A DNA stretch of 64,000 bases, taken from a virus. Taxonomy: Duplodnaviria; Caudoviricetes. Positions 1-64,000 of this stretch are shown one piece after another. Each line of letters opens with the position of its first letter. The stretch's first letter is position 1. Location of the stretch: positions 7,655 through 71,654 of the IMG/VR virus record IMGVR_UViG_2834148589_000001; one strand, given 5' to 3'. The notes beneath the pieces are model-generated. The model did not search any database. It saw nothing but the letters and a program-made list of their open reading frames with translations, and was not told the origin of the DNA. The position numbers and the translations under genes are program-made.

Positions 1-94
1 CGGTTTCCTCGGCCTTTTCCTGCTCGTCGTCTTCGGTCGCGGCGCGCGACCGCTGACCCCCGCCAAGCAAGTTGGCGAAGCTGAATTTGGTCAT
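1..94 (-). CDS. Phage head-region protein, N-terminus only (MTKFSFANLLGG...)
   Basis: ATG at 94 with AAGGAG RBS, downstream of the S49 gene; runs off the window. Confidence 0.6.
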   Translation of the reverse strand, partial: MTKFSFANLLGGGQRSRAATEDDEQEKAEET

Positions 95-110
95 CGTCTT
101 CTCCTTTGTG

Positions 111-1010
111 TCAGCCGGTAGCCCCGGCCAGGTGGGTGGCGAACAGGCCTAGAGCCTCTTGCGCCGGCAGAATTGCGTCGATCAGGCCTGCGCCGAGGGC
201 ATCCGCGACGCCTTTCGGACCATCGAAAGCGCGCGCCTCGGTCGCCAGGATGTCGGCAGCGCTGATTGCGCCCCGCCGCCCTGCGGCCACGCTGTCTGCA
301 AAGACCGCTCGAATGGCTTGCAGCCGGGCCTCGATGTCCTTCCGGGCGGTATCCGACAATGGCAGGTAAGGGTGGCCATCGGCTTTGAGCGCTCCGGCCT
401 GCATCACGGTAGCGGTGATCCCCTGCATCTTCAGCATTTCGGAAATGTCGAAGTGAGTGGCGATCGTGCCGATATGCCCCACGCCCCCCATGCGCGGGGC
501 GCTGATCTGATCCGCGGCGCTCGCGAGCCAGTAACCCGCCGAGTAAGCCATATCTTGCACGGCTGAGATCACGGGCTTTGTCTCTCGCGCCGCCATGATC
601 GCACCATGCGCTTCGTCAACGCCGGAGACGTAGCCACCGGGACTGTCGACAAGCAGGGCGATCCCGCTAACCGTGCTATTCTCGGCTGCGTGCTCGACCT
701 GCCAGCAGAGTTCCGCGCAGCCGGTAGCCCAAGACCAGTTGATGATTTCAAGTTCGGGGACGATCAGGCCTCTGATCCCGATGAGCGCAACCCCGTCCAC
801 GATGGCATAGGGCGGCACTCCCTTTTCGGCTTCGGCCATCGCGGTCCAGATCCAGCGAGGACCTGCAAGTTGGGTGTTGCCCCGCGCCGCCAAGACCTTC
901 GCGGCGCGCTCTTCTGCCCAAGCGAGGAAATCGCCTTGTGCGGCGGGTAGATGACCGAGCAACGCGCCCGGCGCAAGGCGCGCCAGCGCGGGAGCGGGGG
1001 ACGTATCCAT
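111..1010 (-). CDS. S49 family prohead protease (lambda gpC-like)
   Basis: Motifs VDSPGG, AYSAGYWLASAAD, GHIG; follows portal; start trimmed to MDTS. Confidence 0.9.
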   Translation of the reverse strand: MDTSPAPALARLAPGALLGHLPAAQGDFLAWAEERAAKVLAARGNTQLAGPRWIWTAMAEAEKGVPPYAIVDGVALIGIRGLIVPELEIINWSWATGCAELCWQVEHAAENSTVSGIALLVDSPGGYVSGVDEAHGAIMAARETKPVISAVQDMAYSAGYWLASAADQISAPRMGGVGHIGTIATHFDISEMLKMQGITATVMQAGALKADGHPYLPLSDTARKDIEARLQAIRAVFADSVAAGRRGAISAADILATEARAFDGPKGVADALGAGLIDAILPAQEALGLFATHLAGATG

Positions 1011-1026
1011 ATTCGTATTCCTTTGG

Positions 1027-2601
1027 TTATTCGTCCGCAGCCGGTCGCATGTCCGGTCCGGTGACACCCATGATCGTCGCGAATTTCTCCTGCGCGGGAT
1101 GCATGACGCCGGCTGGCATCTGCTCGATTTCCCGCGCGATCTGCCCGAGATTGTCGCTGTAATCCGCGCCCGACAGCTCGGCCGCCTCGTCTTCCATCGT
1201 CGACAATCCGAGCGCGACACGGATTGCAGAAGCCTGAGCTTCCTTGACAGGGTCGACGAAACCGCGCCCCGGGCCAATCCATTTGGCTCTCATCCAGGCA
1301 CCTGGGGCTTCGTAGAGCGTGGGCGCTCCAGACGGGAGGCGGACCAACCCGAGGTCTATTGCGTCCTCCATCACAGCAAGCCGGATCGGCTGGCAGAAGC
1401 GAGACGCGAACTCCTGACGCCTGGACATGAACCCGCGCCAGATCTCCACAAGAGCGGCTCGAGCCGAAGAATAGTTGACTTGGCTCCAGTCCATCGCGAG
1501 CTGCTCGTAGGACATTCCTAGCCCGGTCGCGATGCGGCGAAGAACGGCGGTTTCGAACATCGCATATTGTCCGGCAGGACGGGTGACGTTCACGCTCTCG
1601 ATGCTGTCGCCGGGCGCGAGGACGGGCAGGCGGACCCCGCCAAAGGTAAGGCCGCGTTCCTTCATCAGCGATTGGCGAGCGTCGTCGAGTTCGGTGAACT
1701 GACCGTCGGAAATCAGTTCCTGGACAGCCTCGGGTGACAGCGGAGAAGAAATGAACAGGCCGAGGATAGCGCTCAGCACTGCCGCCTGGAGCTCGACGCG
1801 CGCGTGCTTATCCTGCATTTTCATCGCGTCCATCACTGGAGCGAGGCGACTGATGCCCCGCGTCTGGCCGTCGCGGTGACGCTCGAAGAAATGTGCGACC
1901 TGCGGTCGGTACCAGGGCAGTTCCCTTTCCCAGCGGTCCCAAACTTGGTTCTGGCCCCAGCCGAACATTGCCAGTTCGTGCTGCCGTCGAAAGTGATACG
2001 CGACAGGAGCTCCCCATGCGTCGAGCTCGACGCCTTGGCGCATCAGCGGCGTGTCGGGCGCGTTCTGCGGATTGGACAGCAGATCCGGGTCTACGATCCT
2101 GAGACAGGTTCGGAATGGTCCGGGTCCGCCTTCGCGCCAGTGAATCACCGACAAGGCATCGCCGTCGATCATGCCGGTGCGGTAGGCCATGCCGACGAGG
2201 CCGCCCCAACCCTGAGTGCGCGTGACATCCGCGCCATGAAGCGGATCGTCAGCCCAGGTGCGAAATGCGGCATCCATCTGTTCGCCGATCTCGCTTGCCT
2301 CTTCGCGGCTGATCCCCAATACGCGCCAGTCCGGTCGCGCAGAAGGACGGAACTGCGCGCCGATAACGGCGTCCGTTTCACGCTGGATGCCGCCGGCGGC
2401 AAAGCCGTTATTGCGAGCGAGATCCCGAGCCCGTGCGGTGACAGGGTCGCGGGCGGCGCTGAGCTCGGAATCCGGATGCTCGCGGTGCGGCATCCACGCG
2501 CCGAGCTCTTGGCTCATAACGTCAGCAGCGTCATAGGCTTCGTGCCCGACCAGGGCGGCCAGCGCTCGCCGGTTGGACCGAAAAACGGGAGTAACGCTCA
2601 C
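1027..2601 (-). CDS. Phage portal protein, lambda family
   Basis: ARARDLARNN, GQTRGIS, NYSSARAAL, VDPVKEA motifs. Confidence 0.95.
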   Translation of the reverse strand: MSVTPVFRSNRRALAALVGHEAYDAADVMSQELGAWMPHREHPDSELSAARDPVTARARDLARNNGFAAGGIQRETDAVIGAQFRPSARPDWRVLGISREEASEIGEQMDAAFRTWADDPLHGADVTRTQGWGGLVGMAYRTGMIDGDALSVIHWREGGPGPFRTCLRIVDPDLLSNPQNAPDTPLMRQGVELDAWGAPVAYHFRRQHELAMFGWGQNQVWDRWERELPWYRPQVAHFFERHRDGQTRGISRLAPVMDAMKMQDKHARVELQAAVLSAILGLFISSPLSPEAVQELISDGQFTELDDARQSLMKERGLTFGGVRLPVLAPGDSIESVNVTRPAGQYAMFETAVLRRIATGLGMSYEQLAMDWSQVNYSSARAALVEIWRGFMSRRQEFASRFCQPIRLAVMEDAIDLGLVRLPSGAPTLYEAPGAWMRAKWIGPGRGFVDPVKEAQASAIRVALGLSTMEDEAAELSGADYSDNLGQIAREIEQMPAGVMHPAQEKFATIMGVTGPDMRPAADE

Positions 2602-2804
2602 CGGAAGCGGACTCCGATTGCGCGACGGCGGCCGGTTCCAGCCTGAGCTTTCAGATCCTCGATATGACGATCGAGTGCGGCCAGATCGGCGGGCTGGAAC
2701 TTCAGCGATTCATCGCCTTGCCGCATCTCGGTGGGCGCGCGGCCGGAAATCAGATCGAGGCGGCGCTGCTCAGCGGCTTCGATCTGCTCTTGAAGGGTCG
2801 GCAT
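2598..2804 (-). CDS. gpW-like head-tail joining protein
   Basis: 68 aa between terminase and portal, C-terminal RRRAIGVRF. Confidence 0.8.
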   Translation of the reverse strand: MPTLQEQIEAAEQRRLDLISGRAPTEMRQGDESLKFQPADLAALDRHIEDLKAQAGTGRRRAIGVRFR

Positions 2805-2805
2805 G

Positions 2806-4860
2806 TTACCTCCTGATCAGACGCGCGAAGGCATCTTTCGAGTTCGTTGGTTTGTCGTCTTCGCTACGCGTTGTCGTTTCGACGGGCAGACGTGGCATTG
2901 CTTGCTCAGACAGCGGGACATGCGGGTCGGCGGTAACGGCAGTGACTGTGCTTGCTGGAAGATCGAACAGGTCCGGCTGCCCCTCAGGCGGCGCAATGCT
3001 CCGTTCCAATTCCAGTTGGCCCCATTGTTGATCTGTCATCGCGGCCCAACCCTTTTTGCGGGCGGCGGCCTCGGCATAATTCATGGCGTCGAGGCATTCG
3101 TTGCGCCGGGACGGTTCGACCAGTTCCCATTTCGACGTCATCGCGCCCGAGGACGCGCGCTTCAGCACCCGGACCTCGGACGTGATCTGCCGGAAGTACT
3201 CGTCGCCCAGCCCGGTCGCGAAGGCGACGTATCCGCGTCCTTCGGGATCTTCCTTCGCAAGCCAGCCGTAGAAATCGGCCTTAAGCTGACTCACGTTCAC
3301 GACCCAGCGGCGCTTTTGCCGTTTCGCGACCCGTCCGTTTTCTTTCCGGGTGGATTGCGGTTGCAGCACTGGCCCGTTCGCGCTGCTTGCCCCCTTCACC
3401 GTGATCACTCGGGTAAAGGGGTGCGACTTTGCCCAGTCGAGCACATCCGCCGTGAACGAACCCTCGTCGACGGCCATCATGTCGAGCGGGAGCTCCAGCC
3501 CGAGCGTCGTCCTCCAGGTCGATTTCAGCAGCGCGTTGAGCGCCGCGCGGCCCTCTTCGTCGCCGATGTAATGTGGGATCACCCGATGCTCGACGACCCA
3601 GCGCCGCAGGTCCCGACCGAAGGCGACGATCGAGACCTCGATACGGTCCCCCTGGAAATCGACGCCGGCGGTCAAGAGGACCCCGGACGCTGGGACGCGA
3701 CCCAGCGGCAGCACTGTCTCGGGCTCCGCATTCTCGACGCGGTCGCGCAGCTTTTCCCAATCCGGCCCCTTGCTCGCCTGCTCGTAGGGAAGGCCCAGCA
3801 CATCGTTCCAGAAGGTCTGTTCGGTCTCGACCTCGACCTTGTCCCGGGCTTCCTCATCGGTCTCGACCCGGGCCTGCACCCCGGTCCAGCCCATGACTTG
3901 GGCGTATTCGACCGCGATCGACGCCCAGTCCCGCTGCGGGACATAGGCCCGCCACAGGTGGAAACCCGGATGATCGCCGTGCGGGTTGTGCGCAACCCAG
4001 TCTCCCGCCGCCACCATCACGCGCTTGTCGGCGTGGTTGATGACGGCGCCGCAGGAATCGCAGCTGAAGCACGCCGCCCCAAGGCGCTCGGGGTCGAGGT
4101 TCTTGCGAAAGTTCTCCCAGGTCAGGGGCGCGCGGTGCCCGCAATGCGGGCAAGGCACATGGTAGTGTCGCTGGTCCGAGCGTTTGAACGCCCGGGTCAC
4201 GCGGCAGGTGCCCTGGATCTGCGGCGTCGAGATCCGCACGATCTTGGCTTCCTCGAAACCAGAGGCGCGGCTTTCGGCCAGCTTCTCCGGGTCGCCCTTC
4301 GGCGTCATTTCGAACTTCGCGACATCGTCCATCAGCACGAGGCGGCGCGTCGTGCCGGCAAGGTCGTCGGGCGATCCCGCGCTCACCACCTTCAGGGTCC
4401 CGTCGCGGCGCAGGGTTTCCTGGTTGTGCAGCGTGTCGGTCTGGTCCCCGCGCCCCTCGCCGAAGATCTCGACGAGGCTGGGAGCCTGCCGGCGAATCGG
4501 CATCCATTTCGTGCGGACCCATTCGGTCGCCGCCGAGCTGGTCGGGTGAACCACGAGGCTGTCGAGCGGGCCGTATTCGTGCCAGGCGGCCAGTGTCGGG
4601 ATCAGGACCGAGACGGTCTTGCCCCATTGCGCCGACCCGCGCAGCGTGACCTCCCGCGAGGGATGCTCCGGGCTCAGAACCTCGTGCACCTCGCGCAGGA
4701 ACGGAAACAGCGAAATATCGAACTTGCCGGGAAACGGCGAGCGCGCATCGAACTCGATATTGTCGGTACACCAGCGGGTGATGTCTGGTGGCAACGGCGG
4801 TTGCATGGCCTGCGCCATCCCGCGGAGGATGGCGGCTTCGGCCGATGACAGGAAACCCAT
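2806..4860 (-). CDS. Terminase large subunit, GpA family
   Basis: Walker A SAQWGKT, ISTP, CPHCG zinc motif, GVDFQ, RNECLD. Confidence 0.95.
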   Translation of the reverse strand: MGFLSSAEAAILRGMAQAMQPPLPPDITRWCTDNIEFDARSPFPGKFDISLFPFLREVHEVLSPEHPSREVTLRGSAQWGKTVSVLIPTLAAWHEYGPLDSLVVHPTSSAATEWVRTKWMPIRRQAPSLVEIFGEGRGDQTDTLHNQETLRRDGTLKVVSAGSPDDLAGTTRRLVLMDDVAKFEMTPKGDPEKLAESRASGFEEAKIVRISTPQIQGTCRVTRAFKRSDQRHYHVPCPHCGHRAPLTWENFRKNLDPERLGAACFSCDSCGAVINHADKRVMVAAGDWVAHNPHGDHPGFHLWRAYVPQRDWASIAVEYAQVMGWTGVQARVETDEEARDKVEVETEQTFWNDVLGLPYEQASKGPDWEKLRDRVENAEPETVLPLGRVPASGVLLTAGVDFQGDRIEVSIVAFGRDLRRWVVEHRVIPHYIGDEEGRAALNALLKSTWRTTLGLELPLDMMAVDEGSFTADVLDWAKSHPFTRVITVKGASSANGPVLQPQSTRKENGRVAKRQKRRWVVNVSQLKADFYGWLAKEDPEGRGYVAFATGLGDEYFRQITSEVRVLKRASSGAMTSKWELVEPSRRNECLDAMNYAEAAARKKGWAAMTDQQWGQLELERSIAPPEGQPDLFDLPASTVTAVTADPHVPLSEQAMPRLPVETTTRSEDDKPTNSKDAFARLIRR

Positions 4861-5504
4861 CAGACCTGCTCGGCCTTCTCGGCATCGGTCATTCCCGCCG
4901 TCCCGGCCAGATCGTCCAGCTGCTCGGCCCGCGCGGTGCGGTGGGCGCGCCAGCGATCCATCATGACCTTGCGGGTTTCCCGGTAATCGACGCCCATCTG
5001 GTCTGCCACGGCCCGGGCCATTTCCCGGACCAGCGACTCGAACAGGGCCACTTCCTTCGCGAGCGCCTGTCCCGATTGCCGCTGGACCTCTTCGGCCAGA
5101 AGCCAGAGCCCTTCGTCGCGCGCATTGTCCCGGCGCGCTTTCCGGGCCTGCTCTTCCTTGATCTGGAGCGTTGCCAGCTCCAGGCGATCAGGATCGCGGT
5201 CACCGACGGGCCCATCGTAGCCCCGTGTGGGGTTGCGGCTCGCCTGCGCGTCGGGCTTTTCGTCACTGGTTCCTTCTTCGGAGACGGCCCTCAATGTCCG
5301 CCGGGTCTCGCGCCCGTTGCCCGTCATCTGGCCGAGGTCGAGCTTGCGCCCCAGTGCGTCGGCCACCTTGGCCAGGTCGAACCGGCGTGCGCGGCCCGTT
5401 CCCTCGTAGCAACCTTCCAGCTTTCCCTCGCTCACATACTGGCTGATGCGAGGCTTCGAGAGCCCGAGCCGGGATGCAAGTTCGGTTGCGTTAAGGTTGG
5501 CCAT
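4860..5504 (-). CDS. Terminase small subunit (Nu1-like)
   Basis: N-terminal wHTH (ELASRLGLSKPRISQY) plus coiled coil, directly upstream of GpA. Confidence 0.8.
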   Translation of the reverse strand: MANLNATELASRLGLSKPRISQYVSEGKLEGCYEGTGRARRFDLAKVADALGRKLDLGQMTGNGRETRRTLRAVSEEGTSDEKPDAQASRNPTRGYDGPVGDRDPDRLELATLQIKEEQARKARRDNARDEGLWLLAEEVQRQSGQALAKEVALFESLVREMARAVADQMGVDYRETRKVMMDRWRAHRTARAEQLDDLAGTAGMTDAEKAEQV

Positions 5505-5605
5505 GGCCCTTTCCGTTGTTAAGTTAAGGCTTTCCAGATCGTTAAGAGCGGCGACACCCACGGGGCGCGAATTACCCGCGTGCAGGGGTTGCCCGGGAAG
5601 GACCC
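5490..5605 (-). promoter_or_regulatory. Putative cos packaging site
   Basis: Minus strand GGGTCCT (identical to lambda cosQ) at 5605-5599, then CGCGGGTAATTCGCG and repeated CTTAAC just upstream of the small terminase. Confidence 0.6.
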
Positions 5606-5624
5606 GAAGGGGGCCGGGGCGAGG

Positions 5625-6353
5625 TCACCGCGAGGTCGCGAGCGCCCGGTCGAAGGCCCGGCGAAGATTGACGCCCAACCGATCGCGGTAGATCGCGGCG
5701 ACGGTTCCTTCGAACTCCAGCACCGGCGTGTAGGTCGGCACTTTGTCCGAGAATTTCAGCACCCGCACCGGGATGTCGTCCGGAGCGTTGCGGCGATACA
5801 CCCCCGGCGCCAGACCGTGCTTCGGGACGAAGTACCGCGCCCGGTTGCGCGCCCGGCGGGCCGAGCGCTGCGTGGTATTCGCGGCGCCGTCGCGTTGCGC
5901 CTGCAGCTGCGAGAGCACCTGGTTGCGTTCCCCGCGCGACCAGTTGCCGTAAGCATCGAGGCGGGCGCCTTCGAACGGCCCATCCGTCGCCGGGATTACC
6001 GTGCGCAGGATCTGCGCCGACACGACATGCTGATCGATCAGCTTCTCGATGCCTGTCTGCGGGCGACCGCCCCCTTGGTTCTGGACCTTCAGGTAATGGC
6101 GCCGGCCCACCGAGGGCTTTTCTTGCACCTTGGCGGTGCGGTCGGATTTCGTGGCGCGCCAGACCTGGAATGCTCCGAGCGTCCAGCGTGTCGGGCGGTC
6201 GAACTGGACCTGCATTCTGTCCTTCAACGCGTCTAGTGCATCGTCCGCCGTCCAGTTCAGAGCCCAGACCTCGATCTGCGGCAGCTGGCGCTGCAAGAGA
6301 TCGCCGGTGCGTTTCAGGAAGTCCGATGCGTCCAGGGCCATCTCAAAAGACAT
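5625..6353 (-). CDS. Conserved phage protein (gpZ/tail-completion-like)
   Basis: ALNWTA...FDRPTRWT, LDAYGN motifs; position before cos. Confidence 0.55.
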   Translation of the reverse strand: MSFEMALDASDFLKRTGDLLQRQLPQIEVWALNWTADDALDALKDRMQVQFDRPTRWTLGAFQVWRATKSDRTAKVQEKPSVGRRHYLKVQNQGGGRPQTGIEKLIDQHVVSAQILRTVIPATDGPFEGARLDAYGNWSRGERNQVLSQLQAQRDGAANTTQRSARRARNRARYFVPKHGLAPGVYRRNAPDDIPVRVLKFSDKVPTYTPVLEFEGTVAAIYRDRLGVNLRRAFDRALATSR

Positions 6354-6461
6354 GAGCCGCCTCCTAACGCAAAGCGCCCGCTCGGGTGTTCCCGGCGGGC
6401 GCAGCTTTAGATGATGACAAAGAGATACGATCCGGTTGAGGTAAGCGTCAAGCCCCTTTCT

Positions 6462-7229
6462 TCAGCGGAGCGCTGGGGCGGCGCGCGCCATCTGATCGAG
6501 CGAGCTGGCGAGGGCGGCCTGAGCCCGGTTGACCGAGTCACCATAAACTGACCACGCGTGCGATTTCAGGACCTCGGTCAGGGTCAGCCCTTCGATGCAG
6601 ACCATGTCGACCAGCGCGCGGGTCGTGATGCTGCGCCGCTTGCCGCCCCGGTTACGCGTGACCTCCAGTGCGTACCCCGTGCCAATGGCGGCCTCCATCC
6701 TGCGAATCGCATCACCCTCGGCCAGCACGGCGTCCATGTAGCTGCCGCCTCCGGACCCTTGGCTGCCCCGGTCCTGCGCCTCGACGGAGACGCATTTCAG
6801 GCCGACGGAGCTGTGCCGCTCGACCAGCGCGCCATAGCGCCGCCCGGCATCGACTTGCGACGGCGTGAAGGGTGCAGATCCGCCGCGCCGCTGGGCCTGC
6901 TGTTCCATCACGTCGAACACGTCGCTGGCCCGCGCTGCATCGCGCCCCGAGAAACCGACGTGTTGGGGTTCATAGCCGTTGGCGGTCGCGCGGACAGCCT
7001 GCGGCGCATAGGGCAGGGTGATCCCGCGCGCGGGCGCCACGGGGATCTCCGGACCGCAGCTGCTCGGCGCGTGGGCCCTGACCTTCATCAGCTGCAGCCG
7101 ATCTTTCTCTTTCGCCGGCGTGAGGACGATCTGACGTTCCCGGGCGATCACCTTGAGCGCGCCTTGCCGATAGCCGATCAGCCGGTCTACCGCCGCGTCC
7201 AGATCGCTCTTTCTGATCATCTTTCCCAT
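6462..7229 (-). CDS. Putative late regulator (Q-position protein with C-terminal HTH)
   Basis: 255 aa; C-terminal LVDMVCIEGLTLTEVL HTH-like segment; between replication and late genes. Confidence 0.5.
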   Translation of the reverse strand: MGKMIRKSDLDAAVDRLIGYRQGALKVIARERQIVLTPAKEKDRLQLMKVRAHAPSSCGPEIPVAPARGITLPYAPQAVRATANGYEPQHVGFSGRDAARASDVFDVMEQQAQRRGGSAPFTPSQVDAGRRYGALVERHSSVGLKCVSVEAQDRGSQGSGGGSYMDAVLAEGDAIRRMEAAIGTGYALEVTRNRGGKRRSITTRALVDMVCIEGLTLTEVLKSHAWSVYGDSVNRAQAALASSLDQMARAAPALR

Positions 7230-7284
7230 ATCTTGTGCCTCACTTTCTGCTCTGAGCTAATGATTGATTCTCGTTGGTCTTGAA

Positions 7285-7605
7285 TGGGTCGTCAGGGTCG
7301 TAAGACAAGAATGCTGGGTCGTTAGACGCTGAGAGACCTGAGAAAGGATATGCGGGGATAACAGGGAGTTACCGCGTATCTGGGTCGTCAGGGTCGTATG
7401 GGAGCTAAGGGCACGCACTACGTCTGAAACACCATTCCCCCGAACCCCTCAAACCGCGCTTCCCTATACACGCGCGCAGCAACGTCCCGAACGTCCCTGA
7501 CGACCCGTCCCGTCGCATAAGCCCCTGAAACGCCGCGCGAACCCCCGAACCCCTCGGAAGAAGGCGACGACCCACAGGGGGCTTCTGGACGTCCCTGACG
7601 ACCCA
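7285..7605. repeat. Iteron-like direct and inverted repeats; putative replication origin
   Basis: TGGGTCGTCAGGGTCGTA at 7285 and 7381, partial copy at 7315; inverted ACGTCCCTGACGACCC at 7491 and 7589. Confidence 0.7.
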
Positions 7606-7634
7606 TGGGACATCGAAGAAGGGGGTGCGGGGCG

Positions 7635-9488
7635 TCAAAGCAGGTCACCGTTCTGCCGGCGCAGTTCGGCGCGCTGTCGGTCGAGCTGGTGCTCTTCGAA
7701 CCGCTCCCTGAAGGGGTGGATCAGCACGATGCCGTCGTAAAACGGGTCCGAGGATTTGCGGGCAGTGAAGGTCTGCCCTGTCACCGGGCTCTTCCACTTG
7801 CCCGCCTTTTCCTTCAGCCGCCTGAACCGCGTCCGGGGCGTCCAGACGCCTTGACCGCCCTCATCGAGCCAGAACGCGAAGGCGTCCGACAGATCCTTCG
7901 ACCGCATCGAGTGTTCGGGATTGCCGGTCACGCTGCAGCACGTCGTCAGGAATGTGGCGAGCGGGTCGCTGTCTTCCCGGTACTCGGCCGTGGCCGCGAG
8001 GACCTGTTCCGGTACCTGGAGCCCGTGCGCCAGGTAGTCGCGCAGGCCGTCGAGCAACCAGTTGAAGATGCCGTCGCGCTCTCCCCAGAGCTTGTCAGAC
8101 AGGCCCGCGTCCCGTTCGTCGGGCGGGATCTGGACCTCGAAGGGCACCAGCATCACCCGGCGCCAGATCCCGTCATCGCCGCCGCGGATCTCGGGCTTGT
8201 GGTTGCCCGAGATTGTCAGCTTGAAGATCGGATAGACCTCAAGGAAATTCACCCCGTAGGGCGGGCGCACCAGGATCGGCTCGCCGCCGGTCAGTTCCTT
8301 CACCATGCCTTCCTGCAGGTTCTGCCCGTCGTCAGGTTCGGACATCCGCATGAAGCGCGCGCCCACCATCGGCATGAGGTCGGGCGTCGCATCGCCGCCG
8401 CCCCGTCGGTTCTTGCCTGTGATCGTCTCGATCTTGCCGCCGGCCGCATAGTCGCCCATGATCTTCGCGATCAGGTCGACCAGCACCGATTTGCCGTTGG
8501 CGCCCGTGCCGTAGAAGAACGCGAATTTCTGTTCCGAGGTCAGGCCGGTCATCGAATACCCGAACCATCGCTGCAGGAAGCGCCGCATCTCCGGGACCGG
8601 CTGGATGCGCTCGATGAACTCGATGAATTGTGGGCATTTGGCCTTCGGGTTCAACGCCACGGGCATGACCTTCGTCAGCAGCAGCGTCCGGTCGTGATCC
8701 TGCCGATCGACGATCACCACAGGCGGGGGCGGGTTCATCCCGCCGTCGTCTTCGCCGGGTTCGGTCCGGAACGTGAGAACGCCGCCCCGGGTGTTGATGG
8801 TCAGCGGATCCCGATCGAGATCTTCGAGGGGCCGGGCGATGATCGCCGCCGCCTCGGTCAGCAGGTTCTTGATCGAGTTCGAATTGCCGGCGTTCTTGGC
8901 ATGCGTGAGGCGACGGCCAACGGATTTCGCGCGCTTGTCGCGGATCCGGTCGGCCTCCTTGCGCAGGGCCAGCAGGAAGGCGAGGCGCTTCTCCTGGACC
9001 GCGTCCCGATCCTTGCTCGCCATGTCCATGAGTTCGGTGACCTCGTCCTTGGTCTCATCGACCTCGCGCAGAACGGCTTCGTCCTCTTCATCGACGGGCA
9101 GAAACCAAACCTCCTGGCCGATCAGGTCAGTGAGCTTGTGCGCAAGCCGCCGGACCGCCACGCCGTCCGGATCCTTGATGAAGCGCATCTCATCCCAGAC
9201 GAAGAAGCCAGCATTCGGCACGTAGACCAGGTCATGCCCGAAATGCGTGAGCAGCCGTTCCCCGTTGCCGTAATCATTCAAGGGAAAATCGACGCAGCGG
9301 GCGGCGGGCGGAAGATCTTCGCTTTCATCCGGGGTGCGGGGCGGCGGGGCGTCCTGGTCGTCATCGAAACCCGGGGTTTCCGGCGATGCCCCATCGTCTG
9401 CGGAATCCGGGACCACGACGTCATCGGGCAAGTCGACCTCGACCGCGCCAGCCATCAGCTCGCGCACCCCCTCGATTCCCTTCGGCAT
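7635..9488 (-). CDS. P4-family primase/helicase (D5 N-terminal + SF3 helicase)
   Basis: NDYGNGERL, Walker A GTGANGKS, KELTGGE, DDGIWRR. Confidence 0.93.
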   Translation of the reverse strand: MPKGIEGVRELMAGAVEVDLPDDVVVPDSADDGASPETPGFDDDQDAPPPRTPDESEDLPPAARCVDFPLNDYGNGERLLTHFGHDLVYVPNAGFFVWDEMRFIKDPDGVAVRRLAHKLTDLIGQEVWFLPVDEEDEAVLREVDETKDEVTELMDMASKDRDAVQEKRLAFLLALRKEADRIRDKRAKSVGRRLTHAKNAGNSNSIKNLLTEAAAIIARPLEDLDRDPLTINTRGGVLTFRTEPGEDDGGMNPPPPVVIVDRQDHDRTLLLTKVMPVALNPKAKCPQFIEFIERIQPVPEMRRFLQRWFGYSMTGLTSEQKFAFFYGTGANGKSVLVDLIAKIMGDYAAGGKIETITGKNRRGGGDATPDLMPMVGARFMRMSEPDDGQNLQEGMVKELTGGEPILVRPPYGVNFLEVYPIFKLTISGNHKPEIRGGDDGIWRRVMLVPFEVQIPPDERDAGLSDKLWGERDGIFNWLLDGLRDYLAHGLQVPEQVLAATAEYREDSDPLATFLTTCCSVTGNPEHSMRSKDLSDAFAFWLDEGGQGVWTPRTRFRRLKEKAGKWKSPVTGQTFTARKSSDPFYDGIVLIHPFRERFEEHQLDRQRAELRRQNGDLL

Positions 9489-9489
9489 G

Positions 9490-9732
9490 TCAGATGTCTC
9501 CCTTCAACTCGGTCAGCGCCGCGTCGAGCGCGCGCAGATCGGCCTCGTAGAACCGTGCCCATGGGCCCGGCCCGTTCTTCGTCCTGGACCCGCGCGCCCA
9601 GAGGCGCCGATAGAGATCGCGCCAGCGCGGCAGGTCGGTGATGTCTATGCGCGTGGACCAGCTGTCCTTGCGCAGCTCGGCCGCGCCGGCGGCGCGATCG
9701 AGCGTGATGGTCAGGGCTGCGCCGGCGGGCAT
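9490..9732 (-). CDS. Hypothetical phage protein
   Basis: 80 aa in operon order. Confidence 0.55.
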   Translation of the reverse strand: MPAGAALTITLDRAAGAAELRKDSWSTRIDITDLPRWRDLYRRLWARGSRTKNGPGPWARFYEADLRALDAALTELKGDI

Positions 9733-10841
9733 GCTTCGCCCTCCAAAAGCACGTCGTTGAGATCGAGGCCGGGCGGGCAGGGCACGATCCGGGCCGTCAG
9801 GCCGGGGATCTTCGCCATGGCGCGGCGGGCGCCGGACATGAGCTTCGCGCGGGTCATCTTGGGATCGCTGTCGCCGTCTTCGATCAGCACCAGCTCGCGA
9901 ACCCAGGGCGGCGGAACAAAGGCCGCATCATCGGTCATGTCGGGCAGTCCCGCGTAGCGCAGGCCCTTGCCCTGGCGCATCTTGCCGGCGATGTTGCCGA
10001 GATCGACGCCCGCCCAGAACGCGGCGCCCGGATGAAGGCCTGAGACCATCGCCGTCAGCGTGGTCTCGATGCCTTCGGCCATGACAAGGGTGCCCTGCAG
10101 CACATTGGGCGTATGCAGCCTGATGGCCGCGCCCTTTTTCGAACCCCAGCTTTTCTTCACCTTCAGGGGCTGACCGTCATGCTCGATACGAAGCTTCCCG
10201 CGCGGCTGCGACAGATCGAACCAGGTGCGATGCACAGCCGTGCCGGTCGCGCCGGGTTGCTGGATCGCGGCCAGCATGGCGGGCCCCCGATGCGCCTCGA
10301 CCCATTGCCCGCCCGACGACACCATGTAGGGCAGGGACGGATGGTACCGCAGGCAGGGTGGCAGGATCGGTAAGCGATCCCGGGTAAAGCCGCGCAGTGC
10401 GAGGTAGTCGCGCACCGGCGAGTCCTCGGCCGGCAGGCCTTCATGCCAGATCCGACGCGCCTGCCGGATCGCCTCTTCACGGCGCCGGTTCGCGGCTTCC
10501 TCGAATTTCCTGCGCCCCTCGATGGCGCGGCGTTCGCGCTCGGCCAACTCTTCGCGGCTGAGTTCCTGACGATCGCCGCAGAGCCAGGTCAGCGCCTCGG
10601 GCAGAGTGCATCCGCGCAGCCAGCGCACGAGCTGGATGCCGTCGCCGGCATTGCCGCAGCGCCGGCACTGAAACACGCCCTTCGAGACGTTGATCGCGAA
10701 GCGGTCGGTGCCGCCGCATTCGGGGCAGGGGCCAATCAGCTCGTGCCCCGCGCGCTTGAGCCCGTCGATCGACAGGACCATGGCGATCTCTTCGATCGAG
10801 CGCGCGCGGGCTTCGACAAGGCGGGGATCGTCTCGGGTCAC
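9711..10841 (-). CDS. Zinc-finger/Toprim primase
   Basis: GPCPECGGTDRF, CRRCG, AEGIETTL, EDGD. Confidence 0.85.
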   Translation of the reverse strand: MTRDDPRLVEARARSIEEIAMVLSIDGLKRAGHELIGPCPECGGTDRFAINVSKGVFQCRRCGNAGDGIQLVRWLRGCTLPEALTWLCGDRQELSREELAERERRAIEGRRKFEEAANRRREEAIRQARRIWHEGLPAEDSPVRDYLALRGFTRDRLPILPPCLRYHPSLPYMVSSGGQWVEAHRGPAMLAAIQQPGATGTAVHRTWFDLSQPRGKLRIEHDGQPLKVKKSWGSKKGAAIRLHTPNVLQGTLVMAEGIETTLTAMVSGLHPGAAFWAGVDLGNIAGKMRQGKGLRYAGLPDMTDDAAFVPPPWVRELVLIEDGDSDPKMTRAKLMSGARRAMAKIPGLTARIVPCPPGLDLNDVLLEGEACPPAQP

Positions 10842-11362
10842 GGCTGCAGCCCGCCATAGATATGAACCGGCAGGTTATGGGCGAGCGCGAACCGCAGATC
10901 GCGCCAGACCATCGGGCAGCGATCCCAGCCCGGGATGTCGGGAATGGCGATCAGCGCTGCGACGTTCAGGATCGGCTGCGACCAGGCATCCCAGAAGACC
11001 CGGTCCAGAGGGTCGGGCGTGTCATCGTTCAGCACCTTTGCATGCGCGGCCTCGGCGATCTGCACGGTGGGTGCGAGCGCGGTGCAGCCGCAGGCCGCAA
11101 GGCGCCCCACCTCATTCGCGGCCCGGATCGACATCAGCACCGAGCGCTCGACGCGCCAGGCGCCCCGGATCTGTGCTTCGGCGTGGTATGGCGCGGAAAT
11201 GTAGACGATGCCCGCGCAGTTCCGGCTGACGCGGGCGGGCGACGATCCCGCAACAACAAGCGCCGACCACGGCCCCCTAGGATTGAGCACGGGCGCCCAG
11301 TCGATCCGCTTCTGATCGGGCAGTCGCGGGCGCTGATCCGGTATCGTAGGCTGGATCGTCAC
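10838..11362 (-). CDS. DUF1937-like protein
   Basis: VYISAPY...FWDAW...IPGWDRC pattern. Confidence 0.6.
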   Translation of the reverse strand: MTIQPTIPDQRPRLPDQKRIDWAPVLNPRGPWSALVVAGSSPARVSRNCAGIVYISAPYHAEAQIRGAWRVERSVLMSIRAANEVGRLAACGCTALAPTVQIAEAAHAKVLNDDTPDPLDRVFWDAWSQPILNVAALIAIPDIPGWDRCPMVWRDLRFALAHNLPVHIYGGLQP

Positions 11363-12537
11363 GCAGGCACCCCACGTTCGATCTGCGCGCGCCGGCGCAG
11401 CACGGCCAGCAGCGCCGGCTGGCCGTCAGTCGTGATCCTGTTCTTCTGGTCGCGGATGACTTCGGTCAGCAGCTCGAAGCGGGCCTTGGCCTTAGCGGCA
11501 TCCACGCCGAGATCCAGCGCCAGTTCACCGAGCTTCTGACCCGAGGCCAGACCTTCGACCAGGTCGAGGTCAAGGTCGGTACCGAAAATCGGATCGGCGG
11601 CCAGCGATCCCAGGTGAAACCAGACTTCGCGCTGCAGTCCTCTCAGATCATCCGGGCAGGCCGTGCCCTTGTTCCGGGCGGCACCCTGCGGCGGGATCGA
11701 GGGGGAAGGAGTCACCACCGCCGCAGGGGCCGCTTTCTCGCCGGTCCGGGCCGAGGGAACGTCCCGGACCGGCGCGCGCTCCCGGGGGCCTGCATTCGCG
11801 GGCGCGCTCTTCGGCGCTTCCGCGACCCCGGAAGTCTTGGATTGGGTGTCCCCCGGCGCAGCCTCGGCCGACACGCCTTGCGGCGACCCGATGCACTCGT
11901 CGGCGGGCGTCTTGCCGGGGGACAGAGCGGGGGCGACATCGCTGCCGGAACGGCCCCCGGTTCGAATGGCTTTCGGCGCTGGCGCTTTGGGCTTCGTCAG
12001 CCCAAGGCTGCGGCCACGATAAGATACCGCCGGCACCGGGCGCCCGAGCGCCTCGGCGATCGCGGGCCAGCTGTCGCCCGCCGCGTGCATGCGTCGGATC
12101 GTGTCTTCCTCTTCCTTCAGCCAAGGGCCACGCAGCAGGCCGTCCTTGCCGATCTGGCGCTCGCCAAAGGGCAGGGGCGATGGCGCGGCCGAGACTGTGC
12201 TAGGCGCGGCCGAGGCAGGCGGCGCGGCCGAGACTGTGCTAGGCGCGGCCGAGGCAGGCGGCGCGGCGTCTTCGTCATTTGCGGCCTCAGCCTGAGGCAC
12301 CGGCGCCGCTGGATAGGTCGCGGTCGCCGGCACGTCATCGATCTCGACAACGGTGTCGACCGGCCCGGGTGTACCCCAGAGCGACGGAACACGCAGGGTC
12401 GTGTCGCGGTCGGTCAGCGACACGGTGACCTCCATGCCGGCGCGCTCCAGGACGCCGCCGGCATCGCACAGCTTGCCCATCGCGTCGCGCAGCTCGCGCG
12501 TTTCGGCCAGTGTCATCTGTTTCAGGCTCGGGTGCAT
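11359..12537 (-). CDS. Pro/Ala-rich protein with Myb/GcrA-like HTH
   Basis: WLKEEEDTIRRMHAAGDSWPAIAEALGR; start trimmed to MHPS. Confidence 0.65.
   Translation of the reverse strand: MHPSLKQMTLAETRELRDAMGKLCDAGGVLERAGMEVTVSLTDRDTTLRVPSLWGTPGPVDTVVEIDDVPATATYPAAPVPQAEAANDEDAAPPASAAPSTVSAAPPASAAPSTVSAAPSPLPFGERQIGKDGLLRGPWLKEEEDTIRRMHAAGDSWPAIAEALGRPVPAVSYRGRSLGLTKPKAPAPKAIRTGGRSGSDVAPALSPGKTPADECIGSPQGVSAEAAPGDTQSKTSGVAEAPKSAPANAGPRERAPVRDVPSARTGEKAAPAAVVTPSPSIPPQGAARNKGTACPDDLRGLQREVWFHLGSLAADPIFGTDLDLDLVEGLASGQKLGELALDLGVDAAKAKARFELLTEVIRDQKNRITTDGQPALLAVLRRRAQIERGVPA
12182..12267. repeat. 39-bp exact tandem duplication (AAPPASAAPSTVS x2)
   Basis: 12182-12220 equals 12221-12259, plus a partial third unit. 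Confidence 0.9.
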
Positions 12538-12848
12538 TCCACGTCCTCCGGGCGGGCGGGGGTTTCGGCGGCTGTCACGACGCGAGGCGCCCACCAGACA
12601 AGCTCGGTGCCGTGATCCATGATCATGTCGCGGTGCTGGGTCAGCCCGGCGGCATCGAGCCGGGCGAGGGTCGCCTCGATCTCGGGCACGGGCGCCGCGA
12701 CCTCTTCCCAGATTTCGGCCAGCGTCTTCACGCCCCCATCGGCGCGCAGCCAGACGACGATCCGCACTGCGCACCGACCGCAACGGTTCGCGAGGCGCAT
12801 GACCTGTTCGTCAGCCAGTTCACCGATAGGGCGGAAGGTTTCGGTCAT
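12522..12848 (-). CDS. Hypothetical wHTH-like protein
   Basis: Start MTET overlaps the upstream stop. Confidence 0.55.
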   Translation of the reverse strand: MTETFRPIGELADEQVMRLANRCGRCAVRIVVWLRADGGVKTLAEIWEEVAAPVPEIEATLARLDAAGLTQHRDMIMDHGTELVWWAPRVVTAAETPARPEDVECTRA

Positions 12849-13357
12849 CAGCGAACGCCGCCGCGAAACGGAACGGTGGCCTGCGCAGGGCCTTCTGCGC
12901 GCAGCAAGAGTGAGGCACGGAACTGCATTGAGACCGCGACCAGCTGGTCGATCTCGCGGATCTGCTTGCGGGCCTCTTGCTGCGTGTAATCGTTGGGATC
13001 GCACGATGCGGCCGAGTGCGCCTGCGCATGCAGTGTCAGGACGTCGGAAAATTCCTGCGTGATCCGGTGCACATCGGCTGCCAGTGCGCCCTGTTCGATG
13101 ATCGGCTGGAAGACACCGCCGGCGAGCGCAGCGAAATACTGGGCGATCGGCGCCGCAGCCTCCGGCTTCACGCGCCCCAGCCGGTCGAGATAGTTCACGC
13201 CGAGCCCGCCCGGGCGAACGTCCTGGATCTCCGTCCCGTAAGACACCGAGGACCCCGCGATGCCGAGATCTCCGGCGATCTTCTTCTGATCACCATAGGC
13301 GTCATAGCAGGCCTGAACAGCCTCTTGGATGGTTCCGGGGGTCGTGGCGCGGGTCAT
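12848..13357 (-). CDS. CII-like regulator
   Basis: Downstream of Cro; near-identical to 38558-39070. Confidence 0.7.
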   Translation of the reverse strand: MTRATTPGTIQEAVQACYDAYGDQKKIAGDLGIAGSSVSYGTEIQDVRPGGLGVNYLDRLGRVKPEAAAPIAQYFAALAGGVFQPIIEQGALAADVHRITQEFSDVLTLHAQAHSAASCDPNDYTQQEARKQIREIDQLVAVSMQFRASLLLRAEGPAQATVPFRGGVR

Positions 13358-13451
13358 GACGAGGATCCTGTGAATTGCGCGGTGCGGGTTTCGCGTGACG
13401 GTCGGGGCCCTTGCGCCCATGGTTCACGGGCGAAAGGAAAGATGCATGTGT

Positions 13452-13661
13452 TCAGGAAGCGCTGCGCAGCGACGGGTAGAAATCCGACAGCTGGACGCCG
13501 AGGCCGAGTTCGTCGGATTTGGCGATGATCTCAGTCTTGGCTTCGTCAGGAACAGAACCTCGGACCATCCAGCTATGGACAGTCGACTTTGGCCGTCCGA
13601 GTGCTGCCGCCATCGGACGAACCCCGCCAAACTTCTCGATGATCTTCGATATGTGCTCCAT
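13452..13661 (-). CDS. Cro-like repressor
   Basis: IIEKFGGVRPMAAALGRPKSTVHSW HTH, divergent from CI. Confidence 0.85.
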   Translation of the reverse strand: MEHISKIIEKFGGVRPMAAALGRPKSTVHSWMVRGSVPDEAKTEIIAKSDELGLGVQLSDFYPSLRSAS

Positions 13662-13747
13662 GTCCGCATATAGCGCACAAATGCGGACGCATTTCAAGCG
13701 CAGTTTGCGGACGGACGCGGGCGGGCTGTCTATGCAATATGCGGACA
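13661..13747. promoter_or_regulatory. Operators between cro and cI (TGTCCGCA/TGCGGAC)
   Basis: Motif at 13661, 13682, 13706 and 13740. Confidence 0.7.
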
Positions 13748-14421
13748 TGCACAGTTCAGACGACATAACCGTTCAGGTTAAGGCACTTAGGGAGCGGGCC
13801 GGGCTGTCCGTTCGAAAGCTTGCGATGAGGATGGGGAAATCCTCGTCGGGCTATCTGCACTATGAAAGTCCCGATCGATACAAGGGCGGGCCGTTGCCGG
13901 TCGCTTTCGCCAAGGAGCTCGCCGCGGCGCTGGCCCCAGAGGGCATACCGTCAGAGGACGTTTTCCGCCTTACGGGTTTGCCGGCCGGGAAGGTTGAGCA
14001 GGATCCAGTCGACCTTGTTGATATCTACGATGTTCAGGCAAGCGCAGGCCACGGTGTCGTCGTCTACGACGAGGAAGCTGTTGCGCAGCTCGCATTCCCG
14101 CCAGGCTATCTTTCAAAACTCACGAGCGCCAAGCCGCAGGATCTGAAGATCATCTCGGTTAAAGGCGATTCCATGGTCCCGACGCTGGCAGAGGATGACG
14201 TGGTGATGCTCGATGTCACCAAGCGCGATCTGTCCTACGATGGGCTTTTCGTCATCAAAGACGGCGGCGATGCCTTGCTGGTAAAGCGCATTGGACGTGC
14301 TTCTCAGCGGGGCTTTGTGACAATCATCTCTGACAATCGGACAGTATACCCGTCGGTTGAGAAGGCGTTGGCCGATATCGAGGTGGTCGGACGCGTTGTC
14401 TGGAAAGGCGGAAAGGTTTGA
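13747..14421 (+). CDS. CI-like repressor, HTH + S24 peptidase
   Basis: HTH, ASAG cleavage site, VKGDSM, VKR. Confidence 0.93.
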   Translation: MHSSDDITVQVKALRERAGLSVRKLAMRMGKSSSGYLHYESPDRYKGGPLPVAFAKELAAALAPEGIPSEDVFRLTGLPAGKVEQDPVDLVDIYDVQASAGHGVVVYDEEAVAQLAFPPGYLSKLTSAKPQDLKIISVKGDSMVPTLAEDDVVMLDVTKRDLSYDGLFVIKDGGDALLVKRIGRASQRGFVTIISDNRTVYPSVEKALADIEVVGRVVWKGGKV

Positions 14422-14513
14422 CCGGAAACAGAGCGACCGGTTGAGCAATTTTCTTTTCATCAGCTGAGGCGCGAAATAGCATGTCCGTGTCGGGGAGACA
14501 CAGGAGGTGTAAA

Positions 14514-15578
14514 GTGACTGGTTTTGCTGAAAAGATTGAGATCCTGAGCTCGCGTTCAAAAGTCGCGGAGCGGCAGGCCTTGACGGAAGAGGCGACGAAA
14601 ACCTCTGTCATTCTGCCGTTCATTCAGGCACTCGGATTCGACGTATTCAATCTTGATGAGGTGGTCCCAGAGTTCATCGCGGATGTCGGGGTGAAGAAGG
14701 GAGAAAAGGTTGATTTTGCTATCAAGATTGACGGCAAGATCGCGATGCTCGTTGAGGCGAAGCCCGTCGGCGCGCGGCTTGGCGACACGCAGTTCAGTCA
14801 GCTTTTCCGGTACTTTACGGTGACTGAGGCACGCCTTGCGATCCTTACCAACGGTCGAGAAGCGTGGTTCTTTTCAGACACCGACGAACCCAACAAGATG
14901 GACAAGAAGCCGTTCTTTACGTTCGACTTTCAGAAGTACGACAAGGCCCAGGTCGAAGAGCTGGCGCGATTTCAAAAAGGGCAGTTCGCGATAGATGCGA
15001 TTATCGAAGCCGCTTCTAACCTGAAGTACACGCAGCAAGCTGCATCTTACCTGAAAAAACAGCTCGAAGAGCCCGATGATGACTTTGTGCGCCTCGTCGG
15101 GCGGCAGATTTATGAAGGTTCGATTACGAAGAACGTGGCCGAAGTCCTGCGCCCCGCTATCCAGGCGGCGCTCGATGAAATCATCAGGGACAGAATCCAA
15201 GACAAGCTGAGCATTACCTTCCGCCAAGAAAGCCCGGCTGCCGCGCAGGCGGCGCCCGAAATGGCGGCGGCAGAACCGGAGGACGGTATCGTTACGACAG
15301 ACGAAGAGCGAGAGGCGTTCATGATCGTTCGCGCCATCGCCGCCAAGCATGTACCGATCGAGCGTATTACCCTTAGGGACGCCAAGAGCTACTGCGCGAT
15401 CCTGATGGACGACAATAACCGGAAGCCGGTTTGCCGCCTCTACTTCAACTCTGCAACGACGAAGAATGTCGGGTTCTTCGATGCGAACAAGGCAGAGACA
15501 AAATCTAAGATTACAGTGCCCACCGATCTCTACTTGCATGTTGAAGCGATCGAAGCGGCGGTCAAAGCCTACTCTTAA
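14514..15578 (+). CDS. HsdR-N/PD-(D/E)xK nuclease-domain protein (accessory gene)
   Basis: TEEATK, EKVDFAI...VEAK, LTNG; GTG start with AGGAGG; lower GC. Confidence 0.8.
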   Translation: MTGFAEKIEILSSRSKVAERQALTEEATKTSVILPFIQALGFDVFNLDEVVPEFIADVGVKKGEKVDFAIKIDGKIAMLVEAKPVGARLGDTQFSQLFRYFTVTEARLAILTNGREAWFFSDTDEPNKMDKKPFFTFDFQKYDKAQVEELARFQKGQFAIDAIIEAASNLKYTQQAASYLKKQLEEPDDDFVRLVGRQIYEGSITKNVAEVLRPAIQAALDEIIRDRIQDKLSITFRQESPAAAQAAPEMAAAEPEDGIVTTDEEREAFMIVRAIAAKHVPIERITLRDAKSYCAILMDDNNRKPVCRLYFNSATTKNVGFFDANKAETKSKITVPTDLYLHVEAIEAAVKAYS

Positions 15579-15604
15579 GTTCGTTTTGACATGCCGAGCA
15601 CAAG

Positions 15605-15628
15605 AGCCCTGCCTATGGCGGGGCTTTC
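15605..15628 (+). terminator. Hairpin terminator
   Basis: GAGCCCCTGCC-TAT-GGCGGGGCTTT. Confidence 0.6.
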
Positions 15629-15672
15629 GCGTCTGCACTCTACTGGCTGGATCAGCGTCCGATTCGGTGGGG

Positions 15673-15714
15673 TGTCCGCATATGTCCGCATAATGCGTTG
15701 ACTGAATGTCCGCA
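15673..15714 (+). promoter_or_regulatory. Second operator cluster and early promoter of prophage 1
   Basis: TGTCCGCA at 15673, 15683 and 15707 around TTGACT (15698). Confidence 0.7.
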
Positions 15715-15788
15715 TTGTGCGATCACTCTCCCATCACCCGCCGAAGACGCCACCCGGCAGATCGCGGATCACCTGATGGGAGAGGCCG

Positions 15789-15926
15789 ATGCACGACACC
15801 ACCAACCTGATCGACCGGCTCGGACCCGGCGACGAACGCGCCCGCTGGATCCGCTGGCGCCTGCTCAAGCGCGAATACCGCGCCCGGAACTGCACTTTCC
15901 GCACCACGCGGAGGGCAGCGGCATGA
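15789..15926 (+). CDS. Small hypothetical protein (MHDTTNLIDRL...)
   Basis: GGAGAGG RBS; ATGA coupling to next gene; below ORF-track cutoff. Confidence 0.5.
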   Translation: MHDTTNLIDRLGPGDERARWIRWRLLKREYRARNCTFRTTRRAAA

Positions 15927-16120
15927 CCGGGCAGAACCCCCCGATCCTCAGCCCAGCCGCCGTGACCAAAATCGTGGACGTTGCGATGATCTATTTCGAC
16001 GACGGCGCGCTCTGGACTGCCGCCGCACGCCTCGAAGAGGCTGCGCGGGAAATCCGTAAATGCGCGCAGGCTAAGGATGATGCGCTTGGGCCCCTCCTTA
16101 AGCGGGAGGCGGCACAATGA
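15923..16120 (+). CDS. Hypothetical protein
   Basis: ATGA-coupled on both sides. Confidence 0.55.
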   Translation: MTGQNPPILSPAAVTKIVDVAMIYFDDGALWTAAARLEEAAREIRKCAQAKDDALGPLLKREAAQ

Positions 16121-16443
16121 CCCACGACACCCTTGCCCGCTGCATCGCGCTGGTGGAACGCGAGGTCCCGCGCCTGCAGGGCCGTGTCACCGCGGATCTT
16201 GATCTCGCGGCGCATGACCTCGACAGCCTGGACGTCATGGCCTTCGCGGTCGAAGCCGAGGACGTGTTCCAGGTCCTGATCGACGACAGCGTTCTGGACA
16301 CGATCACGTCGCCACGCACGCTGGCCGAAGCGGTCGACGCTGCCCTGCGCACCGCCCGCCCGCGCGGGCCGTCGGACAACCCGGCTCTCTACCGTGACGC
16401 AGACGCCGACGGCGAAGCCCAGGCCCCGGAGGACGCCGCATGA
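16117..16443 (+). CDS. Acyl carrier protein-like
   Basis: LDSLDVMAFAVEAEDVFQVLIDD phosphopantetheine motif; acidic. Confidence 0.75.
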   Translation: MTHDTLARCIALVEREVPRLQGRVTADLDLAAHDLDSLDVMAFAVEAEDVFQVLIDDSVLDTITSPRTLAEAVDAALRTARPRGPSDNPALYRDADADGEAQAPEDAA

Positions 16444-16637
16444 GCAGCCCGCAAGCCCATGGCGTCTTCGCCCTCATGCCTCGCGTCGACCAGCTGATCG
16501 CCGCCCGTGCGCGCATCGATGATCCCAAAGCCACGCCCGAGGACCGGGCAGGGGCGGCGGAGATCATGATCGAGCTCGGCACCGCCTTCGACAAGGGTCG
16601 CGCACAGCGTTTCCTGCGCGACCAGCGCGCCGCCTGA
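16440..16637 (+). CDS. Hypothetical protein
   Basis: ATGA-coupled. Confidence 0.55.
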   Translation: MSSPQAHGVFALMPRVDQLIAARARIDDPKATPEDRAGAAEIMIELGTAFDKGRAQRFLRDQRAA

Positions 16638-16738
16638 TCCGGGTTCCTGCCCCGCGCCGCTGAACGCCTCACCGGCGCGCACCTGCCCGGGCGGCGACTG
16701 TCCCGCCGCCCGGGCCTTTTCATTCCCCCGAGGTTTCC

Positions 16739-18586
16739 ATGTCCCAGACAGCCACAGCCCACGACGACAGCCCCGTCACCGTCCTGACGCCCCTGGCGGA
16801 TTGCTATGTTCATTCGCTCAACACCCGGACCGAGCCGCCCTCGGCCGAGATCGAGACCCTGGCCGATTGCATCGCCGATCTCGGCTTGCTGCAGAACCTT
16901 GCCGGATGGTTCGACCCGGCCAAGCCCGGAAAAGTCGGCATTGTTGCCGGCGGGCGGCGCCTGCGGGCGATGATCTTGCTGGCCTCACGCGAAGGCCGGT
17001 CGCCCGACGAGACGCGCGTACCGGTCAAGCTCGCACCCGACGAGGGTACCGCGCGGATCTGGGCCTCGGCCGAGAACACGGCCAGAGCGGCACTGCACCC
17101 GGCTGACGAGGTCCGGGCCTATGGCCGCATGGCCGGGAGCGGGTATGACGCAAACGCCATAGCTCGCTCTTTCGGGGTCAGCGAGCGGCATGTGCGCCAG
17201 CGCCTGAAGCTTGCCCAGCTGCCCCAGCCGGTGCTGGGCGCCCTGCGCGAGGGCAAGATCAGCCTCGACCAGGCCGGCGCCTTCACCGTCGCCACCAGCC
17301 CCGAAGCGGCCGAGGCTGAGCTGCAGCGTGTGCTGGCCTCGCAGTGGGGCAACGGCGCGGCTGAGATCCGGGGCCGGCTTTCGCGCGCCTCGATCGGGAT
17401 GCACGATCCGCGCGCCAAGCTGGTGGGCCTCGATGCCTATCGCGCCGCCGGCGGGACGGTGCTGGAAGATCTCTTCACTGACCAGGTGCAGCTGCTCGAT
17501 GAGGCGATCCTCGACGAGCTGGTGGAACGGCGCCTGTCCGATGCCGTCGATTTCAATCTCGCGCGTGGCTGGAAATGGGTCGAGGCGATCGAGGGTTCAG
17601 ATCGCTTCGATGCCCAACGGAACATGGAGCGGATCTGGCCCCAGCCTATCGAATTGCCCGAGGCCGACGCGCTCGAACTGGCCGAGCTGCGGGATCGAGC
17701 GGGTGAGGAAGAGTTTACCGAAGCCGAGATCGAGCGCATGTATGAGCTCGAAGAGCGAGAGGCCGGAGACTATTCCGACGAAGATCGCGCCACATCGGGC
17801 CTATTCCTCTACGTGGGCCAGGACGGCAAAATCGAAACGCACGGTCCCTACCGGCGCCGGGAAGATGCCCCCGGCGCTGCGGATGCAGGCGAGAGCGGCG
17901 GCGGCGCGGTCAAGGTCGAGGCGAAGGCCTTGCCGAACAACCTGCTCGAGGACCTCGCGAAGATCCGTCTGGCTGCCCTGCAGCGCCGCGCAGCCGCGCA
18001 GACCGAGCTGATGCTTGATATTCTGGCATGGCAGCTGTCGGGCGGAGTGCGCCCCTACGAGCGGGTGCTGGGGATCTCCGTCGACCGACCGTCGATCGCC
18101 CCGGAGAAACCCGAAGGCTTCGAACTCCCCGGGTCGCTGGTGGATCCCGAGGCGAGCGTGGAAAGCGCCACGCCCGAGCGCTTCGCCGAATTCCGTGCCC
18201 TCGGCAAGAAGCAACGCAACGAGGTCCTCACGCGGGCGCTTGGCCGCTTGCTCATGCCGCACAGTGACATGGCGCCCTGGATCGCAGCGCAGCTGACGCC
18301 CGATCCCCGCCAGATCTGGACGCCCACGGCCGCCGGATATCTCGGTCGCCTGCCGGTGCCGGTGCTGGATCGGCTCTGGGCAGAGCTGGTCCCCGAAGAT
18401 CGCCGCGAGGGGCTGGAGTTCGACGGCAAGAAGAAAGGCGAGAAGGCGAAGATCTTGGAGCGCCTGTTCAACGAAGCCGATTTCCGCGAAGCCCTAGGCC
18501 TCTCGCGCGACATGAACGCCCGGATCGACGCCTGGCTGCCCGAGCAGCTGCAATGGCCGAGCGTGGGGGATGAAGGCGATGACTGA
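16739..18586 (+). CDS. ParB/Spo0J-domain protein (long form)
   Basis: GLLQNL, AGGRRLRA, AENTAR, LHPADE, HTH. Confidence 0.88.
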   Translation: MSQTATAHDDSPVTVLTPLADCYVHSLNTRTEPPSAEIETLADCIADLGLLQNLAGWFDPAKPGKVGIVAGGRRLRAMILLASREGRSPDETRVPVKLAPDEGTARIWASAENTARAALHPADEVRAYGRMAGSGYDANAIARSFGVSERHVRQRLKLAQLPQPVLGALREGKISLDQAGAFTVATSPEAAEAELQRVLASQWGNGAAEIRGRLSRASIGMHDPRAKLVGLDAYRAAGGTVLEDLFTDQVQLLDEAILDELVERRLSDAVDFNLARGWKWVEAIEGSDRFDAQRNMERIWPQPIELPEADALELAELRDRAGEEEFTEAEIERMYELEEREAGDYSDEDRATSGLFLYVGQDGKIETHGPYRRREDAPGAADAGESGGGAVKVEAKALPNNLLEDLAKIRLAALQRRAAAQTELMLDILAWQLSGGVRPYERVLGISVDRPSIAPEKPEGFELPGSLVDPEASVESATPERFAEFRALGKKQRNEVLTRALGRLLMPHSDMAPWIAAQLTPDPRQIWTPTAAGYLGRLPVPVLDRLWAELVPEDRREGLEFDGKKKGEKAKILERLFNEADFREALGLSRDMNARIDAWLPEQLQWPSVGDEGDD

Positions 18587-18857
18587 CGAAAAGCAACAAG
18601 TGGGCCGGCTGGCAATGCGCGTCGAAGGCGACTGGTGGGTTGCCTATTATGCGTTGCCCGAAACCATGGAGGGCGCCTTGGAACTCGGGCGTATCCGGAT
18701 GGCGATCGTCGAGGATTGGCAGGCCAAGGAATTGTTCATGTCTCTCATGCGGGACGCGGTGACCGCGATCATCCGCGACCGCACCGGAGCCAAGGCCGAA
18801 TGGCCCGAACCGCATGGGCGGCCGGCGCCGGAGCACGAGCGGGCAGGGAGGGGGTGA
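18579..18857 (+). CDS. Hypothetical phage protein
   Basis: [16 protein letters not shown]; coupled to neighbours. Confidence 0.6.
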
Positions 18858-19135
18858 TGCCCGAAGGCCTGACCTGCCCGCGCTGCCACGGCGCCACCAC
18901 GGTGATCGACTCGCGCGGAACGGTGCTCGGAGATCTCCCGACCATCCGCCGCCGGCGCCGCTGCGCCAGTTGCGATCACCGTTTCACCACCTACGAGCTG
19001 CAGGATGCAGTCATCGCCGCCGTCGAGCAACGCCTTGAGGCGATCGACACCCTACGGACGATGGCGCAGCGGCCTGTCACGCTGAAACCTCAGCCACCGC
19101 GCCTGCACCTGGCGCATGGACAGGAGGGCACCTGA
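18857..19135 (+). CDS. NrdR-like zinc-ribbon protein (no ATP cone)
   Basis: [27 protein letters not shown]. Confidence 0.8.
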
Positions 19136-19136
19136 C

Positions 19137-19313
19137 ATGGGCGCGCCGCGTCTCACCAAGGCTCAGATCGAGCGCGCACTCGCGGCCTGGAAGGAGCAGG
19201 TGGGCGCGGTAGGGGCCATGCAGGTCATGCCCGACGGTTCGATCCGCGTCGAGGCGCCGGTTGACCGTACCCCCGAACCAAAGCACGATCCGAGGGAGCC
19301 GGAACCGTGGTAG
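19137..19313 (+). CDS. Putative excisionase
   Basis: RLTKAQIERAL...PDGSIRV, immediately upstream of integrase. Confidence 0.6.
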   Translation: MGAPRLTKAQIERALAAWKEQVGAVGAMQVMPDGSIRVEAPVDRTPEPKHDPREPEPW

Positions 19314-19318
19314 ATGAC

Positions 19319-20350
19319 ATGCGCCTGAAATATGTGACGACTGAACGCCTGCCATCGGGGGCGACGCGATACCGGTTCCGGCGCAACGGCAAGGTCACGA
19401 CACTACGGGGCGAACCCGGCAGCCGGGAGTTCCATGAACACTACGCCGCGTTGATCGATGGTGTTCCGGTGGTGCCGATGAAAGCGGTGCGGGGATCCGT
19501 CGAATGGCTGGTCGGGCTTTTCCTGGAAGATCTGGAGCGAAAAGTTGCCGCGCGGCTGGCGTCACCCCTGACTCTGAAAGGCAAGCGGCATCATCTAGGG
19601 CGGCTCGTCGAGGAGTACGGCCCGAAGAGTGCAGAGATGCCGCGCTCGGCCGTCATCAAACTCGCGGACAAATACGCGGCCACCCCGGGCGCGGCCGACA
19701 ATCTGATCAAGGGAATATCCGGGCTCTATATCTGGGCGATCCAGCGCGAATACGTCCAGTGCGACAACCCGGCGCGGGGTGTCAAACGTATGACCCGCAA
19801 GACCAAGGGATTTGCGCCCTGGACCGCTGAAGATATTGCGCAGTTTCTGGCTTTCCACGCCCCGGGCACCACGGCCAGGCGCACGCTGATGCTCGCGGCG
19901 TGCACGACGGCCCGGCGCGGGGACTTGTGTCAGATCGGGCGACAGCACGAGGTCACGCGCGGGGGCAGGAAGTGGCTGCGCTGGGAACAGAACAAGGCCC
20001 CGCACGAGATCGTCGAGATGCCTATGTCCCGGGCGCTGCTGGCCGACCTGGCCGGCCATGGCAACATGACGTACATCCTGACGAGCTACGGGGCACCCTA
20101 CAGCGCGGCCGGCCTCGGGAACGCTTTCCGGAAGTGGGCCGACGATGCCGGTCTGAAGGGTCGCAGCTTGCACGGCGTCAGGAAGGGCGTGGCCGCCATG
20201 CTGACCGCATCCGGCGCGACATCGGCCGAGATCGACGTGTTGCTCGGCCATGAAATGGGAAGTCCGGAGACGAAGGTTTACGTCCGCAGCGCTGCCCGCG
20301 CAGGCCTCGCTGAGACCGTCGTCGACCGCATCGATGCGATGCTCGGATAG
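19319..20350 (+). CDS. Tyrosine integrase
   Basis: ARRGD, LHGVRK, LGH, C-terminal Y; adjacent to tRNA. Confidence 0.92.
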   Translation: MRLKYVTTERLPSGATRYRFRRNGKVTTLRGEPGSREFHEHYAALIDGVPVVPMKAVRGSVEWLVGLFLEDLERKVAARLASPLTLKGKRHHLGRLVEEYGPKSAEMPRSAVIKLADKYAATPGAADNLIKGISGLYIWAIQREYVQCDNPARGVKRMTRKTKGFAPWTAEDIAQFLAFHAPGTTARRTLMLAACTTARRGDLCQIGRQHEVTRGGRKWLRWEQNKAPHEIVEMPMSRALLADLAGHGNMTYILTSYGAPYSAAGLGNAFRKWADDAGLKGRSLHGVRKGVAAMLTASGATSAEIDVLLGHEMGSPETKVYVRSAARAGLAETVVDRIDAMLG

Positions 20351-20352
20351 CA

Positions 20353-20390
20353 AAAGTGTACCACGCCTGAGACGCAAAGTGTACCACGCC
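20353..20390. repeat. 15-bp direct repeat, putative integrase arm-type sites
   Basis: AAAGTGTACCACGCC at 20353 and 20376. Confidence 0.7.
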
Positions 20391-20440
20391 GAAAATTGCT
20401 CAATGAAACCAAGGCAAGTTCACTAAGCGTTCATGCAGGG

Positions 20441-20526
20441 TGGTAGCCGCTGTGGGACTCGAACCCACACGCCCATCCGGGCAACGGATTTTAAGTCCGG
20501 TCTGTCTACCATTCCAGCAAGCGGCC
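20441..20526 (-). tRNA. tRNA-Leu(TAA)
   Basis: GGCCGCT acceptor, CTTAAAA anticodon loop, long variable arm, GGTTCGAGTCC, encoded CCA. Confidence 0.95.
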
Positions 20527-20736
20527 TAACCGTTTTCTTTCAACACTTCGGTGCCGAGGTTGCAAGGTGCAAGTTCCGGGTGGCGTGGGCGAAGTGCCGG
20601 GGCAGGCAGAAACGCAGGCCTTGAGACCCGTGGGGAGTGTGGACAGGTTGGAACGGGCGAACGGGGTATCGTCCCGGACCCCGCGTGTGCCGGATGGCTG
20701 GCCGTGGCACTTGGGGCGGATGCCTTCCGACGTGCC

Positions 20737-20907
20737 TCAATCGGGGTCTGGAGGCGTCCCAGAAATCGCGGGCGGGTGTGTCGGGCGCCGGGGGATAAGG
20801 CGTTCGGGATAGGACGCGGTGGCAGGATCCGGCTTGGTGACCAGCGCCAGTTCGGCCTCCAGTCGCGCGGTCAGTTGCCGGGCGGCGATATCGTCGGATG
20901 AGGCCAT
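20737..20907 (-). CDS. Small hypothetical protein
   Basis: AGGAG RBS before MASSDDIAAR. Confidence 0.35.
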   Translation of the reverse strand: MASSDDIAARQLTARLEAELALVTKPDPATASYPERLIPRRPTHPPAISGTPPDPD

Positions 20908-21388
20908 TGCGCAGCGTTCTCCTACCTCCTGGGGCGGGCCCGCAGGCCGCGCTGCGGCCAAGCGGCGTTTCGGACGAAACTCTCCGCCCGCTCGAAACTC
21001 AGGCCCCCTGTTGCCCGTGACCCGCCCGTTCCAGCGTCGGCGGTTCCAGCGTCAGCGCACGGGCCCGGAGGGCGGGACAACAGCGCCCGGATGGCGGATC
21101 GCTGCCTTCCGGATTATCCATAACTGAAATGTGGATTTCCGCTCTTGGCGAGTCAAGCATCCTCTCGTCCCGTCTCGGAAACGCCATTCTTCGCCGTTTC
21201 GGGCGGCCCTGCGCCCGAGGCCGACGAGGATGAAGAAACCCCTGCGCGGAAACGCGCGGACCGGCATTCCCGCAGTTCCCCAGACGCCCCGCGCGGCAGA
21301 TCCTGCTGCGACGTGGCGTCCTGCCGCTGGTCTCTTGACCGCCCCGAAGCAGGGGTTAGGCATAGAGCAGACAAAGGGAGGACCCTCT

Positions 21389-23032
21389 ATGCTTGGTCAG
21401 ATGATGAGCCAGCCGCTGCTGATTTCCAGCCTGCTGGTGCATGCCGAACGCCACCACGGCAACCGCGAGATCGTCACGCGCCGCCCCGAGGGCGATATCC
21501 ACCGCACGACCTGGAAGGGCGTCTCCAAGCGTTCGCGCCAGCTTGCCAATGCGCTCGAAGGAATGGGACTAAAGGCCACGCAGCGCGTCGGCACGCTGGC
21601 CTGGAATACCGACCGCCATCTCGAACTCTATTACGGGGCCTCGGGCGCGGGCATGGTGCTGCACACGCTCAACCCACGGCTGCATCCCGATCAGCTGGTC
21701 TGGATCGCCGACAATGCGGGCGACCAGGCGATGTTCTTCGACCTGCAATTCCTGCCGCTGATCGAGGCGACGGCGCATCGCTACGAATCGGTCAAGCATT
21801 TCATCCTGATGTCCGACCGCGCGCATATGCCGGCCGAGACGAAGATCCCCAACCTTCAATGCTATGAAGAGCTGATCGAAAGCGCATCGGACACCTATGA
21901 CTGGCCGCAATTCGACGAAAATCAGGCCTCGTCGTTGTGCTACACGTCGGGGACCACGGGCAACCCAAAGGGGGTGCTCTATTCCCACCGCTCGACAGTG
22001 CTGCATGCCTATGCGGCGGTCGCGCCCGACGCGCTGAACCTGTCGTCGCGCGACGCGGTCCTGCCGGTGGTGCCGATGTTCCACGTCAACGCCTGGGGCC
22101 TGCCCTATTCGGCGGCGATGGCGGGGGCGAAGCTGGTCTTCCCGGGGCCGGGCATGGACGGGAAATCGCTCTATGACCTGTTCGAGGCCGAGGGCGTCAC
22201 CGTCTCGGCTGGCGTGCCGACCGTCTGGCAGGGGCTTCTGGCGCATGTCGAGGCCGAGGGCGCGCGCTTCTCGACGATGAAACGCACGGTCATCGGCGGT
22301 TCGGCCTGTCCGCCCGCCATGCTGCGCGCTTTCGACGAGACATATGGCGTGCAGGTTCTCCATGCCTGGGGCATGACCGAGATGTCGCCCCTGGGCACGG
22401 TCTGCACGCTGAAAGGCGGGCAGGAGGATCTGGACGGCGACGCCCGTTTCGCCGTGCTGTCGAAACAGGGCCGGGCGATCTTCGGCGTCGACATGAAGAT
22501 CGTCGGCCCCGATGGCGAGGAACTGCCCTGGGACGGCAAGACCTCGGGCGAGCTTCTGGTACGCGGGCCGTGGATCGTCGACAGCTATTACAACCGCCAT
22601 GGCGACGATATCCTGCGCTTCGACAAGGCGGGGCTCGGCTGGTTCCCCACGGGCGACGTCTCGGTCATCGACCCCGACGGCTTCATGCAGATCACCGACC
22701 GCACCAAGGACGTGATCAAGTCGGGCGGGGAGTGGATCTCGTCCATCGATCTGGAAAACATCGCGATGGGCCATCCCGGCGTCGCCATGGCCGCCTGCAT
22801 CGCCGCCTATCATCCGAAATGGGACGAGCGCCCGCTTCTGGTGGTGATGAAGAAACCCGGCGCCGAGGTGACGAAGGACGATATCCTCGGCTATCTCGAG
22901 GGCAAGATCGCCAAGTTCTGGACGCCCGACGACGTGGTCTTCGTCGACCAGATCCCGCTGGGGGCGACCGGCAAGATGCAGAAGAACAAGCTGCGCGAAG
23001 AGTTCAAGGATTACAACCTGCCGACGATTTAG
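21389..23032 (+). CDS. Acyl-CoA ligase (DmdB/AlkK-like)
   Basis: [28 protein letters not shown]; start MLGQMMSQ with GGAGG RBS. Confidence 0.92.
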
Positions 23033-23047
23033 GTTTCGGGCGGCGCG

Positions 23048-23198
23048 AGGGGGCTGTCTGCCCCCTCTTGGCCTGCGGCCAATTCACCCCCGAGGATATT
23101 TTCAGAACAAAGACGCGCAGGGTTAACAAAAGCTGAAGGCCCCGTCTTTGTTCCCTAAATATCCTCGGGGGGATCCAAGGGGGGCAGACAGCCCCCCT
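23048..23198. repeat. REP/MITE-like long inverted repeat between convergent genes
   Basis: GGGGGCTGTCTGCCCCC, CCCCCGAGGATATTT and GAACAAAGACG all recur inverted. Confidence 0.75.
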
Positions 23199-23227
23199 TG
23201 GCCGCGTTTCGCCACGGGCGCGCGGTT

Positions 23228-24847
23228 TCAGTCCGGGTGGCTGTCTTGCCAGTCTTCGAGCGCTGCACGCAGCCGTCGGATCAGCACGGCGCGGCGTTTT
23301 TCGTCGCCGGCGCCGGTCAGGGCCTCGTTCAGGTCGAGGAACAGGGTCGACACGTCGTTATGCCAATCAAGGCGCGCCACCGCGTCGGGGCGCAGCCGGG
23401 GCGGGGGGCGGCGCGGGTTGTCGGGCAGGGATTGAGGCCCGGCCGGCGTCAGGGTGAAGCCTTCGTCCAGCACCGGCCGCAGAACAGGCAGGGGCGACAG
23501 CGCGTCGGTTTCGGCCCGTGCCAGCGCCTCCATCGCCGGGGGCTCGCCATGGGTCAGGAACAGCGCCTGCCGGATCGGTCCCCTTGCGGCGATCCAGGCC
23601 TGCAGTTCCGGCCCGTCGGCATGGCCGGAATAGAGATCCATCGACCGGATCCGCGCCCGGACCTCAATCGGTTCGCCATGGATGCGCACGCGTGTCGCGC
23701 CGTCGAGCAGGATGCGTCCCAGCGTGCCCTGCGCCTGATAGCCCGCCATCATCACCGTTGCGGCCTCGGACCACAGCCAGCGTTTCAGCCGGTGGCGGAT
23801 GCGCCCCGCCTCGCACATGCCCGAGGCGGCAATGACGATGTGAAACCCTTCGACATCGTCGAGGCGTTTTGAGTCTTCGACATCCTGCGTGACATGCAGC
23901 CAGGGCGCGTGCACCGCGCGGCTCAGCGCGCGGCCATGATCCAGAAGCCCGTGGTGGCGGTCGAAGATCTCGGTCGCGCGCGCGGCCAGCGGACTGTCCA
24001 GATAGACCGGGACTTCGGGCAACGTGCCGTCCTCGAACAGCCGTGCCAGGTCGGCGATAAGCTCCTGCGCGCGTTCGACCGCGAAAGAGGGGATCAGCAG
24101 CACGCCATCGGGGCGCATCGCCGCGCGGATCTCTTCGCCCAGAAGCGCGCGGCGGACCTCGTCAGAGGCCGACAGCCGGTCGGTATCGCCATAGGTGCTT
24201 TCGCAGATCACGTAATCCAGCCCCGACGGCCCCTCGGGATCGGGATGCAGAAGCTTGAAGGCCGGGCCGATATCGCCCGAGAACAACAGCCGCATCGGGT
24301 CGCGGTGGCCGGGGATCATCACCTCGATCTCGACCGAGGCCGAGCCCAGCATGTGCCCCGCGTTCCAGAACCGCGCGCGGGTGCCGGGCAGGACGGGGAT
24401 CCAGTCGCCGTAATCGGCGCCGCGAAACTGCGCCAGCGTGCGCTCGACATCCTCGCCGTCATAGATCGGTGTCACCGTCTCGCGGTTCCAGCGGGCGCGG
24501 CGGCGGTTCAACTGCTTCACTTCGAGCGCCTGAATATGGGCGGCATCGGGCAGCATGACGCTGCACAGATCGGCGCTGGCACGGGTGGCGTGGATCGGCC
24601 CGGCGAAGCCCGCGCGCACCAGCTTCGGCAGCAGCCCGGAATGGTCGATATGGGCGTGCGTCAGCAGCACGGCGTCGATCTTCGTCGCGTCGAAGGGGAA
24701 GGGGCGGTAATTCAGCTCTTTCTCGGTCTTCGAACCCTGCACCATCCCGCAATCGATCAGCAGCGTGCCGGTCGCCGTTTCCAGCCGGAAGCACGAGCCG
24801 GTCACCGCGCGGGCGGCGCCGTGGAAGGTCAGGATGGGGAATGTCAT
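23228..24847 (-). CDS. MBL-fold beta-CASP nuclease (YSH1-like)
   Basis: THAHIDH, AGHMLGS, ESTYG, YSGHAD. Confidence 0.92.
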   Translation of the reverse strand: MTFPILTFHGAARAVTGSCFRLETATGTLLIDCGMVQGSKTEKELNYRPFPFDATKIDAVLLTHAHIDHSGLLPKLVRAGFAGPIHATRASADLCSVMLPDAAHIQALEVKQLNRRRARWNRETVTPIYDGEDVERTLAQFRGADYGDWIPVLPGTRARFWNAGHMLGSASVEIEVMIPGHRDPMRLLFSGDIGPAFKLLHPDPEGPSGLDYVICESTYGDTDRLSASDEVRRALLGEEIRAAMRPDGVLLIPSFAVERAQELIADLARLFEDGTLPEVPVYLDSPLAARATEIFDRHHGLLDHGRALSRAVHAPWLHVTQDVEDSKRLDDVEGFHIVIAASGMCEAGRIRHRLKRWLWSEAATVMMAGYQAQGTLGRILLDGATRVRIHGEPIEVRARIRSMDLYSGHADGPELQAWIAARGPIRQALFLTHGEPPAMEALARAETDALSPLPVLRPVLDEGFTLTPAGPQSLPDNPRRPPPRLRPDAVARLDWHNDVSTLFLDLNEALTGAGDEKRRAVLIRRLRAALEDWQDSHPD

Positions 24848-24896
24848 GCGGGCACCTCCGGCCTGCATCCTCGCGCTCAAGCGCCCGCCGCGCAAC

Positions 24897-24925
24897 GAAA
24901 AACCCCGGCGCGGGGCCGGGGTCTC
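24897..24925 (-). terminator. Rho-independent terminator after gpt
   Basis: ACCCCGGC/GCCGGGGT stem with T-tract on minus strand. Confidence 0.7.
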
Positions 24926-24946
24926 AGACGATGGGGCAGGGGATGC

Positions 24947-25465
24947 TCAGTCGCGGCCGCGATAGGGCTCGACATATTGCAGCGCCATGTCCCACGGGAA
25001 GAAGATCCACGTGTCCTGGCTCACGCCTGTGATGAAGGTGTCGGTCTGCTTCTCGCCCTCGGGCTTGGCATAGACGCAGGCGAAATGCGCCTTCGGGTAA
25101 AGCTTGCGCACCAGTTCCAGCGTCTTGCCGGTATCCACCAGATCGTCGACGATCAGGATGCCTTCGCCGTCGCCCATCATCTCAGCATCGGGCGACTTGA
25201 TGACCTGCGCTTCGCGGCGCATGTCTTCCTTGCCGCCGCCGGAATGATAGGACTTCACGCTGATCGTATCGACCGTGCGGATGTCGAGCTCGCGCGAGAC
25301 GATCATCGCGGGGGCCATGCCGCCACGGGTGATGGCGACGACGGCGCGCCAGTTGCCGTCTTCGGGGCCGCGGCCCTGCAGGCGCCAGGCCAGCGCGCGG
25401 GCGTCGCGATGGAGCTGGTCCCAGCTGACATGGAAGCCTTTTTCATGCGGCAGGCGGTCGTTCAT
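24947..25465 (-). CDS. gpt: Xanthine phosphoribosyltransferase
   Basis: [25 protein letters not shown]. Confidence 0.95.
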
Positions 25466-25476
25466 CGATGTCTCCT

Positions 25477-26088
25477 TCAGCGGGATAGCAGCAGGCGCAG
25501 GCCCAGGGCGCCCAGAACCACGCCGGCAATGCGGTCGATCCAGAGCTTGGCGCGCAGATAGCCCGCGCGCGCGGCGGGATGCGAGAGGGTCAGGGCGATC
25601 AGGGCATAACCCAGAAGTTCCAGCAGGAAATGCGCGGCGATCACCATCGCGCCGTCGCGCAGGCCCAGACCGGCGGGGAAGATCACCACCAGGACGGCGC
25701 CCGCGAACAGGACCGATTTCGGATTGCCCAGATTGACCAGCATTCCCGACACGAACGCCCGGCCCCAGCGACGGCGCCCGGCGCGGCCCTCGCCCAGGGG
25801 GGCGCCGGCGTCCCGCCAGAGATGGAAGGCGATCCAGATCAGGTACAGCGCGCCCGCCAGTTTCATCGCCCCGAAGGCCCAGGGCGCCAGCGCGAAGAGC
25901 GCGCTGAGCCCCGTCAGGGCGGCCAGCGTCCAGCACGCGGCGATCAGTCCCAGCCCGGCGCCGGTGGCGATGCCCGCGCCCAGCCCGCCGGTCAGCGTGT
26001 TGCGCATGGCCAGAAGCATGGCGGGTCCCGGCACCGCGAAGGCGGCGCCGAGGGTCAGGACGAAGGTGAGAAGCTGGGCGCCGGTCAT
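25477..26088 (-). CDS. LysE/RhtB family translocator
   Basis: PGPAM, GALYLIW, NLGNPK. Confidence 0.9.
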
Positions 26089-26101
26089 CGCGGAGCGCCC
26101 G

Positions 26102-26920
26102 TTATTCGGGCTTCTTGCCCGCGTCGATATCGGGCGCATCGACGGCCTTCATGCCGACGACGTGATACCCCGCATCGACATGCAGCACCTCGCCCGTCGT
26201 CCCCGAGCCCAGATCGGACAGCAGGTAAAGCGCGGCCTTGCCGACCTCTTCCTGCGTCACGTTGCGGCGCAGGGGCGCGTTCAGCTCGTTCCACTTCATG
26301 ATGTAGCGGAAATCGCCGATGCCCGAGGCGGCCAGCGTCTTGATCGGCCCGGCCGAGATCGCGTTGCAGCGGATGCCGTCGCGGCCCAGATCCTCGGCGA
26401 TATACATGACCGAGGCTTCCAGCGCCGCCTTGGCCACGCCCATCACGTTGTAATGCGGCATGACCTGTTCGGCGCCGTAATAGGTCAGCGTCAGGATCGA
26501 GCCGCCCTCGGGCATCATCGCGGCCGCGCGCTTGGCGACGGCGGTGAAGGAGTAGACGGAAATGTCCATCGTCTTCAGGAAGTTCGCGTGCGACGTGTCG
26601 ACGTAGCGGCCGCGCAGCTCGTTCTTGTCGGAAAAGCCGATGGCATGGACCACGAAGTCGATCTCGCTCCAGACGTCTTTCAGCGCGTCGAACATCGCGT
26701 CGACCGACTCCATCTGCGAGACGTCGCATTCGAAAAGACGCGGCACGCCCAGTTGTTCGGCCAGCGGCACAACGCGCTTCTTCAGCGCTTCGCCCTGATA
26801 ACTGAAGGCGAGTTCCGCACCCTGCGAGGCCAGCGCCTGGGCGATCCCCCAGGCAATGGATTTGTCGTTGGCGAGGCCCATAATAAGGCCCTTCTTGCCC
26901 GCCATTAGCCCTGCTGACAT
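26102..26920 (-). CDS. fabI: Enoyl-ACP reductase
   Basis: GLANDKSIAWGIA, YNVMGVAKAALE, AGPIKTLA. Confidence 0.97.
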   Translation of the reverse strand: MSAGLMAGKKGLIMGLANDKSIAWGIAQALASQGAELAFSYQGEALKKRVVPLAEQLGVPRLFECDVSQMESVDAMFDALKDVWSEIDFVVHAIGFSDKNELRGRYVDTSHANFLKTMDISVYSFTAVAKRAAAMMPEGGSILTLTYYGAEQVMPHYNVMGVAKAALEASVMYIAEDLGRDGIRCNAISAGPIKTLAASGIGDFRYIMKWNELNAPLRRNVTQEEVGKAALYLLSDLGSGTTGEVLHVDAGYHVVGMKAVDAPDIDAGKKPE

Positions 26921-27061
26921 CGCGGTCTCCGGATCCTGAACTTACGTAAGGTGCAGCTATAGGCCGAAGGTCTTGGCGCATCAAGGGTTCGCGCTCTTGC
27001 CAGTGGATATGGAAAACTGCGAGTGTCGGCGCGGTTGCAAGACAAAGCCGGAGCCTGAGCC

Positions 27062-27745
27062 ATGAGCGACGCCACCCAGAACGACCGCCCGGAAGGGCCC
27101 GGAGCCGACGATCCGGCGGGCTCCGATGCCGCGCGCGGCGGTATCTTTTCCGGCGAAGATCCGTTTCTGATTGCGAAACGCTGGCTGGCCGAGGCCGAGG
27201 CCACCGAGCCGAACGACCCCAACGCGATTGCTCTCTCTACGGTTGATTCGGAGGGTCTGCCGAACGTGCGGATGGTTCTGCTCAAGGACATCGAAAGCGC
27301 GGGCGCGGGGCAGGGGGCCTTCGTCTTCTATACCAATTACGAAAGCGTGAAGGCGCGCGAGATCGAGCAGGCGGGCAAGGCTGCTTTCGTGATGCATTGG
27401 AAATCCCTGCGCCGGCAGATCCGCGTCCGGGGTCTTGTGACGCGGGAAAATGGCGAAAAAGCAGATGCTTACTACCAAAGTCGGTCTTTGCAGTCGCGGC
27501 TTGGTGCCTGGGCCTCGCGGCAGTCTCAGCCGCTTGCGTCGCGGGGCGCGCTGATGGCCGAGGTCGCGAAGATGAGCCTGCGCCACGGAACAAATCCGCC
27601 GCGCCCGGATTTCTGGGGCGGGTTCCGGATCGCTCCGGTCGAAATCGAGTTCTGGGCCGATGGTGCCTTCCGGTTGCACGATCGCTTCCGCTTCACACGC
27701 GCCAGCGTCGGCGGACCTTGGCTCAGCCGGCGTCTCAACCCGTGA
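27062..27745 (+). CDS. pdxH: Pyridoxamine 5'-phosphate oxidase
   Basis: [29 protein letters not shown]. Confidence 0.96.
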
Positions 27746-27822
27746 AATTCACGCTTCGTGAAACGTCCATGCCTTGTGTTCGGCGCATTTTGCGTGAATG
27801 CTGACCGCTGGTTGGTGATTGT

Positions 27823-28359
27823 ATGGTTGGGACTAACGGAATGGTTGAGGTTGAACGAGGACTTCCGCGTGTTCGCGGAAGCGTTAAATGGTTCGATCCC
27901 GGAAAAGGCTTCGGGTTCATCGTGGCGGATAGTGGCGGGCCGGATATCCTGCTGCATGTGAACGCGCTGCGGAATTTCGGTCAGAGCTCGGTCTGTGATC
28001 GCGCCGGAATCGAAGTGACCGTGCAGCAGACGCAGCGGGGCCTGCAGGCCGTCGAGGTCTTCGAGATCACGCCGCCCGAGGATGCCACGCAAGATGCCGA
28101 AACCGTGGCCCCGGTCGATCCGGACGTGCCGCTGGAACCCGCGCGCATCAAGTGGTTCGACAAGGTGAAGGGATTCGGCTTCGCCAATGTCTTCGGCCGG
28201 ACCGAAGACGTGTTCATTCACATGGAAGTGCTGCGCAAGTCCGGCTTTGCCGAGTTACAACCGGGCGAAGCGGTCGGTTTGCGGATCGTCGATGGCGAAC
28301 GGGGCCGGATGGCCGTGTCTATCGCGTCGTGGGAGACCGCGCTGCACAAGAAGGGATGA
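27823..28359 (+). CDS. Tandem cold-shock domain protein
   Basis: Two KWFD..KGFGF motifs; start uncertain (27823 or 27841). Confidence 0.92.
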   Translation: MVGTNGMVEVERGLPRVRGSVKWFDPGKGFGFIVADSGGPDILLHVNALRNFGQSSVCDRAGIEVTVQQTQRGLQAVEVFEITPPEDATQDAETVAPVDPDVPLEPARIKWFDKVKGFGFANVFGRTEDVFIHMEVLRKSGFAELQPGEAVGLRIVDGERGRMAVSIASWETALHKKG

Positions 28360-28865
28360 ACGCGATGCTGGGACGAACGGGGCAGGGAAGAACGGGAACG
28401 CGCGCCGCGCTGGCACTGGGGATCACTCTGGCGATGGCGGTTCCCGCTTTTGCCGAATGCCGTCCGGGCCAGGTTCAACTGCGCGGGGATTTCGGCACCG
28501 CCGCCTTCTCGGTCGAGATCGCCGATGACGACGGCGAACGCGCGCAGGGCCTGATGCATCGCGAAAGCATGGGGCGCTTCGCCGGCATGCTGTTCGTGTT
28601 CGAGCGCCCGCAACGCGCGGTGTTCTGGATGGAGAACACCCTCATCCCGCTGGACATGTTGTTCATCGACGCGTCGGGCGTGGTTCGCCATGTGCACGAA
28701 AACGCCGTGCCGATGGACCGCACGCCGATCGATGGCGGCACGGATATCCAATACGTGCTCGAGATCAATGGCGGGATGGCCAGCCGCCTCGGGATCGAGG
28801 ACGGCGCCGAGCTGCGCCATCCGGCGATTGCGGCCGACGGCGCGGCCTGGCCCTGCGACGAATAA
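28356..28865 (+). CDS. DUF192 protein
   Basis: RAQGLMHR, GMLFVF, FWMENTLIPLDMLF. Confidence 0.92.
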   Translation: MNAMLGRTGQGRTGTRAALALGITLAMAVPAFAECRPGQVQLRGDFGTAAFSVEIADDDGERAQGLMHRESMGRFAGMLFVFERPQRAVFWMENTLIPLDMLFIDASGVVRHVHENAVPMDRTPIDGGTDIQYVLEINGGMASRLGIEDGAELRHPAIAADGAAWPCDE

Positions 28866-28952
28866 TCCCCGAGGCGTCGCCCTTTTCCTGCGATGGAGAG
28901 GGTGACGTTTCGCTCTTCCTTGTCGTCTTGCGGTGGTCTATGACGCGCCTGT

Positions 28953-29029
28953 CGGGGCGTGGCGCAGCTTGGTAGCGCGACGGTTTTGGGTACCGTAGGT
29001 CGTAGGTTCGAATCCTATCGCCCCGACCA
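28953..29029 (+). tRNA. tRNA-Pro(TGG)
   Basis: CGGGGCG acceptor, TTTGGGT loop, GGTTCGAATCC, CCA. Confidence 0.97.
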
Positions 29030-29082
29030 GCACTTAGCCCGTTTCAGGGCGCCGCGTTTTACACGTCGGTTTACAAAGACGT

Positions 29083-30150
29083 TCACGTTTGCTTCCCGGC
29101 GCGAGTCAGTTTCTCGGCCAGACCGTCCGACATTTCTGGCGACAGGGCGGTGTAGCGCTCGATCACCTCGGACGCGTGTTTGATCGACCAGCCCATCGCC
29201 GTCGCGATTTCCTTCAGGCTGGCATCGGCCATGAGCAGCCGCGTTGCAGCGGTCCCGCGCGCATCGTAGAGGCGCAGGCCGGCGCGGATCTTCAGCTTGT
29301 CGCGCCACTGGCTGACCGCATCCCCCAGATAGTTCTCGTGCTGGTACGGCTCGCCGCCCTTGTTGACGATGAAATGCGTCTGCCCCGGCGGCGTCTCTGC
29401 GATCAGCCGCGCCATCCGGGGTGTCACCGGGATCGAGGCCAACCGCTTGCGCTTGGCCGTCCAGATCACGATCCGCTGGCCCTTCGGCGTCGGGTGGATA
29501 TGCGCGCGGCAGAGCCCGGCCAGGTCGCCAGGTCTGAGGCCGGTTTCGGTGGCGGCGATCAGGATCCGGCTGACATGGGCGGGGGCGCCCTTCTCGAAAG
29601 CGGCGATGTCGTCATCCGTCCAGAACATATCGGCTCGGTTCGAGCTGTAGAGGCTGCGGATCTTCTGCAGGTGATTGTGCCGCAGCATCGTGCGATCGAC
29701 CGCCCATCCGACCAGGCGCTGCAGGTGCCGGATGCGATCATCCCCGACCTTGCCGCCGATGCCGTCGCGCCATTTCAGGGCAATCCCCCGGATGCGCGGG
29801 TCGTCGAAGACAGCGCGGGGTCCGCCGCCGAACTTCGCGTCGATCCCGGTCTTCGGGTGGTAGAAGCTGGTCTTCATGTCGGATTGCGTGCGCTGTGCCA
29901 GGCGGGCGAAATCCTGAGACCGGGTGAACTCGATGATGATCTCGCGGAACAGCCCGCGCGCCTGTTCCGCGACCGGACGGCTTGCCGACAGCGCGGCCAG
30001 GTATTCGGGCGAGCCTTCGTCAAAGGCCATGGCGCTGTTCCAGAACGGCACCGCCCCGCGCCCGCGCGAGGCATAGTGATAGACGCGGATCGTCCCGTCC
30101 GCGAGCTTACGCCGGACCCGGTGGACCCCTTTAACGCTGATCATTGTCAT
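29083..30150 (-). CDS. Tyrosine integrase
   Basis: TGLRPGD, LYDARGT, MGW, ERY; start MTMIS. Confidence 0.9.
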   Translation of the reverse strand: MTMISVKGVHRVRRKLADGTIRVYHYASRGRGAVPFWNSAMAFDEGSPEYLAALSASRPVAEQARGLFREIIIEFTRSQDFARLAQRTQSDMKTSFYHPKTGIDAKFGGGPRAVFDDPRIRGIALKWRDGIGGKVGDDRIRHLQRLVGWAVDRTMLRHNHLQKIRSLYSSNRADMFWTDDDIAAFEKGAPAHVSRILIAATETGLRPGDLAGLCRAHIHPTPKGQRIVIWTAKRKRLASIPVTPRMARLIAETPPGQTHFIVNKGGEPYQHENYLGDAVSQWRDKLKIRAGLRLYDARGTAATRLLMADASLKEIATAMGWSIKHASEVIERYTALSPEMSDGLAEKLTRAGKQT

Positions 30151-30322
30151 GTTCCCGGAACCACGCATCCACCGCCGACTCTTCGACTGGAGTGTGCGAG
30201 ATGATCGCCGGATCGACAAATGCAATTCCGACAGGGGTCTGCACCGCAACCTTCCCGACCTTCTCGGCCGCCAGGATCGCGCGTGTCAGCTCGGCCTGTG
30301 TGAACCGCGCGCGCTCGGTCAT
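30131..30322 (-). CDS. Putative excisionase
   Basis: ARFTQAELTRAI, upstream of integrase. Confidence 0.65.
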   Translation of the reverse strand: MTERARFTQAELTRAILAAEKVGKVAVQTPVGIAFVDPAIISHTPVEESAVDAWFREHDNDQR

Positions 30323-30492
30323 GGGTTTTGCCTCCGCCACTCTTTGCGCAAGTCCTCTAGGGCCTTCGATGTCATATCCTGCAACTGCCCGATGCGGGAC
30401 TTCTTGTCCCGCCAACCGAGGCCGTTGATGATCTTCTCAGCCGCCGCCAAATGGTGGGTCAGGGCGTCGAGCTGCTCCTCGCGGTCGGTCAT
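30319..30492 (-). CDS. Small hypothetical protein
   Basis: ATGA-coupled, 57 aa (MTDREEQLD...). Confidence 0.5.
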   Translation of the reverse strand: MTDREEQLDALTHHLAAAEKIINGLGWRDKKSRIGQLQDMTSKALEDLRKEWRRQNP

Positions 30493-30734
30493 CCCTCCGC
30501 CTCCCCGATAGCGCGCAGGGCAACCTGCCCATCAATGATCTCACCGATCGGTTCCGGCTCTATCGCGTGGAAACCACCGTACTCTTCGACACCCAAGGCC
30601 CACAGGCAGTTGCCAGCGAGTCTTGTCGCCATCTTCGTCTGCGTCGGTAATAGCGAATGCTCTGCCAGCATCGTGAAGTTGGCGAAAGCTTGCGCGAGAA
30701 CAGTTGCCATTTCGTCCGGTGATTTTCTCGCCAT
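30489..30734 (-). CDS. Hypothetical protein
   Basis: Coupled ORF, start MARK. Confidence 0.55.
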   Translation of the reverse strand: MARKSPDEMATVLAQAFANFTMLAEHSLLPTQTKMATRLAGNCLWALGVEEYGGFHAIEPEPIGEIIDGQVALRAIGEAEG

Positions 30735-31477
30735 CACCCTTTCCCCCGCTCGTCGGCTGGCTTCACGGCCTCCTTTGCATCGGCGGCGGCGAGGATCCAC
30801 TGGCGCACTCCTGCCTCTTCCCAAAGGTCGCTGCCCTGGAACAGGCCTGCGGCTTCCCGCATCCCCTCGACCACCTTGACGCGGTCACGGGCTGCGAGGG
30901 CGCCGGTCTGGGGCTGGGTGGCGAGGGCGCGGATGGCGCGCTGTGCTGCCGAGATCGCTGCACCACAACAGTTCCCTTTGTCTTCCTCGGCCTCAAGCGC
31001 CTCACGGACCGCCTTGTCGGCCCTCCCCAACGTCGCCGCGATCAGCGCGTCACGCTCGGCCTGCGCGGCGGGGTTGGGTTCGAGGGCGGCGATGATGCGA
31101 CGAACGGTTGCGCGCGCTTCACCCTCGGCAAAGCTGTTCCCGCCGTCCGTGTACTCTTGCACGTCCTGCCAGCCCGCGCTGTTTTCAGCAGCCCATATCA
31201 TTGCGGACCAGACAGCACGCTCAGCAACACCGGGCTTCACCCTCACCGCCCCTTCCATAGCGGCGGCAAGCTGGGCCTCGGCGGCGGTGGCGCGGGCCAG
31301 CGCAGACCCGATAGCCTCGGCGTCTCCGTGCTTCTCCGTGCCAAGGACGCCTGCATGTTCCACCAGCGCACGGATCATCTCGGATGCGCCCTCGTCGTAG
31401 CTGTCCCACGCGGACGGATTGTTGACCATGTAAGCCGCTTCATTGAGAAGCTTGTAGTGCGTATGCTCGTCAGTCAT
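30734..31477 (-). CDS. Hypothetical phage protein
   Basis: Coupled ORF, start MTDE. Confidence 0.6.
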   Translation of the reverse strand: MTDEHTHYKLLNEAAYMVNNPSAWDSYDEGASEMIRALVEHAGVLGTEKHGDAEAIGSALARATAAEAQLAAAMEGAVRVKPGVAERAVWSAMIWAAENSAGWQDVQEYTDGGNSFAEGEARATVRRIIAALEPNPAAQAERDALIAATLGRADKAVREALEAEEDKGNCCGAAISAAQRAIRALATQPQTGALAARDRVKVVEGMREAAGLFQGSDLWEEAGVRQWILAAADAKEAVKPADERGKG

Positions 31478-31922
31478 TTGCCTTCCCCTCCTTCCGGGCG
31501 CGGTGGGCCACATAGAATGCAACCCATTCTGGGGTATCTTTCAGGCGTCCCCCGGTATTCTCTGCACGCCAAGTGCCGTGCTCAATGGCCCCCTTCACGC
31601 CCTCGACGATGGCGATCAGGCTGAACCCGCTCGCCAGAACTTTGGCCGCATCCGCCTTAGCCGCCGCGACTTCCTCCTGCGCCCGCTTCAAGCCAGCGTT
31701 TAGCGTCCGGATAGCCCGCTCCATCGCCCGGATGTCGTCGCGAAGATCGCGCAGAAGCCGCTCGTTTGACGGGGCCGCGTCGATTTCCTCGTCAAGTTCC
31801 ACCTTGCGCTCGTCGGGGGTGAAGTCGAGCGGGGCGTCGGTCAGGTCTTCGATGGCGTGCCGGGCGGCGGTGGCGAGGGGGTCGGTGCTGGCCCGGAGGC
31901 GGGTTTTCAGGTGGTCAAACAT
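31470..31922 (-). CDS. Hypothetical phage protein
   Basis: Start MFDH; RLKDTPEWV. Confidence 0.55.
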   Translation of the reverse strand: MFDHLKTRLRASTDPLATAARHAIEDLTDAPLDFTPDERKVELDEEIDAAPSNERLLRDLRDDIRAMERAIRTLNAGLKRAQEEVAAAKADAAKVLASGFSLIAIVEGVKGAIEHGTWRAENTGGRLKDTPEWVAFYVAHRARKEGKAND

Positions 31923-32217
31923 GCTCCACCCCCAGCGCTTCCCGCGCTTCCTTCGCCATGCGCTTGCCGATGCTCGCCATGCCGGGTGTTCCCATGGCGG
32001 CGATGCGGGTGAGGGCTGCCTTGTAGTGGTCGCGCTGGGATGTGGCGATGTCGAAGGCGTGTTCTGCGCCGTCACGTTCGGCGTTTGCCTTGGCGCAAGC
32101 GTCCAGCCCTTGCCCGTATGCCTCGCCCACCATGTCAGCGAACATTCTCGCGTGGGCCACGGCGTTGCTCAGCGCCCCGCCCGAGATAAAGTCGGCCAGC
32201 TTCTCACGAAAGGTCAT
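31915..32217 (-). CDS. Hypothetical phage protein
   Basis: Start MTFREKL. Confidence 0.55.
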   Translation of the reverse strand: MTFREKLADFISGGALSNAVAHARMFADMVGEAYGQGLDACAKANAERDGAEHAFDIATSQRDHYKAALTRIAAMGTPGMASIGKRMAKEAREALGVEHV

Positions 32218-32413
32218 TGCTCTTCTCCTTGTCACGGGCGTTGATCGCATCGCAGATGACGCTGGCGAGATTGGCCTGCACCTCCCTGTTGCGCAGGGTG
32301 TCGTCGTGGCACAGGAAGGCGATCTGCCCGACCATGCGGCCATCCGGGGCGATCAGGTGGACGCTGTTTCCGACAACGCTGGACCAGTGCCCGACTTCGG
32401 CTTTCAGCTTCAT
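32204..32413 (-). CDS. Hypothetical protein
   Basis: Coupled ORF. Confidence 0.5.
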   Translation of the reverse strand: MKLKAEVGHWSSVVGNSVHLIAPDGRMVGQIAFLCHDDTLRNREVQANLASVICDAINARDKEKSNDLS

Positions 32414-32607
32414 CAGATCAGCCCCTTCTCAGTTGCCAGCCATTCCGGCAGCACCACGGCCTCGATGCCGGGGATGCCGGTGTCGTGCAGCTCGACCTGC
32501 GAAAGCGGAAGCCAGACGGACTTCTCTTTGTCCCCAGTGTGGACCAGCACGGCTTTCTCGGTGCGGTGGGTCACTTCAACGTCGATCTCGGTAAGGTTGG
32601 ATCTCAT
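32413..32607 (-). CDS. Conserved small phage protein
   Basis: TEKAVLV...WLPLSQ...PEWLATEKGL. Confidence 0.7.
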   Translation of the reverse strand: MRSNLTEIDVEVTHRTEKAVLVHTGDKEKSVWLPLSQVELHDTGIPGIEAVVLPEWLATEKGLI

Positions 32608-32611
32608 CGGC

Positions 32612-32971
32612 CTAGTCCTTCCAGCGGGGCACGGTGCCGCCGCCGACTTTGCGTTTCAGGTGATGGTTGCGGCTTCCGGGGATGGGCCGGGTGGGCTTCG
32701 GTTTGGCGTTGATGTGCCCGCGCTGTACGCGCTTGGCCTTGGCAATGCGGGGCACGTCCTCTTTCGCCGTCTTCGCCCCATGACAAGAGCGGCAGAGAAC
32801 GGCGCAGTTATCGAGCGTCGGCTCTCCCCCGAGGGCGTCGGGAATGCGGTGATCGTACTCGGGGCCGTTGCCGGGGCGGATGGAGACGCCGCACTCTTCG
32901 CAGCAGCCCTTGGCGCGCTCGAAAGCGGCAGCGCGGATCTTGCCCGGAAACTCGGACCGGCGGCGGCTCAT
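32612..32971 (-). CDS. HNH endonuclease
   Basis: CEECG...YDH...N..LCRSCH. Confidence 0.88.
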   Translation of the reverse strand: MSRRRSEFPGKIRAAAFERAKGCCEECGVSIRPGNGPEYDHRIPDALGGEPTLDNCAVLCRSCHGAKTAKEDVPRIAKAKRVQRGHINAKPKPTRPIPGSRNHHLKRKVGGGTVPRWKD

Positions 32972-33153
32972 GTGTCCAGCCCCCCGTTGGTGTGGTCCGG
33001 GTAGCGGTCGGCCATCTCGTCGGCGTAGATGCGGAGCCTCGTCGCAATACCGGGAAGATATGCGCCCGCCTCGATGCATTTTTCCGTGAAGACCTGAACG
33101 GCACGCTCCAGTTCGTCCACCGCTTCCCTGACTTGTTGCATGTCGGTGCTCAT
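32968..33153 (-). CDS. Hypothetical protein
   Basis: ATGA-coupled. Confidence 0.5.
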   Translation of the reverse strand: MSTDMQQVREAVDELERAVQVFTEKCIEAGAYLPGIATRLRIYADEMADRYPDHTNGGLDT

Positions 33154-33491
33154 CCCGCCTCTCCGATGGCACGGCGGAAGGCGGCGAGGGCGGCATCGCG
33201 CTTGTGACGCCAGTCGATATCCTGACCACTCCCCCAGACCCACGGGCTGGATGCGTTGTCCAGCATTTCTGCCAATTCCCCAGCCGCCAACAGCGCGGCC
33301 TCAAGGTCGGGAACCCGGGCGATGCGGCGGGCTGTGCTTTCTTCAAAGGCCGGGCATGACTCGCATTTGATGATCGCAATCCAGTGGCGCTCGCTGAAAA
33401 TTTGCAGGTTGCGCGTTCCCTCCAGAACGCGCCACTGGCCGGGTAGAATTCTGCGATCACGATCCGCTTTGATGTCGTCAATCAGGCTCAT
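33150..33491 (-). CDS. Hypothetical phage protein
   Basis: PGQW...ARRIARVPDL. Confidence 0.55.
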   Translation of the reverse strand: MSLIDDIKADRDRRILPGQWRVLEGTRNLQIFSERHWIAIIKCESCPAFEESTARRIARVPDLEAALLAAGELAEMLDNASSPWVWGSGQDIDWRHKRDAALAAFRRAIGEAG

Positions 33492-33997
33492 GCTGCGTTC
33501 CTTTTCAGTTCCTCGGGCGCCACGCCGATCTTCGCGGCGATCCAGCCCAGAATGGCTTCCTTGCTCTCTTGGAACCGGGCCTTGCCCATGGCCCGATACG
33601 ACTGGCTTTCCGGCGTCCAGATGCGCACCACGGGGCCGATTACCTGCCCGACCGCGTAGCCTTCGGCCTTGGTCTCGGCCCGGATCAGCTCGGCCCTGAC
33701 GCGCTGCGCGGCGGCGTTCGAACCGCAATCGAGCGTGTAGAGCCGGTGGAACCCGGTCGCGATCAGCGCGTGTTTCCGAAGCGTCTCCGGGGTCTCAGCC
33801 CACGGCTGGAAGGCTTCGGCTTCCGGCAGGCTTGCCCACGCGTCCTTGACCCACGCGAACTGGTGCTTGTGGCTGTTCTCGCTGCGCACCCTCTCGATGC
33901 TGACAAAGACGGTCTCGCCCTCTGCCAGATCCGGCAGGTTGTTCGCGAGGATGCGAACCGTGGCGGGGCCGATGACGCGGGCGCGGTAGTCGCTCAT
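33488..33997 (-). CDS. NinB-like recombination accessory protein
   Basis: RSENSH...SQSYRAMGKARF; recombination module context. Confidence 0.55.
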   Translation of the reverse strand: MSDYRARVIGPATVRILANNLPDLAEGETVFVSIERVRSENSHKHQFAWVKDAWASLPEAEAFQPWAETPETLRKHALIATGFHRLYTLDCGSNAAAQRVRAELIRAETKAEGYAVGQVIGPVVRIWTPESQSYRAMGKARFQESKEAILGWIAAKIGVAPEELKRNAA

Positions 33998-34191
33998 ACC
34001 GGCCCCGCGATTTGGAAGTCACGCGCCCAGACCTTCGCCACGGCCCTGAAAACAACCGCCGGGTCTGCCGCGACCTTCGCGTGAATCCAGCCCTCGGCAA
34101 AGGCGCAAGCCCGGGCCTCGTCGTCATAACCCCCGAGGTCTCGGGCGGTGCGGAGAGCGGTCAGGGCGCGGGCTTCAAGGGCGGCGGTCAT
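33994..34191 (-). CDS. Hypothetical protein
   Basis: ATGA-coupled. Confidence 0.5.
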   Translation of the reverse strand: MTAALEARALTALRTARDLGGYDDEARACAFAEGWIHAKVAADPAVVFRAVAKVWARDFQIAGPV

Positions 34192-35138
34192 GCGGCAACC
34201 TTTCCCTTCCAGACCTTCACCCCGGCGATGGCGCGGTCCTTGTGGTGGGTGCGCACGTATTCCTCGATGAAGGCGGTCATCGCGGCCCGGTCATTCTGGG
34301 CGATCCAGTGAAGGGCGGCGCGGTGGTCTTCGATCTCGTACAGAGTGACGGTGCGCAGGCCCTTCACAGTGTCCTTGCTGGCGCGGGCGGCGGCCTTTTG
34401 CGCGGCCTCGGCCTCGGCTTGCAGGCGGTCGGCTTCACGCTGCGCCTCGATGTTCGCGGCATCGGCGGCGCGGGCGGCTTCCTGCGCGGCGCGCATCTTG
34501 GCTTCGGCTTCCTCGCGGGCCTTGCGCTCTGCCTCGGCCTTCTGCGCGGCCAGAGCGCGCTTGAAGCTGTCCACGAGGGCGACGAGGCCTTTCTCGATAC
34601 GCTTGGCGTCCTCGATGGTCGGCGCCCACCGGGCTTTCTCGGCCTTCCAGGCATCGTGCAGCGGCGCGGCGGCGGACTTTTCGCCCGCCTCCAGCGCCAT
34701 GCGCCACTCGCGGGCGCCTTTGCGCAGCTCGTCGACGGCCTTCATCTGGTCTTCGCTCTCGACGGGAGATCCGTCGAGCCAGTTCTCGGCCTCCTCGCGG
34801 ATGGCTTCGTGAGCGGCGTTGATTTCGTCGATGGGGTCGGGCGGGTTGTTCCCGCCGATGCCGTGCCGGCTTCTGGAGAAGTGATCAGCGACAGCGATCA
34901 TGCCCTCGTTCGCTGTCTTCCAGTCGGCAAGGTCCGCGCCGTCCAGCGGGGCGGGGCCGAGGATCGGCTTGCAGGCGAAATCCGGTTCTTCGACATCGAC
35001 GGCATGAACGGTGACGGCTTTCCGCCCTTCGCGAGCATCGACCAGAACGCGCTGACCGGGGGTAAGCGCTTCATCGCCGTCATAGGTGTAGGTGTAGGTG
35101 CGAATGTCGGTCGGCTGGAACTTTACGGAAACGAACAT
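34188..35138 (-). CDS. Coiled-coil recombination-module protein
   Basis: IGGNNPP, long Ala-rich helix, C-terminal IAGVKVW. Confidence 0.6.
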   Translation of the reverse strand: MFVSVKFQPTDIRTYTYTYDGDEALTPGQRVLVDAREGRKAVTVHAVDVEEPDFACKPILGPAPLDGADLADWKTANEGMIAVADHFSRSRHGIGGNNPPDPIDEINAAHEAIREEAENWLDGSPVESEDQMKAVDELRKGAREWRMALEAGEKSAAAPLHDAWKAEKARWAPTIEDAKRIEKGLVALVDSFKRALAAQKAEAERKAREEAEAKMRAAQEAARAADAANIEAQREADRLQAEAEAAQKAAARASKDTVKGLRTVTLYEIEDHRAALHWIAQNDRAAMTAFIEEYVRTHHKDRAIAGVKVWKGKVAA

Positions 35139-35149
35139 GGGCTTGCTCC

Positions 35150-35782
35150 TCAGTAGGGGATTTCGTCATCTTCGATGGCGGTCTGGGACAGGGCGGCCTT
35201 GCGGCGCTCTTTGGCGTCGGCGCAGGCCTGAACCCGCTGCATGTCGCCACCAATCGCGCGCCAACGTTCGGCCAGCTGCTCCAGCGTCTCGGCCCCAGAG
35301 AGGGCAGCAACGGCAGCCGCGACCGGATCGAAGCCATCGTTCTCCCGTGTCGAAGCGCGCCGCTCGTCACGCTTCGGCGCAGCATTGGCGGCTGCATTGC
35401 CGTCATCATCTTCCGGCGCGATCCCCGCCATGCACATGAGGCCGTAGCGCCGTGCATAGGTGACGGCGGAGCCATAGCCCTGCATGTCATTCTTCGAGAC
35501 GATCAGCGGGACGCGGCAGGTCAGCCGTTCGCCGCTGACGTGGATCAGAACCGTTTCGACAAAGCGTTCGTCGCCCTCGGCCCCGGCGGGCTGAATAAGG
35601 GCAATGCCATGCCGGTTCAGGGCCGGAAGGCATGCTTCCATCACGTTCCCGAGGTCCGCATACTTGCTGCGGAAATGCGGATTGTTCGCCTGCTTCAGCG
35701 CTTTGCCCATTTCTGCTTGCGCGGCGGCGAGGGCAGCAGCGATGCTGGCGTGGTCAGCCTTCGTTTCGGTCACGGCGTTCAT
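35150..35782 (-). CDS. ERF family single-strand annealing protein
   Basis: NPHFRSKYADL, QGYGSAVTYARRY, EDDDG. Confidence 0.93.
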   Translation of the reverse strand: MNAVTETKADHASIAAALAAAQAEMGKALKQANNPHFRSKYADLGNVMEACLPALNRHGIALIQPAGAEGDERFVETVLIHVSGERLTCRVPLIVSKNDMQGYGSAVTYARRYGLMCMAGIAPEDDDGNAAANAAPKRDERRASTRENDGFDPVAAAVAALSGAETLEQLAERWRAIGGDMQRVQACADAKERRKAALSQTAIEDDEIPY

Positions 35783-35928
35783 TGTGGATACTCCATGTTG
35801 GCGGCGTCATGCTCGGCCTGAGCCAGAGCGCGGGGCAGGGCGTTGGCGAGGACGAGCATCCCGCCGAAGACAGCGACGGTGGCGAGGCCGGTGGTGAAGC
35901 CGCTGAGGATGCGGCGGAAGGTGGTCAT
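35779..35928 (-). CDS. Small membrane protein
   Basis: 49 aa, one hydrophobic helix, ATGA-coupled. Confidence 0.5.
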   Translation of the reverse strand: MTTFRRILSGFTTGLATVAVFGGMLVLANALPRALAQAEHDAANMEYPQ

Positions 35929-36260
35929 TCACGGCACCCGTTCACGGCAACCTGCGTGGCCAGATCCCCGAAGGACCGGACCTTCGCCGGGTCATTCCCG
36001 CCCATCATGCGGATCATCGCCGCGACCCGGGGCAGGGACACGGAAGGGCCATAGAGCGCGGGGCCGGTGCGGGTGCTGCGAAACACCGGCTCGCGCTCCT
36101 TGACGATGGCGCTCGGGCGCGGGTCGTGGTCGGGCTGCCACGGCTCCATGCCGGTGCGGTCAATGACGGCGGATTGTCCGGCGACCATGCGAGCGACGAC
36201 GGTGGCGCGGGTCTCAGGCGACAGAAGGGCGGCGATGCCGTGGCGAATGGCGCGGGTCAT
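35925..36260 (-). CDS. Hypothetical protein
   Basis: ATGA-coupled. Confidence 0.5.
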   Translation of the reverse strand: MTRAIRHGIAALLSPETRATVVARMVAGQSAVIDRTGMEPWQPDHDPRPSAIVKEREPVFRSTRTGPALYGPSVSLPRVAAMIRMMGGNDPAKVRSFGDLATQVAVNGCRE

Positions 36261-36619
36261 GCGGCGTTCCACTCTTCGACGAGGCTTTCCGCGCAGGCCA
36301 TGAAATCCATGGCGGTGTCGTCCAGCTGGTTGCGGTCTTCGGTGCGGTGGGTGACGGCCAGCGACATGGCCAAGCCCTCGCCCCGCGCCAGTTCATTCAG
36401 CAGGTTCTCGACCGCCGTGTTCCGGGCTGCGTGCGCTGCGTCCATGGCGATATGCAGGGCGATGGCCAGCGCGTTGCGGTTCACGGCGTCGGTGTGGCTG
36501 GCCAGGGTCGTCCCGTCAGGGGCGGGCGTCCGGAGCGCAGCAAGCGGGTACAGCGAGGCCTCGGCCACCATCGCGGCGACGGCGGCATGCGTGGCGGGGA
36601 AGCGGGCGGGTGCGTTCAT
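36257..36619 (-). CDS. First gene of leftward early operon
   Basis: GGGAGAG RBS before MNAP. Confidence 0.55.
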   Translation of the reverse strand: MNAPARFPATHAAVAAMVAEASLYPLAALRTPAPDGTTLASHTDAVNRNALAIALHIAMDAAHAARNTAVENLLNELARGEGLAMSLAVTHRTEDRNQLDDTAMDFMACAESLVEEWNAA

Positions 36620-36676
36620 CTGGTCTCTCCCATGTTCCGCGATCAGCCGGTGGCGTCTTCGGCGGGTGATGGGGAG

Positions 36677-36729
36677 ACTATGATGGGGGAACTTCCCCAT
36701 GTCAATCAGAAATGGGGGAACTCCCCCAT
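36677..36729 (-). promoter_or_regulatory. PL-like promoter with two palindromic operators
   Basis: TTGACA-17-CATAGT on minus strand; ATGGGGGAACTTCCCCAT at 36683 and ATGGGGGAACTCCCCCAT at 36712. Confidence 0.8.
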
Positions 36730-36848
36730 ATTCGTCTTTGCGCAGTTACTGTGGGCTGCTATCTTGCCCCTACCGGCGCCGTGGTGGCGCGCATGAAAAA
36801 GCCCCGCACGGGGCGGGGCGAGCAAGGCGGGGGTGGTATGACTGAGCC

Positions 36849-37478
36849 TTATGTTTTGGCAGCGCTGTCTTCTATGGTTTCAGCCATTCTTATTGCGGTT
36901 GCGGCGTGGATTCTGAGCTCGTGCGTTCGGCGGATGGGCCGCATTGGCGCATCCCTCCGGGTTAGCGTGAGCCGGATTGAAAACTTGGGACCGGAAGAAA
37001 GCCGCCACTCCAAGGATCGCCAGAACACCTTAGCCAGCCATAGCCTCAGCGAAGATCCCCAAGATGATGCTTCTCGGCGCAGCGCCGATGCGTCTGGGTA
37101 GACAACGAGCGCAAGGGTTCCGCTCTTCATTGGCTCTATAACCCCCTGGAGGGGCGCTGTGTCTGCGCCCCAGCTTTCGTGCTTGGTATCTGGTCTCCCG
37201 TCAAACCAGCGCTCGACACGTTGAATTGGACCACGGACGCGAACCCTGTCGGCGATCATCGTCTTGCTCGTTTGATTTAAGACGTGGCAAATGACGCGAA
37301 AGCACCCATGATGTATCTCAAGCTCCCACTCGACGGTCAGCTTCTGGCGCCTGTCCAGCCAGTTTGTTAAGGCGGTATATCCGGTGAACATCGCCGTGAG
37401 AAGTGCGGCGACAGAGCCGACCAGCGTAATCCAATTGTATGCTGATGGGGCTCCAACCCATTCGAAAAACTCAACCAT
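36849..37478 (-). CDS. Membrane-anchored accessory protein downstream of cI
   Basis: N-terminal TM helix, lower GC, followed by hairpin/T-tract near 36795-36820. Confidence 0.65.
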   Translation of the reverse strand: MVEFFEWVGAPSAYNWITLVGSVAALLTAMFTGYTALTNWLDRRQKLTVEWELEIHHGCFRVICHVLNQTSKTMIADRVRVRGPIQRVERWFDGRPDTKHESWGADTAPLQGVIEPMKSGTLALVVYPDASALRREASSWGSSLRLWLAKVFWRSLEWRLSSGPKFSIRLTLTRRDAPMRPIRRTHELRIHAATAIRMAETIEDSAAKT

Positions 37479-37520
37479 CCCCCCCTCACATATCCAGCAT
37501 CGTCCGGTAGACGCGGGCGA

Positions 37521-38177
37521 TCAGTCGATCCGCCTGACGTACTCGGGCGGCAAATTGATGCGCACCGGCGCGGCCCATCTGAGGCGGACCCCGTGCATAT
37601 TCTCTGCTTCCGGGTTCAGTGAAATAAGGCTGAAGGTGCCCTCCTCGCGGCCAACGCGAACGATCTTCACCCAAGCCTTCCCGGCCTCATCCTCGCAAAC
37701 GCAGATCCGGCCGATCGCCTCGGATGGCACGCCCAGTGCTTCGCGGCTGTAGAAGAGGATTTCGCCGGGTTGGTAGATCGGAGACATGCTGTCCCCCTCG
37801 ACCTCCACCGCGACAATCCCACGCGGGCTGACCCCTTCGGGAACGGCCACGCGGAATAGGCCGTCACCCTTCTCGTAAGCGTCTACCAGATCTACCTGGG
37901 CCCCCGCACCAACTCGCCCGGCGACCGCCACGGAACCGGCAACTGCCTCGATCACCCCCTCGATGCCAATCTGAACGATCTCATCGACTGATCGACCAAC
38001 CGCTTTTGCCAACGCAACTGCATTCGCAACCTTCGGCGACGACTCGTGCCTGAACAGGTCGCGCACGCCCGATTCACCCATGCCAGCAGCAAGGGACAGC
38101 GGTTTCATTTTCCACTGCTCGGCATCCATGATGATTTTGAGGCCTCGCACGAAGGCATCGCGGTGCTGTTCGGTCAT
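37521..38177 (-). CDS. CI-like repressor, HTH + S24
   Basis: VGAG, VEGDSM, WVK. Confidence 0.9.
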   Translation of the reverse strand: MTEQHRDAFVRGLKIIMDAEQWKMKPLSLAAGMGESGVRDLFRHESSPKVANAVALAKAVGRSVDEIVQIGIEGVIEAVAGSVAVAGRVGAGAQVDLVDAYEKGDGLFRVAVPEGVSPRGIVAVEVEGDSMSPIYQPGEILFYSREALGVPSEAIGRICVCEDEAGKAWVKIVRVGREEGTFSLISLNPEAENMHGVRLRWAAPVRINLPPEYVRRID

Positions 38178-38252
38178 ATGGGGAAAGTACCCCGCGCGAA
38201 TTTTGCGCGCGATGGGGAAGTTCCCCTTGCCAAAGTGGGGGAGTTCCCCCAT
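38178..38252. promoter_or_regulatory. Three OR-like operators
   Basis: TGGGG..A...CCCC palindromes at 38178, 38212 and 38235, same motif as at PL. Confidence 0.8.
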
Positions 38253-38262
38253 CATGCTCTGC

Positions 38263-38463
38263 ATGGAACAGCTCATCTCAGAAATCGAGCGCCACTGCGC
38301 TGAACGCCAGATCACCCCGCAGGCATTCCTCCGCGAGGCGATCAACGCGAGCTGGCGTCAGTGGCAGGACTGGAAAGACGGCAAGGCCAGCCCCCGGCTC
38401 GAAACCGCTGACCGGATCCGCGCTTACATGCGGGACAACCCCCCGATCCGCGCCGCCTCGTAA
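38263..38463 (+). CDS. Cro-like repressor
   Basis: SPRLETADRIRAYM; divergent from cI. Confidence 0.8.
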   Translation: MEQLISEIERHCAERQITPQAFLREAINASWRQWQDWKDGKASPRLETADRIRAYMRDNPPIRAAS

Positions 38464-38557
38464 CCTCATATCAAACTCCTTTCGCCTGTGAAGCATGGGC
38501 GCGAGGACTGCGCCCGTCACGCGAAACCAGCACTGCGCAATTCACAGGACCCTCCCC

Positions 38558-39070
38558 ATGACCCGCGCCACGACCCCCGGAACCATCCAAGAGGCTGTTC
38601 AGGCCTGCTATGACGCCTATGGCGACCAAAAGAAGATCGCCGGGGATCTCGGCATCGCCGGGTCCTCGGTGTCCTACGGGACCGAGATCCAGGACGTTCG
38701 CCCGGGAGGGCTCGGCGTGAACTATCTCGACCGGCTGGGGCGCGTGAAGCCGGAAGCCGCGGCGCCGATCGCTCAGTATTTCGCCGCACTCGCGGGCGGT
38801 GTCTTCCAGCCGATCATCGAAGAGGGTGCGCTGGCTGCCGATGTGCACCGGATCACGCAGGAGTTTTCCGACGTCCTGACGATGCATGCGCAGGCGCACT
38901 CGGCCGCGTCGTGCGACCCCAACGATTACACGCCTCACGAGGCCCGCAAGCAGATCCGCGAGATCGACCAGCTGGTCGCGGTCTCGATGCAGTTCCGTGC
39001 CTCGCTCTTGTTGCGGGCCGAAGGCCCTGCGCAGACCACCATTCCGTTCCGTGGTGGGGTGCGCCGATGA
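38558..39070 (+). CDS. CII-like regulator
   Basis: 6 aa differences in 169 versus the prophage 1 copy. Confidence 0.7.
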   Translation: MTRATTPGTIQEAVQACYDAYGDQKKIAGDLGIAGSSVSYGTEIQDVRPGGLGVNYLDRLGRVKPEAAAPIAQYFAALAGGVFQPIIEEGALAADVHRITQEFSDVLTMHAQAHSAASCDPNDYTPHEARKQIREIDQLVAVSMQFRASLLLRAEGPAQTTIPFRGGVRR

Positions 39071-39495
39071 CCGCCCGCCAAAGAGACGCTTGGGTCTCAG
39101 ATATTGAAGTGAACGATGAATCGGTGCGCGCGATCATGCTCAGTATCGCCGCTGAATGTCAGGAGGCTGCTGCTCTTCGTGGCGTCTCGCGCGAGGCGAT
39201 TGAGCTGCAGCTGGGCGTCTGCCTTGGCGAACTCGACGGCGAGCTGGCCGGCCTCTTGAGCATTCGCCCAGTTCCCGCAGAGAACGCATCCGACCTCCTC
39301 GCGATCCGCATCGGGTTCAGCCCGGCGGGCTATCGGCGCCTCGCAGAAGCCGCAAAGGATCGGATAGCTCACATCGTTGATGGCGATGGTGATCGCGTCG
39401 TCGTCGGTCATGGCAACTCCCCCACTGGCACAGAACCGGGTCAATCCTGCGATGCACGGCCCGGTGGAGTCGAGTCGAAAGGTGACACCCAATGA
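39067..39495 (+). CDS. Hypothetical protein (overlaps an antisense ORF)
   Basis: ATGA-coupled at both ends. Confidence 0.4.
   Translation: MTARQRDAWVSDIEVNDESVRAIMLSIAAECQEAAALRGVSREAIELQLGVCLGELDGELAGLLSIRPVPAENASDLLAIRIGFSPAGYRRLAEAAKDRIAHIVDGDGDRVVVGHGNSPTGTEPGQSCDARPGGVESKGDTQ
39097..39411 (-). CDS. Zinc-finger accessory protein
   Basis: CGFC...CVLC, GGGGAG RBS. Confidence 0.55.
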   Translation of the reverse strand: MTDDDAITIAINDVSYPILCGFCEAPIARRAEPDADREEVGCVLCGNWANAQEAGQLAVEFAKADAQLQLNRLARDATKSSSLLTFSGDTEHDRAHRFIVHFNI

Positions 39496-39704
39496 CCGCC
39501 CGATCCATCAAAGCAGAGCGCATCGCATATCAGATCTGGGCGCTGATCCAGCGCACGGGTGGCGATTGCACGCTTCACGACATGGCCGAGGCGACGGGCG
39601 AAAGCTGGCAAACCTGCCGGGCCATTTCCGGCTCGCGCGGATGGACCACACATTACCGCAAGATCACCACCGACATCGAGTTTCGGGAGGTAGACGCGGC
39701 ATGA
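39492..39704 (+). CDS. Small HTH protein
   Basis: TLHDMAEATGESWQTC. Confidence 0.6.
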   Translation: MTARSIKAERIAYQIWALIQRTGGDCTLHDMAEATGESWQTCRAISGSRGWTTHYRKITTDIEFREVDAA

Positions 39705-39827
39705 GCGCCTATTCCACCCATACCGCGCGCAACCGTCCAGCCGCTGCGCACGGCCACGCCAGCCCGGCATCGGCAGCGCCCCAAAGGGGGAGCCGGGCTG
39801 GCGCCATCTTCAACAACGAGGCTCCAC

Positions 39828-40046
39828 ATGTTCAAGCACTACGCGGCATTGCTTTCGTACATCTTCGGCCCGGCTCAGGCCATGGCTCCGGAACAGGCTA
39901 TTCTCTGGTCGCCATCCGGACCGCAGCACGAACCGACCGCGCCCGCGCGCAAGCGGTCCGGTCGATCGATGACCGTCGCGCAGCAAAAGCGCGTCTCGGC
40001 CAAGCGCCGGGCTGTGCGCCGTGCGCGCAAGCTCGGGCACGCCTGA
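39828..40046 (+). CDS. Small basic protein
   Basis: GAGG RBS; QKRVSAKRR tail. Confidence 0.5.
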   Translation: MFKHYAALLSYIFGPAQAMAPEQAILWSPSGPQHEPTAPARKRSGRSMTVAQQKRVSAKRRAVRRARKLGHA

Positions 40047-40152
40047 CCCCCCATTCGACGGCAGAGCGTTGTCCCCGCGACGGGCGCTCGTGGTGCGCTA
40101 TCCGGGGCGGCGCTGCCGTTGAAGCCCCGGCTTTACACGAAAGGGCCTCTGC

Positions 40153-40287
40153 ATGTGGGGAATTGCCTTCAGCCTCAACCCGCGCGCGTGGCGTCTCGGG
40201 AAACAGGATGCGCTCGAAGATGACGGGCGCGTCGTCGGCGTGTGGTGGTGCTTCGGCCCCATCGCGCTTTGCTACGACTACGAGTGA
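40153..40287 (+). CDS. Small hypothetical protein (44 aa)
   Basis: MWGIAFSLNPRAWRLG...WCFGP; GAAAGG upstream. Confidence 0.4.
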   Translation: MWGIAFSLNPRAWRLGKQDALEDDGRVVGVWWCFGPIALCYDYE

Positions 40288-40994
40288 ATCCACGGGTTGG
40301 GAAGCCTCGGATGCCCGGCGCGAGGGCGGTTTCGCGCAATCCTCCCTGTTCAACTCTGGGGCGGCTCAGGTCGCCTCAGCTTTTCCCCAGCCGCTTTCCT
40401 GCGAGCGCCTTTCGGGCGCTGGCACGAGCGCAGCCAGCAAGGACCAGCCCCATGCTTCTGATCGCAGCCTTTCTCTGGTGGCCGATGCCACCGCCCGAAT
40501 TTCGCCCCGTGCGCTGGCCCCCATGCCCGGCGCGCGTGATGCGGGGTCCGCATGGATCACCCCGGCATTCGCCGCAACCGCCGGTTCTGGGGATCGGTAT
40601 GGGGCCGCGTATGAGCGGATAGTTATTCAGCGCCGGGGCACCGCATCGCCCCGGCTAGTTCCGCCGCTTTCCGAAGGGCAGCTTCGCCATGGCCGTGCAC
40701 AGCCGTGGTCTCGCGATATGCGGGCTGTCCTTCCGAGCGCGGCACCCCATCAACCCCCCACCGCATCTGGACTGGTCGGCGCGGGCGGTTTGATTGGTCG
40801 GCGCTACCAGTGCGCCACACCCGGCGCCGGTGCTGCGCTCTTTCCATCCGGCGCTGTTGCCGGATCTGCGACCCATGACGGGCGCAGGCAAACCACCATG
40901 ATGGTGAAACAGGACTGGCGCAACGACGGCGGTCTGTCCCTTTGTCCACTCGTCGGGGCCAGCGCGGTCCCGGCGCTTTTCCCGGAGAAACTCG

Positions 40995-41222
40995 ATGCCG
41001 CTTAGCTACGCGAAAGCCGTTGACGCTCTGAAGGGCGGCGACCGGATCTTCGTCACCAACCCTGACCCGATGAAGTCGGACGACCGCCAACGGTTCCAGC
41101 TTATCGCCGCCGGGAAGTCTATCACGCGGACTCAATTCCTCAAGCTCACCGACAACCTCGAACCTATCCCGGATGGCCTCTTTGGCGCGGAAACCGCACA
41201 GACCTATCGCTGGAAGGACTGA
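40995..41222 (+). CDS. Hypothetical protein
   Basis: GGAG RBS; DGLFG..AQTYR. Confidence 0.6.
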   Translation: MPLSYAKAVDALKGGDRIFVTNPDPMKSDDRQRFQLIAAGKSITRTQFLKLTDNLEPIPDGLFGAETAQTYRWKD

Positions 41223-41227
41223 CCGGC

Positions 41228-41509
41228 ATGTCCATGTCGTTCATGTCTGCGCCCATGAAGGCTGCGAGCGCTTTGGCGCGTTCGGCTTTCGCGAGCCGGG
41301 GCACTCAGCAGACCGCAGAAGCACCTTCACAGCATGGGCCTGCGCTGAGCATCGCGCCGAAGTCGAAACCCGCTGGCAAGGCTGGATCGACAGTCGGAAA
41401 GCTCGAAACCCGGGAAGCCCTCGCAGCCCGCTACGCCCAGACCAAGAGCTACACGGACCTGCACAAGCTGAGACAGGCGACCATGGCGTGCTTGAGCAGG
41501 GGAGCCTGA
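41228..41509 (+). CDS. Hypothetical protein
   Basis: Operon position; frame ambiguous with 41173-41517. Confidence 0.35.
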   Translation: MSMSFMSAPMKAASALARSAFASRGTQQTAEAPSQHGPALSIAPKSKPAGKAGSTVGKLETREALAARYAQTKSYTDLHKLRQATMACLSRGA

Positions 41510-41513
41510 CGCT

Positions 41514-41936
41514 ATGACCAGCGTGCAGTTCACCATTCCCGGCAAGCCCTTCGGCAAGCAGCGCGCCCGCGCCACGGCCCGAGGCGGCTTCGCCCGCATG
41601 TACACGCCCAAGGAAACCGTATCCTTTGAACGCAGCGTAGGCACGATTGCCGCGCCGCTGTTCGCCCGCCCCATCACCGGTCCGGTGCGCCTGCGCATTA
41701 TCGCCGTCTTCGAGCCTGCCGCAAGCTGGTCGAAGAAAAAGCGCGCCACCCATCTTCACCGCCCCCACACCCAGAAGCCCGACTTGGACAACGTGGCCAA
41801 GGCCATCAAGGACGGCCTCAACCGCATTGCCTGGGCCGATGACAGCCAGGTCGCGGACCTTCACGTCGCGAAGCTCTGGGGGATCGCCGCATGCACGCAG
41901 GTCTGGGTCGAGCCCATGACCGAACAGAAGGACTGA
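41514..41936 (+). CDS. rusA: RusA family Holliday junction resolvase
   Basis: KPDLDNVAKAIKDGLN..WADDSQV. Confidence 0.92.
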   Translation: MTSVQFTIPGKPFGKQRARATARGGFARMYTPKETVSFERSVGTIAAPLFARPITGPVRLRIIAVFEPAASWSKKKRATHLHRPHTQKPDLDNVAKAIKDGLNRIAWADDSQVADLHVAKLWGIAACTQVWVEPMTEQKD

Positions 41937-41940
41937 CCCC

Positions 41941-42192
41941 ATGCCCGCCGAAACCGCCTATGACGTGACCGCCGACGAGCTGCGCGCTTTTGTCGAGCGC
42001 TACGAGCATCTCGAAGCCGAGAAAAAGGACATCGCGGACCAGCAGAAGGAAGTGATGGCCGAAGCGAAGGGCCGGGGCTACTCGGTCAAGGCCCTGCGCC
42101 GGGTCATCGCTGACCGGAAGAAGCGCGCCGACGAACTGGCCGAGGAAGAGGCCGTCGTTGACCTCTACAAAGCCGCGCTGGGGATGCAGTGA
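41941..42192 (+). CDS. GapR/DUF2312 family DNA-binding protein
   Basis: ELRAFVERYEHLEAEKKDI...AEAKGRGY...LYKAALGM. Confidence 0.88.
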   Translation: MPAETAYDVTADELRAFVERYEHLEAEKKDIADQQKEVMAEAKGRGYSVKALRRVIADRKKRADELAEEEAVVDLYKAALGMQ

Positions 42193-42240
42193 CCTGGCAA
42201 TCCATCGGACAGATCGCCCGCAGGCTCGTGGAGGCACAAA

Positions 42241-43625
42241 GTGACGCAAATCGTGCAGTTCCGGCAGGAAGAACAGATCCCGCACTCGGTTCCGGCGGAA
42301 CAGCAGATCCTCGGCGCGATGCTGTGCCGGCAGGATCTGATCCCGTCCATCATGGCGCGGGGCGGGGCTGACCTTTTCGCGGACCCCGTTCACGCCGCCA
42401 TTTTCGAGGCAGCACGGGCCAAGGACGCTCGAGGCGAACTCGCATCGCCGGTCACGCTGGCGCCGCAGCTGGCAGAGCATCTTTCCGAGCTTGGCGGCTC
42501 GCGATACCTCGCCCGCCTTGCTGGCGCCGCAGCGGGCCGCACGGCTGCGAAGGCATACATCGACCAGCTGGCGGACCTTCGCGACAAGCGGCGCATCGTG
42601 GCGGCGCTGAGCGAGGCGAGGGCGGCGATGGTCGAAAGCAGCGCGGCCACCGTCGCGGCGCAGCTGGAGGCCGCTCTGGCGGTCATCCAGCCTGCCGTCG
42701 GCGAGAATGGCCCTGTCTCGATGATGTCCGCCACCATGAAGGCCATGGAGCAGATCAGCGCCGCCTATGCCGGTGAGGATGACGGGTCGGTGAAGTCGGG
42801 AATCGGCGCGCTCGACACGTTGATTTCCGGCTTCTATCCCGGCGAATTGACGCTGATTGGCGGCCGCCCGTCGATGGGGAAAACTGCCGTCGCACTGCAA
42901 GCCGCTCTGCACGTTGCCCGGGCCGGTCACGGCGTCTGCATCGCCTCGCTCGAGATGAACCCCGAAGCCATGGCCGTGCGGGCGCTGTCCGAGGCCACGG
43001 CCAATGCCGGGAACGGGGTGAACTACTCGAGCATGCGCCGCGGTGAAATGGCGGAGCATCAGGTCGACACCCTGCGCAAGGTCGCGACCCCGGTTGCCGA
43101 TCTGCCGATCATGTTCCTGTCGCGCCAGCATTCCGACCTTGGCGCGCTCTATGCCGGAGCGAAGCAGGCAAAGCGGATGATGGGCGACAATCTCCGCCTG
43201 TTGGTGGTCGATTATGCCCAGCTTCTCAGGTCCAAGGCCAGCACGCGCTACGAGCAGATCACCGAGATCAGCATCGCGCTGAAGGCCCTTGCGGGTCAAC
43301 TGAATGTCCCTGTCATCGCGCTGTCCCAGTTGTCTCGATCGCTCGAGAGCCGGGAAGACAAGCGCCCCCAGCTTTCCGACCTTCGCGAAAGCGGCCAGCT
43401 CGAGCAGGACGCGGACTGCATCATCTTCTGCTACCGCGACGAATATTACCTCGAGCGCGAGCGCCCGGACGCTGACGATATCGAGGATTTCACGCTCTGG
43501 CAGCAGGCGATGGACAAGCAGCGGAACCGGCTCGAGCTGATCGTAGCCAAGCAGCGGCAGGGAAGCATCGGCACCGCGCGCCTCAAGTTCAACCCGGCAC
43601 TGAACACTATCTGGGAGGACGAGTG

Positions 43626-43629
<4 letters not shown>
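42241..43629 (+). CDS. dnaB: Replicative DNA helicase, phage-encoded
   Basis: GRPSMGKT, SLEM, VVDY, LSQLSR, DLRESGQLEQDAD. Confidence 0.95.
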
Positions 43630-44411
<782 letters not shown>

Positions 44412-44415
44412 AACG

Positions 44416-44793
44416 ATGACCCAGCACCCCCGCACCCTTGCAGAAGCCGCCGCGCTCGAGGTCGAAGCCGCCCGCCGGAACGGCCTGTACGGCGCCACAT
44501 GGGACACCAAGGCCAGGAGCCAGAACAACGCCGCCCAAGAGGACCGGCGCAAGGCCAAGCGCCACGCGGCCTGCCGACTGTACCTCGGCGCCTTGGCTGA
44601 TGGGGATCTGACCATCGCGGGGCTTGCGCGGGCCATTGGTCGCACGCCCTCGGCGGCATCGCAGCAATCCAAGATCATAGAGGCCGAGGGGCTGTTGCGT
44701 CGCTATTCACTCGGAGACCGCAGCTGGGCCGCCATCACCCCCGCCGGCAGGGCATGGCTCGCAGAGCATGACAGCGCGGGAGGCGAGGCATGA
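44416..44793 (+). CDS. wHTH protein
   Basis: LARAIGRTPSAASQ...ITPAGR. Confidence 0.65.
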   Translation: MTQHPRTLAEAAALEVEAARRNGLYGATWDTKARSQNNAAQEDRRKAKRHAACRLYLGALADGDLTIAGLARAIGRTPSAASQQSKIIEAEGLLRRYSLGDRSWAAITPAGRAWLAEHDSAGGEA

Positions 44794-45032
44794 CCGAACA
44801 CTACCGCATCAAGTGGGCGCGCGTCACCGTTTGCAACAGGTATGGATGCTGGAAAGAGCGCCGCTGCATTGCACAGCGCCGCGTGTCGATTCTGGGCTTC
44901 ATCCGCTTTTGGTGGCCGCTGGAGGACGGCGACTGGCGGATCGATGAAAGCCGATGCTACGCCGATATCGAGAACGACATGGCGGTGCGCGCTCCCCTGC
45001 CGGAGCCGCAACGGGTGAGGCCCGAAGCATGA
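44790..45032 (+). CDS. Hypothetical protein
   Basis: ATGA-coupled. Confidence 0.5.
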   Translation: MTEHYRIKWARVTVCNRYGCWKERRCIAQRRVSILGFIRFWWPLEDGDWRIDESRCYADIENDMAVRAPLPEPQRVRPEA

Positions 45033-45184
45033 AGCGCGCCATGGACGAGATCCGCCTCTTGCTCTCCGACAAGCTGCTGCTCTGGGCGCTGGCCATCGCT
45101 CCCGCTGATCACCCCGAGACCGAGGAACTGGCCTCATCGCTGCACTGGCTGTTCGCCAAGAAGCTCCGCCGGTTCACCCGATAA
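45029..45184 (+). CDS. Small hypothetical protein
   Basis: ATGA-coupled. Confidence 0.45.
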   Translation: MKRAMDEIRLLLSDKLLLWALAIAPADHPETEELASSLHWLFAKKLRRFTR

Positions 45185-45210
45185 TCACACGCGCACAAAG
45201 CGAGGGACAC

Positions 45211-45801
45211 ATGACCATGCACAGCAGCTATTTCATCGGGCAGGTGATCCAGCCGGAACCCACACGCCCGATCCAAGTCGGGGACATCGGCACGCCCACG
45301 TGGTACGCATTCCTTACCACGCCCCAGAAGGAAGGCTCGGCCAAAGCGTGGCTGGAAAAGAAGGGCGTCGAGGCGTGGTATCCGACCGAAACCCGCTGGC
45401 GCAAGATCGCCAAAGGGAAGATCAAGCGGAAGGAATACGAGGCGGTCCTTGTCCCTCGGTACATCTTCGCCCGGTTCACTGGCCGGCCGCAATGGGACCT
45501 GCTGAAAGCCAGCCGGTGGCTGACCGGCGTTGTCGGAATCGACGGCGTTCCCCTTCCGATCACCGACGAAACCCTGGCCGCAATGGAGCAGGTGCCCGCT
45601 CGACTGGCAGAGATCCGCGCCCGTGAGGAGGAGCGGCGCACGATCCGCCCCGGCGATCGGGTGCGCATCCGTGATGGAGCGATGGAGGGGTGGGTGGTCG
45701 AGGTTCGCAGCATCCACGCTGGTATTGCCCGCTTCATCGTCCCTTTGATGGGTGACCGCGAGACCGAGATGCAGGTTGATCGTCTTTCGAAGCAACAATG
45801 A
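45211..45801 (+). CDS. NusG/RfaH-like late antiterminator
   Basis: WYAF, PRYIF NGN domain, KOW GDRVRIRDG. Confidence 0.88.
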   Translation: MTMHSSYFIGQVIQPEPTRPIQVGDIGTPTWYAFLTTPQKEGSAKAWLEKKGVEAWYPTETRWRKIAKGKIKRKEYEAVLVPRYIFARFTGRPQWDLLKASRWLTGVVGIDGVPLPITDETLAAMEQVPARLAEIRAREEERRTIRPGDRVRIRDGAMEGWVVEVRSIHAGIARFIVPLMGDRETEMQVDRLSKQQ

Positions 45802-45802
45802 C

Positions 45803-45830
45803 TTGCGCGATGGTCAACCTATGGTATCTT
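45803..45830 (+). promoter_or_regulatory. Putative late promoter
   Basis: TTGCGC-16-TATCTT just after the antiterminator gene. Confidence 0.5.
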
Positions 45831-46001
45831 GGGCGCACCCGGTGACGGTCGGTAGCCGGGGCGCCCTCGATATACGAGGCAGCGTTGCGGCACCGAGGGA
45901 CAAAGCCGAGGCCCTGCATCATGCAACGCCACAACGGAGAAATTGCGCCCAGCCGATAGATTGACACGCTCCCGCCCGGTACGCCGCGCGGGGTTTTGTT
46001 T

Positions 46002-46169
46002 CTACTCCCTCACATCCTCGGTTCCTTCGAGTATCTCCAGAACACGGACGATCAGCGCAGCGGCGGTGTGCCTATCCACCCCGCAGTCGATGGCCGCTTT
46101 CCCGATAGCGTGCGCTACCTCGTCATACCCAGCCCGAGGGGTGGGGTCGGGTAGCCCGGTATCTGGCAT
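46002..46169 (-). CDS. Small accessory protein
   Basis: AGGAGG RBS before MPDT. Confidence 0.45.
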   Translation of the reverse strand: MPDTGLPDPTPRAGYDEVAHAIGKAAIDCGVDRHTAAALIVRVLEILEGTEDVRE

Positions 46170-46267
46170 TTCATGGTCCTCCTGCCGAGAAGGCACGATT
46201 TTTGCCATGCAGAAGGTGATTCTGGAAGCTTGTTCAACACCTTGGAAAAGCCAAACTGGAGAACGAC

Positions 46268-46771
46268 ATGGCCGACCCCGCCAAAGGGCCGGGCGGCAAG
46301 CTGACGCCGAAGCAAGAAGCCTTCGCCCTCGCATTCTTTGAGACCGGCAACGCCGCTGAGGCCTACCGTCGCGCCTATGACGTGAGCGAGAATGCCCGCG
46401 ATCATTGGATCTACGTCGAGGCCGGACAGCTCCTCGACCACCCTGAGGTTACCCTGAGGCTCCAAGAGCTTCGTGAGCACGCCGAGCGGCATGCCATCTA
46501 CACCCGGCAGAAGGCCATGGAAGAGCTGGAGGAAGCCCGCGAAACGGCAAGGGTGAACGCCCAGGCCGCCGCTATGGTCAGCGCCACATCGGCCAAGATC
46601 AAGCTGCTGGGCCTCGATAAGCCCGCGCGGCTGGAGGTCACGAGCCCGGACGGCAGCATGAGCCCCAAGCCTGCCGTCCTGCTGGCCAACCTGTCGGACG
46701 AGGAGCTCGCCCAGCTTGAACGCCTTACCGACAAAGCGCGACATTCAGAGGGAGTGGGCGAGAAGGAATAG
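46268..46771 (+). CDS. Terminase small subunit
   Basis: LTPKQEAF...NAAEAYRRAY. Confidence 0.9.
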   Translation: MADPAKGPGGKLTPKQEAFALAFFETGNAAEAYRRAYDVSENARDHWIYVEAGQLLDHPEVTLRLQELREHAERHAIYTRQKAMEELEEARETARVNAQAAAMVSATSAKIKLLGLDKPARLEVTSPDGSMSPKPAVLLANLSDEELAQLERLTDKARHSEGVGEKE

Positions 46772-48176
46772 CCTCGGCTTCGCCCGGTTCTTCTTCCCGG
46801 CCCGAGAGGGCATGGACCTGATCGAGGGGCCTCACCATCGGGTGATCGGCGCCACGCTTGACCGCGTGCTGGCCGGGGAAATTACGCGGCTGCTGATCAC
46901 GCTCCCGCCCGGCTACACCAAGACCGAAATGGCGGTGGTAAACTTCATCGCCAGGGGCTTTGCCATCAACCCGGCGGCGCGGTTTATCCACGCGACCTTT
47001 TCAGACGACCTCGCCCGGGAGAACAGCGACAAGATCAAGAGCCTGATCGAGCTTCCCGAGTTCAGCGAAATTCAGCGGGTTACCATCCGGTCAGACACAA
47101 GCGCAAAGGATCGCTGGAAGACCAATGAGGGCGGCGGGATGCTCGCCAAGGCCGCAGGCGGTCCGATCACCGGCTTTCGGGCCGGGTACATGGACAAGGC
47201 GGTGTTCACCGGTGCGCTCGTGGTGGACGATCCGCTCAAGCCCGACGACGCATTCAGCCCAGCGAAGCGCGCCGCGGTCAACAAGAGGGCGACCAACACC
47301 TTCCGCAGCCGACTTGCGCACGAGGGCGTGCCCATCGTGGTCATCATGCAGCGCCTGCACGGCGACGATTTCGCTGGGCACCTTCTGAAAGGCGGAACCG
47401 GCGAGGTCTGGGATCACCTCGATCTGCCGGTGCTGATCGACCGCAGCGCGGAATACCCGAAGGAATGGACACACGGGCGCCCTGTGCCGCACGACCTACC
47501 GGATGGCCCGCTCTGGCCGGAAAAGCATTCCGAGGCAGAGATCGAGGTCTTGAAGGCCGACGCCTATACCTTTGCCAGCCAGTACATGCAGCGCCCTGTC
47601 GGTATCGAGGGCGCGCTGTTCAACATGGACGGCTTCGAATGGTGGTCCGAACTGCCTGAGTTCGAGTGGACGTGCATGTTCGCGGACACCGCGATGAAGA
47701 CCGGCGAGCGGAACGACTATTCCGTGATTCAGCTATGGGGGAAGGCAGCGCGCGGGATTTACCTGATCGACCAGGTGCGCGGCAAATGGGAAGCGCCAGA
47801 GCTAGAGCGCACCGCGCTGGCGTTCTGGGCCAAGGCAAAGGCTGGGGGCTATCACCCGCGCGGCCTGCGCGTCGAGGACAAGGCATCTGGAACGGGCCTT
47901 ATCCAGTCCATTCGTCGGCAGGGGAACATCCCCATCACCGGTATCAAGCGGGAGCGGGACAAGTTCACGCGCGGGCTGGACGCATCGCCTTGGATTGCCA
48001 GCGGCCAGGTCTTTCTGCCGGCCAACGCGCAATGGACCCCCGCGCTGCGCCATGAGCTGCAGATCTTCGACGGCCTCGGCGCGGGGCATGACGACCAGGT
48101 GGATCCGCTGATGGATGCCATCAATGAAATGCTGGACGGCCGGAAGGTCGGCTACACCTATTCCATCGCGCTCTAA
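46716..48176 (+). CDS. Terminase large subunit
   Basis: PPGYTKT, VVDDP, MQRLH, IYLID, HDDQVD. Confidence 0.93.
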   Translation: MNALPTKRDIQREWARRNSLGFARFFFPAREGMDLIEGPHHRVIGATLDRVLAGEITRLLITLPPGYTKTEMAVVNFIARGFAINPAARFIHATFSDDLARENSDKIKSLIELPEFSEIQRVTIRSDTSAKDRWKTNEGGGMLAKAAGGPITGFRAGYMDKAVFTGALVVDDPLKPDDAFSPAKRAAVNKRATNTFRSRLAHEGVPIVVIMQRLHGDDFAGHLLKGGTGEVWDHLDLPVLIDRSAEYPKEWTHGRPVPHDLPDGPLWPEKHSEAEIEVLKADAYTFASQYMQRPVGIEGALFNMDGFEWWSELPEFEWTCMFADTAMKTGERNDYSVIQLWGKAARGIYLIDQVRGKWEAPELERTALAFWAKAKAGGYHPRGLRVEDKASGTGLIQSIRRQGNIPITGIKRERDKFTRGLDASPWIASGQVFLPANAQWTPALRHELQIFDGLGAGHDDQVDPLMDAINEMLDGRKVGYTYSIAL

Positions 48177-48185
48177 GGGGGCGGC

Positions 48186-50060
48186 ATGACCAAACCGCAC
48201 TACCGCCGCACCGCCGATGGCCGCACCGTCATGTTGCACGATGGGTATCGCAATCTTGTCGCCAATCTCGGCACCGATCGCGACAAGGCCTATCACGGCA
48301 GCTATGTGCTGAACCTGCTGGACGCGCATTCCCTGCTGACGATCTACCGATCCGCATGGTTGCCTCAGGCCATCGTGGACATCCCGGCCCTGGACGCGGT
48401 GCGCAACTGGCGCTCGTGGCAAGCAAAGCCGGATCAGATCACGCAGCTGGAAGCCGAGGAAAGGCGGCTTGGCCTGCGCGAGAAGACGCGCGATGCCCTC
48501 AAGGCCGCTCGTCTCTACGGCGGTGCCGGCATCCTCATGCTGGACGGCTCGTCTGACCCGACGAAGCCGTTGAACCCCGAGCGGATCAGGAAAGGCGGCC
48601 TGAAGGGGCTTGTCGTCGTGACGCCCATGCAGATCTCGCCGGGCGAGATCGAGCGCGACCCCGAGAGCCCATTCTATGGGCGCCCTGCCTATTACAGCCT
48701 GTCCACCGGCACCAAGGCGGCAGAGCAAATCCACCCCTCCCGTCTTGCTGTCTTCGATGGTGTCCCGGTGCCCGATGCGGCGACCGTGTCGACGGGGTGG
48801 GGCGACAGCGTTCTGCTCGCCGCGATGGACGCGATCAATCACGCCGATGGCTTTGTGGCGAATGTCGCGGCACTGGCGCACGAGGCCAAGATTGACGTGA
48901 TCCACATCCCGCGCCTCATGGAAATGCTGGCGTCGGGGCAGGAGGCTGCAATCACCGAGCGCTTGATGCTCGGCATGAGGAACAAGGGGACGAATGGCGC
49001 CCTGGTGTTGGACGGGGGCGGCACCATTCCCGGCTCGTCCGAGGTGCGCGGCAAGGAGGAATACGAGCAGAAATCCGCGAGCTTCAGCGGCCTCGATGCG
49101 CTCTGGGATCGCTTCATGATGGTGGTCTCGGGCGCAACGAAGCTTCCGATCCCGGTGTCACGGATCTTCGGTCGCTCCGCTGCAGGGATGAATGCCACCG
49201 GCGACGGTGACGAGCGGGTTTACTTCGATGGCGTCAAGGCCATGCAGGAGCTGGAAGTGGGCCCGGCCATGGCAGCGCTGGACGAATGCCTGATCCGCTC
49301 CGCGCTTGGGGCGAGGCCTGCAGAAATCTTCTACGCATGGCGCCCGCTGCGCCAGGAAACCGAGGAAACTAAGGCCAAGGTCTTCAAGATGGTGGCCGAT
49401 GCTGCGCGGGTTCTGGCCGGCCCGAACGGGATGATCCTGCCCGAGGAAGCCATTTCGGAGGCCGTCGCCAATCGCCTGATCGAAGACGGCTCGCTGCCCG
49501 GCCTTGAGGCGGCAATGGAGAAATACAACTGGCTGCCGGATGACAGCGATGGTTCGCCGGGCCAAAGTCCCGATGGCTCAGACAGCGCCGTGGTGACGGA
49601 CAGCGCGCCCCGCACGCTCTACGTCAGCCGCAAGGTTCTTAATGCCGGGGAAATCATCCGCTGGGCCAAGTCGCAGGGCTTTGGCAAGACGCTCAACGCG
49701 TCCGATCTGCATGTGACGGTCGCGTTTAGCCGGACGCCGGTTGACTGGATGGAATGTGGCGAAAGCTGGCAGGGCCGGGTCGAGGTAGAGGCAGGCGGGC
49801 CGAGGCAAATGGAGCGCTTCGGCGAGGCGCGTGTCCTGCTGTTTGCCAGCAACGACCTGCATTGGCGACATGAGCGCTTCAAGGAAGCAGGAGCTTCGTG
49901 GGATCACCCACAATACCAGCCTCACATCACCATCAGCTACGACCCGGAGGCGCCGAGCATCGACGATATCGAGCCTTACCAGGGGCCGATCATCCTCGGG
50001 CCGGAGATCTTCGCGGAGGTCCAAGAAGACTGGGCCGCGCGCATCGAGGAAACAGAATGA
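48186..50060 (+). CDS. Portal protein (DUF1073) fused to C-terminal 2H phosphoesterase (Acb1-like)
   Basis: ARLYGG and GMNATGDGD portal motifs; C-terminal HVTV and HITI motifs. Confidence 0.85.
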   Translation: MTKPHYRRTADGRTVMLHDGYRNLVANLGTDRDKAYHGSYVLNLLDAHSLLTIYRSAWLPQAIVDIPALDAVRNWRSWQAKPDQITQLEAEERRLGLREKTRDALKAARLYGGAGILMLDGSSDPTKPLNPERIRKGGLKGLVVVTPMQISPGEIERDPESPFYGRPAYYSLSTGTKAAEQIHPSRLAVFDGVPVPDAATVSTGWGDSVLLAAMDAINHADGFVANVAALAHEAKIDVIHIPRLMEMLASGQEAAITERLMLGMRNKGTNGALVLDGGGTIPGSSEVRGKEEYEQKSASFSGLDALWDRFMMVVSGATKLPIPVSRIFGRSAAGMNATGDGDERVYFDGVKAMQELEVGPAMAALDECLIRSALGARPAEIFYAWRPLRQETEETKAKVFKMVADAARVLAGPNGMILPEEAISEAVANRLIEDGSLPGLEAAMEKYNWLPDDSDGSPGQSPDGSDSAVVTDSAPRTLYVSRKVLNAGEIIRWAKSQGFGKTLNASDLHVTVAFSRTPVDWMECGESWQGRVEVEAGGPRQMERFGEARVLLFASNDLHWRHERFKEAGASWDHPQYQPHITISYDPEAPSIDDIEPYQGPIILGPEIFAEVQEDWAARIEETE

Positions 50061-51214
50061 CCACGCACCGCTTCAGAGACAGCATGTTCACGGATGGCGA
50101 GATGCGCCAGACCGATGACGGCTGGGTCGTGCAGGCCCGTGTCGCCCGGGGCGGCAATGTGCAGGCCTATCGCGGCTCCGAGATGGGGCTGATGGATCGC
50201 GATATCGTCCGCGTCTATCGCCCCGCCGCTGAGGTTTTCGACCGCAAGGCCTTTCAGACCTATGCTCGGAAACCGATCACCATCGGGCACCCGGCAGAGG
50301 GCGTCACCCCGGAGACGTGGAAAGACCTCGCGGTCGGGGAAATCGACAGGGATGTCGTCCGCGACGGCGAGTTCGTCAGCGTTCCTCTTCTGTTCCGGGA
50401 TGCAAAGGCCGTGGCCCTGCTGAACAGCGGCGGGCCGCGCGAGCTCTCCATGGGCTATGACGCCTCGGTCGAGTTTCGTGACGGGGTCACGCCGGATGGC
50501 GAGCCCTACGACGCGGTGATGTCTGATTTCCGCATGAACCATGTTGCCGTCGTGTCGAATGCGCGCGGCGGCTCAGAACTCCGCATCGGTGACGGTGCGG
50601 CCAAGTGGGGCGCCAGCCCCGTCCATGACGCAGGAAAGGAGGTCCCCATGACCCTGCGCAAGATCATGGTGGATGGGCTCGAGGTCGAGACGACCGACGC
50701 GGGCGCCGCCGCCATCAACAAGCTGACCACCGATGCCGAGAAGGCGAAGGCCATTGCCGACAAGGCGCTGGCCGATGCCGTGGCGGACCACCAGAAGCAG
50801 ATCGCGGCGAAGGATGCCGAGATCGCCAAGGTGGAAGCCGAGCGCGACGACCTGAAGGCGAAGGTGGTTTCGGACGCCGATCTCGACAAGCTGGTCGCGG
50901 CCCGGGCCGATCTGATTGGCACCGCCAAGGCCATCGCGGACGCCGATTACACCGGCAAGTCCGAGGCGGAAATCCGCAAGGCGGCCGTCGCGGCGAAGCT
51001 GGGCGATGCGGCGGTGGCGGACAAGTCCGATGCCTATATCGAGGCCCGTTTCGATATCCTGGCCGAAGACGCCGCTCCGGCCGACCCGCTGCGTGGCGCG
51101 CTAAAGGACGCCAAACCCGTCAAGGCCGCCCGCGCCCTCGCCGATGAGGCGCGCGCCGCCCGTCACAAATCGCTGACCGAGGGCTGGAATGCCCCGGTCG
51201 ATGTGAAGCACTGA
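50057..51214 (+). CDS. Prohead protease/scaffold, DUF2213
   Basis: VYRP, PITIGHP, ELSMGY, NHVAVV..ARGG. Confidence 0.92.
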   Translation: MTTHRFRDSMFTDGEMRQTDDGWVVQARVARGGNVQAYRGSEMGLMDRDIVRVYRPAAEVFDRKAFQTYARKPITIGHPAEGVTPETWKDLAVGEIDRDVVRDGEFVSVPLLFRDAKAVALLNSGGPRELSMGYDASVEFRDGVTPDGEPYDAVMSDFRMNHVAVVSNARGGSELRIGDGAAKWGASPVHDAGKEVPMTLRKIMVDGLEVETTDAGAAAINKLTTDAEKAKAIADKALADAVADHQKQIAAKDAEIAKVEAERDDLKAKVVSDADLDKLVAARADLIGTAKAIADADYTGKSEAEIRKAAVAAKLGDAAVADKSDAYIEARFDILAEDAAPADPLRGALKDAKPVKAARALADEARAARHKSLTEGWNAPVDVKH

Positions 51215-51227
51215 GGAGGCCCTGAAC

Positions 51228-51698
51228 ATGGCTGTTGTGCAAAGCACCTACTCGGACGATTATGCCAAGGGCTACGCCGGTATGATCGCCAACGGCGAGA
51301 CCTCGAACCGCATCTCGCGCACCGTCGAGGACGCCACCGCCATCGGCTTCGGCAAGGCGGTTTTCCGTGGAACCGGCGATCACGGCGTGACTGCCACCCC
51401 GTCGGCCAACCTGATCGGCATCACCATCGCCAACTATGCCGCCCCGCCCGTGCAGGCGACCGGCGCGCAGGCGGACAGCTATCCGCAGTATTCCACGGCT
51501 GGCATCCTGACGCAGGGCGTCATCTGGGTGGTCGCGGGTGCTGACGTGACCGATGGCGCCGCCGTCTATGTCGGCGATGGCGACCCCCTCACCGCCGGGG
51601 CATTCACCGACGACGCGACGGGCAACGTGGCGCTGGCGGGCTGGGTGTTCCAAGACACCGTTTCGAGCGGCGCCCTCGTGCGCATCGCCAAGCGCTAA
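51228..51698 (+). CDS. Head decoration/cement protein
   Basis: Position before capsid; IGFGKAV, GVIWV. Confidence 0.75.
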   Translation: MAVVQSTYSDDYAKGYAGMIANGETSNRISRTVEDATAIGFGKAVFRGTGDHGVTATPSANLIGITIANYAAPPVQATGAQADSYPQYSTAGILTQGVIWVVAGADVTDGAAVYVGDGDPLTAGAFTDDATGNVALAGWVFQDTVSSGALVRIAKR

Positions 51699-51710
51699 GG
51701 AGGCGCTGCC

Positions 51711-52676
51711 ATGAAACACGCCAACATTGATTTCAACGACGCGCAGCAGGTCGCCACCGGCTTCCTGATGCCCGCATACTACAACGTCGAGGCCACGGTC
51801 TATCAGACCAAGTACCAAGCCTTCGACTATGCCCGGTATCTGCCGGTCATCACCGAGGGCAGCGAATGGGCGCGCGGCGTGCTGTTCCGCTCGTCGGATA
51901 TCGCCGGCAAGGCCGAGTTCCTGTCGGGCAAGGGCTTCGACATGCCCTATGCAGACGTGTCGCGCGATCAGCACCTGAAGGGCTTCGAGCTGGCCGGCAT
52001 CGGCTATGAATGGAGCCTCGAAGAGGTGCAAACGGCGGCGCTTGAAGGGCGTCAACTCGGCAACGAAAAGGCCATGGCTGCCCGGAAGGTCGCGGAAAAG
52101 CGCCTCTGGGATATCGCGCTGACCGGCGCGACCGAGAAGAACTGGACCGGCCTGATCAATGACGGCAACGTGCCGGCGGCGGATGTCGCGGCGAACGGCA
52201 CGGGTTCGGCGACCTTCTGGGCCACCAAGACCCCGGACCAGATCCTTGCCGACATCAACTCGGCGATCACCGGCATCTACACCGAGACCAAGGGCACCGA
52301 GATCGCGGACACGCTTCTCCTGCCCTCGGGCGTCATGGACCTGCTGTCCTCGACGCGTCTCACCGACACCGGTATGACCACGCTGGCCTTCCTGCGGCAG
52401 AACAACGCCTATACCGCGCGCACCGGCCAGCCGCTGCTGATCACCGAGATGTTCGAACTGAACACCGCCGACCCCGGCGGCGATGGTCGGGCCGTGGTCT
52501 ACGCCCGCAGCCCCGACGTGCTGCGCTTCCATCTGCCTATGCCACATAAGTTCCTGCCGCCGTTCCAGAAGTCGAGCATGACCTGGGAAGTCGCCGGGAT
52601 CATGCGCACCGGCGGCACGGAAATCCGCCTCCCGAAGGCGGTTCGCTACATGGACGGTCTGATCGACAACTCGTGA
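51711..52676 (+). CDS. Major capsid protein (DUF2184)
   Basis: GYEWSLEE, TPDQILADIN, GGTEIRLP. Confidence 0.88.
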   Translation: MKHANIDFNDAQQVATGFLMPAYYNVEATVYQTKYQAFDYARYLPVITEGSEWARGVLFRSSDIAGKAEFLSGKGFDMPYADVSRDQHLKGFELAGIGYEWSLEEVQTAALEGRQLGNEKAMAARKVAEKRLWDIALTGATEKNWTGLINDGNVPAADVAANGTGSATFWATKTPDQILADINSAITGIYTETKGTEIADTLLLPSGVMDLLSSTRLTDTGMTTLAFLRQNNAYTARTGQPLLITEMFELNTADPGGDGRAVVYARSPDVLRFHLPMPHKFLPPFQKSSMTWEVAGIMRTGGTEIRLPKAVRYMDGLIDNS

Positions 52677-52733
52677 TGACACCCGCCCGGTCCTGTGATG
52701 GGGCCGGGCTCCCCATTCTGAAGGTATGACGCC

Positions 52734-53024
52734 ATGAAAATCACCAACATGCAAAAGGGCCCGCGCGGGTTCTGGCACAACGGAAAGCTGATCATGCTGG
52801 AGGCCGGCCAGTCGATCGAGCGCGACCTGAGCGAGGCGGACGGGAAGGCGGCCGAAAGCACCGGCTTCTTTGCGTTCGACGACGAGGAAGCTGCCAAGGG
52901 CGCGCCCGACGACCTCGACGCGCTCAAGGCCCGTGCCGACGAGCTGGGCGTTGAATACGGCCCGCGTATCGGCGCTGAAACCCTGCGCGAGCGCATCGCC
53001 GAAGCCGAGAAGAGCGCGGCTTGA
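52734..53024 (+). CDS. Head-associated small protein
   Basis: LKARADELGVEY...ETLRERI. Confidence 0.65.
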   Translation: MKITNMQKGPRGFWHNGKLIMLEAGQSIERDLSEADGKAAESTGFFAFDDEEAAKGAPDDLDALKARADELGVEYGPRIGAETLRERIAEAEKSAA

Positions 53025-53027
53025 GCC

Positions 53028-53510
53028 ATGGCCGCCTACGGGACTGATCAAGGCCTGACCGATTGGGGTGCGGCCAACGGTTACACGCTGACCGGCAGCA
53101 TCACCAATACTGTCCTGCGGGAGCGTGGCAGCGCCTATGTCGACGCGCTCTATGGGCCGCGCTTCATCGGGAAGCCGGTGGCATGGGATCAGGACCGGGC
53201 GTGGCCGCGCACCGGCGCCAGCGTGTGGGGCCTTGCGATCCCAGAGGACGAAACCCCGCAGGCGGTCATCAATGCGTCCTATGCCGCAGCGTTTGCTGAG
53301 GATGGATCGCCGGGGTTGCTTTCCGTGACCCACACGCCGGGTAAAGCGAAGGTGCTGACCAAGGTCGGGTCTCTGAGTTGGACTCCCGTCCAGGGAAACG
53401 GCTCAGCCGCCTCGGCTTGGATGCCGGTTCTCACCGTCGCAGATGGCCTTCTCGCCCCGTTTCTGATCGGCGGACTGCATGGCAACGGCGTTGCCGCGAT
53501 GGTGGTTTGA
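53028..53510 (+). CDS. Head-tail adaptor (DnaT-like family)
   Basis: SAYVD...QDRAWPR...IP. Confidence 0.75.
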   Translation: MAAYGTDQGLTDWGAANGYTLTGSITNTVLRERGSAYVDALYGPRFIGKPVAWDQDRAWPRTGASVWGLAIPEDETPQAVINASYAAAFAEDGSPGLLSVTHTPGKAKVLTKVGSLSWTPVQGNGSAASAWMPVLTVADGLLAPFLIGGLHGNGVAAMVV

Positions 53511-53511
53511 T

Positions 53512-53880
53512 ATGTCAGGCGCCGAGATCGCGGCCGAGGTCGCCGCAGCCCTTGCCGAGGCGGGGGCAGAGGTGGGAAACGGGCCCCTTGTCGCTACCCT
53601 CACCAAGACGCCCCGCAAGACGAACCCCGGAGACCCGGACCCGGGCCCGCCTGTGCCCTATCAGCTCACCGTGGTGGTCACGGAATACGACCTGCGCCAC
53701 GTTGACGGCACGCAGATCCAGGCGCAGGATCGCCGGGTTCTGATGGAGGCCGCTGGCGTGGCCCCGCTGCCGGGCGACACGCTGACGGTCGGGGCGCAGG
53801 TCTACAACGTGATCCGCGCGATGCCGCTGGACCCTGGCGGGGTCGCTCTGATGTATGAGGTGCAGGCGCGGCGGGCTTGA
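53512..53880 (+). CDS. Head closure protein
   Basis: VDGTQIQAQD...PGGVALMYEVQAR. Confidence 0.75.
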   Translation: MSGAEIAAEVAAALAEAGAEVGNGPLVATLTKTPRKTNPGDPDPGPPVPYQLTVVVTEYDLRHVDGTQIQAQDRRVLMEAAGVAPLPGDTLTVGAQVYNVIRAMPLDPGGVALMYEVQARRA

Positions 53881-54067
53881 CCCCGGCGCCAGCACGGTCA
53901 CAGTGGCCGGATGTTCCGGTCCTTTCACCTCTGGCGCTTTGTCATGCACGCTGAGCAGGGAAACTTGCTGATGGCTATGGATGCTCTGCGAACGTCAGAT
54001 GAACGGTTCAGCCTCTTCGACGCGATCGTGCTGATCGCGTGGGTGGAGGGCGCAAAGGACGGCAGGA

Positions 54068-55069
54068 ATGAGAAATCCCACCGCCGCTGAGCGCGCCGCG
54101 CTTCGCGCCTTCCTCGATCGGCACTTGCCCGAGATCATCGCGGCGTTCGAGCGGGCGGTCTATACGACCCGCGCCCGTGCCGATCTGGCAGAAGTCGAGC
54201 GCCTGTTGCAGTTGGGCGATATCGAAGCGCTGGTCGATCTGCTGCACATCGACGGTCCGATGCTGAACGCGCTGGAGGAGGCGGTGCGCAGTACGTACAT
54301 CGCAGGCGGGCAAAGCGCCGTTGCCGGGATGCAGCAAGGACTGGTCGCGACCTTCGGTTTCAACGGGGGTGACGTGGTTGCCCGGTCTTGGATCGAGCGC
54401 AACGGTGCCAATCTCGTCCAGGGGATCGTTGACGACAGTCGGGATGCGATCCGGCGTTTCGTTACGGTTGCGCTATCCGAAGAGGGCCGGGCAACCCGTT
54501 CCGTGGCGCTCGATATCGTCGGCCGCATCGGGCTTCAGCGCGTCAGGACCGGCGGGATCATCGGCCTGACGGCGGAGCAGACCGAATACGCGATCCGGGC
54601 GAGGGAAGAACTGACGCGGCTGGACCCGCACTATTTCACTCGGACGCGCCGGGACGCACGGTTCGACAGCTTGGTGCGCCGTGCCATGCGCGAAGGGCGG
54701 CGTCTGTCCGTCGCGGAGATCGATCGCATCGTGGGCAGATACAAAGACCGGCTGCTGCAGCGTCGGGGCGAGACCATCGCCCGGGATCAGGTCAACACCG
54801 CGCGCGCGGCCAGCCGCCGCGAGGCTATGCGCCAGATCCTCGAACGCCCGGACGTCGAGACCATCACCAAGCGCTGGCAGCTCGGGTTCCCGAAGGAGCA
54901 CAGGCCCAACCACGTCGCGTTGAACGGGCAGGTCAAGAATTACGACGAGGACTTTGACTTCGGGGGCGGCATCACGGCACACGGCCCCCATGATGACAGC
55001 CTCCCGGCCAGCGAGAAGCTCGGCTGCCAATGCACCATCGTCTACCGAGTGAAGCTGAAGAAGAGTTAG
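54068..55069 (+). CDS. Head morphogenesis protein (Mu gpF/SPP1 gp7-like)
   Basis: RGETIAR, KRW..RPNH..LNGQ, GCQC. Confidence 0.8.
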   Translation: MRNPTAAERAALRAFLDRHLPEIIAAFERAVYTTRARADLAEVERLLQLGDIEALVDLLHIDGPMLNALEEAVRSTYIAGGQSAVAGMQQGLVATFGFNGGDVVARSWIERNGANLVQGIVDDSRDAIRRFVTVALSEEGRATRSVALDIVGRIGLQRVRTGGIIGLTAEQTEYAIRAREELTRLDPHYFTRTRRDARFDSLVRRAMREGRRLSVAEIDRIVGRYKDRLLQRRGETIARDQVNTARAASRREAMRQILERPDVETITKRWQLGFPKEHRPNHVALNGQVKNYDEDFDFGGGITAHGPHDDSLPASEKLGCQCTIVYRVKLKKS

Positions 55070-55359
55070 GAAAGAGAAAGGCAGTAGGCTGAGAGGGCGC
55101 TCGCTAGCGCCTGCAACCCCTCGGCTCGGCTCTGGCGAAGATCTTCTGCGGCTTGGCGCGCTGCGATATTCTCTGGCGAGCTGTCTCGACTGCTAAGGCG
55201 AAGCAAGGTTCTGTCAGCTACAGACAGGTCGTCCTCAACCTCAGTCTGAACATCCCTGAGAATATTGAGGCATTGCAACTGAGTGAGCTGACCGCTGGCA
55301 GGGGTCGATGCACAAACAGTCAAGGCTGAAATTGTGACGCTGAGAAGCGGGTGAGGCAT
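55066..55359 (-). CDS. Exported accessory protein
   Basis: Signal-peptide-like N-terminus, GGAGG RBS, lower GC. Confidence 0.5.
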   Translation of the reverse strand: MPHPLLSVTISALTVCASTPASGQLTQLQCLNILRDVQTEVEDDLSVADRTLLRLSSRDSSPENIAARQAAEDLRQSRAEGLQALASALSAYCLSLS

Positions 55360-55425
55360 ACTTCCTCCAGAAATGGATAGGATCAGACCTTCGTCTGCAC
55401 GCTGGACGTGAGTCAAGCGCTCAGG

Positions 55426-55725
55426 TCAGTCGTCGGAGGGGGGTGGTGGAAACAGCACTTTCTCGATTTCGTCGGAAACGCGCTTGATGACAAGGTCATA
55501 GACTTCTCGTTGCTTGTCGGTTCGCGCACCCCCCCTGAGGCGCTGAGCTTGCTCCAGCAGCGCTATTAAGCGCTCAAAATCTTCGTCCGGCGCAGGGTAT
55601 CTCTCTTCGAGAACCTGCACGATCAGTGAGTTAACAGAAGCTTCCCCTGCAGCCTCTTTCACACGCTCATAGAGCGGCGTAGGCAGCCGAATCGTGTAGC
55701 GGGTGTAGTCGTCTTGCTTGGCCAT
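55426..55725 (-). CDS. Arc/Mnt-like ribbon-helix-helix repressor
   Basis: YTIRLPTPLYERVKEAA...SVNSLIVQVLE. Confidence 0.8.
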   Translation of the reverse strand: MAKQDDYTRYTIRLPTPLYERVKEAAGEASVNSLIVQVLEERYPAPDEDFERLIALLEQAQRLRGGARTDKQREVYDLVIKRVSDEIEKVLFPPPPSDD

Positions 55726-55739
55726 GGCGGAAGGTGTGG

Positions 55740-55813
55740 CACTAAAATGGTGAAGGCCACAAGAAAAGACTTGCGCACCAAATTGGTGAAATGTATCGTT
55801 CACTAAATTGGTG
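55740..55813. promoter_or_regulatory. Three palindromic operators and rightward promoter
   Basis: CACYAAAWTGGTG at 55740, 55776 and 55801; TTGCGC(55771)-17-TATCGT(55794). Confidence 0.8.
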
Positions 55814-55824
55814 AAGGGAGCGAC

Positions 55825-55998
55825 ATGACAGGCCAAGACGAAGAAATGGTGCGACTGACCATCTCGGTGCCCGCAAGCCTGCGGAAAATGCTAAAGGTGA
55901 GCGCTGCACAGAACGACCGGAGCTTCAGCGGGGAGATCATCCACTGTCTGAAGCGCGGATCCGGCTGGAGCGAAGAGGCCCAGCCCGCGCAAAAGTAA
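55825..55998 (+). CDS. Arc family repressor (57 aa)
   Basis: RLTISVPASLRKMLKVSAAQNDRSFSGEII; GGGAG RBS; below ORF-track cutoff. Confidence 0.8.
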   Translation: MTGQDEEMVRLTISVPASLRKMLKVSAAQNDRSFSGEIIHCLKRGSGWSEEAQPAQK

Positions 55999-56064
55999 AG
56001 GCCACCAGGGCGGCAACCCCGATGGCCTTTGATGAAACCCAACAGTCTACGAAAGGTTCTGTGC

Positions 56065-56490
56065 ATGAATATGCCAGTTCAGAGCGCCCATTTCAATGGG
56101 CACAACGCTACACAGGCGAAACTGTCTCGCCGCCGGCTTCTGACTGCCGCGCCCGCTGCTGGGCTCGCCGCCATGATGGCTGGGGCTACGCCAGTCGAAG
56201 CGGACAACCAGTCGCCTCTGCGCGAGATCTATTGGCAGTGGCAGGAGGCCAAGGCCACCTTCAACGCACTGCCTGACGATATCAGCGATGGGGCGGAAGG
56301 TGACGCGGCGTACCAGCGTATCGTCCACTTCGAGGAACAGGCCTCGGCATACGAACCGCAGACGCTCGACGACATGCTGATGAAGGTGATCTTCGCCGAC
56401 AACAACGGCGACATGAGGACCGGCAGCATATTTCAGGCCGCTCTGGTGGCGCAGGCCTACGAAATGGCCGGGATCGAGGCGGCAGCCTGA
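56065..56490 (+). CDS. Protein with twin-arginine-like N-terminus
   Basis: LSRRRLLTAAPAAGLAAMMAG..VEA. Confidence 0.6.
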   Translation: MNMPVQSAHFNGHNATQAKLSRRRLLTAAPAAGLAAMMAGATPVEADNQSPLREIYWQWQEAKATFNALPDDISDGAEGDAAYQRIVHFEEQASAYEPQTLDDMLMKVIFADNNGDMRTGSIFQAALVAQAYEMAGIEAAA

Positions 56491-56629
56491 TCAACTGAGC
56501 ATTTTACGAAATCTCCCCGCGACCAAGGGGGATAAGCGCGGCAGCGAGCTTCTGTGGCCTCGGTGTCGCTATGCGACCCATCACGCGCTTGGTGGCTTGG
56601 TCGGCCGAGCGCCACAGGAGAACCAGACT

Positions 56630-57385
56630 ATGGCTACGAAGAACACCAGTGTTTCACTGCAGATCGACGCCCTGAAGCAGGGGCGCGTGACGCTCAAGAT
56701 GATCGGCACCACCGGCCTTTACTTCAACGCGATGAGCGCCAAGGCGAAACGGACGCTGCTGATCGGCGGGGGCAAGAAAACCGCTGCGGAAAAGCGAGAA
56801 TTGAAGCACGATCCGCAGACCGAGTATCGTGACAGCGTCTATCGCCTGCCAGACGGCCCGACGCTGCTGGGCTTCCCGGCGCCGGGTGTGAAGGGCGCGA
56901 TGGCGACAGCGGCGCTGGAAACGCCGGGGGTCACGAAAAGCAGCGTTCAGAGACTGATCTTCCTGCCCGAACAGAAGATCAAAGTCTGGGGGCGCCCCTA
57001 TCTGAAATGCGACGTGGTCCGCAGCGCCGACATGGCGCGGACGCCGGACGTTCGGACCCGGGCTTTCCTTCCGCGCTGGTGCGCCGAGGTCGATATCGCC
57101 TTTATCACGCCGACGCTGAGCATCCACAGCATCATTTCGCTGCTGTCCAACGCGGGCGTGATCGTCGGAATCGGCGATTTCCGGCAGGAGAAGGGTCGTG
57201 GCAGCTACGGGACTTTCGCCGTGGCGACCGAGGATCTGGGCGACTGGCAGGAGACGTGGGACGATATCACGGCAGAGGGCCGCGATGTTCAGGAGGACGC
57301 GCTGGCGAACCCGGCGGCGGCTGACGATGACACCGCCGAGCTGCTGGCGATGCTTGAGGAAGAACGCATCCGGCGCGCCGCCTGA
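56630..57385 (+). CDS. Stand-alone Cas7/RAMP-like protein (VIPR-like effector candidate)
   Basis: N-terminal beta strand MIGTTGLYFN, FPAPGVKGAM helix, C-terminal Gly-rich loop GIGDFRQEKGRGSYGTF; AGGAG RBS. Confidence 0.75.
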   Translation: MATKNTSVSLQIDALKQGRVTLKMIGTTGLYFNAMSAKAKRTLLIGGGKKTAAEKRELKHDPQTEYRDSVYRLPDGPTLLGFPAPGVKGAMATAALETPGVTKSSVQRLIFLPEQKIKVWGRPYLKCDVVRSADMARTPDVRTRAFLPRWCAEVDIAFITPTLSIHSIISLLSNAGVIVGIGDFRQEKGRGSYGTFAVATEDLGDWQETWDDITAEGRDVQEDALANPAAADDDTAELLAMLEEERIRRAA

Positions 57386-57433
57386 TGCTCTTCGGCGCGG
57401 GCGGCCCAGGTCGCCCGGCCACGGTCACGGAAA

Positions 57434-57626
57434 GGCGGTCACGATTAGGCAAGGTCTGGCGTGGAAGCGCGAGGCGGGGCGAGGCTTGGCGGTCATGGCA
57501 TGGCAACGCCTGGGAAGTCGCGGCTCGGCCTGTCGGTCTAGGTGTGTTTAGACAAAGCGAGGCTCGGCGTGGCCAGTCGGTCATGGTTAGGAATGGCGAA
57601 GCTCGGCAAGCTTTGTCCTGGCGGTC
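57434..57626 (+). ncRNA. GGY/NN pentamer array 1 (4 units; putative guide RNAs)
   Basis: GKCGGTC delimiters at 57434, 57488, 57532, 57576 and 57620; unbroken 5-nt phase between them. Confidence 0.8.
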
Positions 57627-57645
57627 AACCGCAAAGGAGAAGCAA

Positions 57646-58131
57646 ATGGCTTTCAAATGGAAAGAACGGCAGGCGATCATCGACGGTTATCTGGCCGAGA
57701 CTGGTCGTAACCAATTTCACCCTGCCGAGTTTATCGACTGGTTGGGCGGAAAGCCCGATCACGAGGCGTATCCTTGGTTCTTCGGGACCGATGATGCCAC
57801 GGCGGCGCGGGAGCATCGCATCTCGCTCGCCCGGCGCATGGCTTCCGGCCTGCGTCTGACGGTGAAGGTCGAGGAGACGAAGTACACCGTTGCTTCGGTC
57901 GCGGTGCGCGAGTTCCCGGCCTACGTTTCGCCGGTTGCCGGTCGCAAGGCCGGTGGCGGCTACGAGCCCTTCGATCCGAAGGACAAGGCCGCGATGGCGG
58001 AGCTTCGTCGCCAAGGTGTCGTCGCGCTGCAATCGTGGTTGCGCCGGTACGCTGGTGCGTTCGCAGATGTCGATCTGTCGGCAATCGAGGAAATCGCGGC
58101 TGAAGATAGCCGTGTGGCGCTGTCCGCATAG
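57646..58131 (+). CDS. Partner protein between the two arrays
   Basis: AAGGAG RBS at end of array 1; HEAYPWFFGTDDATAAREHRISLAR. Confidence 0.8.
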   Translation: MAFKWKERQAIIDGYLAETGRNQFHPAEFIDWLGGKPDHEAYPWFFGTDDATAAREHRISLARRMASGLRLTVKVEETKYTVASVAVREFPAYVSPVAGRKAGGGYEPFDPKDKAAMAELRRQGVVALQSWLRRYAGAFADVDLSAIEEIAAEDSRVALSA

Positions 58132-58150
58132 GGCGCGCTGGTCAAGGTAA

Positions 58151-58294
58151 GGCGGTCGAGGCGGGGCTCTGCATGGCAAGGTGTGTCACGGCGAGGCGGT
58201 CTAGGTGAGGCGAGACTAGGCAAGGCGTGATGCGGCTGGGTCTGGCGGTCTAGGCCCGTTTGGGCGCGCTTAGGATGGACACGGCGGGGCGGTC
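58151..58294 (+). ncRNA. GGY/NN pentamer array 2 (3 units; putative guide RNAs)
   Basis: GGCGGTC at 58151, 58195, 58244 and 58288; same grammar as array 1. Confidence 0.8.
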
Positions 58295-58321
58295 AAGCGT
58301 TCCTCTGAGGGGTGTTCGAAA

Positions 58322-58349
58322 GATCGGCCTGCCATGTGGTGGGCCGATC
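58322..58349 (+). terminator. Hairpin closing the cassette
   Basis: GATCGGCCTGCC-ATGT-GGTGGGCCGATC; no U-tract. Confidence 0.45.
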
Positions 58350-58364
58350 CGCATGGAGAACCGC

Positions 58365-58802
58365 ATGGCACCACGCACAAACTTGTCGGTTGCCCTCGCG
58401 GCTTACCGTGACGAGAACAAGCCGAAAATTCGGTTCGTATACAATGAAGCAGTGCAGGACGTGATCGAGGCGGCGCAGACACCGCAGCGCGCGATCTCAG
58501 CGGGGGCGGAGACGTTCGAGGTCGGAAAGATCCCGGTGGCCAGCACCGATCTGATCAACTCGCTGCACCTCGGCGCCACCAAGATCGGCGGAGACTTCAC
58601 CGCGGTTATCGGCCTGATCGAGCCGGGCACGATCCAGACCTTCGAATGGCAGCAGCCCTATGCAGCCCGGATCGAGTTCGGCTTTTCGGGCACCGACGAG
58701 TTGGGGCGCGAATATGAGCAAGCCGGGCGCTTTTTCGTCGGCGCAAACGCGGTCCGGTTCCCTGAGTTCGTGGAAAAACACAAGCGCGAGGTCGGCCTGT
58801 GA
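58365..58802 (+). CDS. HK97 gp10-like neck/tail-completion protein
   Basis: IPVASTDLINS, PYAARIEFG, AGRFFV; position before tail terminator. Confidence 0.75.
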   Translation: MAPRTNLSVALAAYRDENKPKIRFVYNEAVQDVIEAAQTPQRAISAGAETFEVGKIPVASTDLINSLHLGATKIGGDFTAVIGLIEPGTIQTFEWQQPYAARIEFGFSGTDELGREYEQAGRFFVGANAVRFPEFVEKHKREVGL

Positions 58803-59194
58803 CGATGACGCCGAACGAGGCCTTCACCATCATCGCGGCGCGGCTTCGTGCCATGCCCGACTGCCCGCCGGTGGTCTGGCCAAACACGAACTTCGAACCG
58901 GTGCTGCCCCGGCTGATTTTCCAGCAGCCCGTTCGTGGCGCTAATGACCCGACCCTCGGCGGAGGCTACAAGGTTCGAACGGGTCGCGCCGTTGTCATCG
59001 TCGCAACCGCCTTGGTTGACGATTTCGGGGACGCAGCGGACACCTTGGCGACCCAAATCGAGGCGCTGTTTCCGACCGGCCCGCTGCCGACGCAACCGGC
59101 CGGGGTGCTGACCATCGTGCAGTCCCAGGTTCTCGGCGGCTACCAGACAGACACCGATTGGCGCGTTCCGGTTCAGATCGACTGGCGCGCCTAA
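58799..59194 (+). CDS. Tail terminator-like protein
   Basis: VWPN..F, LATQIEALF, WRVPVQIDW. Confidence 0.75.
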   Translation: MTMTPNEAFTIIAARLRAMPDCPPVVWPNTNFEPVLPRLIFQQPVRGANDPTLGGGYKVRTGRAVVIVATALVDDFGDAADTLATQIEALFPTGPLPTQPAGVLTIVQSQVLGGYQTDTDWRVPVQIDWRA

Positions 59195-59277
59195 CCACGC
59201 CCTGACGGGCATCTCACGACAACCGAAACCGGATACCCCGCCTTGGCGGGCCGATCCACATTGCAGAAAGGCAGATC

Positions 59278-59739
59278 ATGGACCTGCAATCCTATATCGG
59301 CGCGACCCTGAGCATCGCTGCCGGCTCTTTCCCGGCCACCGAGGATAAATCCGGGTATGAAGGCGAAACCTACGAGCCCATCGGCAAAATCCTGAGCATC
59401 GGCGAGATCGGCGATCAGCATGCCGCCATCGAGATCGCCACGCTGGCTGGTCGTAACATCCGTGTCGTCGGCATCGCCGATGGCGGGGCGGTCGAAGTCG
59501 TGCTGGCTTTCGATGAGGAAGATGCTGGCCAGACTGATCTGACGAGCATCAACGGGTCAAACACCATGTCGGCATTCCGCATCGTTGATCCGGCACCGGC
59601 TACGGCCCAGAAGGTGGTTTACTTCGGCGGCTTGGTAGCGAGCCTTCGCGACAACGCCCGCACGCCGACGAACTATCGCGGTAAAGCCTTCCAGCTCTTC
59701 GTAAACACCGCCGTTCTTCGCACCACCGCTGCGGCGTAA
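59278..59739 (+). CDS. Major tail (tube) protein
   Basis: IGEIG, DAGQ, VYFGGLV; position. Confidence 0.75.
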   Translation: MDLQSYIGATLSIAAGSFPATEDKSGYEGETYEPIGKILSIGEIGDQHAAIEIATLAGRNIRVVGIADGGAVEVVLAFDEEDAGQTDLTSINGSNTMSAFRIVDPAPATAQKVVYFGGLVASLRDNARTPTNYRGKAFQLFVNTAVLRTTAAA

Positions 59740-59832
59740 TCGGCTGGTTTCCTCCGTTGGCCAGCCGGGCCGGGGCGCTGACGGGACAGCAGCGCCCCGG
59801 CCACCTGTCCCCTCTGTCCCGCAGGCCTGAAC

Positions 59833-60354
59833 ATGGATTTCTTCGAACTGTATGACGCCCGCGCCCGGGCAGATGAGCCGATTGAGCTGCCCCTGAGGGA
59901 CCAGCGAACCGGCGAGATCATTACGATGGGAGGCAAGCCCTGCATCGTTCTTGTGCTGGGTGCCAATGCCCGATCCATCCCCCCGGACGCGAAAGCCGCG
60001 ATGCTCAAGGAGGAAAAGGCGGAGCAGCCCATCCGGGACCGGCTTCATGCCGCCTGCATGCGGGCCGCGCTGGCCTACATCGCCGGGTTCAAGAACATGG
60101 CTCGGCGTGGCGAAGATGGCGAGGCCATCCCGCTGACGCTCGACGACGCAGAGGCGTTCCTTGATTTGAATGTCGCCAGCGTCGAGCATGGCGCGTGGCG
60201 CGCGCCAAAGCGCAACGAGGGCGAGACCGACGAGGAATATCGGCAGCGTGTCGACCAAGACCGGGCCGTCTGGCGCGGCGCATCCTTCGCCCAGCAGATC
60301 CTCGACGCCTCCCGGGAGGAAAGCCGTTTTTTGGACAGGCCGCGCGGAAACTGA
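59833..60354 (+). CDS. Tail assembly chaperone (gpG-like)
   Basis: Between tube and tape measure; slippery T TTT TTG at 60327. Confidence 0.75.
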   Translation: MDFFELYDARARADEPIELPLRDQRTGEIITMGGKPCIVLVLGANARSIPPDAKAAMLKEEKAEQPIRDRLHAACMRAALAYIAGFKNMARRGEDGEAIPLTLDDAEAFLDLNVASVEHGAWRAPKRNEGETDEEYRQRVDQDRAVWRGASFAQQILDASREESRFLDRPRGN

Positions 60355-60719
60355 CGCTTTTCGCGCACCAGCTTGGGTTCCTGCACTCGATCCCGACCCA
60401 CTGGAAAATGACCCGCCTCGAGTTTGCCAAGGAACGCCAGCACGACCTGATGCTGCCCGAGGTCGGATTTCGGGCTGATCTGATCAACGACATGATCGCA
60501 CTGAACCCGGTTCGCCGGATCGGCCCGAAGCAACCCGGATGGGATGGTCTCAGGTCGGTCGATTGGCCGGAAATGCAAGCCTATGCCGCCTCGGTCGGGG
60601 CGGATTGGTGCGCCTGGGATTTCCAGACCGTCTACAGCATGTCGGCGGCGTTCCTGACCGGCCTTCGAGAGGGCGCTGATCCTCTCTGCATCCCGCCCAC
60701 TGAAAGAGCCTCACGATGA
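60327..60719 (+). CDS. Tail chaperone -1 frameshift extension (gpT-like)
   Basis: Open -1 frame through to tape-measure start; VDWPEMQAY. Confidence 0.65.
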   Translation, partial: FFGQAARKLTLFAHQLGFLHSIPTHWKMTRLEFAKERQHDLMLPEVGFRADLINDMIALNPVRRIGPKQPGWDGLRSVDWPEMQAYAASVGADWCAWDFQTVYSMSAAFLTGLREGADPLCIPPTERASR

Positions 60720-62890
60720 CCACGCAAGCCGGTTACATCGCGCTGATCGCGGACAGCTCCTCCTTGCCGAAGGCGGAGAAGAACCTCGACAGCCTTGCTG
60801 CCACCGGCGAGCGCACCGAGCGGCGCGTCGTCGGGTCCATGGATAATGTGTCCGGCAGCATCAACCGCGTCGGCATGTCCTCGGGACAACACACGATGGC
60901 GATGCGGAACCTCGCGTTCCAGCTTAACCAGATCGGCCAGCAAGGCGCTGTCACCGGCAACTATCTCGGCGCCCTCGCCATCCAGATCCCGGACATCCTG
61001 TCGTCCTTCGGCAGCTTGCCGCTGGTCCTTGCCGGTGGCGCGATTGCGGTCGGTGCCTCGCTGGTCCCGTCGCTGATCAGCGGAAGTAATGCCACGGCTG
61101 ACTTCGATGATGCCCTCGATGAACTCGACGCGCAGATCCGCTCGGTGCAAGACGCGATCGAGGGGCTTTCAACATCGCGCCTGCAGGAACTCTTTGGGGA
61201 TGCCTCTGAGGATGCAAGGGCGCTAGCCCAATCCGGTCTGGAGATCAGCCTCCGCCGGCAAGCCGACGCTGCGCGCGCCTTGACCGAGGCGTTGCTGTCG
61301 ACTGACAACGGCTTCGGCCTCAGGAACAGGGCGCGCGGGGAGATCCTCGGTTCCGGCTTGGATGCGTCTACCGACGAACTGAACCGTCTATCCCGCGCCA
61401 TGCAGGACCTCGCCGCCGCTGATGGTATCGATCAACAGGTGGAGGCCGCAGAAGCTTTCCGCGACTTGATCGTGAGCACCTTCGGGCCGGTCGAGGGTAT
61501 GACGAGCAGGCAATTTGAGCTGTTCACGATGGTGGCGGATACCGAGCGCGCATGGCGCCGGGTTCGAGCTTCTGTCGATGACGCGGAGAGCGGCCAAAGC
61601 GCCGCCGCGCGCCGTCAGATCGCGGATGCCAGGACGATCATCGAGCAGAACGAGGCGAACGCCGAACTGATGAGGGCCGTCGCCACTTATGGCGAAGATA
61701 GCGCGGAAGCCGATGCCGTGCGTCGTGACCAGGCACTGGCAGCGACCGAGGCCTATATCGACCAGCACGAACTGACCGGCGATATTGCTGAGCAGTTGCG
61801 CGCATCGGCGTCCGCTGCGTTTGATGCCGAGGTCGGCGCGCGTGCCGCAGCGGAAGGCCTTTCGGAGGCAGAGCGCGCGGCCCGTGCCCTCGCCAATGCG
61901 ATGGCCGCTGCGGCTGGGTTCTCTGTCGGCATCGAAGGGCAGATCGCAACCGTTCGGGCCCAGATCGACGCTTTGGGGCGCGGACAGGATGCCGCAACCG
62001 CCGGGCGGATCGAGAGCCTGCGGCAGGAAGCTTCGGCGCGTCGGGATGCGGTTCTGGAAGCGGCAGCGGGTGACGATGAAGCCCGCATGGCGGCCGAGGA
62101 GCGGTATCAGGCCGATCTGCAGAACATCGGCATCCTCGGCGAGGAGATGGAGGCGCTGCGCGCGCTCCAGCAGGTCCAGCGCCAGGGTGGCGCGGCGTCC
62201 CGTCGCGAGCACAATGAGGCCATGCGCGAAGCTGAGCGCGTCATCCATGACATCCGTACCGAAACGGAGCAGTACGCGGCGGAAGTTGCAGACCTGAATG
62301 AGCTTCTTGAGCAAGGTTACCTCACCCAAGAGCAGCATGCCCGGGCCGTGGCGATGGTGCGCGATGAATACCTTGGCCTTGAAGAAATTCAGGACACGCT
62401 GAAGGACGCAATCCTCGACTTCGCTGAAGGCGGGGAGGACGCGATGGAGAACCTAGGGCGTGCGATCCGTCGGGCGGCCCTAGAGGCGCTACTGTTCGGC
62501 GAAGGGCCACTGGCGAATTTCTTCGGCGGAGGCGGGCTTCTGAGCGGGTTGCTTGGCAGCATCACCGGGGGTCTTCGAACTGGTGGCGGGAAAGCGACTG
62601 GCGGCAGTGTGACCACCGGCACCATCTATCCAGTCAACGAGAACACGACCAACACGGAATGGTTCGCTCCAGCGGTAGCCGGCACCATCCTGACCGACGG
62701 CCAAGCGCAAGGCGCAGTTCGCGGTGGCGGCTCGTCCGTGGTGAACATCAACGTCAATGTCGACGGCGCCAACGGCGACCAGCACGTCATGGATCTCGTC
62801 GCGCAGGGCGTCCGAACCGGCCTCAGCCAGTACGACCGCGCGCTTCCCGTCCGAATGAAGCAGATCCAAGCTAACCCGAGGAGGCGCTGA
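60716..62890 (+). CDS. Tape measure protein
   Basis: NLAFQLNQIGQQ, Ala-rich helical body, C-terminal KATGG..YPVNE. Confidence 0.9.
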   Translation: MTTQAGYIALIADSSSLPKAEKNLDSLAATGERTERRVVGSMDNVSGSINRVGMSSGQHTMAMRNLAFQLNQIGQQGAVTGNYLGALAIQIPDILSSFGSLPLVLAGGAIAVGASLVPSLISGSNATADFDDALDELDAQIRSVQDAIEGLSTSRLQELFGDASEDARALAQSGLEISLRRQADAARALTEALLSTDNGFGLRNRARGEILGSGLDASTDELNRLSRAMQDLAAADGIDQQVEAAEAFRDLIVSTFGPVEGMTSRQFELFTMVADTERAWRRVRASVDDAESGQSAAARRQIADARTIIEQNEANAELMRAVATYGEDSAEADAVRRDQALAATEAYIDQHELTGDIAEQLRASASAAFDAEVGARAAAEGLSEAERAARALANAMAAAAGFSVGIEGQIATVRAQIDALGRGQDAATAGRIESLRQEASARRDAVLEAAAGDDEARMAAEERYQADLQNIGILGEEMEALRALQQVQRQGGAASRREHNEAMREAERVIHDIRTETEQYAAEVADLNELLEQGYLTQEQHARAVAMVRDEYLGLEEIQDTLKDAILDFAEGGEDAMENLGRAIRRAALEALLFGEGPLANFFGGGGLLSGLLGSITGGLRTGGGKATGGSVTTGTIYPVNENTTNTEWFAPAVAGTILTDGQAQGAVRGGGSSVVNINVNVDGANGDQHVMDLVAQGVRTGLSQYDRALPVRMKQIQANPRRR

Positions 62891-63069
62891 TGGCCTGTTG
62901 TCCCCTATGTGGAGCCGGTGTCGAGGAAGTACTTATGACGCTTGAAATCGAGGGTGAGGCGAAAACTTTCCATCCCGGCGATCCCGAGTATGAAGCTGTA
63001 TTTGCGACCAGAGTTTATGAGATCGACCCCGAGGAACCGGCTTTCGATGACAATTCGGGGGCGAAGTAG
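62890..63069 (+). CDS. Small acidic protein (MACCPLCG..., 59 aa)
   Basis: TGATG overlap with tape-measure stop; its stop abuts the next ATG. Confidence 0.5.
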   Translation: MACCPLCGAGVEEVLMTLEIEGEAKTFHPGDPEYEAVFATRVYEIDPEEPAFDDNSGAK

Positions 63070-63720
63070 ATGGCTCTGTCGTTCCCCCTCGCACTGGACA
63101 CGTTCTTCGCCGGGCTGCCGGTTGCTGAATGCGAGTTCACCCTTCCTGCCACACTGGCGATGAGCCGGACGCGCGGCGGAGCGATCAAGACGGCGCGACT
63201 TGCCGAACGCCTGTGGACAGGGAAGATAACGCTGGCGCCGCAGCTGCACAGGAACGCCTTGGGCTTGGAAGCGGTGATTTCGACGCTGCTGGAGCCGGGC
63301 CGGACGTTCCTCGTGCATCCTCTGCCGTTCTGCTACCCGCGCGAAGATCCTTCGGGGGCAGGCCTCTCTGGCGCCTCGCCTGTGATCCACAGTATCGAAG
63401 CTGGCGGGCGCGAGTTCAGGATTTCAGGCTTGCCGGCTGGCTATGTCTTGTCAGCGGGCGACATGCTGTCGTTTGCCTATGGCTCGAACCCTGTCCGCTA
63501 CGCCTTGCACCGGGTCGTCACTGTCGCCACGGCCAATGGGTCCGGCCTGACTCCCAACATCGAGGTCACGCCGCCGATCCGGCCCGGTGCAACTGTCGGT
63601 ACAGCCGTCACGCTGGCGCGGCCCTTCACCAAGGCGATCCTGATCCCGCCTCCTGCGCGCCGGTTCGTGCCGGCAGTGGCCAGTGGGCATACCCTCGACT
63701 TCGTCCAAACGCTGGGCTGA
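63070..63720 (+). CDS. Distal tail protein-like
   Basis: After tape measure; GLPAGYVLSAGD, EVTPPIRPG. Confidence 0.7.
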   Translation: MALSFPLALDTFFAGLPVAECEFTLPATLAMSRTRGGAIKTARLAERLWTGKITLAPQLHRNALGLEAVISTLLEPGRTFLVHPLPFCYPREDPSGAGLSGASPVIHSIEAGGREFRISGLPAGYVLSAGDMLSFAYGSNPVRYALHRVVTVATANGSGLTPNIEVTPPIRPGATVGTAVTLARPFTKAILIPPPARRFVPAVASGHTLDFVQTLG

Positions 63721-63751
63721 TCCCCAGCACCATCCCCAGAAAGGTTCTCTT

Positions 63752-64000
63752 ATGACCAACCATGCCCCCACGGCGCGGCGTTCTTTCGCGCCGCTGTTCC
63801 CCGGCAACACGAAGCCTGACGATCTCGCCACGGCCATGCTCGAAGGCACCGCGACCTTCTACGGTGATCCCAAGACCGGCATCGTCCGCATGGTTGTCGC
63901 CTCCGGCGGCTCGCGTGTCGAGGCGGTGCTGACGCCCGATCTGGTCGCGATGCTGGTGAACGCCGGTATCGACGCGATGCGCGCGGCCCTCGGCCAGCCC
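63752..64000 (+). CDS. Hypothetical protein, truncated by window end
   Basis: GAAAGG RBS; open to the end. Confidence 0.45.
   Translation, partial: MTNHAPTARRSFAPLFPGNTKPDDLATAMLEGTATFYGDPKTGIVRMVVASGGSRVEAVLTPDLVAMLVNAGIDAMRAALGQP

What the first reader, a model, noticed from the sequence alone, without database searches (positions are those of the whole stretch)
56630..58294. Prophage-encoded RNA-guided system candidate: solo Cas7/RAMP-like gene, partner gene and two GGY/NN arrays
Seen: a 251-aa ORF with RAMP/Cas7 hallmarks (N-terminal beta strand, FPAPGVKGAM helix, terminal Gly-rich loop GIGDFRQEKGRGSYGTF), then a patterned non-coding array, a 161-aa ORF and a second array of the same grammar. 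No other recognisable cas gene or canonical CRISPR array is in the window. Established: Cas7/RAMP proteins polymerise along guide RNA with a fixed nucleotide periodicity. Inference: one subunit binds each 5-nt unit, gripping the constant GGY and presenting the variable NN for target pairing. With no evident nuclease it would probably silence rather than cut, most likely competing phages. From memory this resembles the recently described VIPR (GGY/NN guide) systems; that identification was not verified here.
Basis: partly seen in the sequence, partly recalled or inferred. Interest (0 to 1): 0.96.

Follow-up and report, generated by a model that had tools for sequence, protein, structure and literature searches.

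The report
Prophage VIPR RNA-guided silencing locus
A resident virus in this bacterium carries a recently described kind of RNA-guided gene silencer (VIPR), and one of its seven short guides matches the tail gene of related rival viruses.

Summary

- **Vipr protein (56630-57385):** a minimal RAMP protein. The AlphaFold2 model has pLDDT 95.6. The best fold matches are Csm3/Cmr4/Cas7 chains (Foldseek E 1e-6; VIA Z 10.3). A family profile hits the solved SUSP1 Vipr protein at E 2.7e-8, with the thumb Arg and the G-loop GxGD(W/F)R aligned.
- **Accessory gene (57646-58131):** it follows vipr in 10 of 17 related loci. Its fold is unknown.
- **Arrays:** both intergenic tracts are staggered vrRNA arrays holding seven guides of 9-11 five-base units. 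Each reads GTC-NN, then (GGY-NN)n, then GGC-GG. Neighbouring guides share one G, as a legend in the VIPR paper describes.
- **Target of guide G:** read by the published rule (NN, skip one base), guide G matched 23 IMG/VR loci exactly. Of these, 15 fall on one conserved peptide (PVQYAQGY) of the major tail protein of phages related to this prophage. All 15 are in codon register with varied wobble bases.
- **Self-targeting:** the prophage's own tail gene differs at that site, and the own genome has no match of 15/16 or better.
- **Other guides:** no convincing target was found for the other six.

Verdict: a new member of a known kind, with a concrete predicted target.

The parts
56630..57385 (+). 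vipr gene: 251-aa minimal RAMP protein. RRM core, thumb and G-loop occupy residues ~13-208, followed by a C-terminal helical extension (204-250).
   Evidence: AF2 model pLDDT 95.6. Foldseek top hits are Csm3 chains, E 1.1e-6, with 70 hits at E<=1e-3. VIA Z 10.3 to 9g9a_D, rmsd 4.1 over 150 residues, and the top 20 rows are all CRISPR RAMPs. Family profile vs PDB: 36pp_D 'SUSP1 Vipr protein', E 2.7e-8. phrog_4652 E 8e-12; no Pfam family.
57423..57437 (+). Leader stub of array 1 (GGTCAC GGAAA GGC, then the junction). The same stub opens arrays in relatives.
   Evidence: Parse: the window, L001 and L002 begin their arrays with GGTCAC GGWAA GGC. In the whole genome the stub pattern occurs only at the two arrays.
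57438..57624 (+). Array 1: four staggered vrRNA units. A 57438-57492 has 11 units; B 57492-57536, C 57536-57580 and D 57580-57624 have 9 each. Neighbouring units share one G. The array closes with GGTCAA at 57623.
   Evidence: The 1-nt overlap matches the legend of Fig. S18 of the VIPR preprint.
57646..58131 (+). vap-like accessory gene: 161 aa, mostly helical, fold not recognised.
   Evidence: 360 homologues. Lies directly after vipr in 10 of 17 related loci. AF2 pLDDT 74. No Foldseek match at E<=1e-3; best VIA Z 4.9. Weak DEP-like (winged-helix) motif, E 0.029. phrog_15946 E 1.1e-3. The nearest Atlas clusters are viral hypothetical proteins.
58140..58154 (+). Leader stub of array 2 (GGTCAA GGTAA GGC, then the junction).
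58155..58296 (+). Array 2: three staggered vrRNA units. E 58155-58199 has 9 units, F 58199-58248 has 10, G 58248-58292 has 9. The array closes with GGTCAA at 58291.
   Evidence: Guide G has the supported natural target.
58434..58456 (+). Near-match (14 of 16) of guide C inside the prophage's own neck gene, in codon register with the skipped base at wobble. It is the only match of 14/16 or better for guide C in the genome.
   Evidence: The homologous site in four related phages scores 13/16. No exact target in a related phage was found.
55426..55998 (.). Two divergent small ribbon-helix-helix-like genes upstream of the cassette (55426-55836 on the minus strand, 55825-55998 on the plus strand). 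They are possible regulators of the cargo block 55066-58300, which lies between the head and tail genes.
   Evidence: Pfam Arc E 0.0097 and FitA-like RHH E 9.7e-4, both below the curated cut-offs. A sigma70-like site lies at 55719-55748 (+). These genes were not found next to vipr in the 17 related loci.

Best explanation
This is a VIPR (Viral Interference Programmable Repeat) system carried as cargo between the head and tail genes of a lambdoid temperate prophage.

**Proposed mechanism (inferred from the published SUSP1 work).**
- The operon vipr - array 1 - vap - array 2 is transcribed.
- The arrays yield seven vrRNAs of 45-55 nt.
- Each 5-nt unit binds one Vipr protomer, which grips the G-G-pyrimidine triplet and exposes the two variable bases.
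- The filament then binds double-stranded DNA that matches NN-x-NN-x... and blocks its transcription.

**What is shown here by computation.**
- The protein is a Vipr relative with a RAMP fold.
- The arrays have the staggered, 1-nt-overlapping architecture.
- Related loci keep the same layout with entirely different NN strings.
- Guide G matches codon positions 1-2 of the most conserved peptide (PVQYAQGY) of the major tail protein of phages that share this prophage's head-tail module.
- The prophage's own gene and genome are spared.

**Likely role.** The prophage silences a late structural gene of related superinfecting or co-resident phages. That would be exclusion of kin competitors without cutting.
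For: **(1) Protein.**
- AF2 model pLDDT 95.6, pTM 0.89.
- All of the top fold matches are CRISPR RAMP backbone subunits.
- A profile of 73 family members hits PDB 36pp_D 'SUSP1 Vipr protein' at E 2.7e-8; the single sequence gives E 0.092.
- In those alignments R144, D183, F184 and R185 here align with SUSP1 R138, D177, W178 and R179. The cryo-EM preprint names those residues as the GG contacts, and mutation of R138 or D177 abolishes silencing.
- R185, G180 and G182 are invariant, and R144 and D183 nearly so, in 73 sequences.

**(2) Arrays.** The grammar and its statistics are. The 1-nt overlap agrees with the paper's 'staggered arrays' legend.

**(3) Conservation of the layout.**
- 14 of 15 examined related loci have periodic arrays after vipr and/or after the next gene.
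- vap follows vipr in 10 of 17.
- 50 further vrRNAs parsed in L001-L016 have 301 of 398 inner triplets GGY and near-uniform NN.

**(4) Context.** PHROG matches give a CI-like repressor, CII-like activator, DnaB, RusA, antiterminator, terminase, portal, protease, capsid, adaptor, head morphogenesis, neck, tail terminator, major tail and distal tail protein. The 724-aa ORF at 60716-62890 was read as a tape measure by position and was not scanned.

**(5) Target of guide G.**
- Four phage loci chosen only by neck-protein similarity all carry a 15/16 match inside their major tail gene.
- An exact scan of IMG/VR gave 23 loci. Fifteen of them (13 distinct sequences) encode GDPVQYAQGY at the site, antisense to the guide. 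NN falls on codon positions 1-2, and every synonymous third base varies.
- 60 permutations of the NN order gave 0 matches with one mismatch or fewer in the same 170 kb.
- GDPV.YAQGY is the longest block conserved at 90% or more in the 19 tail proteins.
- These phages share adaptor, head-morphogenesis, neck, tail-terminator and tape-measure genes with the window at 26-60% identity.
- The own tail protein is 24% identical and reads KVVYFGGL at the site. The own genome has no match of 15/16 or better for any guide.
Against: - No expression data: no sequencing run could be listed, so transcription, processing and binding of the arrays are not shown.
- Only one of seven guides has a convincing target.
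  - Guides A and F have 0 exact matches in viral and metagenome contigs.
  - Guide A has 0 matches with two mismatches or fewer in 301 genomes of the family.
  - The exact hits of guides B, C, D and E scatter over unrelated, mostly AT-rich contigs.
- Guide G is not enriched in cellular genomes. It gave 2 matches with one mismatch or fewer in 121 related genomes, against 18 (my count) for the reversed control pattern.
- The 15 exact hits were selected by the guide itself. Only the four neck-selected loci, which are homologous to each other, are an independent test.
- Only 60% of inner triplets are GGY. The strict four-unit YNNGG criterion is met only in array 1.
- There is no invariant 3' tail like that of the SUSP1 clade, so how units are cut or nucleated is unknown.
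- DNA (rather than RNA) targeting and silencing are taken from work on SUSP1 and P. fulva. They were not tested for this clade.
- The Foldseek PDB copy predates the Vipr entries, so no direct structural superposition on Vipr was possible.
Confidence: 0.87

Rival explanations
1. Same machinery, but the target is RNA. The Vipr-vrRNA filament binds the tail-protein mRNA of the competitor, as type III Cas7 backbones bind RNA, and does not bind double-stranded DNA.
For: Guide G has the sense of the antisense strand of the tail gene in all 19 loci, so the vrRNA would be complementary to the mRNA. The closest solved folds are RNA-targeting Csm3/Cmr4 subunits.
Against: The published VIPR work reports dsDNA binding in vitro, silencing from either strand and natural targets on both strands, and a DNA triplex structure (abstract). 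One guide on one strand cannot discriminate. No catalytic RNase residues were looked for or found.
Confidence: 0.07
2. Array 1 is coding sequence. The open frame 57385-58131 (248 aa) would give the accessory protein a Gly/Arg/Trp-rich N-terminal extension, and the 5-nt periodicity would be a by-product.
For: the ORF listing shows an uninterrupted frame from 57385 through array 1 into the 161-aa ORF.
Against: - A 5-nt period cannot be a codon feature.
- A Shine-Dalgarno-like AAAGGAGA sits just before the ATG at 57646.
- Nearly all of the best 120 homologues listed are 156-175 aa and start at the same Met; two are 214-215 aa.
- Array lengths differ among relatives.
- Array 2 has the same grammar outside any such frame.
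Confidence: 0.01
3. The cassette is a decayed or non-functional VIPR remnant. The degenerate triplets (40% are not GGY) mean that most units no longer load Vipr, and the guide G match is a relic.
For: 31 of 52 inner triplets are GGY here, against 301 of 398 in relatives. Six of seven guides have no target found.
Against: - Both genes are intact and close to a large family: 1607 and 360 homologues.
- Junctions and stubs are exact.
- The paper itself notes frequent internal degeneracy of vrRNAs.
- In guide G, the NN that follow degenerate triplets (GTT, GCT, GGA, GAC) still match the target.
Confidence: 0.05

Closest known systems
VIPR systems (Vipr protein + vrRNA; bioRxiv 10.64898/2026.04.26.720920, .720927 and 10.64898/2026.10.15.759431). 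I read the Results and methods sections 18, 20 and 27 of the first, the outline and section 5 of the second, and the abstract and passages of the third.
   Same: - A minimal RAMP protein with aligned GG-binding residues.
- A two-gene vipr-vap locus flanked by GGY/NN arrays.
- A prophage location, with no cas genes or CRISPR array.
- A staggered array with 1-nt overlap, as in the Fig. S18 legend.
- A natural target that obeys the 1-nt-skip rule, with the skipped base at wobble, in a competing mobile element.
- No self-target.
   Different: - The experimentally studied systems (SUSP1, P. fulva; type II) have ~100-nt vrRNAs of 9-16 units with an invariant structured 3' tail. Here the units are 45-55 nt, have no tail, and are separated only by a phase-slipping GGC|GGTC junction.
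- The paper says the staggered type was not among the architectures confirmed by sRNA-seq.
- Vipr here is 251 aa with a C-terminal helical extension, against 202 aa for SUSP1 Vipr.
- The predicted target is a major tail protein gene of related phages. The published targets are a satellite recombinase and prophage lysis-lysogeny regulators.
- The type (I-VII) and vap class could not be assigned, because the supplements are closed.
Type III/IV/I CRISPR-Cas backbone subunits (Csm3, Cmr4, Cas7)
   Same: The RRM-thumb-G-loop fold (Foldseek E 1e-6; VIA Z 8-10). By analogy, polymerisation along a guide with fixed periodicity.
   Different: There are no CRISPR repeats or spacers, no Cas1 in the genome, and no other cas genes nearby. 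The period is 5 nt rather than 6 nt, and pairing is non-contiguous. Sequence identity to these chains is 9-15%.
Prophage superinfection-exclusion and repressor-type immunity modules (cargo genes in late operons)
   Same: A cargo block inserted between head and tail genes of a temperate phage. Its predicted effect is on rival phages.
   Different: Specificity comes from RNA guides that read a coding sequence. It does not come from a protein that recognises an operator or a surface receptor.

Membership tests
VIPR | Vipr protein: a stand-alone minimal RAMP (single RRM, thumb, G-loop) related to the Vipr family | tested here: met
   Fold matches. Profile hit to the solved SUSP1 Vipr, E 2.7e-8 over profile 149-196 / chain 138-185. 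Only the C-terminal third aligns by sequence.
VIPR | Residues that grip the GG of each repeat (SUSP1 R138, D177, W178, R179) | tested here: met
   These align with R144, D183, F184 and R185 (roles). W is replaced by F. The residues are invariant or nearly so in 73 relatives. SUSP1 H17, E71 and M72 could not be aligned.
VIPR | vrRNA: tandem 5-nt units with constant GGY and variable NN, next to vipr (the paper's search rule is four or more YNNGG units) | tested here: met
   Two strict runs of 4 units in array 1. The full grammar holds in both arrays, with 31 of 52 inner triplets GGY. Array 2 meets only the relaxed grammar. The paper allows for internal degeneracy.
VIPR | Locus without CRISPR array or other cas genes; viral or proviral setting | tested here: met
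VIPR | Accessory gene (vap) beside vipr | tested here: inconclusive
   A conserved neighbour is present (10 of 17 loci). It could not be compared with vap1-6, because no sequences were available and the supplements are closed. Its fold is not recognised. There is a weak winged-helix-like hint.
VIPR | Targets follow the 1-nt-skip rule, are wobble-aligned, and lie in competing mobile elements, with no self-target | tested here: met
   Met for guide G only. No match of 15/16 or better in the own genome. No supported target for the other six guides.
VIPR | vrRNAs expressed and co-purifying with Vipr; programmable repression | not testable with these tools
   No run could be listed. This needs wet-lab work.
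VIPR type II (SUSP1 / P. fulva clade) | Invariant structured 3' tail after each repeat tract; ~100-nt vrRNAs | tested here: not met
   Units abut with a 1-nt overlap and have no tail. This locus is therefore not filed under type II. It matches the 'staggered array' architecture instead.
CRISPR-Cas (class 1) | CRISPR repeat-spacer array plus cas operon (Cas1/Cas2 adaptation, large subunit, Cas5/Cas6) | tested here: not met
   No CRISPR-like repeat in the window. No Cas1 in the 100%-complete genome. A single RAMP gene in the genome.

The most novel reading that the evidence does not exclude
In this clade the guides may be punctuated only by the phase-slipping GGC|GGTC junction, because the cassette has no tail, no ribozyme and no nuclease. 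Two mechanisms would fit. Either Vipr itself (a RAMP, like Cas6) cuts at the junction, or the array is never cut and works as one long multi-guide filament whose register resets at each junction. Together with the guide G result, the cassette would then be a mobile 'kin-exclusion' module that silences late structural genes of the carrier phage's own relatives.
Probability: 0.15. Interest if true: 0.7.

Novelty: new member of a known kind. Interest (0 to 1): 0.45.

Why it matters
VIPR was described only months ago, and it has been tested in two enterobacterial/pseudomonad clades. This locus adds three things.

- **A large alphaproteobacterial prophage clade.** 1607 homologues were found in one search and 2039 50%-identity cluster representatives in another. 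This clade uses the staggered array form, which the paper lists among its architectures but not among those confirmed by sRNA-seq.
- **A concrete, testable natural target.** The most conserved peptide of a rival phage's major tail protein is read at codon positions 1-2, so synonymous change cannot give escape. This extends the published 'wobble-aligned' logic from satellite recombinases and regulators to a late structural gene of kin phages.
- **Information on guide boundaries.** The first GTC-NN unit pairs with the target and the terminal GGC-GG unit does not.

It does not change the field's picture. It is a well-supported new example.

Tried and rejected
**Target searches that found nothing convincing.**
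- Own genome: no match of 15/16 or better for any guide.
- Guides A and F: 0 exact matches in viral contigs and in metagenome contigs.
- Guide A: 0 matches with two mismatches or fewer in 301 genomes of the family.
- Guide C: 7 exact viral hits. Six are in contigs of GC 0.31-0.40. One (L023, GC 0.68) lies in-frame in a tail gene after the tape measure of an unrelated phage. I judged these to be chance.
- Guides E, B and D: 29, 22 and 54 exact hits with no convergence on one gene. Guide E has five near-identical contigs in a giant tail-fibre-like ORF unrelated to the window. This is left unresolved.
- Guide G in 121 related cellular genomes: 2 hits against 18 (my count) for the reversed control, so no enrichment.

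**Accessory protein.** No Pfam family. No Foldseek match at E<=1e-3. VIA best Z 4.9, not meaningful. The nearest Atlas clusters are viral hypothetical proteins.

**RNA families.** The only Rfam hit in 55000-59000 is a sub-threshold ctRNA_pGA1 match outside the arrays. No hammerhead or other ribozyme was found.

**Promoters.** No sigma70-like site was found directly upstream of either array.

**Sequencing runs.** No RNA holder was listed; none was listed at all.

**Flanking genes.** The window's head-morphogenesis, neck and tail genes were not found in any of the 17 vipr loci, so the cassette sits in different phage backgrounds.

**Literature limits.** The paper's supplements are closed. I could not see the type assignment or the vap families, or check whether this locus is among the 664 representative loci. 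In print: a full-text search shows 0 occurrences of 'tail protein', 'Rhodobacterales' or 'Alphaproteobacteria' in the main texts of the three VIPR preprints.
Full report
**What is there.**
The interval holds two genes on the + strand. The first is 56630-57385 (251 aa) and the second is 57646-58131 (161 aa). Each is followed by a non-coding tract. In both tracts GGY triplets recur every 5 nt, but the phase slips by -1 at regular points.

Splitting at GGTC shows an exact grammar. Each unit reads GTC-NN, then (GGY-NN)n, then GGC-GG, and the last G of one unit is the first G of the next. This gives:
- four units in array 1: 57438-57492, 57492-57536, 57536-57580 and 57580-57624, of 11, 9, 9 and 9 five-base units;
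- three units in array 2: 58155-58199, 58199-58248 and 58248-58292, of 9, 10 and 9 units.

Both arrays open with a short stub (GGTCAC GGAAA GGC and GGTCAA GGTAA GGC) and close with GGTCAA.

**Is it more than chance?**
- Period-5 power of G is highest in the whole window at array 1: 13.6, against a median of 0.73 and a 99th percentile of 5.21. With 45-nt windows, 50 of the 65 top-0.1% positions fall in the two arrays.
- The junction motif occurs 24 times, against 12.5 +/- 3.4 in shuffles, and 8 of the 24 lie in the arrays.
- In the 4.49-Mb genome, only these seven units are chained. The stubs occur nowhere else.
- Against this, the published strict rule of four or more perfect YNNGG units picks up only two runs, both in array 1. 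That count alone is not significant.
- Only 31 of 52 inner triplets are GGY. Position 1 is G in 90% and position 3 is a pyrimidine in 92%, while the NN positions are near uniform.

**The first protein is a Vipr-type RAMP.**
- Pfam finds nothing. PHROGs gives an unannotated family (phrog_4652, E 8e-12).
- The family is large: 1607 proteins at E<=1e-3 in one search and 2039 50%-identity cluster representatives in another. Almost all are unnamed. One is a hypothetical protein of Mameliella alba.
- With an alignment of 73 members, AlphaFold2 gives pLDDT 95.6 and pTM 0.89.
- Foldseek returns 70 PDB matches at E<=1e-3, led by Csm3 chains at E 1.1e-6. The exhaustive VIA search gives Z 10.3 (rmsd 4.1, 150 residues) to a Csm3 chain. 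Its top 20 rows are all CRISPR RAMP subunits.
- The family profile hits PDB 36pp_D, 'SUSP1 Vipr protein', at E 2.7e-8. The single sequence gives E 0.092.
- In these alignments R144, D183, F184 and R185 stand opposite SUSP1 R138, D177, W178 and R179. The cryo-EM preprint describes these as the residues that recognise the two guanines, and alanine substitution of R138 or D177 abolishes silencing. They are invariant or nearly so in the family.
- Residues 204-250 form an extra helical extension. It is absent from the 202-aa SUSP1 protein by length. I did not test its role.

**The second protein.**
- It has 360 homologues and follows vipr directly in 10 of 17 related loci. Four of the other seven loci are cut short, and in three (L008, L015, L016) no homologue was found.
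- Its model is helical with a disordered middle (pLDDT 74) and matches no known fold.
- A weak DEP-like motif (E 0.029) and Z~4 similarities of residues 1-70 to DNA-binding domains hint at a winged helix. That would fit the paper's statement that several vap genes are predicted DNA binders. It is only a hint.

**Relatives keep the layout but not the guides.**
- Of 15 loci examined, 14 have long 5-nt-periodic tracts just after vipr and/or after the next gene. L009 and L017 were left out as truncated. The fifteenth (L013) ends 88 bp after the gene.
- The same junction grammar parses 50 further vrRNAs in L001-L016, mostly of 9-10 units. There, 301 of 398 inner triplets are GGY and the NN are near uniform.
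- The stub is shared by the window, L001 and L002.
- The window's flanking phage genes are not found in any of these loci, so the cassette moves between phage backgrounds.

**Setting.**
The window is a lambdoid temperate prophage. PHROG matches give the following:
- CI-like repressor, CII-like activator, DnaB, primosomal protein, RusA and antiterminator;
- small and large terminase, portal, protease, major head protein, adaptor and head morphogenesis;
- the cargo block at about 55066-58300;
- neck, tail terminator, major tail protein and distal tail protein.

The 724-aa ORF at 60716-62890 was read as a tape measure by position; it was not scanned.

The genome has no Cas1 and a single vipr. The window has no CRISPR-like repeat.

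**What is known.**
VIPR systems were reported in 2026. Vipr plus vrRNAs of alternating GGY/NN recognise dsDNA by pairing NN and skipping one base. They silence transcription and are aimed at competing mobile elements. The paper lists seven types and mentions 'staggered arrays with overlapping vrRNAs'. Its Fig. S18 legend says the vrRNAs derive from 1-nt overlapping positions, which is exactly the junction seen here. A later preprint shows that guides read near-invariant codon positions and skip wobble.

**Targets.**
I applied the published rule to the seven guides, dropping the constant terminal GG.
- The own genome has nothing at 15/16 or better. Guide C has one 14/16 match, in register, in the prophage's own neck gene at 58434.
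- I then fetched phages by similarity to the neck protein (4 loci) and scanned them with all guides. Guide G matched 15/16 in 4 of 4, always inside the major tail protein gene at the peptide GDPVEYAQGY. It lies on the antisense strand, with NN on codon positions 1-2.
- An exact scan of IMG/VR with guide G's pattern gave 23 loci. Fifteen (13 distinct sequences; GC 0.46-0.66) encode GDPVQYAQGY at the site in the same register. The third bases vary freely (Pro CCN, Val GTN, Gln CAR, Tyr TAY, Ala GCN, Gly GGN). The other 8 have stop codons or unrelated contexts.
- In the 19 loci (170 kb), 60 permutations of the NN order gave no match with one mismatch or fewer.
- These phages share adaptor, head-morphogenesis, neck, tail-terminator and tape-measure genes with the window at 26-60% identity. 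None has vipr in the fetched part. GDPV.YAQGY is the longest block conserved at 90% or more in their tail proteins.
- The window's own tail protein is a 24%-identical homologue that reads KVVYFGGL at that site.
- The match also tells something about the guide. The NN of the first (GTC) unit pairs with the target, as do the NN after degenerate triplets. The terminal GGC-GG does not.

**What did not work.**
- Guides A and F have no exact match in viral or metagenome contigs. Guide A has none with two mismatches or fewer in 301 genomes of the family.
- The exact hits of guides B, C, D and E (22, 7, 54 and 29) scatter over unrelated contigs.
- Guide G is not enriched in 121 related cellular genomes: 2 matches against 18 for the reversed control.
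- The 15 exact hits were selected by the guide. The independent evidence is the four neck-selected loci, the shared register and the convergence on one peptide.
- No sequencing run could be listed, so expression and processing are untested.

**Mechanism and odds.**
- That the locus is a VIPR system: about 0.9.
- That guide G directs it to the tail gene of related phages: about 0.7.
- That the outcome is transcriptional silencing of DNA rather than RNA binding: taken from the published systems. The RNA alternative is about 0.07, because the guide is complementary to the mRNA.
- How staggered units are separated is open. The cassette has no ribozyme, no tail and no recognisable nuclease.

**Verdict.**
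This is a new member of a known kind. It is useful as a clean example of the staggered architecture with a concrete natural target, but it is not a new system.

Noticed in passing
window 49620-50040 (portal gene 48186-50060): The portal protein has a C-terminal domain (residues 479-617) that matches phrog_755, annotated 'RNA ligase', at E 8.5e-21. The rest of the protein matches a normal portal family. I did not test that reading.
   Followed up: partly
window 55426-55998: Two divergent small genes with weak ribbon-helix-helix matches (Arc E 0.0097; FitA-like RHH E 9.7e-4; both below cut-off). They sit at the start of the cargo block, with a sigma70-like site at 55719-55748. They may regulate the VIPR operon. 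They do not accompany vipr in the 17 related loci.
   Followed up: partly
window 58365-58457: The first 31 codons of the neck gene have GC3 0.61, against 0.84 for the rest (Fisher p 0.011, with the boundary chosen post hoc). The guide C near-match lies at the end of this stretch. The accessory gene shows a similar but weaker dip (0.58 vs 0.75). The 'recoded, guide-resistant gene start' idea (e1-6203976) remains untested.
   Followed up: partly
window 58322-58349: An 8-bp inverted repeat (GATCGGCC ... GGCCGATC, 12-nt loop) lies between the end of array 2 and the neck gene's ribosome-binding site. It is visible. It might end the VIPR transcript. It has no T-run and was not reported by the terminator scan.
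   Followed up: no
window 55985-56039 (-): A sub-threshold Rfam match to ctRNA_pGA1 (27.5 bits, gathering score 45, E 0.015). It overlaps a terminator-like hairpin on the minus strand at 56020-55998.
   Followed up: no
window 12182-12267: A perfect 39-nt tandem repeat of 2.2 copies (score 172), outside the prophage late region.
   Followed up: no
window 14001-16000: G+C drops locally to 0.563, against 0.63-0.69 elsewhere.
   Followed up: no
phage records H1-H25: Distant Vipr relatives (29-34% identity over ~180 residues) are encoded by 25 Mycobacterium and 5 Gordonia phage records. All are annotated 'hypothetical protein'. I did not check whether they have adjacent GGY/NN arrays.
   Followed up: no
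L054, L057, L063, L068, L077: Guide E matches exactly in five near-identical viral contigs (GC 0.54-0.59). The site lies inside a very large tail-fibre-like ORF (peptide DGSINVTE) of a phage unrelated to the window. This could be chance or a second target class.
   Followed up: partly

What the first reader, a model, noticed from the sequence alone, without database searches (positions are those of the whole stretch)
58434..58456. Unit 3 read as NN-skip-NN matches the adjacent gp10-like gene at 14/16 positions, in codon register
U3 is TA GT TA AA GA TC GT CA. The gene reads TTc GTa TAc AAt GAa GCa GTg CAg (FVYNEAVQ). The skipped base is the wobble position, and a perfect target would encode Y-V-Y-N/K-E/D-S-V-Q/H. 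The site is 140 bp past array 2. Inference: the guide targets this gene's homologue in related phages, insensitive to synonymous escape, while the resident allele escapes through two mismatches (or is weakly autoregulated). Caveat: a rough uniform-composition estimate gives about 0.2 chance hits of this quality for 7 guides on both strands of 64 kb, fewer for an AT-rich guide in GC-rich DNA. My search was manual and incomplete.
Basis: partly seen in the sequence, partly recalled or inferred. Interest (0 to 1): 0.8.

Follow-up and report, generated by a model that had tools for sequence, protein, structure and literature searches.

The report
VIPR guide nearly matches neighbouring phage gene
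A resident virus carries a recently described RNA-guided gene silencer (VIPR), and one of its seven short guides almost matches the virus's own neighbouring head-tail connector gene, most likely because it is aimed at that gene in closely related rival viruses.

Summary
Unit 3 of array 1 (57532-57575) carries eight NN pairs. Read with one skipped base, they match 58434-58456 at 14 of 16 positions, in codon register, 140 bp after array 2. It is the only hit with two or fewer mismatches for any of the seven guides in the window, and the only one for U3 in the 4.49 Mb genome. Shuffled U3 guides reach it in 0.25-0.56% of trials; the expectation for all seven guides is about 0.05 per window.

The system is a known kind: VIPR, described in three 2026 bioRxiv preprints. 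An earlier agent of this scan already filed the locus as VIPR.

- No 16/16 site was found in any homologue.
- 90 of 90 DNA homologues score 13 or less.
- The closest protein homologue (76% identical) must score 15/16.
- Both resident mismatches are conservative changes away from common family residues.

Context helps. U7 matches the major tail gene of related phages at 16/16 or 15/16. U5 and U3 fall on the same phage lineage. A related VIPR locus has a guide that matches rivals' vipr at 16/16 and its own at 14/16.

Odds: guide aimed at kin phages with a spared self site about 0.55; chance about 0.25.

The parts
56630..57385 (+). vipr gene: solo RAMP (Cas7-like) protein, 251 aa
   Evidence: Translation. 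phrog_4652, E 8e-12. AlphaFold model with pLDDT 75.7 and pTM 0.73. Best Foldseek PDB matches are Csm3/Cas7 chains: E 4.1e-5, and 26 hits at E<=0.001. Weak sequence match to PDB chain 36pp_D 'SUSP1 Vipr protein': E 0.092 alone, 0.03 with a profile. 214 relatives in IMG/VR.
57434..57626 (+). vrRNA array 1: units U1-U4 (54, 44, 44, 44 nt), delimiter G[GT]CGGTC, NN pairs every 5 nt
   Evidence: Parsed. The same grammar gives 353 units in 76 of 80 related loci.
57532..57575 (+). Unit 3 (U3), the guide in question: eight NN pairs TA GT TA AA GA TC GT CA
   Evidence: Its scaffold is 4/7 GGY, which is within the family's range: 37% of 262 unique units have 4/7 or less.
57646..58131 (+). vap-like accessory gene between the arrays, 161 aa
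   Evidence: Translation. Weak phrog_15946 match. Homologue present in 73 of 80 related vipr loci.
58151..58294 (+). vrRNA array 2: units U5-U7 (44, 49, 44 nt) plus closing delimiter
58244..58287 (+). Unit 7 (U7): guide with clear targets in the major tail gene of related phages
   Evidence: Hits in a 482 kb panel of related loci: 16/16 in L061, 15/16 in 14 loci, 14/16 in 3. The null gives 0.05 hits at 2 mismatches. Sites are antisense and in wobble register (P-V-Q/E-Y-A-Q-G-Y).
58365..58802 (+). head-tail connector gene ('gp10-like', tail completion/Neck1-like), 145 aa
   Evidence: Translation. phrog_169, E 3.9e-4. No Pfam family for it or for 37 homologues. Followed by a tail terminator (PF13554) and a major tail gene. 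One source names a homologue 'HK97 gp10 family phage protein'.
58434..58456 (+). near-cognate U3 site, 14/16, codons 24-31 (FVYNEAVQ) of the connector gene
   Evidence: The site ends at Q31, which is invariant in 38 aligned sequences (the window's protein plus 37 homologues), at the start of the most conserved N-terminal block.

Best explanation
The locus is a prophage-borne VIPR system: a solo RAMP protein (Vipr), an accessory gene and two staggered vrRNA arrays. U3 is most likely a working guide. Its natural target would be the conserved N-terminal site (perfect form Y-V-Y-N/K-E/D-S-V-Q/H) of the head-tail connector gene of closely related competitor phages.

Vipr protomers would line up on the scaffold triplets and present the eight NN pairs. 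These pair with codon positions 1-2 of the target, skipping each wobble base, and block transcription of the rival's tail operon.

The resident allele is a near-cognate copy (14/16). It differs by two conservative amino-acid changes, Phe for Tyr and Ala for Ser. These are the only kind of change that can weaken a wobble-blind guide, so the prophage probably spares its own gene.

Shown: the parse, the match, its rarity, its register, the better match of the closest homologue, real targets for U7, and the in-family precedent. Inferred: that U3 is expressed and loaded, that a 16/16 allele exists in nature, and that two mismatches prevent binding.
For: (1) Rarity. It is the only hit with 2 or fewer mismatches for any of the seven guides in 64 kb, and for U3 in 4.49 Mb. 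Shuffled-guide expectation is 0.0025-0.0056 for U3.

(2) Register. The site is in wobble register on a real gene, as published natural targets are. A chance-looking 14/16 hit of a foreign A+T-rich guide at 62352-62374 is out of register (my arithmetic on the 60716 start).

(3) Homologues. The closest one, P0005, must score 15/16.

(4) Direction of the mismatches. Both point to common family residues: the guide's NN1 encodes Tyr (108 of 127 sequences; the resident Phe occurs in 4 of 127), and NN6 encodes Ser (67 of 127). Every guide NN occurs in some homologue.

(5) Same array set. U7 hits the major tail gene of related phages at 16/16 (1 locus) and 15/16 (14 loci), against a null of 0.05 at 2 mismatches. 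In L003, L005 and L022, U7 (15/16), U5 (14/16, in register, in an ORF that looks to me like a KilAC-type antirepressor; the label is recalled) and U3 (13/16) fall on one phage lineage.

(6) Precedent. A guide in the related locus L106 matches the vipr gene of 4 other loci at 16/16 and of 18 at 15/16. It matches its own vipr at 14/16, where Ser is coded AGC.

(7) Literature. The literature uses >=80% NN match as the criterion for natural targets. It also reports self-match scores lower than non-self scores as a way to avoid autoimmunity (bioRxiv 10.64898/2026.10.15.759431, section 8).
Against: - No 16/16 target in the gene family. 90 of 90 DNA homologues score 13/16 or less, so the resident allele is the best DNA match seen. 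128 of 138 protein homologues cannot exceed 13.
- An exact-pattern scan of IMG/VR gave 7 hits, no more than two permuted controls (4 and 13), and none in a connector gene.
- The family-wise chance of such a hit in the window is about 0.05, not negligible.
- Near-self hits are not a general habit of this VIPR family. Only 1 of 256 unique guides has a >=87.5% hit in its own locus, against 0.55 for shuffled guides.
- Published surveys found no self hits at >=80% on source contigs.
- Guides of 76 related loci do not favour connector-gene loci: 21 of 262 have a hit, against 24 for shuffled guides.
- P0005's contig could not be fetched, so its 15/16 rests on residues, not DNA, and I cannot say whether that phage lacks a cassette.
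- The sub-clade holding the resident allele has only two sampled members.
Confidence: 0.55

Rival explanations
1. The match is a coincidence. U3's real target, if it has one, lies in an unsampled element. The 14/16 site in the neighbouring gene, and the 13/16 sites in its homologues, follow from one lucky match plus protein conservation.
For: - The family-wise expectation is about 0.05 per window.
- Rare chance hits do happen. One A+T-rich guide from another locus has a 14/16 hit in this window although none of its 150 shuffles gave a hit, and 3 other-locus guides have apparently chance hits against 1.85 expected.
- An in-frame 16/16 hit exists in an unrelated Streptomyces-type phage contig.
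- No 16/16 connector allele was found.
- Scores in homologues simply fall with distance from the resident allele, as homology alone predicts.
Against: - The U3-specific expectation is 0.0025-0.0056 per window and 0.18 per genome, and the single genome-wide hit lies 140 bp from the array.
- The site is in wobble register.
- Both mismatches point to the commonest family residues. By my estimate this has about a 1 in 9 chance if the guide letters were arbitrary.
- The closest homologue improves the score.
- U7 and U5 show that this array set does aim at phages carrying this gene module.
Confidence: 0.25
2. The near-cognate site is itself functional. The Vipr-U3 complex binds the resident gene weakly. 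It acts as a brake on the prophage's own tail operon, either helping to keep late genes silent in the lysogen or timing them after induction.
For: - 14/16 is 87.5%, above the >=80% NN match that the literature accepts for natural targets.
- It is close to the 89.2% mean match reported for SUSP1 guides on their satellite target.
- The site sits 69 bp into the first gene after the cassette, where a roadblock would affect the terminator, major tail and tape-measure genes downstream.
- L106's guide also has a 14/16 site in its own vipr, which could be read as feedback.
Against: - The published surveys I read saw no self hits at >=80%.
- A second paper treats lower self-match as the way autoimmunity is avoided.
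- The guide is one step closer to a relative's allele than to the resident one.
- The L106 guide matches other loci perfectly, which fits rival-targeting better than feedback.
- Only 1 of 256 related guides shows a near-self site.
- I found no mismatch-tolerance data in the main texts. Supplements were closed and not seen.
Confidence: 0.12
3. U3 is a decaying or retired guide. It once matched an ancestral connector allele, and its scaffold and target have since drifted, so it no longer acts.
For: Three of U3's seven scaffold triplets depart from GGY (GTT, GAC, AGC). GAC and AGC are rare in the family, at 1.2% and 0.4% of triplets. No perfect target was found.
Against: 37% of 262 related units have a GGY share of 4/7 or less. 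U7, which has perfect natural targets, has only 3/7. GTT is a common family variant at 12%. Unit length and delimiters are intact.
Confidence: 0.08

Closest known systems
VIPR systems (Vipr protein + vrRNA; SUSP1 and P. fulva type II systems), bioRxiv 10.64898/2026.04.26.720920 and .720927
   Same: - A solo RAMP protein next to an accessory gene, flanked by arrays of pentanucleotide scaffold/NN repeats.
- Phage-borne.
- Targets read by the one-base-skip rule, with the skipped base on the wobble position, on either strand.
- Targets in competing mobile elements.
   Different: - The Vipr protein is only faintly similar in sequence to SUSP1 Vipr (E 0.03-0.09).
- The units are short (mostly 6-10 NN) and separated by a 7-nt delimiter that shifts the phase by one base. 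There is no long pseudoknot tail.
- The scaffold consensus is G-[G/T]-Y.
- Here one guide has an 87.5% match on its own contig. The paper's surveys did not see this at >=80%.
Staggered vrRNA arrays (legend of fig. S18 of 10.64898/2026.04.26.720920)
   Same: [quoted passage not shown] That fits the head-to-tail units with a one-base phase shift seen here.
   Different: I saw only the legend, not the figure or the type assignment. Processing sites were not tested here, because no RNA runs were listed.
Solo vrRNAs of SUSP1-family phages that target relatives' vipr or vrRNAs, with lower self-match (bioRxiv 10.64898/2026.10.15.759431, section 8)
   Same: A guide aimed at a gene family that the carrier also owns, with self scored lower than non-self. 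The L106 guide is a direct parallel (rivals' vipr 16/16, own 14/16). The U3 case is a candidate parallel (closest relative 15/16, self 14/16).
   Different: The gene here is a structural connector gene, not vipr or a vrRNA. For U3 the non-self advantage rests on one homologue and one position, and most homologues score lower than self.
SUSP1 vrRNA4 on the satellite recombinase (10.64898/2026.10.15.759431, section 6)
   Same: A short guide (six units there, eight here) reads near-invariant codon-determining positions of a conserved protein segment, so synonymous change cannot give escape.
   Different: There the target is conserved across 119 satellites and silencing was shown by experiment. 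Here only 10 of 138 homologues could reach 14/16 or more, and nothing was tested at the bench.
Phage-encoded CRISPR arrays and self-targeting spacers (recalled general knowledge, no call)
   Same: A mobile element carries guides against competitors. Near-matches to the carrier's own genome raise the question of autoimmunity versus regulation.
   Different: There is no cas1/cas2, no contiguous spacers and no PAM. Recognition is gapped, and the reported outcome is silencing, not cleavage.

Membership tests
VIPR system | A solo RAMP-fold Vipr protein (RRM core, G-rich loop, thumb) without other cas genes | tested here: met
   The model of P0002 (pLDDT 75.7, pTM 0.73) matches Csm3/Cas7 chains best: Foldseek E 4.1e-5, 26 hits at E<=0.001. 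Weak sequence match to PDB 36pp_D 'SUSP1 Vipr protein', E 0.092 alone and 0.03 with a profile, over the G-rich loop region. I did not check individual loops or the thumb residue by residue.
VIPR system | vrRNA arrays of tandem 5-nt units: a conserved GGY-type triplet alternating with hypervariable NN | tested here: met
   Seven units in two arrays. 353 units with the same delimiter and 5n-1 spacing in 76 of 80 related loci, with 262 unique NN strings. Triplets are GGC 40%, GGT 27%, GTT 12%. No guide like U3 or U7 recurs elsewhere.
VIPR system | An accessory vap gene beside vipr | tested here: met
   The 161-aa gene between the arrays has homologues in 73 of 80 related vipr loci. Its function and its vap class were not determined.
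VIPR system | Natural targets found by the one-base-skip rule, with skipped bases on wobble positions, in competing mobile elements | tested here: met
   U7: 16/16 in 1 related phage locus, 15/16 in 14 and 14/16 in 3, against a null of 0.05 at 2 mismatches. The sites are in register in the major tail gene. For U3 itself: 14/16 self, 15/16 in one homologue, no 16/16.
VIPR system | vrRNAs are transcribed, processed and bound by Vipr | not testable with these tools
   No sequencing run could be listed for the stretch.
VIPR system | RNA-guided binding of double-stranded DNA that silences transcription | not testable with these tools
   This needs a reporter, EMSA or phage assay.
VIPR system | Carried by a phage or prophage | tested here: met
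   The cassette lies next to connector, tail terminator (PF13554, E 4.7e-10) and major tail genes. Relatives of vipr were found in 214 IMG/VR stretches.
Self/non-self discrimination by lowered self-match (as reported for SUSP1-family solo vrRNAs) | The guide scores higher on rivals' alleles than on the carrier's own allele | tested here: inconclusive
   For U3, 1 of 138 homologues is certainly higher (15/16), 2 possibly, and 135 equal or lower. 90 of 90 DNA homologues are lower. For the L106 guide the pattern is clear: 22 other loci score higher than self.
HK97 gp10-like / tail completion (Neck1) connector proteins (the target gene's family) | Significant match to the family profile, and a position between head genes and the tail terminator | tested here: inconclusive
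   phrog_169, E 3.9e-4 over residues 81-144 only. No Pfam family for any of the 38 sequences scanned, the window's protein included. The synteny fits. One source names a homologue 'HK97 gp10 family phage protein'.

The most novel reading that the evidence does not exclude
The 14/16 self site is not a harmless near-miss but part of how the system works. One form: this VIPR grades its action by kinship, silencing the connector/tail operon of near-identical superinfecting kin while binding its own copy weakly, as a built-in brake on late genes. The other form: the resident Tyr-to-Phe and Ser/Ala differences are fixed escape substitutions, a visible trace of an arms race in which a wobble-blind guide forces amino-acid change in a structural gene.
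Probability: 0.15. Interest if true: 0.7.

Novelty: new member of a known kind. Interest (0 to 1): 0.42.

Why it matters
VIPR was described only in 2026, and experiments so far concern E. coli and Pseudomonas systems. This locus belongs to a large, diverse, untested branch in phages of marine alphaproteobacteria: 214 relatives in IMG/VR, with short staggered units.

It offers a compact natural test case for a question I did not find answered in the main texts I read: how many NN mismatches separate self from target. Two natural examples in one family place self at 14/16: U3 on the connector gene and the L106 guide on vipr. Rivals sit at 15-16/16.

If two mismatches out of sixteen decide between sparing and silencing, that sets a working specificity rule for VIPR as a tool. 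It would also explain how prophages aim such guides at their closest kin without harming themselves. If instead the match is chance, the case is a useful warning that 80-88% NN matches of 16-position guides occur by accident at a measurable rate.

Tried and rejected
- **Contiguous match.** The 16 guide letters read without gaps have no match with up to 2 mismatches in the window.

- **L011.** It holds an in-frame 16/16 site (YVYKESVQ) in a G+C-rich IMG/VR contig. I rejected it as a target. The gene follows a tape measure gene, and its 33 tblastn relatives are all Streptomyces (32) or Thermobifida (1) phages. Two permuted control patterns gave 4 and 13 exact IMG/VR hits against 7 for the true pattern. 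The other 6 true-pattern hits are in A+T-rich contigs, and 5 of them have stop codons inside the site in register.

- **Other guides.** Exact IMG/VR scans for U1 and U6 found nothing. U2 and U4 were not scanned. In the genome, U5 has 4 hits with 2 or fewer mismatches against 1.43 expected. Two of them lie in one housekeeping GTPase gene (mnmE-like by its motifs; the label is recalled). I read them as chance.

- **Relatives' genomes.** No homologue of the connector protein was found in 100 related genomes with this query.

- **Guides of related loci.** They show no excess of hits on connector-gene loci: 21 of 262 against 24 shuffled. No U3-like or U7-like guide occurs elsewhere.

- **Real guides as decoys.** 4 of 61 foreign 16-position guides hit the window with 2 or fewer mismatches, against 1.85 expected. 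One of the four is the real vipr-targeting guide, so the decoys are not a clean null.

- **Pfam.** It gave nothing for the connector family. The profile's best PDB sequence hit, EpiD at E 0.0025, is on an unrelated fold, and I set it aside.

- **Sequencing runs.** None was listed, and no RNA holder was listed.

- **Mismatch tolerance.** A search of the three VIPR papers' main texts found no quantitative data. They may hold such data (figs S12-S13 and data S3 of the first paper, Supplementary Fig. 3A of the third).

- **Rows dropped.** 5 of 96 loci (the window's own locus L001 among the 96) were left out of the DNA site count, because the site was not covered or was gapped. Of 418 profile hits only the best 120 were listed, so about 298 weaker homologues were never scored.
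Full report
**What is there.**
The finding concerns a 23-base stretch (58434-58456) in the first gene downstream of a small cassette.
- The cassette holds a 251-aa gene (56630-57385), a G-rich repeat array (57434-57626), a 161-aa gene (57646-58131) and a second array (58151-58294).
- The arrays are built from units bounded by G[GT]CGGTC. Inside each unit, two variable letters alternate with a G-rich triplet every five bases.
- The unit lengths are 54, 44, 44, 44 and 44, 49, 44 nt, all of the form 5n-1.

- With one skipped base between NN pairs, U3 matches the + strand at 58434-58456 at 14 of 16 positions.
- The gene starts at ATG 58365. Homologues aligned over the whole N-terminus support this start, whereas a gene caller had started it at a later GTG.
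- The site therefore covers codons 24-31 (FVYNEAVQ), and every skipped base is a wobble base.
- The site begins 140 bp after the last delimiter of array 2.

**How rare is it?**
- The pattern search found this single hit, and 0 of 100 shuffled windows gave any.
- My exhaustive scan of all seven guides on both strands found no other hit with 2 or fewer mismatches. It found only two at 3 mismatches (U5, U7), which is the chance level.
- 2000 NN-block shuffles per guide give mean hits of 0.0025 for U3 and about 0.05 for the seven together. 5000 letter shuffles of U3 give 0.0056.
- In the whole 4.49 Mb genome this is U3's only hit, against 0.18 for shuffles.
- As a further control I used real guides of other loci. 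4 of 61 hit the window with 2 or fewer mismatches, against 1.85 expected. One of the four is a true vipr-targeting guide. One A+T-rich guide hits the tape-measure gene out of codon register.
- So the match is unusual (about 0.003-0.006 for this guide, about 0.05 for the set) but not proof by itself. Rare accidents of this size do occur.

**What the system is.**
The scan's own notes pointed to VIPR, and I checked it.
- Three 2026 bioRxiv preprints describe VIPR: a solo RAMP protein (Vipr), an accessory gene (vap) and vrRNAs of alternating GGY and NN. The NN pairs read double-stranded DNA with every third base skipped. The skipped bases fall mostly on wobble positions, targets lie on either strand, and the outcome is transcriptional silencing of competing phages and satellites.
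- What I read: for 10.64898/2026.04.26.720920, the Results and two Methods sections. For 10.64898/2026.04.26.720927, the abstract and outline. For 10.64898/2026.10.15.759431, sections 6, 8 and 17.
- The 251-aa protein folds with fair confidence (pLDDT 75.7). Its best structural matches are Csm3/Cas7 subunits (E 4.1e-5).
- Its only hint of sequence likeness to a solved Vipr is weak: chain 36pp_D, E 0.092, or 0.03 with a profile.
- IMG/VR holds 214 relatives. In the best 80, the same delimiter grammar yields 353 units (262 unique NN strings) in 76 loci. A homologue of the 161-aa gene is present in 73.
- The scaffold consensus in this branch is G-[G/T]-Y. U3's 4/7 strict GGY share is ordinary: 37% of units have that or less, and U7 has 3/7.
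- The head-to-tail units with a one-base phase shift fit the 'staggered arrays' named in a figure legend of the first paper.
- The locus is thus a member of a known kind. An earlier agent of this scan had already filed it so.

**Does U3 aim at the connector gene of relatives?**
I gathered homologues in four ways:
- 4 loci from IMG/VR;
- 80 from metagenomes;
- 11 from species genomes, nearly all Rhodobacterales by their record titles;
- 138 proteins from the large protein collection.

Results:
- At the homologous site, 90 of 90 DNA homologues score lower than the resident allele. Seven score 13/16 (YVLNEAVQ or YALNESVQ) and the rest 6-12.
- All these DNA homologues are at most 56% identical.
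- Codon positions 1-2 follow from the residue except for Leu, Ser and Arg, so I scored proteins directly.
- The closest relative, P0005 (76% identical), reads YVYNEAVQ and must score 15/16. Two proteins (YVLNESVQ) lie between 12 and 15. Seven reach at most 14, and 128 stay below 14.
- No YVYNESVQ allele was seen. A search seeded with P0005 found no further close relatives.
One homologue, the nearest, is better.

**The direction of the two mismatches is informative.**
- Guide NN1 (TA) encodes Tyr. That is the family's usual residue (108 of 127), and the nearest relative has it. The resident Phe is rare (4 of 127).
- Guide NN6 (TC) encodes Ser (67 of 127), against the resident Ala (57 of 127).
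- Both resident differences are single-base, conservative amino-acid changes at read positions. For a guide that ignores wobble bases, this is the only route of escape.
- If the guide letters at the two mismatches were arbitrary, I estimate about one chance in nine that both would spell the commonest family residues. This is an inference, not a computed test.
- NN3 (Tyr) is shared only by the resident and P0005 (2 of 127). The guide's best fit is thus the resident's own small sub-clade. That follows from how the match was found, and I do not count it as extra evidence.

**Context from the same arrays.**
- U7 has unmistakable natural targets. In the 482 kb panel of loci that carry a connector homologue it matches 16/16 once (L061), 15/16 in 14 loci and 14/16 in 3. 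The sites share one position on the antisense strand, in wobble register. The shuffled expectation is 0.05 at 2 mismatches.
- The gene sits two places downstream of the connector gene, at the major tail position.
- The resident major tail gene has no such site. U7's best hit in the window is a chance-level 13/16 elsewhere.
- U5 matches an in-register site at 14/16 in L003, L005 and L022. The ORF looks like a KilAC-type antirepressor (my recollection of the motif, not a test).
- These same loci carry U7 at 15/16 and U3 at 13/16. Three of seven guides therefore fall on one phage lineage, much as published vrRNA sets converge on one competitor.
- This raises the prior that U3's gene family is a real target. 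However, the 13/16 scores are not independent of the resident match.

**An in-family precedent.**
- Among 256 unique guides of related loci, only one has a >=87.5% match in its own locus (0.55 expected).
- That guide, in L106, reads a conserved YGTFAVAG site of vipr. It matches four other loci at 16/16 and eighteen at 15/16. It matches eighteen at 14/16, among them the window's vipr at 57206-57228 and its own vipr.
- In its own vipr the Ser is coded AGC, which puts both mismatches in one NN.
It agrees with the third preprint's report that self-match scores are lower than non-self scores.
- It suggests, but does not prove, that 14/16 is tolerated as self in this branch.

**What speaks against.**
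- No perfect target, and the best DNA match is the resident allele itself.
- The family-wise chance is near 0.05.
- Near-self sites are not a family habit.
- Guides of related loci do not favour connector loci.
- Published surveys saw no self hits at >=80%.
- The perfect in-frame hit in L011 shows what chance can produce in a large collection.
- I found no mismatch-tolerance figures in the main texts, and the supplements were closed. Whether 14/16 is bound therefore remains open.

**Verdict.**
- I put about 0.55 on U3 being a working guide aimed at the connector gene of close kin, with the resident allele spared by two amino-acid differences.
- I put about 0.25 on coincidence, about 0.12 on a functional self site (a brake on the prophage's own tail operon) and about 0.08 on a retired guide.
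- The thing belongs to a known kind (VIPR), and even the self/non-self idea is in print.
- What is new is the instance: an untested alphaproteobacterial branch, and two natural cases that bracket self at 14/16 against targets at 15-16/16.
- Interest is moderate.

Noticed in passing
L106:4841-4884 (guide) and L106:4580-4602; window 57206-57228: A guide of a related VIPR locus targets the conserved YGTFAVAG site of vipr genes. It scores 16/16 in 4 other loci and 15/16 in 18. It scores 14/16 in 18, including its own vipr (Ser coded AGC) and this window's vipr.
   Followed up: yes
window 58244-58287 (U7); L061:2525-2547, L004:5256-5278 and others: U7 matches the major tail gene of related phages at 16/16 (1 locus) and 15/16 (14 loci), antisense and in wobble register. 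The resident major tail gene (59278-59739) lacks the site.
   Followed up: yes
window 58151-58194 (U5); L005:7745-7767, L003:4092-4114, L022:4092-4114: U5 matches an in-register site (DGSEKVTE) at 14/16, with both mismatches in one NN. The ORF looks like a KilAC-type antirepressor (label recalled, no family search run). The same phage lineage is hit by U7 and U3.
   Followed up: partly
L125:2243-4156: A related cassette (vipr 77% identical, with vap and array) sits directly upstream of a connector gene that is only 39% identical to the window's. The cassette seems to keep this insertion site, or to move between phages, while the structural genes diverge.
   Followed up: partly
L014:7966-8379: A metagenomic phage contig with a connector homologue (about 54-56% identical) also carries a vipr that is 81% identical, about 3.6 kb downstream of that gene. 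The locus ends before any array, and the record could not be extended.
   Followed up: partly
L178 (unit at 3781); L114:949-971, L115:205-227, L116:910-932 and 8 more loci: A guide of L178 matches 11 other VIPR-bearing loci at 16/16, at a site about 1-2 kb upstream of their vipr in the three loci shown. It has no self hit. The target gene was not identified.
   Followed up: no
L110, L115, L116, L117, L118, L122 (59-nt units): One 11-NN guide recurs with small variations in at least six related loci, unlike the otherwise hypervariable guides. Its target was not sought.
   Followed up: no
window 58365-58457: The wobble bases under the U3 footprint are A/T-rich (4 of 8 G/C by my count) in a window of about 65% G+C. 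A gene caller's product (116 aa) implies a start at GTG 58452, inside the footprint, whereas homologues support ATG 58365. The scan has a separate note on this stretch (e1-6203976).
   Followed up: partly
L184:1486-2109 (Gordonia phage UmaThurman gene 39); L185:1303-2049 (Mycobacterium phage BobaPhett gene 52): The Vipr protein has 29-34% identical relatives, annotated as hypothetical proteins, in 30 actinophage records. In UmaThurman the gene lies near the immunity repressor and an 'excise' gene, and in BobaPhett near an excisionase gene. I did not look for arrays there.
   Followed up: no
window 58322-58349: A 13-nt inverted repeat (85% complementary, 2-nt loop) lies between array 2 and the connector gene's ribosome-binding site. 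L125 has a G+C-rich hairpin at the same place. This may be a cassette terminator.
   Followed up: no
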